A stretch of 63,633 nt of DNA, counting the filler, from Octopus bimaculoides (Eukaryota), in the NCBI RefSeq assembly GCF_001194135.2. It is 6 parts of 6 records of this genome, joined end to end, with 100 filler letters (N's around TTAATTAATTAA, not from the genome) between each part and the next. Parts side by side here need not be neighbours in the genome. Positions count along the whole stretch, not along the records: positions 13,040 to 40,950 come from NC_069007.1; 5 more parts are not named here. One strand, given 5' to 3'. Within the stretch, counting starts at the first letter, position 1; each line of letters begins with the position of its first letter. Positions 1-63,633 of this stretch are shown here, piece after piece. The position numbers were made by a program, and so were the translations under genes. Under the pieces are notes generated by a model that had not been told where the DNA came from, did no database searches, and saw nothing but the letters and a program-made list of their open reading frames with translations.

Positions 1-14096: not shown

Positions 14097-14824
14097 CTGT
14101 TAAAAGAAACAAAAGAAAAAAAATCCATTATAAGGAAGTGCGTATTTATTTGTGTGTGATTATATCTTTATATACATATGTGTGTGTGCATACNNNNNNN
14201 NNNNNNNNNNNNNNNNNNNNNNNNNNNNNNNNNNNNNNNNNNNNNNNNNNNNNNNNNNNNNNNNNNNNNNNNNNNNNNNNNNNNNNNNNNNNNNNNNNNN
14301 NNNNNNNNNNNNNNNNNNNNNNNNNNNNNNNNNNNNNNNNNNNNNNNNNNNNNNNNNNNNNNNNNNNNNNNNNNNNNNNNNNNNNNNNNNNNNNNNNNNN
14401 NNNNNNNNNNNNNNNNNNNNNNNNNNNNNNNNNNNNNNNNNNNNNNNNNNNNNNNNNNNNNNNNNNNNNNNNNNNNNNNNNNNNNNNNNNNNNNNNNNNN
14501 NNNNNNNNNNNNNNNAGAGAAGAACCACAATGGTGCAACTCGCACGAAGAAGAAGATCAGACACCATCAAGAAAAGTGTACTAATGCATTCTTAAATTTA
14601 GATACGTTTTCGGAAAAAGGCGCAACGAAAATTTTAGGAAAATAAAAATAAGGAATAAGTGGAAATTTCACCGGTGTGTGTGTTCAATTATAAGGCACCA
14701 AAAGAGAATGACTCTTCCCAGACACAACAGAATATGCTTCAACACACGAACTCACATAAAGAATCTTGCACACCAAATCCCAAAACGACATATATATATA
14801 TATACACACAGATAGCGGGTGCTA

Positions 14825-14880
<56 letters not shown>

Positions 14881-15104
14881 TATGCCAGTACACCCAGAGC
14901 TGCTATTTCAAAGCTAACAAATATAATTATGTTCTATTTTTTTCTCTAAAACTCTAATCTTAACGCAACTCAGTCTCAACTTCAACGTTATTGCCAGAGA
15001 CGTTAATTTTAGTTTAGCAGATGTTGATTCGCCATGAGAGATCGCTGACCACCACATTTATATATATTTTTCTCCTTGTCTCTCTCCTTATTTCTTTCTG
15101 TGTT

Positions 15105-15232
15105 CCTTTCTGTTGAAGAGCGTAGGCTCGAAACGTTAAAGACTTTTTCACTTCCTGAGCGTTATACTAATACATCTGTTTGTTTTCTACACCACCTGTC
15201 TTCGTCTTATGTATTTTTTGTGAATTCTCCCC
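15105..15232 (+). repeat. Dispersed ~130-bp repeat carrying TGAAGAGCGTAGGCTCGAAACGT
   Basis: Reverse-strand copies at about 29045-29148 and 46560-46682. Confidence 0.8.
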
Positions 15233-15429
15233 ACACGTAAATAGTTTGATAAGTGGTAACACACGAAACTCTGTACTCGCGAGTCACTCTATTGCTTATG
15301 AATATTAACGAATAAATACTCACACACACACACAAACAGACATTGTCAGACAAAGAAGTGAGGTTAAACAAGTTTGAGAAATAAATACAAAGTAAATGTT
15401 TGACAATGAAACTGCGGAAGGTGACTGAC

Positions 15430-15567
15430 CTCTCTTCGTTGTTTTTCTACAATTGATGTAACTTGATCTAATAAGTCATCTAATTTAGTTTCTGTTGCGT
15501 CTTTTCCCATAGAAGCAAGAGACAAAGCACGGTCAAGGGGGAAGAAATCATAATTCTCCTTGTTCAA
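15430..15567 (-). CDS. ITPR-like exon (LNKENYDFFPLDRALSLASMGKDATETKLDDLLDQVTSIVEKQRRE)
   Basis: 138 bp, phase 0/0. Matches ITPR NLDWFPRMRAMSL followed by the coiled-coil start. Confidence 0.92.
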
Positions 15568-15679
15568 CTGAAATTTCAAAAGAAACAAACAAAATTCTAT
15601 GGTTTACAGACATTCATGACCTTTGATCCAAAATTGGTTTTGGTTGGCTATTTTCCGTAACACAAACAAACAAGGGTAA

Positions 15680-16020
15680 AGGATAAAGACCCCCTTAAAC
15701 ATGAATGACCATGGGATTGCACCTAGAAAGTTTCCCTCCGAGTCACAAGTCTGGTCAAGGTTGTTTATGGAAGACAAGCAGTCGCTCATGCATACCAGCC
15801 TCCCGTCTACACGCCACCAGTGTTATTCATGGGAAAGGCAAAGGGGCCGATAAAGCTTGGCACCAGTGACGTTGCAGTTCATTTCTACGGCTGAGTGAAC
15901 TGGAGAAATATGAAATAAAGTGTCTTGCTTAAGAACAAGACACACAACTCAGTCCAGGGATCGAACTCACTACCTCATGATTGTGAGCCCGAAGCTCTAA
16001 CCACTGAGCCATGCACCTTC
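15680..16020 (-). mobile_element. SINE with a similar head and core but a different 3' body
   Basis: Head and core resemble 21600-21740. Body matches 33030-33232. Confidence 0.75.
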
Positions 16021-16124
16021 ACCGTAGAATATTTAGCAGTAAAATAAGTGCAGATATAAATATATATATTGTACTAAATATATATTGATGACTTATATTG
16101 TGTGTATAAAGTAAGGCCCCCTTT

Positions 16125-16312
16125 CGGTTGATAACTGATGTTGGTGTGTTTACGTCCACGTAACTTAGTAGTTCAACAAAAGAGACCGATAGAATAAGTA
16201 CTAGGCTCACAAAGAATAAGTCCTAGGGTCGATTTGTTTGACTAAAAGCGGTGCTCCAGCATGGCCGCAGTCAAATGACTGACACAAATAAAAGAATAAA
16301 AGAATAAAAGAC
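16125..16312 (+). mobile_element. SINE family B 3' part
   Basis: Reverse complement of 3945-4110, ending in (AATAAAAG)n. Confidence 0.85.
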
Positions 16313-16441
16313 TATATACACACACAAATGTATGTATATCACTGTCATATATACTTTTATTAACGTACATGCATCCCCTCCGTCCCTCAACCCATCACCC
16401 ACCAGAACCAAGCACCAGACTTCATCAAAATCCGAACTTAC

Positions 16442-16561
16442 CAATCGAAACACATACATCTCCAGCGCGTTGTAGTCATTTACTTTTGTACCATTTAAAT
16501 GAATGAAGAAGAAAATATAGGCCCACATGTTGTGTTCATATGTGACGTGGTGCTCGAATCC
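16442..16561 (-). CDS. ITPR-like exon (GFEHHVTYEHNMWAYIFFFIHLNGTKVNDYNALEMYVFRL)
   Basis: 120 bp, phase 0/0. Matches ITPR FEEHIKEEHNMWHYL..EYTGPESYV, including the H-x4-H Zn ligands. Confidence 0.95.
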
Positions 16562-16700
16562 CTTGGAGGAGAAAATATGGAAATAGTTAGACATCAGGAT
16601 TGAACCACAAATAACTCACACCACCAGGTTAGTCATGTACACCACTATACATAAATAAATGCATACACACGTACATACATACATGCATATTCACACACCT

Positions 16701-17028
16701 GTTGGCACTCCGTCGCTTACGACGTCGAGGGTTCCAGTTGATCCGATCAACGGAACAGCCTGCTCGTGAAATTAACGTGCAAGTGGCTGAGCACTCCACA
16801 GACATGTGTACCCTTAACGTAGTTCTCGGGGATATCCAGCGTGACACAGAGTGTGACAAGGCTTACCCTTTGAATTACAGGTACAACAGAAACAGGAAGT
16901 AAGAGTGAGAGAAAGTTGTGGTGAAAGAGTACAGCAGGGTTCACCACCATCCCCTGCCGGAGCCTTGTGGAGCTTTAGGTGTTTTCGCTCAATAAACACT
17001 CACAACGCCCGGTTTGGGAATCGAAACC
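16701..17028 (-). mobile_element. SINE family A copy (head lost in gap)
   Basis: Reverse complement of 24415-24845. Confidence 0.85.
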
Positions 17029-18291
17029 NNNNNNNNNNNNNNNNNNNNNNNNNNNNNNNNNNNNNNNNNNNNNNNNNNNNNNNNNNNNNNNNNNNNNNNN
17101 NNNNNNNNNNNNNNNNNNNNNNNNNNNNNNNNNNNNNNNNNNNNNNNNNNNNNNNNNNNNNNNNNNNNNNNNNNNNNNNNNNNNNNNNNNNNNNNNNNNN
17201 NNNNNNNNNNNNNNNNNNNNNNNNNNNNNNNNNNNNNNNNNNNNNNNNNNNNNNNNNNNNNNNNNNNNNNNNNNNNNNNNNNNNNNNNNNNNNNNNNNNN
17301 NNNNNNNNNNNNNNNNNNNNNNNNNNNNNNNNNNNNNNNNNNNNNNNNNNNNNNNNNNNNNNNNNNNNNNNNNNNNNNNNNNNNNNNNNNNNNNNNNNNN
17401 NNNNNNNNNNNNNNNNNNNNNNNNNNNNNNNNNNNNNNNNNNNNNNNNNNNNNNNNNNNNNNNNNNNNNNNNNNNNNNNNNNNNNNNNNNNNNNNNNNNN
17501 NNNNNNNNNNNNNNNNNNNNNNNNNNNNNNNNNNNNNNNNNNNNNNNNNNNNNNNNNNNNNNNNNNNNNNNNNNNNNNNNNNNNNNNNNNNNNNNNNNNN
17601 NNNNNNNNNNNNNNNNNNNNNNNNNNNNNNNNNNNNNNNNNNNNNNNNNNTACCACCACCACCACCACCACCACTACCACCACCACCACTACCACCACCA
17701 CCACTACCACCACCACCACTACCACCACCATCACCACCACCTTTTCCTCATCCTTATCCTTCTCCCTTCCTACACATCCCACCTTTATGTCTCACCTATA
17801 TTGGTGACACACTCTGCCACTCTTTGACATAAACCTCCATTTGCCTATTAGCTGTTTGCAGTGAGTAGATGACAACAAAATCATAGTGATGGCGCACCAC
17901 TCTGGTAGCTCATTGCAGTAACACTGAACATCCTAACAAAAAAATATGAGTTTTACATCCTGTATGACGATTCCTTGACCCAAATGTAAACAACTATATA
18001 AGTGATTTGGAAGAAGATAAAGCAGAAATACAGTACTCGTATGGTGTTTGTTTGGTATTTAATTAATGAGAGAGACGGAAGAAGGAAGATACGAGAATGT
18101 TTATTGATTGCAACAAACGTATTATTAATACTTTTTCCATTGTATTGTGTATTTGTTTCTTTTTGCATCTTTTATTTATTATTGATCTTGTATAATAATG
18201 AAGCTGTTTCTCTTAATTTGCTGTTTTTCTATACACATACCAAAAAGAAAACTTATGGAACAGACGTTATTTTAATGAGATACATCTTGTA

Positions 18292-18397
18292 ATCACCTGA
18301 AGAGACACATCTACATTGACAGATGCTCCTAAACCAGTTGTCAAGTATCCCACCTGAGAAAGATCGATGCTAGATTTGTCGAAACAATTGTAGTGAT
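18292..18397 (+). ncRNA. Putative type I hammerhead ribozyme with long stem II
   Basis: ATCAC-CTGAAGA-GACA...TGTC-GAAA-CAATTG-TA-GTGAT: complete core, 5-bp stem I, extended stem II, palindromic stem III, GUA cleavage triplet. Confidence 0.7.
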
Positions 18398-18492
18398 GAA
18401 TCTTTCATCTTCCATCTCTCTCATTAATCAAATACGTATGTATGTGCGTATGTGCTTGCGTATAAGAAAAGAAAAGGAAATTTTTTACGTAC

Positions 18493-18645
18493 CTTGAGAT
18501 CTCGGAGTTCCGAGAAGGTATCAACGATGATACCAAAGATTATGTTAAGGCCAATTGTCGTAATGAAGATGAAAAATGATACGTGGAAAAGAACCACCAA
18601 CCCGAATTTAGCGAATGTTGCCTCGTCTTTATGAGCTTTGATCGA
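18493..18645 (-). CDS. ITPR-like exon, TM6/S6 (SIKAHKDEATFAKFGLVVLFHVSFFIFITTIGLNIIFGIIVDTFSELRDLK)
   Basis: 153 bp, phase 0/0. Strong match to ITPR/RyR LNLIFGVIIDTFADLR. Confidence 0.95.
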
Positions 18646-18793
18646 CTAGGAATGATGGGAAGGGTTTTGGGTAGAGACAGAAGAAGGGAGTGGGGACGGT
18701 GAAGAAAGAAAAGAGAAAAGAAAAAAGAAGACATTATTCTGGACAAATTGCATTAAACGATATTTACATACATTATGTATATGCATATATGTA

Positions 18794-18829
<36 letters not shown>

Positions 18830-19102
18830 NNNNNNNNNNNNNNNNNNNNNNNNNNNNNNNNNNNNNNNNNNNNNNNNNNNNNNNNNNNNNNNNNNNNNNN
18901 NNNNNNNNNNNNNNNNNNNNNNNNNNNNNNNNNNNNNNNNNNNNNNNNNNNNNNNNNNNNNNNNNNNNNNNNNNNNNNNNNNNNNNNNNNNNNNNNNNNN
19001 NNNNNNNTATATATATATACACACATATATATGTACATATATATATGCATATACATAATGTATGTATATATATTTATATATGTATGTGTATATATGTATG
19101 TG

Positions 19103-19147
<45 letters not shown>

Positions 19148-19441
19148 GGGTGTGTGCATAAATATATGTATACATATATGTATGTGTATATACATATATA
19201 CATATATGTGTGTATGTGTGTGTGCATGTGTGTGTATGCGTGTGTGCGTGTCCATCTGTATGTGTGTGTATGTGTGTGTATGTGTGTGTGTGTGGGTGTA
19301 TTGTGTATGTGTATGTGTGTTTGCGTTTATGTATATGGAAATGTGTTCATATGTGTGTGTGTGTGCAGTTGCATGCATCTATATATATGTATATATATAT
19401 ATGTGTGTGTATATGTGCGTGTGTGCGTGATTGCCACTCAC

Positions 19442-19617
19442 CTCAAATAGGTCCCCGATAAGACCATAGCGAACTACTGTGACCGTACACTGCCACAGGG
19501 AAGCACAATAAAGATATTCATTTGGGTCGAACATATTTCTCATCATAGCAAAACCAATGATGCCGTATAGATAGAACACTACCATGCCAAGGATGCCAAC
19601 CCAAACCAATGATTTGC
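19442..19617 (-). CDS. ITPR-like exon, TM5 + pore helix + filter ([58 protein letters not shown])
   Basis: CAG acceptor, GTGAGT donor, 176 bp, phase 1/0. Resembles ITPR NGRSIILTAVLALILVYLFSIVGY..CETLLMCIVTVL. Confidence 0.95.
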
Positions 19618-19649
19618 CTGCAAAAACGGAACCGGTGCAAAAGTCATCA

Positions 19650-20188
19650 ATACAAACATTTCAGAGTGTTTGGGTGTCAATCTGAGGACATGTACCAAGA
19701 GTGATAAAAAATCAAACATCCAGCCAACGTCATAGTGTTTAGAGTGATCGCTAGTGATGGTGATGTTATGCCTCCATTCATCTTCCCACAAGGTTTCAGA
19801 CTCAATATGGAGGCTTACATCAAGTGCCTGGAGGAAGTAGTGTCGCCGTGGGTCAAGAGGGTTGGCTGCTGGAAGACCCTATGTCTGGCAACAGGATTCT
19901 GCACCGTGCCACCCAAACACGAGAACCAAGCCATGGCTGTCAGATAGTTTATGCAGCCACATAACCCCTAATATCTGGCTACCTAACTCCCCAGACTGCA
20001 GCTTTCTTGATTGTTATGTGTAGGGCACAGTTGAGCGAGAGACCAACAAAACTCCTTGTAACACCGAAGATGAACTGAAGGCAAGGATTATGGCAGCATT
20101 CACCAACTTAAACAAGGAGACCATCCAGAGGAGCTGCAGGAGACTCTGAAGTCGTCTGGAGGCCACAGTTGAAGCCAATGGTAATTTT
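19650..20188 (+). mobile_element. Tc1/mariner-superfamily DD37D (maT-type) transposase remnant
   Basis: Translates as KHPANVIVFRVIASDGDVMPPFIFPQG..WQQDSAPCH-..-WLPNSPDCSFLD with 37 residues between the 2nd and 3rd D. Frameshift and stops present; the 3' end runs into a gap. Confidence 0.85.
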
Positions 20189-21437
20189 NNNNNNNNNNNN
20201 NNNNNNNNNNNNNNNNNNNNNNNNNNNNNNNNNNNNNNNNNNNNNNNNNNNNNNNNNNNNNNNNNNNNNNNNNNNNNNNNNNNNNNNNNNNNNNNNNNNN
20301 NNNNNNNNNNNNNNNNNNNNNNNNNNNNNNNNNNNNNNNNNNNNNNNNNNNNNNNNNNNNNNNNNNNNNNNNNNNNNNNNNNNNNNNNNNNNNNNNNNNN
20401 NNNNNNNNNNNNNNNNNNNNNNNNNNNNNNNNNNNNNNNNNNNNNNNNNNNNNNNNNNNNNNNNNNNNNNNNNNNNNNNNNNNNNNNNNNNNNNNNNNNN
20501 NNNNNNNNNNNNNNNNNNNNNNNNNNNNNNNNNNNNNNNNNNNNNNNNNNNNNNNNNNNNNNNNNNNNNNNNNNNNNNNNNNNNNNNNNNNNNNNNNNNN
20601 NNNNNNNNNNNNNNNNNNNNNNNNNNNNNNNNNNNNNNNNNNNNNNNNNNNNNNNNNNNNNNNNNNNNNNNNNNNNNNNNNNNNNNNNNNNNNNNNNNNN
20701 NNNNNNNNNNNNNNNNNNNNNNNNNNNNNNNNNNNNNNNNNNNNNNNNNNNNNNNNNNNNNNNNNNNNNNNNNNNNNNNNNNNNNNNNNNNNNNNNNNNN
20801 NNNNNNNNNNNNNNNNNNNNNNNNNNNNNNNNNNNNNNNNNNNNNNNNNNNNNNNNNNNNNNNNNNNNNNNNNNNNNNNNNNNNNNNNNNNNNNNNNNNN
20901 NNNNNNNNNNNNNNNNNNNNNNNNNNNNNNNNNNNNNNNNNNNNNNNNNNNNNNNNNNNNNNNNNNNNNNNNNNNNNNNNNNNNNNNNNNNNNNNNNNNN
21001 NNNNNNNNNNNNNNNNNNNNNNNNNNNNNNNNNNNNNNNNNNNNNNNNNNNNNNNNNNNNNNNNNNNNNNNNNNNNNNNNNNNNNNNNNNNNNNNNNNNN
21101 NNNNNNNNNNNNNNNNNNNNNNNNNNNNNNNNNNNNTACTGCCCATGCTACACCTCGCAATCAATGCTGTTGTTTTTATTGTTGGTATTGTGGTTTGTTA
21201 TTTAACCCTAGGTTAATTAATTGTGGTTGAGTAGACTTGTGATCATGTACATTCCAGCCGAGACCATCGCGCCGTTTTTGTTACTGGATTTTCTGGTATA
21301 TTTGCTGAATTTTTCAGATGAAATTTAGAACCCCCCCCCCAAAAAAGGGTTGGCTGACTTGCATACCAACACGACTCTGGAGGACCAAAAATTCCTTGTG
21401 GAACGCAGCAGGATTTGGTACTCTCTTGGTTACCATA

Positions 21438-21740
21438 ACGAGGGTTCCGGTCGATCCATTTCAACAGAGCTGCCCACTGGTGAAATTAACGTGCAAGTGG
21501 CCGAGTACTCCACAGACACGTGTACTCTTAACGTAGTTCTCATGGAGATTTCAACGTGACACAGAATGTGACAAAGCTGGCCTCCTTTGAAATACAGGTG
21601 CTACTCATTTTTGCCAGCTAAGTGGACTGTAGCAACGTGAAATAAAGAGTCTTGCTCAAGGACACAGTGCGCCAACGAGAATTGAACCCATGATCTTGTG
21701 ATTGTGAGCTGAACACCTTAACCACTAAGCCACGAGCCTT
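21438..21740 (-). mobile_element. SINE with tRNA head, GTGTCCTTGAGCAAGAC core and family A 3' tail
   Basis: Head GGCTTAGTGGTTAAG..GGGTTCAATTC. 3' part matches 24660-24830. Confidence 0.75.
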
Positions 21741-21786
21741 CACACAGCATTAGGAAAGATATTAACGATAGTTGAATGATTACACC

Positions 21787-21957
21787 ACATGTTTATACTA
21801 AATGTTTATACTACATGTTTACACTACATGCGCACACCACATGTTTATGATACATGTTTGTGCCGCATGTTCGTGCTACATGTTTACGCTACACGTTCGC
21901 ACCGCATGTTTATGCCACATGTTTATACTACATGTTTATGCTACATGTTTACACTAT
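21787..21957. repeat. Degenerate 13-bp minisatellite (ACATGTTTATACT) x~13
   Basis: Read directly from the sequence. Confidence 0.85.
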
Positions 21958-22312
21958 GCACTATATTGAGTTGTATGGCAGAAAATTCAATAACATGAAA
22001 ACCTATATGTATTTATATTATATACATATATACATACACATATATGCATATGCAATCCATACATAGATACATACATACATATGTATATATGCATACATAC
22101 ATGCACACACGCATACACACACACACACACGTTTCCATGTATATATGTGTCTATGTATGTATGTATGTATGTATGTGTGTGTCTATGTATCGATACCTCT
22201 ATAAGCATAGAACATTAAATTTCGAAGCTGGTGCTCCAGCATGGTCTTCCCTGCAATAGCTTAAAACACAAACTAAGAAACCAACAAGAACGGAAAGCAA
22301 AGAAATCTACAT

Positions 22313-22669
22313 CTGTCTGTCTGTCTGTCTCTCTTTCTGTCTGTCTGCCTTTCTGTCTGTCTGTCTGTCTGTCTGTCTTTCTGTCTGCTTGTCTGTCTGT
22401 CTGCTTGTGTGTCTGTCAGACTGTCTGTCTGTCTGCTTGTCTGTCTTTCTGTCTGTCTGTTTGTTAGTCTGTCTGTTTGCTTGTCTGTCTGTTTGCTTGT
22501 CTGTCTGTCTGCTTGTCTGTCTGTCTGCTTGTCTGTCTGTCTGCTTGTCTGTCTGTCTGCTTGTGTGTCTGTCAGACTGTCAGACTGTCTGTCTGCTTGT
22601 CTGTCTGTCTTTCTGTCTGTCTGTTTGTTAGTCTGTCTGTTTGCTTGTCTGTCTGTCTGCTTGTCTGTC
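22313..22669. repeat. (GTCT/GCTT)n tetranucleotide array
   Basis: Read directly; runs into a gap. Confidence 0.95.
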
Positions 22670-23562
22670 NNNNNNNNNNNNNNNNNNNNNNNNNNNNNNN
22701 NNNNNNNNNNNNNNNNNNNNNNNNNNNNNNNNNNNNNNNNNNNNNNNNNNNNNNNNNNNNNNNNNNNNNNNNNNNNNNNNNNNNNNNNNNNNNNNNNNNN
22801 NNNNNNNNNNNNNNNNNNNNNNNNNNNNNNNNNNNNNNNNNNNNNNNNNNNNNNNNNNNNNNNNNNNNNNNNNNNNNNNNNNNNNNNNNNNNNNNNNNNN
22901 NNNNNNNNNNNNNNNNNNNNNNNNNNNNNNNNNNNNNNNNNNNNNNNNNNNNNNNNNNNNNNNNNNNNNNNNNNNNNNNNNNNNNNNNNNNNNNNNNNNN
23001 NNNNNNNNNNNNNNNNNNNNNNNNNNNNNNNNNNNNNNNNNNNNNNNNNNNNNNNNNNNNNNNNNNNNNNNNNNNNNNNNNNNNNNNNNNNNNNNNNNNN
23101 NNNNNNNNNNNNNNNNNNNNNNNNNNNNNNNNNNNNNNNNNNNNNNNNNNNNNNNNNNNNNNNNNNNNNNNNNNNNNNNNNNNNNNNNNNNNNNNNNNNN
23201 NNNNNNNNNNNNNNNNNNNNNNNNNNNNNNNNNNNNNNNNNNNNNNNNNNNNNNNNNNNNNNNNNNNNNNNNNNNNNNNNNNNNNNNNNNNNNNNNNNNN
23301 NNNNNNNNNNNNNNNNNNNNNNNNNNNNNNNNNNNNNNNNNNNNNNNNNNNNNNNNNNNNNNNNNNNNNNNNNNNNNNNNNNNNNNNNNNNNNNNNNNNN
23401 NNNNNNNNNNNNNNNNNNNNNNNNNNNNNNNNNNNNNNNNNNNNNNNNNNNNNNNNNNNNNNNNNNNNNNNNNNNNNNNNNNNNNNNNNNNNNNNNNNNN
23501 NNNNNNNNNNNNNNNNNNNNNNNNNNNNNNNNNNNNNNNNNNNNNNNNNNNNNNNNNNNNNN

Positions 23563-23710
23563 GTAACATTAGCGGTTCGGCAAAACTAGACCGATAGAAT
23601 AAGTACTAGGTTTCCAAAGAATAAGTCCTGGGGTCGATTTGCTCGACTAAAGGTGGTGCTCCAGCATGGCCGCAGTCAAATGACTGAAACAAGTAAAAGA
23701 GTAAAAGAGA
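23563..23710 (+). mobile_element. SINE family B 3' part
   Basis: Same body with GTAAAAGA tail. Confidence 0.85.
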
Positions 23711-24308
23711 CACGTGTATCCTTAACGTAATTATCGGGTAGGATCCGTATGCCTTTCGTATTTATTTGTACAATCCACCCAAGATGCGTATAATATGCAG
23801 TTTCCGTCTCCTCAGTTTTACTCACAAAACACTGCTCAACTTGAGATTATAAAAGATAACGTAGGCCCAGGGCGTCGCGCAATATATTCGAAACCACGAT
23901 CTCCTGCATACAAAACGACCTTGTTAATTTATTCGGCCATTTAGCGACAACAGGTAATATCCTAAGCGTGTCTGCACGATATATGCTCGACTAGTCTAAG
24001 GGAGGTAACTCGCACCAATTTTCTTTAAGTAGAATTACTTCCCTTGCTTAAATTGTGTCGGTGATCGCCCCTCACAATGGAAAAATTAGTCTATTATAGA
24101 TTTATAGATCTATTAATGATTATACGAGATATACAGTTATATATACGAGATATACAGTTATATATACATTCTTTTAGTGTTTTATTACGTTTGTAAATAT
24201 AGACATAGAGGCATATAGACATACCGAAACAAATGTATGGACATACACATAGATACATAAAAATATAGATATATAAGCATATAAATGTACCTTAACAAAT
24301 ATGTGCTG

Positions 24309-24354
<46 letters not shown>

Positions 24355-24355
24355 T

Positions 24356-24855
24356 GGAGGCGCAATGGCCCAGTGGTTAGGGCAGCGGACTCGCGGTCGT
24401 AGGATCGCAGTTTCGATTCCCAGACCGGCCGTTGTGAGTGTTTATTGAGCGAAAACACCTAAAGCTCTCCGAGGTTCCGGCAGGGGATGGTGGCGAACCC
24501 TGCTGTACTCTTTCACCACAACGTTCTCTCACTCTTACTTCCTGTTTCTGNNNNNNNNNNNNNNNNNNNNNNNNNNNNNNNNNNNNNNNNNNNNNNNNNN
24601 NNNNNNNNNNNNNNNNNNNNNNNNNNNNNNNNNNNNNNNNNNNNNNNNNNNNNNNNNNNNNNNNNNNNNNNTTCAAAGGGGTCAGCCTTGTCACACTCTG
24701 TGTCACACTGAATATCCCCTAGAACTATATTAAGGGTACACGTGTCTGTGGAGTGCTCAGCCACTTGCACGTTAATCTCACGAGCAGGCTGTTCCATTGA
24801 TCGGATCAACTGGAACCCTCGACGTCGTAAGCGACGGAGTGCCAACAACAACAAC
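24356..24855 (+). mobile_element. tRNA-derived SINE, near full length (family A), with (CAA)n tail
   Basis: A box GGCCCAGTGG, B box GTTTCGATTCC, body shared with the copies at 16701 and 21438. Confidence 0.85.
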
Positions 24856-24970
24856 TGCTCTGTACTCAATGGACGATTTGTTCTGATTCATATCTATATT
24901 GGGATTGTTAGTATTGCTCTGCCGAAGCGAAATATTAGGGATACGTAGATATAGAGAAGCTGTGACTTAC

Positions 24971-25132
24971 TTGAAAAAGATGACTATATTTTTCAGGTTG
25001 GGAAGACTTGGGTGATTGCAGACAAAGTAGCTGATGAGTACTAACATAGAGAAAAAGTTATGCATGCCTCCCATCACGTAAATTGCGATTGTATACTGTT
25101 CTTGTGTCAGTGTGTGGATTACTGGAACGGGA
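24971..25132 (-). CDS. ITPR-like exon, TM2 (PVPVIHTLTQEQYTIAIYVMGGMHNFFSMLVLISYFVCNHP...)
   Basis: Phase 2/2 with CAG and GTAAGT boundaries. Completes the split codon GA|T from the previous exon. Confidence 0.9.
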
Positions 25133-25454
25133 CTGTCAGCAGAAAAAGAAAATCACAAAATTTTTAGACAGAAAAAGAAAAACATGTTTAAAACAGTTTT
25201 GTTATCCTACTGGCTTTGTTTGAATCAATGTGGAAAATTAAGAGGAATTTAGCAAAATAATTTAGTTATTACGTTTTTGGATTTGGTTTGCAAGATTCTT
25301 TATGTGAGTTCGTGTGTTGAAGCATATTCTGTTGTGTCTGGGGAGAGCCATTCTCTTTTTTGGTGCCTTATAATTTAACACACTCACCGGTAAAATATCC
25401 ACTTATTTCTTATTTATTTTTCTAAACTTTTCGTCGCGTCTTGCAACCATTTCA

Positions 25455-25692
25455 ATAGAGCTAGTGTCGCATAACTGGCACCAGTGCTGATGGCATGTGA
25501 AAATCACCCATTGAACTTTGGGCCTCACAGAGGCAGTGACAAGTGACCGAGACCTTTGGCGATATGCTGTGCTTGAGAAAGTTAGTCAAGCCAAATGAGA
25601 TCGTAGTTCTGGCTGATGCTGGTCTGCACCGAACTCCAGTCTGATTTGGCATGGTTTCTATGGCTGGATGCCCTTCCTAACGCCAACCACTT
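25455..25692. mobile_element. Dispersed retroposon fragment (GGCTGGATGCCCTTCCTAACGCC family)
   Basis: Related sequence (CTCCAGGTTCCAGTCTGATT..GGTTTC) at about 42530-42670 and 46935-47045, where it adjoins a (CAT)n run. Confidence 0.55.
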
Positions 25693-25779
25693 TATGTATG
25701 TATGTATGTATGCATGCATGCATACATATACATACATATACACATATATACATTCACACACACACACACACACACATAG

Positions 25780-25927
25780 GGCAAATAAGAAAATGGAGAG
25801 GATATAACATCAACAAACATCAGCCAGTAAACATTCCATTATATCTATTTATTAAATGATAACAAATGTGTGTTTACTTGCTGTGGTTTGTCGATTTTTT
25901 TATATCCTCTCCATTTTCTTATTTGCC
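25780..25927. repeat. MITE-like inverted repeat
   Basis: GGCAAATAAGAAAATGGAGAGGATATAA and its perfect reverse complement, with imperfect inner arms. Confidence 0.8.
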
Positions 25928-26632
25928 TTATAAATCCTGGGTAAATTTCCNNNNNNNNNNNNNNNNNNNNNNNNNNNNNNNNNNNNNNNNNNNNNNNNNN
26001 NNNNNNNNNNNNNNNNNNNNNNNNNNNNNNNNNNNNNNNNNNNNNNNNNNNNNNNNNNNNNNNNNNNNNNNNNNNNNNNNNNNNNNNNNNNNNNNNNNNN
26101 NNNNNNNNNNNNNNNNNNNNNNNNNNNNNNNNNNNNNNNNNNNNNNNNNNNNNNNNNNNNNNNNNNNNNNNNNNNNNNNNNNNNNNNNNNNNNNNNNNNN
26201 NNNNNNNNNNNNNNNNNNNNNNNNNNNNNNNNNNNNNNNNNNNNNNNNNNNNNNNNNNNNNNNNNNNNNNNNNNNNNNNNNNNNNNNNNNNNNNNNTATG
26301 TATATATATATTTCTTGTTTCTAACGGTCATTTACTTAGCTATATAATGTTATAACTCGTACGCAACCTTAGCATTTATCGCATGTCTTGCTTTTGTAAG
26401 TTGGTTCCCTGACGATAAATTTATGTCCATTTCCAGCACCTCTTACTTCTTTGGAGTAGAGTGCACATATATTTTGAAACATATGTCGCAAGGGGGTACC
26501 CGTGTTAACAGTATATATATATGTAAGTAAAAATCCATATTGACAGAGAACTTTTTAGCCTGGTCTGACATTTTATTGAAAGAGTGAAATGAGCCTTATA
26601 GAAAAGCCGTGGAAAAGATGTGAGATACTTAC

Positions 26633-26755
26633 TCGTCTATACCTTCAACAAGTGTTGAATTTCCTTTCTGAAGAGAAGCTTTTGCATTCCAAGTGATGAG
26701 CATCATAATGTTGATGGCGAAACTTAATATCGTCACCATATGGTTCCAAAATAGC
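26633..26755 (-). CDS. ITPR-like exon, TM1 (LFWNHMVTILSFAINIMMLITWNAK...EGID)
   Basis: Phase 2/2 with TAG and GTAAGT boundaries. Hydrophobic segment at the TM1 position. Confidence 0.92.
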
Positions 26756-27360
26756 CTAAAGAAAGAGAACGAAAAGAAAGAACAAAAACAACGTGAGAAA
26801 TACATTGGCAGAATCGGTAGGGCATCGGACAGAAGTCTGAGAGTATTTAATGGCATTCCTTTACATTCTGAGTCAATTTCCACTTTGATCAGTTTTGCTT
26901 TTTATCCTTTAGGAGTTAATGAAATAAAGGATCAGTTAAATACTGGAGTTTATTTGATCGGCTCATATTGGGATCTCAGGATTTTTCAGTCTGTTTTACT
27001 GTATATAAGTGTTTTCAGAGTGTTATTTTTTGTTTAACATCAAATCGGCAGAGTTGATAGAGCATAAGTTTGTCAGAATTTGTTCCAAATCTATTCATCC
27101 TGAGATCGAATCTCACCTATGTCAAATTTATCTTTTTTATTCTTTCTGGGTTAATACCATCTTCCTGTTCACTTAATTTGTCGCTTAGTTCATTGCAAAC
27201 TCTCATTCTACAAACAACTCCCTTGTACATGGTTTGTATGGCTCTCACAAGCAATTCGACTATACATTACTTTCTTCAGCGACCACCAGGTTATAGAATG
27301 AGACACACACACACACACACACTTACACACTCACATATCTACAAAACAAAGTGCACATAC

Positions 27361-27530
27361 CATCCTTTTGTTAGAAGAAGTGCTAATGGATTTCCTAGAA
27401 TTCGTCTTTGATAGGCGATATCTTTCATTATGTCTTTTGCCCATTCCATCAAATCTCTTATTTTATTACTGGGAGAAGATCGGTCAACATTCCATTTCAA
27501 CTTCTCTTTTACTTCTTCTCGTAGAACTCG
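27361..27530 (-). CDS. ITPR-like exon (RVLREEVKEKLKWNVDRSSPSNKIRDLMEWAKDIMKDIAYQRRILGNPLALLLTKG)
   Basis: TAG acceptor, GTATGT donor, phase 0/2. Resembles ITPR FLTKESK..ERDEQGSKINDF..EMNWQKKLR. Confidence 0.93.
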
Positions 27531-27581
27531 CTAAAACAAAGAAGAAACGCGCAAGAACAAGAATCAGTATTGAAAATGCAT

Positions 27582-27618
<37 letters not shown>

Positions 27619-29348
27619 TAAAAATGAGTAGAGATGGCTTTTTGGGGGGATAATTTTAATCTTAATAATAATGTTTACAGTGCGTTACTCTGATATGAGT
27701 TTCGAGTCTCAAGTAGCCGTTTTCAAACTGAAAAATGTAGGCTTTACTGGTTGCTTAAATAGCAAAAGATTTTTTTGCTACACGTATCTCTTTTACTNNN
27801 NNNNNNNNNNNNNNNNNNNNNNNNNNNNNNNNNNNNNNNNNNNNNNNNNNNNNNNNNNNNNNNNNNNNNNNNNNNNNNNNNNNNNNNNNNNNNNNNNNNN
27901 NNNNNNNNNNNNNNNNNNNNNNNNNNNNNNNNNNNNNNNNNNNNNNNNNNNNNNNNNNNNNNNNNNNNNNNNNNNNNNNNNNNNNNNNNNNNNNNNNNNN
28001 NNNNNNNNNNNNNNNNNNNNNNNNNNNNNNNNNNNNNNNNNNNNNNNNNNNNNNNNNNNNNNNNNNNNNNNNNNNNNNNNNNNNNNNNNNNNNNNNNNNN
28101 NNNNNNNNNNNNNNNNNNNNNNNNNNNNNNNNNNNNNNNNNNNNNNNNNNNNNNNNNNNNNNNNNNNNNNNNNNNNNNNNNNNNNNNNNNNNNNNNNNNN
28201 NNNNNNNNNNNNNNNNNNNNNNNNNNNNNNNNNNNNNNNNNNNNNNNNNNNNNNNNNNNNNNNNNNNNNNNNNNNNNNNNNNNNNNNNNNNNNNNNNNNN
28301 NNNNNNNNNNNNNNNNNNNNNNNNNNNNNNNNNNNNNNNNNNNNNNNNNNNNNNNNNNNNNNNNNNNNNNNNNNNNNNNNNNNNNNNNNNNNNNNNNNNN
28401 NNNNNNNNNNNTATATATATGTATGTATGTATGTATGTGTGTGTGTGTGTGTGTGTGTATGTGTGTGTGTGTGTGTGTGTGTATGAATGTATTAGTGTAC
28501 GTAAGTATATTCCATAAATGTGAAGATCAAATACTGCGAAGTGCTGCTTCGGTGCTTAGAACGAAATTCAGCATGGAAAATGTATTAACGCCAGTGCTTA
28601 ACAAAGATGAAAAATATCAAATTTAGCGGGATTAAACACGTGATTAACTGACAACAAACAGATAAAGAGACATTGAGAGACCAACTCTAGTTACGCAGAA
28701 ATAAGATATCTCAGAGTCTAAACCCAGACTCAAGCAATAGCTATATAATTTCTATGTAAATATGACTTGTGTGTCTCTCGGTTTCTTTTCGTTTTATCTG
28801 GTTTAATGATAGACTTGTTAGGTTTGTCATGTGTTTATCTTCTGCTTGTTTGAGTCATTGAACAGCAGTCATGCTGGAACATTGCCTTGAAGGAGTTTCA
28901 GTCGATCAAATCATCGTTCCTCAGTACTTATGCTTCTTTTCGAGTTTGGTACTTATTACATCGTTCGTTTTTGTCGAACCGCTCGGTTACGGGGATATAA
29001 CGAAACAAACAGCAGTTGTGAAGTGGTGGTGGTGGTGCTGGTGGACAAATACGGACGCAAAACGCAAACAAGGCGTTGTATTAGTTTAACGCTTGGGAAG
29101 AATGGAAAAGTCTTTGACGTTTCGAGCCTACGCTTTTTGACAGAAAGGATTGAGAGGAAAACAAATGGAGACAGAAAAAAATATGGAGGGATTAAGGGTT
29201 CAACATAATGAAATTACCAGAAATAAGGGAAATATGTATATATGTGAAAATTGCAAAATGAAATTTAAAAAGAAACGAGACTATATGTAAAATACTAGGA
29301 AAGTAGGTGGAGATGTCACACGAAAAGAAATGTGTTTGAAAATCTTAC

Positions 29349-29421
29349 TTTGTTCCGGACTCTGAAATTAATCTTCTGGAGACAATCGTCTTTCACAATT
29401 TCAATTGAAGAACAATTTTTC
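29349..29421 (-). CDS. ITPR-like exon, partial (KNCSSIEIVKDDCLQKINFRVRNK)
   Basis: Resembles ITPR [22 protein letters not shown]. Donor AAA|GTAAG. 5' part is in the gap. Confidence 0.88.
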
Positions 29422-29991
29422 NNNNNNNNNNNNNNNNNNNNNNNNNNNNNNNNNNNNNNNNNNNNNNNNNNNNNNNNNNNNNNNNNNNNNNNNNNNNNNN
29501 NNNNNNNNNNNNNNNNNNNNNNNNNNNNNNNNNNNNNNNNNNNNNNNNNNNNNNNNNNNNNNNNNNNNNNNNNNNNNNNNNNNNNNNNNNNNNNNNNNNN
29601 NNNNNNNNNNNNNNNNNNNNNNNNNNNNNNNNNNNNNNNNNNNNNNNNNNNNNNNNNNNNNNNNNNNNNNNNNNNNNNNNNNNNNNNNNNNNNNNNNNNN
29701 NNNNNNNNNNNNNNNNNNNNNNNNNNNNNNNNNNNNNNNNNNNNNNNNNNNNNNNNNNNNNNNNNNNNNNNNNNNNNNNNNNNNNNNNNNNNNNNNNNNN
29801 NNNNNNNNNNNNNNNNNNNNNNNNNNNNNNNNNNNNNNNNNNNNNNNNNNNNNNNNNNNNNNNNNNNNNNNNNNNNNNNNNNNNNNNNNNNNNNNNNNNN
29901 NNNNNNNNNNNNNNNNNNNNNNNNNNNNNNNNNNNNNNNNNNNNNNNNNNNNNNNNNNNNNNNNNNNNNNNNNNNNNNNNNNNNNNNNNNN

Positions 29992-30023
<32 letters not shown>

Positions 30024-30748
30024 AGAGGTAGGTAGACGGAGGAGAAGTGAGGAACAGAGAGAGGAAAGGGAGGGAGAGAGGAGAGAGGGAAAAAGACAAA
30101 GGCATGGAGAGGAGATGGGAGAGAGAAGAAGAGGAAAGAGAAAGAGAGAGAGAGAGAGAGAGGATATGAATGTGCAAATCAATATGTAAGCTGTTAGTTT
30201 ATTATGGTGTTACCTGTTAGGAAAACCCNNNNNNNNNNNNNNNNNNNNNNNNNNNNNNNNNNNNNNNNNNNNNNNNNNNNNNNNNNNNNNNNNNNNNNNN
30301 NNNNNNNNNNNNNNNNNNNNNNNNNNNNNNNNNNNNNNNNNNNNNNNNNNNNNNNNNNNNNNNNNNNNNNNNNNNNNNNNNNNNNNNNNNNNNNNNNNNN
30401 NNNNNNNNNNNNNNNNNNNNNNNNNNNNNNNNNNNNNNNNNNNNNNNNNNNNNNNNNNNNNNNNNNNNNNNNNNNNNNNNNNNNNNNNNNNNNNNNNNNN
30501 NNNNNNNNNNNNNNNNNNNNNNNNNNNNNNNNNNNNNNNNNNNNNNNNNNNNNNNNNNNNNNNNNNNNNNNNNNNNNNNNNNNNNNNNNNNNNNNNNNNN
30601 NNNNNNNNNNNNNNNNNNNNNNNNNNNNNNNNNNNNNNNNNNNNNNNNNNNNNNNNNNNNNNNNNNNNNNNNNNNNNNNNNNNNNNNNNNNNNNNNNNNN
30701 NNNNNNNNNNNNNNNNNNNNNNNNNNNNNNNNNNNNNGTTTGTTGGTA

Positions 30749-30821
30749 GGGTCATTATGCCAATAAGACACACACGCAGTGACAAAACCAGTGCGTGTGT
30801 TTATCATTGGCATGATGACCC
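30749..30821. repeat. 73-nt hairpin
   Basis: 16-bp outer stem, internal loop, 9-bp inner stem. Confidence 0.75.
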
Positions 30822-30934
30822 TCCCAAGCTGCAACAAAAATCGATTTCAACACAAGATTTCACATCAGCGTTCTTGAACAAGACCCTTCATTTCACCTGG
30901 TTCCTGTCCGTTCAACTGTATATGAATAACCCTG

Positions 30935-31250
30935 CGTGGCGGCCCCATGGTGAGGGCGTTGGGTTCACGACACGAGATCGCGGGTTCGGTTACTAATCTG
31001 GCAGTGTGCTGTGTTCAAGAGCAAAGCATTTCGTTTCATAATACAGTTCTATATTTAAGAGATGAGGAATTATGTAAATAAAGTAAATAACGTAAACAAT
31101 GTATTTCGTTTCATGTTGCTTCAGTCCATTCAACTGTAAAAAGTTGACGACCCCGTGACAAACTGGCGTCTCGCTCAAGAGAGGCAATGTTGTGATATGG
31201 GTCACCTTTTTTTTGCCGTAGGAAACCGGATAACCGGGCCCTAAGAATCA
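30935..31250 (+). mobile_element. Degenerate tRNA-headed SINE with a third type of 3' end
   Basis: tRNA-like head (GGGTTCGGTT) and core resembling the other copies. Confidence 0.55.
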
Positions 31251-31316
31251 TAGCGCCGCAGACAGTAACGTCTGCGGGGATTGACGACGACGATGATGAT
31301 AATGGTGGTGGTGGTG

Positions 31317-31377
<61 letters not shown>

Positions 31378-31430
31378 GGATGGTGACGATGATGATGAAG
31401 ATGGTGATGATGACGACGACGACGATGATG

Positions 31431-31462
<32 letters not shown>

Positions 31463-32139
31463 GATGATGGTGACGATGATGATGNNNNNNNNNNNNNNNN
31501 NNNNNNNNNNNNNNNNNNNNNNNNNNNNNNNNNNNNNNNNNNNNNNNNNNNNNNNNNNNNNNNNNNNNNNNNNNNNNNNNNNNNNNNNNNNNNNNNNNNN
31601 NNNNNNNNNNNNNNNNNNNNNNNNNNNNNNNNNNNNNNNNNNNNNNNNNNNNNNNNNNNNNNNNNNNNNNNNNNNNNNNNNNNNNNNNNNNNNNNNNNNN
31701 NNNNNNNNNNNNNNNNNNNNNNNNNNNNNNNNNNNNNNNNNNNNNNNNNNNNNNNNNNNNNNNNNNNNNNNNNNNNNNNNNNNNNNNNNNNNNNNNNNNN
31801 NNNNNNNNNNNNNNNNNNNNNNNNNNNNNNNNNNNNNNNNNNNNNNNNNNNNNNNNNNNNNNNNNNNNNNNNNNNNNNNNNNNNNNNNNNNNNNNNNNNN
31901 NNNNNNNNNNNNNNNNNNNNNNNNNNNNNNNNNNNNNNNNNNNNNNNNNNNNNNNNNNNNNNNNNNNNNNNNNNNNNNNNNNNNNNNNNNNNNNNNNNNN
32001 NNNNNNNNNNNNNNNNNNNNNNNNNNNNNNNNNNNNNNNNNNNNNNNNNNNNNNNNNNNNNNNNNNNNNNNNNNNNNNNNNNNNNNNNNNNNNNNNNNNN
32101 NTTTCCTTTCCGTAATTAGTTCCAATAAAGTTAACTTAC

Positions 32140-32319
32140 AATCACTCCCTGAATGAAACTTCCGCCTGCTAGGGCGAACGATTTCGCTGTTTGCATGTAG
32201 CTTCCAGAGCCGGACAAATTCTTCAAGTCTTCAAGTTTAGTTTTATCCGGTTGATGCATTTCATAGCATTCCGTCATTAGTTGAAGAACTGCTTTCTTGT
32301 CAAGAGTGTCTTTGACTTC
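32140..32319 (-). CDS. ITPR-like exon (EVKDTLDKKAVLQLMTECYEMH...GGSFIQGVI)
   Basis: CAG acceptor, GTAAGT donor, 180 bp, phase 0/0, in frame with the preceding exon. Confidence 0.87.
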
Positions 32320-32795
32320 CTGTTCGAAGAACACAACGCGAAGAACCAGAATTATATATATAATATAATATAATATAATATAATATAATATAATATAATA
32401 AATGCGAAAACTAATTTCTGTGTGCCAGTGTGTCACACTTAGACCTCCATTCTCTCACTATTCAATGACACTCCTACTATTCCTCATGATGGGGCGAGTT
32501 AATAGTAGGCATAGAAACGGTGAGGGTGGGGGCGAAGACAGAGAGAGGAGGAGAGAAAGAAAAAGAGAGGGAGAGAAAGAGAGACAAAGAAATTTAGGGG
32601 GAGTTGATGTTTTATTAAAAGTAGTAGTATTGATGGTGGCAGTGGGAGTAATAATGAAAGAGAGAGAAAGACTGGGTATGTGAGAGAAGGAGGGAGTTAA
32701 TGTACAACTTTGTTTAACCATCTCTCTTTGACAGAAATTGCTGTCGCCAACATACTGAACACTATCATTTTTGTTTTATTTTTTTGCTTTCTTTA

Positions 32796-32870
<75 letters not shown>

Positions 32871-33029
32871 GTTTACCGAAAATGGAATCTTTTAAACGTA
32901 CAGTGCGACGGAAAAGACCAGTTATTAATGAGGATGAATTGTATAAAACGGCAAGAGGTGATAAATCTTTACTATCTGTCGGCCAATTGTCTGTCGGCCA
33001 ACTGTCTATCGACGAATTGTCCGTCTACC

Positions 33030-33232
33030 GTAGAAATGAGTTGCGACGTCACTGGTGCCAAGCTGTATCGGCCTCTTTGCTTTTCCCTTGGCTAACATCA
33101 GTGGTGTGGATAAGGGAAGCTGGTATGCATGGGTGACTGCTGGTCTTCCATAAACAACCTTGCCCGGTCTTGTGCCTGGGAGGGGAACTTTCTAGGTGCA
33201 ATCCCATGGTCATTCATGACCGAAGGGGTTCT
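33030..33232 (+). mobile_element. SINE 3' body, same family as 15680-15890
   Basis: Shared text CACTGGTGCCAAGCT..GGTCTTCCATAAACAACCTTG..CTAGGTGCAATCCCATGGTCATTCATG. Confidence 0.8.
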
Positions 33233-33388
33233 TTATGACACTCAGAGGCAGCGTTGGGTCTACTGTTTGAGAGGCCGGACCCCAACACAGCTTAAGAAAA
33301 TATTGCAGTTGATATAGTTTAATTGAATAAAACATTTCAGGATGGTGCTCCAGCATGGCAGAAGCTAGTTTAAAAGATACACACAATT

Positions 33389-33560
33389 CAACATGTCGGT
33401 GCAACTTACAACACTTCAACATTCCCCCTCAACACGTAAATAAACCTCACAACACGTTCAAACACCCCACAACATGTCAATATATCGCACAGCATGTCAA
33501 TAAACCTCCCAACATGTCTACGCACCACACAACACATTAATGAAGCTCACAACACGTCCA
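33389..33560. repeat. Degenerate ~20-bp minisatellite (CAACATGTCAATAAACCTCA)
   Basis: About 7-8 diverged units. Confidence 0.7.
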
Positions 33561-33564
33561 TTAC

Positions 33565-33648
33565 CTTTGCAACCTGTGATGGTCCAGGACCATTTTCTTC
33601 AATCAAGGATACAATCAAATTTGCGATACTTTGTCGCAATTCCAGAAC
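33565..33648 (-). CDS. ITPR-like exon (VLELRQSIANLIVSLIEENGPGPSQVAK)
   Basis: TAG acceptor, GTAATG donor, 84 bp, phase 0/0. Resembles ITPR LELKNNASKLLLAIME. Confidence 0.92.
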
Positions 33649-34647
33649 CTAGAATGAGAGGAAAGATCGATTAAATAAGTGATTGATCGGAAATGTTCTT
33701 ATTCTATTACTATAATCATTCTTTCCATAACTCTGGATGCCTGCTACTCTCAGATGCTCCAGCTAGCCTTCAGTGACAGCTGGACGAAGAAACTGGCCGA
33801 TGAATCATGGCATCTTATCTGACGTTTCTTCAACTCTGCCAGTCCACCGTTTATTTCCTAGATATCTCATTAGTTAATCACTCATGAGGTGCACGTAGAA
33901 TTGTGAGAATCGAAACAGTAACGTATCTATTCATTCACTGTACATTATGGCAGGTTCAAACGTAAATATGCTGGTCGCTGTTGTTTTACGTATTCGGAGA
34001 ACATCTTCCATTAGACAGTATGTATTCATAATACAATCGACCTTATGCGTTTCCTTAGACAATGCTACCTGGCCGTATAAAACTACGAACTCTTGTTTAT
34101 AGAAATCCTGATGTGTGCTGATGTCTGCCTAGTATCCATCACTAATTATTTGTTTGTTGATTTCTTTGAACAAGAGTAACAGCTTTCGTTTAGAGTCATT
34201 GATGCAGAGTATCTTTGACTGAAAAAACTCCAAACCAGATCGAAACACTGCGGCGTCTCAAAGTTTTCTTACGTCAATGAATCGGCTGTGCTATGAACGT
34301 ACATCGTCTGAAGAGAGATGTTCTCAGAAGATGAAATATAACCGTGATTAACATATACACGTTCGAAACAGCCGAAATGTATTAAGAGTGAATAAATACG
34401 TTATTCTCTACAGCAAAGTACTGATAACTATATTAGAAAAGAAGCTATTCTCTAACCCAAAATCTAATTAGAGTAAACATCAGGAATAAAAACAGAAATA
34501 ACATGAACTGGCAGGAACAAAGTAACACTACGCCATCCCCCATCTAAAACAAACAATCAAAAAAGCCAGTAGCAATCAAAGATAAGAACCAAACAAATGA
34601 TAAAAAGAACTATAAATAAAACGGATATCGGAAGAATACATTCTCAC

Positions 34648-34749
34648 CTTTTCAGTGAGGCAGTCGGCAAAGTCCCCAGCTCTGAGTATAAAATTGATAT
34701 AGTCAATTATCTTGTTGTCGTAGATAACAACACGATTATCCTGGTTACT
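34648..34749 (-). CDS. ITPR-like exon (SNQDNRVVIYDNKIIDYINFILRAGDFADCLTEK)
   Basis: Poly-T acceptor, GTGAG donor, 102 bp, phase 0/0. Resembles ITPR ENQNCIA..GIDIITALIL. Confidence 0.92.
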
Positions 34750-35863
34750 CTACAAGACAAAAAAAAAAAAAAAAGAAGTGTCTGAGATTTTTTCCACTTT
34801 CATTCTTACGAGATTATCTTCGAGGTTTTAGTGCCAACTTAAATTTTCTCCTGAATTCTATTTTTGTTCTCGTAGCCAAAATAAAGCGAGGAAAAGTTTT
34901 AAAGTTGGAATATACAGAATTTAAATGAAGGAATAAATTTATATGTAACGGAAGTGGTGGTAGTGGTGGTGGTAATGGTGGTGTTGGGGAGATGTGTGTG
35001 TTGACGTTTCGGGCAAAAAAGATTTCCTCAGAAAGAGTAGGGGACGCTTCAAATACTTAGGGTATCACTGGAAATATCACCTGCTTATGTGAGAAGAAGA
35101 AGAAGAAGAAGAATCCATGGATGGAATTTATAAATATTTTAATGCATTACTACGCGCGTCTCCACAAAATACATGTTTCTTATGATCATAGTCCGTATTC
35201 CTAGAATGATTACAGTACAGGCCGTAATATCCATGGATACAGGATAGACATTGCTTATGCGTTCATTTCTTCGGACGATATGGCATTAATGGATGTTTAA
35301 CTGAAGGTTGTTTGCCAATTTTGACTAATGAAACGGTTGATTGGGGTATGTGGGCACAGGAAAGCCCACAAAGCCCAGAGTCATGATCATCGCTTGTTAG
35401 TATTATTGTCATTGAACTATCTGTGTGTGTGTATGCGCGTGCGTGTAAAATATACATATATAAATGTGTGTGAGCGAGTGCGAGCGTGTGTTTGTATGGA
35501 TGTATGAATGTGCGTAGGTGTATGTGCGTGTGTGAAAAACACATACTCACACGAGTGTGTGTTGTGTGCGTGCGTGTGTGTGCGTGTGTGTGCGTGTGTG
35601 TGTGTGTGTGTGTTTGTGTGTGTGTATACTGAAAGGCACGGGGCAATTTCAACTAACAACACACTAGTTTGGACATTAACAGAATTATATATACAGAATT
35701 TCATGCACTAAATTACCAATTAATTTGATGATTTGGAAATAATCAATATTTTATATTTAATAATAATCTTTATAGTTTTAGTTCGAGTAGACGCTACCTA
35801 CCTTGCCTGCCTACCCAGACAAAAAAAACAAAACAAAAAAAAACTTCCCTACTGTATACATAC

Positions 35864-36013
35864 CGCTGTAAATTCATTGATTGAGTCAAATAGTTGGATC
35901 ACTAAATCTATGCTTCTGCCATTTATATTCGAATAGACGACGTCGAGGAAGCGAGTCACCTCAGCAATAATGTCAAATGATTTCACGTTGTCAGGTTGTT
36001 CCCGCAGATAATT
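35864..36013 (-). CDS. ITPR-like exon (NYLREQPDNVKSFDIIAEVTRFLDVVYSNINGRSIDLVIQLFDSINEFTA)
   Basis: TAG acceptor, GTATGT donor, 150 bp, phase 0/0. Resembles ITPR NFLRCQ..YNLVCETLQFLD..LESLTEYC. Confidence 0.92.
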
Positions 36014-36321
36014 CTACAAGAATAAAGGTCAGTACCAACAAAATAATAGGCATAGAATATGAAACAGGCAAAAACAGTATTGAGTATATATATATATTTT
36101 TCTTTTTTTCTCCCTCTAATCAAACCTCCAAAAACTCACCACATACATACTTATACGCATATGCACACAAATAAACAGACAGACAAACACACATATGCAC
36201 ACACGTGTATATATATATTTAATACATTTTTCGCTGTATTGTTTATGCGTTACTTTTTGTATTTGTTATTTATTATTGATCTTATATAAAAATGAAGCTG
36301 TGTCCTTTAATTTGCTGTAAC

Positions 36322-36450
36322 CCAAGGCTGTAATAGAAGACACTTGCCCAAGGTGCAGTGAAAACACTTGCTCAAGGGCCACGCAGTGGGACTGAGCCCG
36401 GAACCATGTGGCTGGGAAGCAAATGCCTTATCACACAGCTACGTCTATAA
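36322..36450 (-). mobile_element. SINE family C head
   Basis: Reverse of the same head: GCTGTGTGATAAG..GGTTCCGGGCTCAGTCCCACTGCG. Similar copies at 54840-54990 (+) and 58670-58800 (-). Confidence 0.75.
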
Positions 36451-36599
36451 TAATTTGGGGTCGATAAAATAAAATACCTGCCAAATGCTGGGGTCCACGT
36501 AACCTACTAACCCATACCACGACAATTGCTGGCCTTGTGGAAAGATCTTGAAACGAATATCATTAGCATGTAGCTACTATTTGCCTCCGTTACCCCCCT

Positions 36600-36795
36600 A
36601 TATTGGACACAAGATCAGCGATTTTGGGGAAGGGATAAATCAATTAGATTGACCCCAGTGCGTAACTGGTACTTATTTCATCGACCCCGAAAGGATGAAA
36701 GGCAAAGTCGACCTCAGCGGAATTTGAACTCAGAGTGCAATGCCGCTAAGCATTTTGCTCGGCCTGCTAACGGTTCTGCCAGCTCGCCGTCTTAC
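36600..36795 (-). mobile_element. tRNA-headed SINE family D (GGCGAGCTGGCAGAA..GAGTTCAAATTCCGC..GGGGTCGAT)
   Basis: Further copies at about 44160-44290, 53690-53905, 57295-57510, 57520-57720 and 59105-59415. Confidence 0.75.
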
Positions 36796-36899
36796 TGTAA
36801 ACTCCCATTATATTAATCATATTACGTGTGGTTCATATTTGCGGTTGTAGGCCTGTTTATATTAGAGAGTGATGGGTACTACTGGCCGTTGGTACTTAC

Positions 36900-36949
36900 C
36901 TGTAACTGCTGGTTTTGACCGTCGCACATTCGTGCCATGACCTTGAGTA
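36900..36949 (-). CDS. ITPR-like exon, partial (LKVMARMCDGQNQQLQ), start of RIH-associated domain
   Basis: Resembles ITPR LRFLQLLCENHNRDLQ. Donor CAG|GTAAGT. 5' part is in the gap. Confidence 0.85.
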
Positions 36950-37447
36950 NNNNNNNNNNNNNNNNNNNNNNNNNNNNNNNNNNNNNNNNNNNNNNNNNNN
37001 NNNNNNNNNNNNNNNNNNNNNNNNNNNNNNNNNNNNNNNNNNNNNNNNNNNNNNNNNNNNNNNNNNNNNNNNNNNNNNNNNNNNNNNNNNNNNNNNNNNN
37101 NNNNNNNNNNNNNNNNNNNNNNNNNNNNNNNNNNNNNNNNNNNNNNNNNNNNNNNNNNNNNNNNNNNNNNNNNNNNNNNNNNNNNNNNNNNNNNNNNNNN
37201 NNNNNNNNNNNNNNNNNNNNNNNNNNNNNNNNNNNNNNNNNNNNNNNNNNNNNNNNNNNNNNNNNNNNNNNNNNNNNNNNNNNNNNNNNNNNNNNNNNNN
37301 NNNNNNNNNNNNNNNNNNNNNNNNNNNNNNNNNNNNNNNNACAGTAAACATAAGAGCACCACAGCAAACCACAGCACATACCCAAGGCGCACAGAGCTGC
37401 GCTCGGTAGTGAAGTGAAAGCACGTTATAAAAATAAAACTACTGAAC

Positions 37448-37507
<60 letters not shown>

Positions 37508-37556
37508 CATATATTTCGCAATTGTATAAAATATTTGATATATGATATATGATATA

Positions 37557-37593
<37 letters not shown>

Positions 37594-38008
37594 TTGTAAG
37601 AAACTCTAGAGAGGGTTGGACAATTGAAAGTCTTCAGAGAATAAATCACTCCACCTCGTGCACATGTTTCGGTCCTGAGATTCTTACACTCCAAGGGCGC
37701 CGAGTGGCATCCAGGTCATGGCTCCCTCTGCTCTCCCAGTTTGCGATACTACCACCTGCATTACAGTCTGTAGCTTCCTGGATGGTTAAGGTACAGCCCC
37801 GCCCCAGCTCAGATACACGAAGAAAATAAAAAAAAAAGGCACTAGTATTTTCTTTGTACCTAACAATCATATCATCGAACAGATATAACACAACGTGTTT
37901 ACTTAAAAAAAAAGAAATGGTTTTTCACTTCTGACGCGACAGAGAGCGGTGTCGGTTGTTGAAGTCCCCCGAACATTCTTTTATCAAAAAGTCTTTGAGA
38001 AATCTTAC

Positions 38009-38248
38009 CTCAATTTTCACCGAGACCTCTGGTTCTAGTTCCGGCATATCAATCATTAATGCTTCCTCCTCTTTCATCAGAGGATTTGCGAACGTCACTT
38101 CCTTTTTAAAACCATTTGCTTGGATCTCTTTTTTTGATTTGTTTTTCGGTAACGTTTTCTGGTTCTTTGTTTTCTTGTCTTTGGCAGCGGATGGCTTCTT
38201 GCGTTGCTTGTTGGAGGCGGCGGAGGAGGAGGACTGTTTCCGCTTTGT
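38009..38248 (-). CDS. ITPR-like exon, Lys/Ser-rich linker (TKRKQSSSSAASNKQRKKP...PEVSVKIE)
   Basis: Open frame with donor GAG|GTAAG at 38009. Acceptor is ambiguous (38248 or 38233, same frame). No recognisable motif, so assignment rests on position and strand. Confidence 0.6.
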
Positions 38249-40911
38249 CTTTTATTTGTTTGTTATCAAAATAAATAAATAAATAAACAATAATAATAAT
38301 AATAATTAATTTTAGTATGATTGTTGTTGTTGTTGTTGTTGTTATCGTGACGTTTTATCCAAATAGCAGCCATGATAAAGAAAAAAGAAAAAAAGAGAGA
38401 GAAAACATAAAAATGGTTGATGGTTCTCTGTGGAATAAGTGCAGCTGAAGAATTTGAAAAATCGATGGAATGAAATACTTCGTTGAAACTACTTACAGCA
38501 AAATACAATGACAACATCAGCAACAATTATAAAGGTTTTTACCTCTCTCCCTAGAAAAGCTGACCATNNNNNNNNNNGGAAAAAGAAACAAAAATAAGAT
38601 TAAAAAATGATTTTGTGAATTTCTGTTTGTCTGATTGTCTGTCTGTTTCTATCTAGAAAATTGGACTTTAGTGTATTTCATGTCGGAAGCGATGCCAGAA
38701 TTTAATTAATTGGCATATAATCTTATTGAAGAGACGAATCATTACGTAAATGATTGATTCTGGTGAAGAAATGCAAGGGAAATAACTCCTGAAATTTCGA
38801 TAGATTTATATTAATTACATAAGGAATATAGTGTGGGATGTATCCGCTTTTGAGTTGTATGGTGGTAAGGCCAGATACGTCGTTTCTAGATCTTATCATC
38901 GAATCACATTGCGTCTGCAGCTAGAATACTTGGTAATATAGTAAAACAGCAATTTAATTATTTAAAACTACGGCCTTAATGATGAGCATAATCCTCATCT
39001 CAATCACTAATCTTAGTCCCCAAAACAGGGAGACAACGCTTGATGTACTTCGATCTTATTTGACTTCATCAATGAAGCACCCCTAGTTGTAATTATGAGA
39101 TCTTAGAATGAGAGTGATACAGTTTATTGGTGAATGATCACTGAATGTCATAAATTATAAGAATGACCGAGAAAATCACCAAGGAATACTATTTGAACGA
39201 AAACTTAAGAGCGAATTATACTTGATGCAGTGACTAAAAGCATTTTAATCATTTCAAATTAAAGTTATAGTGGTGAGAAAAATAATTTTCAACATGACTA
39301 AATTTGGATAAATTTTTAATTAATTGAAATTAATTATATAGTGAATACAACAAGTGGATGATGAGTCTCTCTGTTTCTGCTTTTAATTAATCAGAAGAGG
39401 AGGACGAGAGGCAAAAGAAAGGACGAAGCCCAATGACTTATGCAGGCCTTTCTTTCTCCCAGACTGGGGGAATTAATGCGGCTGATAGTTTCCGCTCAAG
39501 CAGCTCGAAATGTGTTTGGAGAGGTTAGTGGAAAATGTTCTTTTATGTTTCCAAAGTGTGTGAATATGGTGGTAAAAACGAACTATAAAAGGAATTCTCG
39601 ACCAGATCAATAAAATTCCTGGGGAGACTGTTATTCTCGTATGGAACTTTAGCACAATAGGTTAGAGCTTTCGAAAGACTAGCGACTCCAATTACATTTG
39701 ATTTTTGTAAGAAAGGGAATCTGTGGAGTTTGAAACTTAATAGTTATTATGCCATGTTTTTCATTCAAAACTGCATGGCAAACTCTGTATAAATGAGAAA
39801 TCATTGCTATTATTTTTAGATAGTTGAAATGAATGTACAAAAATGTTGAGCTACTGTAGGCATGTGCTTCGAAGTGCGCACTTCGGAATTATGTACTTTC
39901 AAAGGGATTAAGTGATGCAGCGATGCGCCTCCAAATGGATTAAAACAGCAAACACCAGAAGAATGCAGTAAGAGGAATTTTACCCATCCCTATACCTTAA
40001 AAGACACTGAACCAGTACTTGTTAATCCTTTTGAACGGTTATTTTTTACACGCATGCAGGTGTTAGCATGAATATATTTTTTACGATTTTGCATATACAC
40101 AAATTTTTTCACATAAACACACATTATATTCTTAAGCTTATTCTATTTTTTTTTGTGTAATTTATATTCATCTTTACCATACTAAATGTCATATCGTTTA
40201 TTTTTCAAAGAAAAAGTTACATTTAAAACGATGTATTGATAGATCGATAAATTGTTAGACATAGCAAGCTACTGGTTAGATAGACAGACAGACAGATAGA
40301 TAGGCAGAGATAGCTAGCTAGATATATAGACACACATATAGATATGCAGAAAGGCAGATAGCTAGCTAACCAGATAGCTAGACAAACCAGCCAAACAGAT
40401 AGATAGATAGACATATTTAGCTAGCTAGATAGACGGAAAGATAGACAGATAAACAGAAGTAGACAAACAGATACATAGGCAGACACAGATATAATTAGAT
40501 AGAGGGGGATAGACTGAAATATATAGTTAGACAGAGAGATAGAATGACATATGGATAGATATAGACAGCTAGGTAGACAGATTAGTAAAAAGATAGATAA
40601 GTAATGTGGCAGATATGCAGACAGATGTATAATAATACGAAAACGGATAGCTCAATTCATACTTCAGTAGATAAATAGACAGATAGACAGACAGATAGGT
40701 AAATAGATAGATAAATAATTAGATAGATAGATGGGTGAGTAAGTTAATAATTAGGTTTTAGGTAGATTATTGATAGGCAGACAGAGATAAAGGGCAAGGA
40801 ATGGGTGAAATTTTAAAAAATGATTACAAGCGGGAGAGGATTAGAAAGACACAGAAATCACTGAGAGAGAGAGATAGAGACAGAGAGAGAGGGAGGGAGA
40901 GCGAAAGAGAA

Positions 40912-40950
<39 letters not shown>

Positions 40951-41050
40951 NNNNNNNNNNNNNNNNNNNNNNNNNNNNNNNNNNNNNNNNNNNNTTAATT
41001 AATTAANNNNNNNNNNNNNNNNNNNNNNNNNNNNNNNNNNNNNNNNNNNN
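40951..41050. other. Artificial scaffold-join spacer
   Basis: TTAATTAATTAA at 40995-41006 between N-runs. Confidence 0.95.
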
Positions 41051-41052
41051 GT

Positions 41053-41925
41053 ACTCATACTGGGGAAAGACTATATGACTGTGATGTCTGTGGTAAATCA
41101 TTCTCTTCCAGTAGTCACTTGACTACTCACAAACGTATGCATACAGGTGAGAAACCATATCGCTGTGATATCTGTGGTAAATCATTTTCTATGCATAATT
41201 CCATGGTTAAGCACAAATACATTCATACTGGGGAAAAACCATATCATTGTGATATCTGTGGTAAACAATTTTCTGAAAAGAATAAATTGATTGAGCACAC
41301 ATACATTCATACAGGTGAAAAACCACATCGCTGCGATATATGTGGTAAATCATTTTCTCTAAAGAGTACCTTGACTATTCACAAACGGATTCATACTGGA
41401 GAAAAACCATATCACTGTGATGTCTGTAGTCAATCATTTTCTTCTAATAGTCACTTGATTCATCACAATCGTACTCATACTGGGGAAAGACTATATGACT
41501 GTGATGTCTGTGGTAAATCATTCTCTTCCAGTAGTCACTTGACTACTCACAAACGTATGCATACAGGTGAGAAACCATATCGCTGTGATATCTGTGGTAA
41601 ATCATTTTCTATGCATAATTCCATGGTTAAGCACAAATACATTCATACTGGGGAAAAACCATATCAGTGTGATATCTGTGGTGTATCATTTTCTCAAAAT
41701 AGCACTTTAACTTATCACAAACATATTCATACTGGGGAAAAACCATATGGCTGCGAGGTCTGTGGTAAATCATTTTCTCTGAATTCTCACTTGACAAGGC
41801 ACATACGCATTCATACAGGGGAGAAGCCATATCATTGCGATCTCTGTGGTAAATCATTTTCTCAAAATTGTAAATTGAGTAGGCACAAATGCAGTCATAC
41901 CTTGGGAAAGACCAAATCACTGTGA
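41053..41925 (+). CDS. C2H2 zinc-finger gene 1 (5'-truncated by the scaffold edge), 10 intact fingers
   Basis: Tandem C-x2-C-x12-H-x3-H fingers with TGEKP linkers. Frame ends after a shift at about 41900 (HTLGKTKSL*). Confidence 0.9.
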   Translation, partial: THTGERLYDCDVCGKSFSSSSHLTTHKRMHTGEKPYRCDICGKSFSMHNSMVKHKYIHTGEKPYHCDICGKQFSEKNKLIEHTYIHTGEKPHRCDICGKSFSLKSTLTIHKRIHTGEKPYHCDVCSQSFSSNSHLIHHNRTHTGERLYDCDVCGKSFSSSSHLTTHKRMHTGEKPYRCDICGKSFSMHNSMVKHKYIHTGEKPYQCDICGVSFSQNSTLTYHKHIHTGEKPYGCEVCGKSFSLNSHLTRHIRIHTGEKPYHCDLCGKSFSQNCKLSRHKCSHTLGKTKSL

Positions 41926-42390
41926 TCTCTGTGGTAAATCATTCTCTCAAAGGATTCCCTTGATTAAATACAGATGGACACCTACAGAAGTGAAGCCATA
42001 TTGTGATACCTGTGGTAAATCATTCTCTAGAAATAGTCACCTAAGTAGGCACGAACGCATTCATACTGGGGAAAAATCATATCAGTGTGATATCTGCGGC
42101 CAAACATTTTCTCAAAGTGATTGCCTCAATACAAACGTACTTATACAGGTGAAATGCATTCTCATTGTAATATATGTGGTAAATCGTTTTCTGAAAATAG
42201 CACTTTATCTAGTCAAAAACGTATACATAGAGGAGAGAAGCCGCATCATTGTGGTATGTTTAATGAGTCTTTTAAAAATGCTACTTAAACATACATGTGA
42301 GTATTCATACACAAGTGTTATGGTATCAATGTGAAAATTTATTACAACAGGACAACAGCTATGAAACCTTAATATCGTGTATAGATGGAA
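41926..42390 (+). pseudogene. Decayed C2H2 fingers downstream of ZNF gene 1
   Basis: [33 protein letters not shown] and further finger remnants broken by indels and stops. Confidence 0.8.
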
Positions 42391-42749
42391 ATACATCAAC
42401 ACAGCAATGACTTTGATTTCTGATGATGATTGTGCTGGAGTTTTGAGGAATTTGTTCTGAGAGAATAAAGGAATACGAAAAATGAATAAAAGTTTGAAGT
42501 AACATTGATTTTGTCTTTGTTGTGTTTTCATCATCATCATCATCATAATCATCATCCTTCAATGTCCATTTTCTATGCAGGCATGGATGAGAAAGTGTGA
42601 CATGAGCTGGCAAGCCAAAGTGCTGCTCCAGGTTCCAGTCTGATTTAACTTGGTTTCTTTGGCTGTACGCCCTTATGGTACATGGAGTATTTTATAAATA
42701 TGCCTCTTCAAGTATCATAATAGCATGAAACTAGTAGTAGCACTTTTGG

Positions 42750-43017
42750 TTACTCTTTACTCTTTTACTTGTTTCAGTCATTTGACTGCGGCCATGCTGG
42801 GGCACCGCCTTTAGTCGAGCAAATCGACCCCAGGACTTATTCTTTGGAAGCCTCGTACTTATTCTATCGGTTTTTTTTTTTGCCGAACTGCTAAGTTATG
42901 GGGACTTAAACATACCAGCATCGGTTGTCAAGCGATGTTGAGAGGACAGACACACAAACATATATATATATACATATATACGACGGGCTTCTTTCAGTTT
43001 CCGTCTACCAAATCCAC
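42750..43017 (-). mobile_element. Composite SINE: family C segment, internal (AT)n, family B tail
   Basis: Minus strand reads GTGGATTTGGTAGACGGAAACTGAAAGAAGCCCGTCG-(AT/GT)n-CGCTTGACAACCGATGCTGG...(GTAAAAGA)n. Confidence 0.8.
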
Positions 43018-44889
43018 NNNNNNNNNNNNNNNNNNNNNNNNNNNNNNNNNNNNNNNNNNNNNNNNNNNNNNNNNNNNNNNNNNNNNNNNNNNNNNNNNNN
43101 NNNNNNNNNNNNNNNNNNNNNNNNNNNNNNNNNNNNNNNNNNNNNNNNNNNNNNNNNNNNNNNNNNNNNNNNNNNNNNNNNNNNNNNNNNNNNNNNNNNN
43201 NNNNNNNNNNNNNNNNNNNNNNNNNNNNNNNNNNNNNNNNNNNNNNNNNNNNNNNNNNNNNNNNNNNNNNNNGGGAAAAAAAGGTGAGGGGTACGGTCCA
43301 TATCCATTAACTCCACCAAATCGTGTGCTGGAAACAGTTGTATAGAAGAATATGTTAATACGCATTATTCAAATAATCTGGTGAAATTAAAAAAAACAAA
43401 CTTCTGATTAGAGCCATCTATTGGAGAATTAAAGAAATACAGCCGTATAAAGGGAAATAACTTATACAACGCTTCCTGGAAGGTGCATCTGAATTATTAA
43501 TTAGCGTGATTAATTATCGATCACTGACTCGTTGTTTATATCTGAATACGGTAAGTTGACAAAGATTTACTTTAAAGCTGTAATGGTAGTAATAATACTA
43601 ATGATAATAATGTAAATGATATTATTATGTGAACCTCTCGATGTTACAGTAATTATTTCGAAGCGGAACTTAACATTAGGAAAATATATTTCCTGGTCTG
43701 AAATAGTAACTTCCAAACAGAAATGTTGATCTGTTGTTTATGAAAACCTATTATCAACTGAAACGTGTGATATAAGGGAAATTAATTTGTCCGATGAGTG
43801 TAATGTGGCATAATTAATTAGTAAAAAATGAGAGGAAACTGATTGAAGAATATCACAGTAATTAATGTTGTCCTGTTCTTTACGAAGCATTGATAAAACG
43901 TGAAGTTGACAAGGATTTGCTTTAAGGTTATATTGATAATAGTAATGATGATGATGGTTTCAAATTTTGGCTGAGGGCCAACAATCTTTCATGTGGGCGG
44001 GAAGTAGAATACATAGAACCCAATATTTTCGGAAAGGGATGAAAGGGACGTTCGACCTCGGCCGTATCTGAAGTCGGGAGTTTCAGCCTAGGTCGGCTTT
44101 GACGTTCATTCAATTCGGTGTCAATGAATAAATAATAATAATAATAATAATCTTTCCTACTCTAGGCAGGAGGTCCGATTTTTTGGTGGGTAAGGGGCAG
44201 TGGATTAGATCGATCTTCGTACGCAACTGATACTTAATTCGTCGATCCCGAAAGAATGATAGGCAAAGTTGAGATCGATGGAATTCCTGCTTTGTTGTAG
44301 CACATTTGTGTTGGTATGCCAGTCTTTCAATGTCTCAGTGGACTCTGAGCCATGCAAGCATGGACATTAAATGGATGAAAGGTGTTAATGTAACATTTGT
44401 AACGTTGAATTACTATGCCGTTTAACTATCCTGTTTATTTTACTGCTTCTTTTCCTGTTTCAGATTATCACATCCTATTGATGTAAAAGACATTTTTTAC
44501 ATTCCTTTTTATTGACTTTCATCAATTAAAGGAACACCATATATTTATAAACCACATTCATCAATACGTCAACGTCTTTATGTAACTAAAATCTCCAACA
44601 AACGGTGGAAAATACTACTTCTGGACAATGGAATTAACAGCAACATCTTCTTGTCTTCACTGTCTGGAATGTAGAGGAGGTGATCACTTTACAGGTTAAT
44701 TAAACTTGGTTAACTTTACGAAGGAGTTGACAGTTTTCACCTGTTGATTTAGATATTAAATAAGATCACAGCTGAAAGAAACATAACATTTAATTTATTC
44801 TCTGAAAATTGTGACTCAGTTGAACACAAACATATTCAAAGAAATGAAACAACACTATCGTGATATACACGACAAATTATTCTCTCAAA

Positions 44890-46542
44890 ATGGAGAATTT
44901 AACTAAACCAAAAAGCTTTGATACAAGAGAGAAACCATATTCCTGTGATATCTGTGGTAAATCATTCTCTCGAAAAAGTCGACTGACTATACACAAACGT
45001 ACACATACAGGAGAGAAGCCTTATCATTGTCTAACCTGTGGTAAATCATTTTCTGACGTTAGTCTCTTCAAAACGCACAGACGCATTCACACTGGAGGAA
45101 AACCATTTCATTGTGATACCTGTGGTAAACGATTTTATCAAAAGATTCACTTGACTAATCACATATACATTCATACAGGTGAAAAACCATATCGCTGTGA
45201 TATCTGTGGTAAATCATTTTCTGTAAACAGTTCCTTGACTAGTCACAAGCGTATTCATACTGGGGAAAAACCATATGACTGTGATGTCTGCGATAAATCA
45301 TTCTCTTCTAATAGTAACTTGATTTATCACAAACGTACTCATACTGGGGAAAAACCATATCAGTGTAATATCTGTGGTAAATCATTTTCTCTGAATTCTA
45401 ACTTGACAAGGCACAAACACATTCATACTGGGGAAAAACCATATCGCTGTGATATCTGTGGTAGATCATTCTCTTGTAATAATCACTTAATTCATCACAA
45501 ACGTATTCATACAGGTGAGAAGCCATATCATTGTGATATCTGTGATAAATCATTCTCTTCTAATAGTAACATGATTCAGCACAAACGTATTCACACTGAG
45601 GGAAAACCATATCGCTGTGATATCTGTGGTAAATCATTTTCTAAAAATAGCACTTTATCTTGTCACAAACATATTCATAAAGGAGAGAAGCCATATCATT
45701 GTGATATCTGTGGTAATTCATTCCCTTGTAATAGTCACTTAATTTGTCATAAACGTATTCATAAAGGTGAAAAACCATATCAGTGTGAGATTTGTGGAAA
45801 ATCATTCCATAGTAATAGTCACCTGATTTATCACAAACGTGTTCACCCAGGTGAGAAGCCATATCACTGTGATGTCTGTGGTAAATCATTTTCTGGAAAC
45901 AGTTCCTTAACTACTCACAAACATATTCATACTGGGGAAAAGTCATATGACTGTGATATTTGTGACAAATCATTTTCTAGACATGATAGCTTAACTAGGC
46001 ATAAACGCATTCATACTGGGGAAAAACCTTACCAGTGTGATATCTGTGGTGAATCATTTTCTGAATATGGTACTTTAACTAGTCACAAACGTATTCATAC
46101 AGGAGAGAAGCCATATCATTGTAATATCTGTGGTAAATCGTTTTCTCAAAATAATCACTTGACTAGGCACAAACGCATCCATACTGGAGAGAAGCCATAT
46201 CAGTGTGATATTTGTGGTAAATCATTCTTTTGTAATAGTCGCTTCATTCGTCACCAACGCATTCATACTGGGGAAAAAGCACATCAATGTGATATCTGTG
46301 GTAAATCATTTTCTGAAAATAGCACTTTAACTTATCACAGACGTAGTCATACAGGAGAGAAGCCATATCATTCTAATATCTGTGGTAAATCATTCATTGC
46401 AAACAGTGTCTTGAATAAACACAAGCACGTTCATACAGCGAAGAAGCCATATCATTGCGATACCTGTGGTAAATCATTTACTCAAGAAAGAGTCTTAAGT
46501 AAACATGAATGCATTCATGCAGGAGAGAAACCACATCACTGA
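44890..46542 (+). CDS. C2H2 zinc-finger gene 2, single coding exon, 19 fingers (finger 18 has C->S), no KRAB or other domain visible
   Basis: 550-aa ORF from ATG 44890, regular 28-aa repeats. A good splice acceptor at 44463 suggests an upstream non-coding exon. Confidence 0.95.
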
Positions 46543-47289
46543 TATACATATATATATAGTAAGGAGAATGTACGAAAAAAAAACAACAACAGACGAGGAC
46601 AGGTGGTGTAAACAACAAAAGGATGTATTAGTATGACGCTCGGGAATACGGAAAGTCGCTAACGTTTCGAGCTACGCTCTTGTAATACCTTCTCTTATTT
46701 GTCCAATATTCTTACTGAGGAAAAGCCATATCATTGTGTCACCTGAGGTAACTCATTGATGAATATCAACTTCATTATTATGTATATATCTCAAGATATC
46801 AACACAGCGATGACTTTGATTTCTGAGGATGATTGTGCTGGAGTTTTGAGGAATTTGTTCTGAGAGAATAAAGGAATAGGAAAAATGAATAAAAGTTTGA
46901 AGTAACATTGATTTTGTCTCTGTTGTGTTTTCATCATCATCATCATAATCATCATCCTTTAATGTCCATTTTCTATGCAGGCATGGATGAGAAAGTGTGA
47001 CATGAGCTTGCAAGCCAGAGTGCTACTCCAGGTTCCAGTCTGATTGGACCTAGCTTAAATATTGCATCATTTAAATATGTGCTAATAATATCTTTATTAT
47101 TTTAAACTTAAACTTCGTTCAAATAGCATTTTAAACGAAAAAATTTGTTTAGTAGGTTTTTATATATGATGTACTTATTAGATTATTTTATAATGGATGT
47201 AGGATTGATTATTGAATGGTTATTATTTTGATATTTTAATAATATTTTTCTATCTTTATATAATAAGTATTTTATATACATGCATATAA

Positions 47290-47328
<39 letters not shown>

Positions 47329-47428
47329 NNNNNNNNNNNNNNNNNNNNNNNNNNNNNNNNNNNNNNNNNNNNTTAATTAATTAANNNNNNNNNNNNNNNN
47401 NNNNNNNNNNNNNNNNNNNNNNNNNNNN
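47329..47428. other. Artificial scaffold-join spacer
   Basis: TTAATTAATTAA at 47373-47384. Confidence 0.95.
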
Positions 47429-47468
<40 letters not shown>

Positions 47469-49379
47469 GCAAATATACACATACATATACATACACACAT
47501 ATGTATAATCAAAAACTACCAACCTACTGGAAATAGCAGCCACAAATCACTCAATTTGCACTCTGCTAGCTTAAAGGGATAAAGAAAATTTGTGCAATGT
47601 AGAAGTGTAAACATTGCGTCTGAAAACGTGATGGGATGGTCACCATTGGAACTCCTTCGATCGTACATCTGCTTGATAGGAACACAAAACAACAACAACA
47701 GCAACAACAACAACAACAACAGCAACACCAGCAGCAGCGGCAGCAGCAACGTCAGTCTCATCAATTTCGGTGGCCCTGCAACATGTATGGGTAGTCTTCT
47801 TCCGTCTCCTTAATAATAAATTAAGAAAAAAAAAAAAAGAAAAAATGAAGACAGACAACCGCAAAATAATTCTATGCATAAAAACCATCCTCTCTTTTCT
47901 TTTTTTTATTTCCTGTAAAGATTCCGATATCAATGGAACTCCTTCCCAGTCACGTTCGTAGTTCTTTCTTTATCGGTGATGTGTTCTATTCACGAAGCAG
48001 TCTCTTTGATCCAAATTTCTCAGCAGCACAACGCATGCAGCAGCTTTTGAGTTTTAGCAAGTGAGGCAGTATCGTTAGATAGACTGACTCTGCGTGTTTA
48101 CAACAAAATCTTAGGAACGACAATCAATCAAACAGCCATTACACATTTTGGCCTATCTGAAAACAAAACGAACCGACATTTTAATATCGCTTCCTCTTAT
48201 TTTGTGACGAGTTGTATTAGCTCCGTTATTAATAAAGCATTTTTTTTAAAAAGGCCTCTTTACAATGTTTGCAGTGTATCCTTAGATACATCAGTAATAT
48301 CCTCCTGTCCGCCATTGTTGCAGTTTTATTCCCCAAATGTCGAATGAATACTTTATTGAATGAATGTTCTCCTCCTTTGCTTTCCTCCCCCCTCCGCATC
48401 CACATTAAATCACAATAGTTCAAAGAATCCATGCAGTCAGTGCATTTCATTGGTTCCCGTTGTGTTAATATATGAATGTAAGCTTAAGCTGTGTGGTTAA
48501 GAAATTTACTTTGCAACTGCGAAGTATTTGATTCAATCTCGTATCCGACACCTATTTGGGAATGTGTCTTCAAACGTATCTCTAGGTTAACCAAAGCCGA
48601 GCGATATTTTGATTCTGAGAATCTGTGTCGAAATCAGTGGGTGGAAAAGTCTATCTTGGATAGTGGACTCAATTAATCATGCCGTTGAGCAGAATAGGTC
48701 TTAGTCTGAAGATACCTCCTCCTTTTCCTCTCACCGTTAATGCAAACCATGAAAAGGAACTCATGCGCGTTGCACTTTTTTCTTTGAAGAAGCCATTGAA
48801 AAGCTCTTTCCTTTGATATCACACGTAACTCTTTGCAACAAACAGAAAATATCGCAAGCTAACGAAATAATTGCACTTTTTAGCGCTTCCACCAAGACTT
48901 ACACCAGTGAATTCACTTACATGTGCAACCGTCTTCATTACGATCACAACTCATGAACACAAAGCTTCTTGAAATTAATTCCTGTCACTTTGGAAAGTTA
49001 TTGTGAAGTTATATTTCGATGATGAAGCTACTATAAAGAAAACAAGGCGATGGATCGGCATAAACAGCGAATTGAGTGACACAAACATGTTCCGGAGTCA
49101 ATGACATTTCTTTATGTTCTGAATTCAAATCTATCAGGGAGTATATTTGTCTTTCATCCTTAAGGTATGAGTATAATAAAGAATCATCAAGTGTTGTGTG
49201 GATGAAATCGAATATTTTCTTCTCCGAAATCTAGGGCTTTCTACCAATGTTACAAAAATCAATAACTTCCATGGTGTCGTTTTACAGATACGCTGGTAAA
49301 ATAACGAATTAGTATTAGTTATCGACGAATTTATTCACCTTATAGAATTTTATTCACCTCATATTATACTCTAATCTTA

Positions 49380-63454: not shown

Positions 63455-63633
63455 AACAATAACAAAAACTTTTAAAAACCTTTAGANNNNNNNNNNAAGA
63501 AATATGATTTTACATACATATGAAGCATAAGTATTGAATACTGAAGATCTATAGAAATTGGAGAGCACTGTCGTTTGGATAATCTCTTCCTCATCATCAC
63601 CATCATCATCGCTATCATCATCACCCCCCCCCC

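Follow-up and report, generated by a model that had tools for sequence, protein, structure and literature searches.

An octopus IP3R-B-type channel gene with GLIGDLFE in place of the GGGxGD selectivity filter

Textbooks present IP3R and RyR as the channels of Ca2+ release. Their GGGxGD filter, treated as a conserved hallmark of conducting pores in both (PMC3194816), is taken as universal. According to Alzayady et al. 2015, as followed in PMC7992859, the bilaterian ancestor possessed IP3RA, IP3RB and RyR. The IP3R-B subfamily, described in that 2015 study (as cited in PMC9113742 and PMC7992859), was lost in vertebrates, is also missing from Drosophila and C. elegans and has been called 'understudied' (PMC7992859). 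Two IP3RA, two IP3RB and one RyR were counted in leech (Heath-Heckman et al. 2021, PMC7992859), where ip3rb2 of Hirudo verbana specifically marks the touch (T) neurons (PMC7992859). The only functional datum that we found cited comes from the passage of PMC9113742 on Capsaspora, the IP3R-B of which is cited there as unable to bind IP3.

Little literature on IP3R-B was found. The leech paper (PMC7992859) makes no mention of pore or filter, and the searchable literature, in which Alzayady et al. 2015 is represented by citing papers only, yielded no description of a GGG-less filter in bilaterian IP3R-B. The conserved GGG-less filter reported below appears to be previously undescribed; the subfamily itself is already named and studied in leech, and the octopus gene already exists as a RefSeq model.

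The octopus gene and its subfamily

The window analysed here is a stretch of 63,633 nucleotides from Octopus bimaculoides, and the gene under study lies on its minus strand. Exons were located by combining exon-sized open frames on this strand with tblastn, using retrieved homologues, and with tblastx against the Lymnaea locus. Fifteen conserved exons, colinear with those of Lymnaea, extend from ~38104 down to the stop codon at 13334-13332; all of them are open and have GT-AG borders. No tRNAs were found in the window.

The conserved part of the most upstream exon (KEVTFANPLMKEEEALMIDM…) covers 38006-38104, the RefSeq model extending this exon to ~38248. It is followed by an exon fragment (LKVMARMCDGQNQQLQ, 36900-36947) adjoining a run of N (36950-37340), by the RIH_assoc exon NYLREQPDNVKSF…INEFTA (35864-36013) and by SNQDNRVVIYDNKIIDYINFILRAGDFADCLTEK (34648-34749), placed in the RIH_assoc region by Pfam and by colinearity with Lymnaea. 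The same colinearity identifies VLELRQSIANLIVSLIEENGPGPSQVAK (33565-33648), EVKDTLDKKAVLQLMTECYEMHQPDKTKLEDLKNL… (32140-32319) and the fragment KNCSSIEIVKDDCLQKINFRVRNK (29349-29420), whose 5' side is cut by the N run 29422-29991. Next come the pre-S1 exon RVLREEVKEKLKWNVDRSSPSNKIRDLMEWAKDIMKDIAYQRRILGNPLALLLTKG(W) (27361-27530; Lymnaea colinearity and ITPR alignment), the S1 exon LFWNHMVTILSFAINIMMLITWNAK… (26633-26755) and the exon of the luminal loop and S2, …YVMGGMHNFFSMLVLISYFVCNHPSLPNLKN… (24971-25132), both of the latter recognized by tblastn and colinearity. Downstream of the pore exon (19442-19617) lie the exon of the post-filter loop and S6, …FFIFITTIGLNIIFGIIVDTFSELRDLK (18493-18645; tblastn, phase 0 at both ends), the C-terminal linker exon GFEHHVTYEHNMWAYIFFFIHLNGTKVNDYNALEMYVFRL (16442-16561), which carries the His half of the Zn-finger region and was aligned to ITPR2 2576-2656, a C-terminal exon LNKENYDFFPLDRALSL… (15430-15567) that is 94% identical to Lymnaea, and the last coding exon (13335-14096) with a coiled-coil-like start and a 254-aa tail rich in Ser, Pro and Arg.

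Two conserved exons were not found in the sequenced octopus DNA of this locus: the S3-S4 exon (…YFFAFHLLNIVNNNQLL.GVI.AVTQN), which Lymnaea and others possess, and the exon WTAE.DM..CFIC…YDFEH with the Cys half of the Zn finger, present in orthologues. Both are most likely hidden in N runs, the second one in that at 17029-17650; three further runs (20189-21136, 22670-23562 and 24551-24671) separate the S2 exon from the pore exon. The gene had previously been called intact, which it is as far as the 15 exons found are concerned; the two further conserved exons most likely fall in gaps.

The window exons are identical to O. bimaculoides XP_014790409.1 (943 aa, 'inositol 1,4,5-trisphosphate receptor-like protein A'), which was found by searching 1.8 billion representatives with a profile of retrieved orthologues. 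The newer RefSeq model of the same gene, LOC106877374, is XP_052833111.1 (2256 aa, 'uncharacterized protein'). Both models skip the two gap-hidden exons and bridge gaps with two doubtful short exons (31008-30898 and 24069-24037) that have no Lymnaea counterpart; the current gene models of LOC106877374 are incomplete owing to assembly gaps.

In the joined window exons, Pfam detects RIH_assoc (2e-11) and Ion_trans (5.5e-6), both over the curated cut-offs. The 2256-aa model contains Ins145_P3_rec, MIR, RIH (RYDR_ITPR) and RIH_assoc, Ion_trans not being reported in this incomplete model, and the complete relatives from Tubulanus (XP_074653546.1, 2674 aa) and Saccoglossus (2473 aa) have the same four domains plus Ion_trans. 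The full domain order is also seen on a compact Logan contig of a paralogue. Neither SPRY nor RyR-repeat domains were detected by Pfam in the octopus model or in these two relatives. The nearest solved structures to the joined exons are those of ITPR1-3 (E ~1e-22), RyR1-3 being 12 orders weaker (~1e-10). Foldseek with the AF2 model of the Macrostomum orthologue puts IP3R1/3 on top and RyR next; with low TM-scores (~0.3, reflecting domain arrangement) and a monomer pLDDT of 65, the model was used only for fold class and helix limits. The earlier note's assignment to the IP3R/RyR superfamily is thus supported by domains and structures alike, and its suggestion that homologues elsewhere are auto-annotated as ITPR-like is borne out by lophotrochozoan fragments bearing such labels.

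A polycystin or TRP identity, suggested by the letters LIGD, is ruled out by RIH_assoc, the C-terminal EHNMW region and the PDB matches. TRP-type channels have short acidic filters ('GMGD' in TRPV, 'LGD' in PKD2), in which a pore helix is likewise followed by a G-x-G-D-like turn; the resemblance is an analogy only, with no detectable homology beyond the 6-TM fold. Upstream walks at the Lymnaea, Candidula and Lamellibrachia loci yielded little.

Subfamily membership can be read from leech. Among the five Helobdella proteins in the supplementary FASTA of PMC7992859, one has GVRAGGGIGDE and is the RyR, and two have GLRNGGGIGD and are IP3RA. The other two, with VVHYGLVGDIFSK and VIRYGLVGQIFDK, must be IP3RB because the paper counts two IP3RA, two IP3RB and one RyR, and their S6 (TTIGLNIIFGIIVDTF) is the same as that of the octopus gene. 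For a neighbour-joining tree (200 bootstraps), the alignment of channel and C-terminal domain was trimmed to 286 columns and the root was set on the Helobdella RyR, the only RyR included. Octopus groups with both Helobdella IP3RB (87%) within a spiralian group A, which comprises Octopus, leech, Tubulanus, Macrostomum and further relatives (82%); Patella, Elysia and Mya form a sister paralogue group B (100%). Addition of Branchiostoma, Capsaspora and choanoflagellate proteins gives a 29-member clade (96%) without IP3RA, and human ITPR1/3 with Helobdella IP3RA make up the IP3RA clade (100%). Deep nodes within the 29-member clade are poorly supported (6-56%), those joining bilaterian IP3R-B with Capsaspora and choanoflagellates reaching only 6-36%.

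The named close relatives come from molluscs, annelids, a nemertean, a flatworm, an acorn worm and amphioxus, with no vertebrates among them. Tree and relatives in several phyla show that the gene is no single-species variant nested in canonical ITPRs. The separate, poorly characterised clade that had been postulated for it is indeed separate, lying with 96% support outside IP3RA, and little studied; uncharted it is not, since it already bears the name IP3R-B. When a canonical ITPR was sought in Octopus by homology, no entry from octopus turned up; all matches were short fragments, the majority of them vertebrate.

With IP3R-A (ITPR1-3 and Helobdella IP3RA) the octopus protein has in common the domain order, the two-cysteine pore helix, a loop length of 47, the S6 gate motif, the Zn-finger histidines, the acidic Ca2+-sensor positions and most basic IP3-contact residues. 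It differs by the lack of GGG[VI]GD, by an S5-pore loop of 7 instead of ~62 residues, by a long Ser/Pro-rich C-terminal tail and by its place in a separate clade, apart from ITPR1-3. Between leech and vertebrates, the channel domain of IP3R-A shows 60-70% identity; identity to the octopus protein is much lower, as judged by inspection of the multiple alignment. With RyR it shares the superfamily, the short S5-pore turn and the Ca2+-sensor positions, but has neither GGGIGDE nor the S6 sequence IIQGLIIDAF, neither SPRY nor RyR-repeat domains, and not the length of ~5000 aa. By tree position, motifs and domains, the octopus gene classifies as a member of IP3R-B, being neither a canonical ITPR nor a RyR.

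Sites of gating and of IP3 contact were assigned by alignment, with established residue lists as reference. S6 (NIIFGIIVDTF) aligns to NLIFGVIIDTF, the gate Phe of IP3R1 being kept and Val standing in place of Ile. Of the Zn-finger region, the window encodes HH…EHNMW, and CFIC is found in orthologues. Two acidic residues constitute the cytosolic Ca2+ sensor of IP3R/RyR named in PMC9522344. In an extended ITPR2 alignment, D of MCDGQN (36923-36921) corresponds to the first of them (LCENHN in ITPR) and E of INEFTA (35875-35873) to the second. In the IP3-binding core, KNRQKLMR of octopus and RKERQKLMR of Pomacea match NRERQKLMR, SRKN matches YRKN, and in place of the RTTGR loop stands a longer one, R-I-R…HRP[RK]. 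Equivalents of the IP3-pocket residues K/R504, R506, K508, R511, R568 and K569 are kept; those of T266, T267, G268 and Y567 are not.

The pore exon and its filter

The pore exon (19442-19617) encodes the C-terminal part of S5, a luminal turn, the pore helix and the filter GLIGDLFE. The coordinates given in the earlier note delimit exactly this one exon, with an open frame, the acceptor ...tttttgcag preceding GC at 19617 and the donor gtgagt following GAG at 19442. The filter is encoded by the last eight codons: G (19465-19463), L (19462-19460), I (19459-19457), G (19456-19454), D (19453-19451), L (19450-19448), F (19447-19445) and E (19444-19442). The downstream exon (18645-18493), reading SIKAHKDEATFAKFGLVVLFHVSFFIFITTIGLNIIFGIIVDTFSELRDLK, joins in phase 0. 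Read directly in the minus-strand frame, both pore-helix cysteines are kept and no GGG follows them, as had been noticed. Since the motif lies inside one contiguous exon, it is no splice or gap artefact, and there is no place for a microexon that would restore GGG. The luminal turn between S5 and pore helix, DPNEYLY, is short as claimed, but counts 7 residues rather than about 11; in human IP3R1 it has ~62.

Taken alone, the peptide of this exon has no significant Pfam or PDB match, and the neighbouring exons are needed for identification. Its matches in other genomes are far above chance (tblastn E 1e-24 to 1e-34). Lymnaea and Candidula possess the orthologous exon in colinear position, with ~80% amino acid identity and an identical pore-filter peptide. 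In a further relative, NLVSHP… follows the same filter peptide; the 2-kb contig in question runs across several exon junctions, joined alike. As this contig is transcript-like, the pore-exon junction is used.

The earlier note had described the filter as truncated, with five residues missing. The distance from the second pore-helix Cys to LNxxFG of S6 speaks against it: 47 residues were counted in Octopus, Tubulanus, Macrostomum and leech IP3RB as well as in human IP3R1, and the same spacing occurs in 151 of 191 GGG-type relatives. Because the count equals that of IP3R1, we conclude that the pore loop has been rewritten at constant length, not shortened. Three aligners place the gaps differently. 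HMMER, run pairwise against ITPR2, opens a 5-residue gap after GL (GL.....IGD), followed by compensating gaps of 2+3 residues in ITPR2. MAFFT (58 sequences) aligns the whole pore region gap-free, and hhalign, comparing profiles of group A and of GGG-type proteins, sets GLI--GDLFE over GLRxGGGIGD, with a 2-residue gap and a compensating one of 2 residues further on. The letters GD, also reported as kept, are thus present, but their equivalence to GD of GGGVGD does not hold in hhalign, which pairs the octopus E with the canonical D.

In the AF2 model of the Macrostomum protein (one monomer; transmembrane pLDDT 73-86), the pore helix ends at I of GLI, G-D comes directly after it, and a short turn (LFEN) leads to S6, which starts at the conserved F. 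This monomer picture of the pore turn may serve as a hint only.

The HMMER alignment is exactly what a genuine 5-residue deletion in the filter, together with an independent 5-residue insertion before S6, would produce; the octopus IGD would then be the counterpart of VGD, and I-G-D followed by L does resemble V-G-D followed by V/I-L. Such a history, however, requires two compensating indels that restore precisely the ancestral length of 47, where MAFFT needs none and hhalign only 2+2. Moreover, acorn-worm GLLESFHESIGIPA can be aligned gap-free to the octopus sequence, with which it shares ESI, and equally to choanoflagellate GLLSGGGLGEALPA, with which it shares PA. We consider deletion with insertion unlikely and prefer a loop rewritten at unchanged length.

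The rewritten filter is not restricted to octopus. All 27 group-A sequences have G-h-h-G-x (h = hydrophobic) after the pore helix, 22 of them G-h-h-G-D, and GLIGD occurs 14 times; GGGxGD is absent from the octopus filter and from at least 22 orthologues. An acidic residue usually stands three positions after GD (GDLFE, GDLFD, GDYDE, GDITD, GDMFE). The motif is thereby documented in molluscs, annelids, a nemertean and a flatworm, its named bearers being Lymnaea, Candidula, Pomacea, Capitella, Helobdella, Tubulanus and Macrostomum. The leech IP3RB proteins (Helobdella robusta Helro_162842… and Helro_176697…, with ip3rb2 of H. verbana in the same subfamily) resemble octopus in pore helix, loop length and kind of filter (YGLVGDIFSK and YGLVGQIFDK), and their S6 and C-terminal motifs are near-identical. 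They differ from it in coming from an annelid, in being present in two copies and in that one copy has Q for D after the second glycine.

Outside group A, filters are more diverse. Group B has HHG[FLI][VS][DE]…, with neither GGG nor GD, and GGG is also missing in Saccoglossus (GLLESFHESIG) and Branchiostoma (GLMENLHKPL). The holozoan proteins of the 96% clade (Capsaspora CAOG_04510, putatively the cloned CO.IP3R-B; Salpingoeca rosetta PTSG_02461) are like octopus in architecture, short S5-pore turn and S6 (IFGIIVDTF). Unlike octopus, Corallochytrium and most choanoflagellate members (S. rosetta, S. infusionum, S. urceolata, Diaphanoeca) keep GGGLGE, and Capsaspora has GLENGLASVGIAD. By this distribution, GGG was lost long ago, at least as early as the bilaterians, and throughout the clade; the octopus filter is no oddity.

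Selection and conduction

Over 641 codons, Octopus and Lymnaea differ by a pN of 0.17 (0.11 if the pore exon is taken alone) and a pS of 0.87; this saturation of synonymous sites precludes dN/dS for the pair. The closer pair Lymnaea/Candidula gave values for some exons only, namely dN 0.051 and dS 1.62 for the pore exon and dN 0.043 and dS 1.14 for the S6 exon. Judged by these substitution rates, which are far from neutrality, the pore exon is under strong purifying selection, and purifying selection also acts on the gene.

We assign a probability of about 0.8 to the following reading: the pore exon of LOC106877374 belongs to an IP3R-B-type channel in which GGGxGD has been replaced by GLIGDLFE at constant loop length, the pattern G-h-h-G-D-x-x-D/E being inherited, Spiralia-wide and selected. 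Octopus IP3R-B would be a tetrameric cation channel of the ER membrane. Its gating parts would be IP3R-like, including the Phe/Val gate position of S6, the His half of the Zn finger, the acidic Ca2+-sensor residues and most basic IP3-phosphate contacts. The permeation path would be altered, a rigid, bulky I-G-D-L-F-E with four Asp and four Glu per tetramer taking the place of a flexible, carbonyl-lined glycine loop. Because of this replacement, conductance and Ca2+/monovalent selectivity should differ from those of ITPR and RyR. An ER channel that conducts cations with altered permeation is our best guess from the sequence, and we hold it to be somewhat favoured.

Mutagenesis has shown that the filter glycines and Asp of ITPR1 and RyR are needed for conduction. 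A GGG-less filter could therefore mean a non-conducting protein, that is, an IP3R-B with a dead pore acting as a regulatory or scaffolding subunit, for example as a modulator of IP3R-A, a ligand sensor or an ER tether. The hallmark of conducting IP3R/RyR pores (PMC3194816) is indeed absent here, and filters of the wider clade drift strongly, up to those of spiralian group B without GGG and GD. Nevertheless, no parts of the protein are better conserved between phyla than its pore helix, the pair of acidic residues in the filter, and S6 with its gate positions; the dN of the pore exon is 0.05 against a dS of 1.6, and neither a near-invariant G-h-h-G-D-x-x-D/E nor NIIFGIIVDTF would be expected in a scaffold. 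A dead pore seems to us quite improbable, and a conducting channel with altered permeation is preferred.

It is extremely doubtful that artefact or decay (pseudogene, mis-assembly, annotation error) lies behind the odd filter: this part of the stretch does contain 13 internal N runs, and the RefSeq models do skip two conserved exons and add two doubtful ones, but no N run touches the pore exon, the filter sits within this exon, which is sequenced well and without a break and has consensus splice sites, the motif recurs in independent genomes and on the transcript-like 2-kb contig, and all 15 conserved exons are open and colinear with Lymnaea. For the pore exon itself, its open frame and its recurrence in other genomes rule out both pseudogene and assembly artefact.

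IP3R-B as a branch of the family

A wider reading, possible but tentative, is that bilaterian IP3R-B may represent a functionally distinct class of intracellular channels, whose conserved GGG-less, doubly acidic filter would make their permeation unlike that of ITPR and RyR (for example monovalent-preferring, or with low-conductance Ca2+ flux) and which would serve specialised cells. On the subject of specialised cells, one leech IP3RB copy marks touch neurons, as mentioned above.

IP3R-B is a third, ancient branch of the family, kept in many invertebrates (including amphioxus and acorn worms) and missing from model organisms. The filter regarded as universal for IP3R and RyR is absent in its bilaterian members, yet their pore retains its length, the pore helix, the S6 gate and two acidic residues across phyla without GGG. 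This raises the testable question of what an IP3R pore without GGG would conduct, and offers natural filter variants for structure-function work.

Annotated gene models and assembly gaps

Both RefSeq models of the octopus gene (XP_014790409.1 and XP_052833111.1) contain two short minus-strand exons, at 31008-30898 and 24069-24037, which encode HTARLVTEPAISCREPNALTMGPPRRVIHIQLNGQEP and GDHRHNLSKGS, in that order. No counterpart of either exon was found in the Lymnaea locus, used as reference for exon comparison, and they seem to be bridges over assembly gaps. Since the S3-S4 exon and the CxxC exon are missing from both models, the annotated proteins differ from the real protein.

Introns of the gene are rich in simple repeats, namely (ACC)n-like 15-mers (17652-17741), (TA)100 (19008-19207), a 26/65-bp satellite (21776-21956), (TCTG)n x 22 (22312-22669) and (GAT)64 (31292-31484). 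Several intron repeats directly adjoin N runs, which is probably why the assembly breaks there.

Calcium-site residues and the C-terminal tail

The two acidic positions of the cytosolic Ca2+-activation site known from IP3R and RyR align with minus-strand codons for Asp (MCDGQN, 36923-36921) and Glu (INEFTA, 35875-35873). They are spaced by 54 residues in the octopus gene, compared with 64 in ITPR, and the Asp is common to every relative seen.

The octopus protein continues behind its coiled-coil-like segment with a Ser/Pro/Arg-rich tail of 254 residues, encoded by the last exon (14096-13335, minus strand); in canonical ITPRs, little sequence follows the coiled coil. Blocks of this tail, such as SPLRYDADEPGVRNLSPVCYDD, are 48-65% identical to Lymnaea.

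Filters of the relatives and age of the change

A second paralogue group exists in Spiralia (Patella, Elysia, Mya, oysters, Batillaria, Lamellibrachia and Paralvinella), as represented by related proteins P0005, P0006, P0008, P0009, P0011, P0079, P0085 and P0102 and by loci L004-L006. Its filters, HHGFVDTPY, HHGIVEGMY and HHGLSDGMY, contain neither GGG nor GD. The full IP3R domain order was seen on the compact Logan contig L004; oyster RefSeq models of this paralogue comprise only 250-262 aa and begin at S5, and may be either truncated models or genuine short forms. Another set of full-length relatives, from metagenome or ENA sources (P0115, P0117, P0119, P0167 and P0039), displays intermediate filters (GLLDTIGQF, GLIEPIGLI, GLIDNIGLL), in which 'IG' is retained and the glycine run is gone.

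IP3R-B relatives devoid of GGG are also kept by invertebrate deuterostomes, Saccoglossus kowalevskii (P0106, filter GLLESFHESIG) and the chordate Branchiostoma belcheri (P0100, GLMENLHKPL). The filter change is therefore older than the protostome-deuterostome split. Judging from these sequences, the loss of the IP3R-B gene would be a later event, on the vertebrate line.
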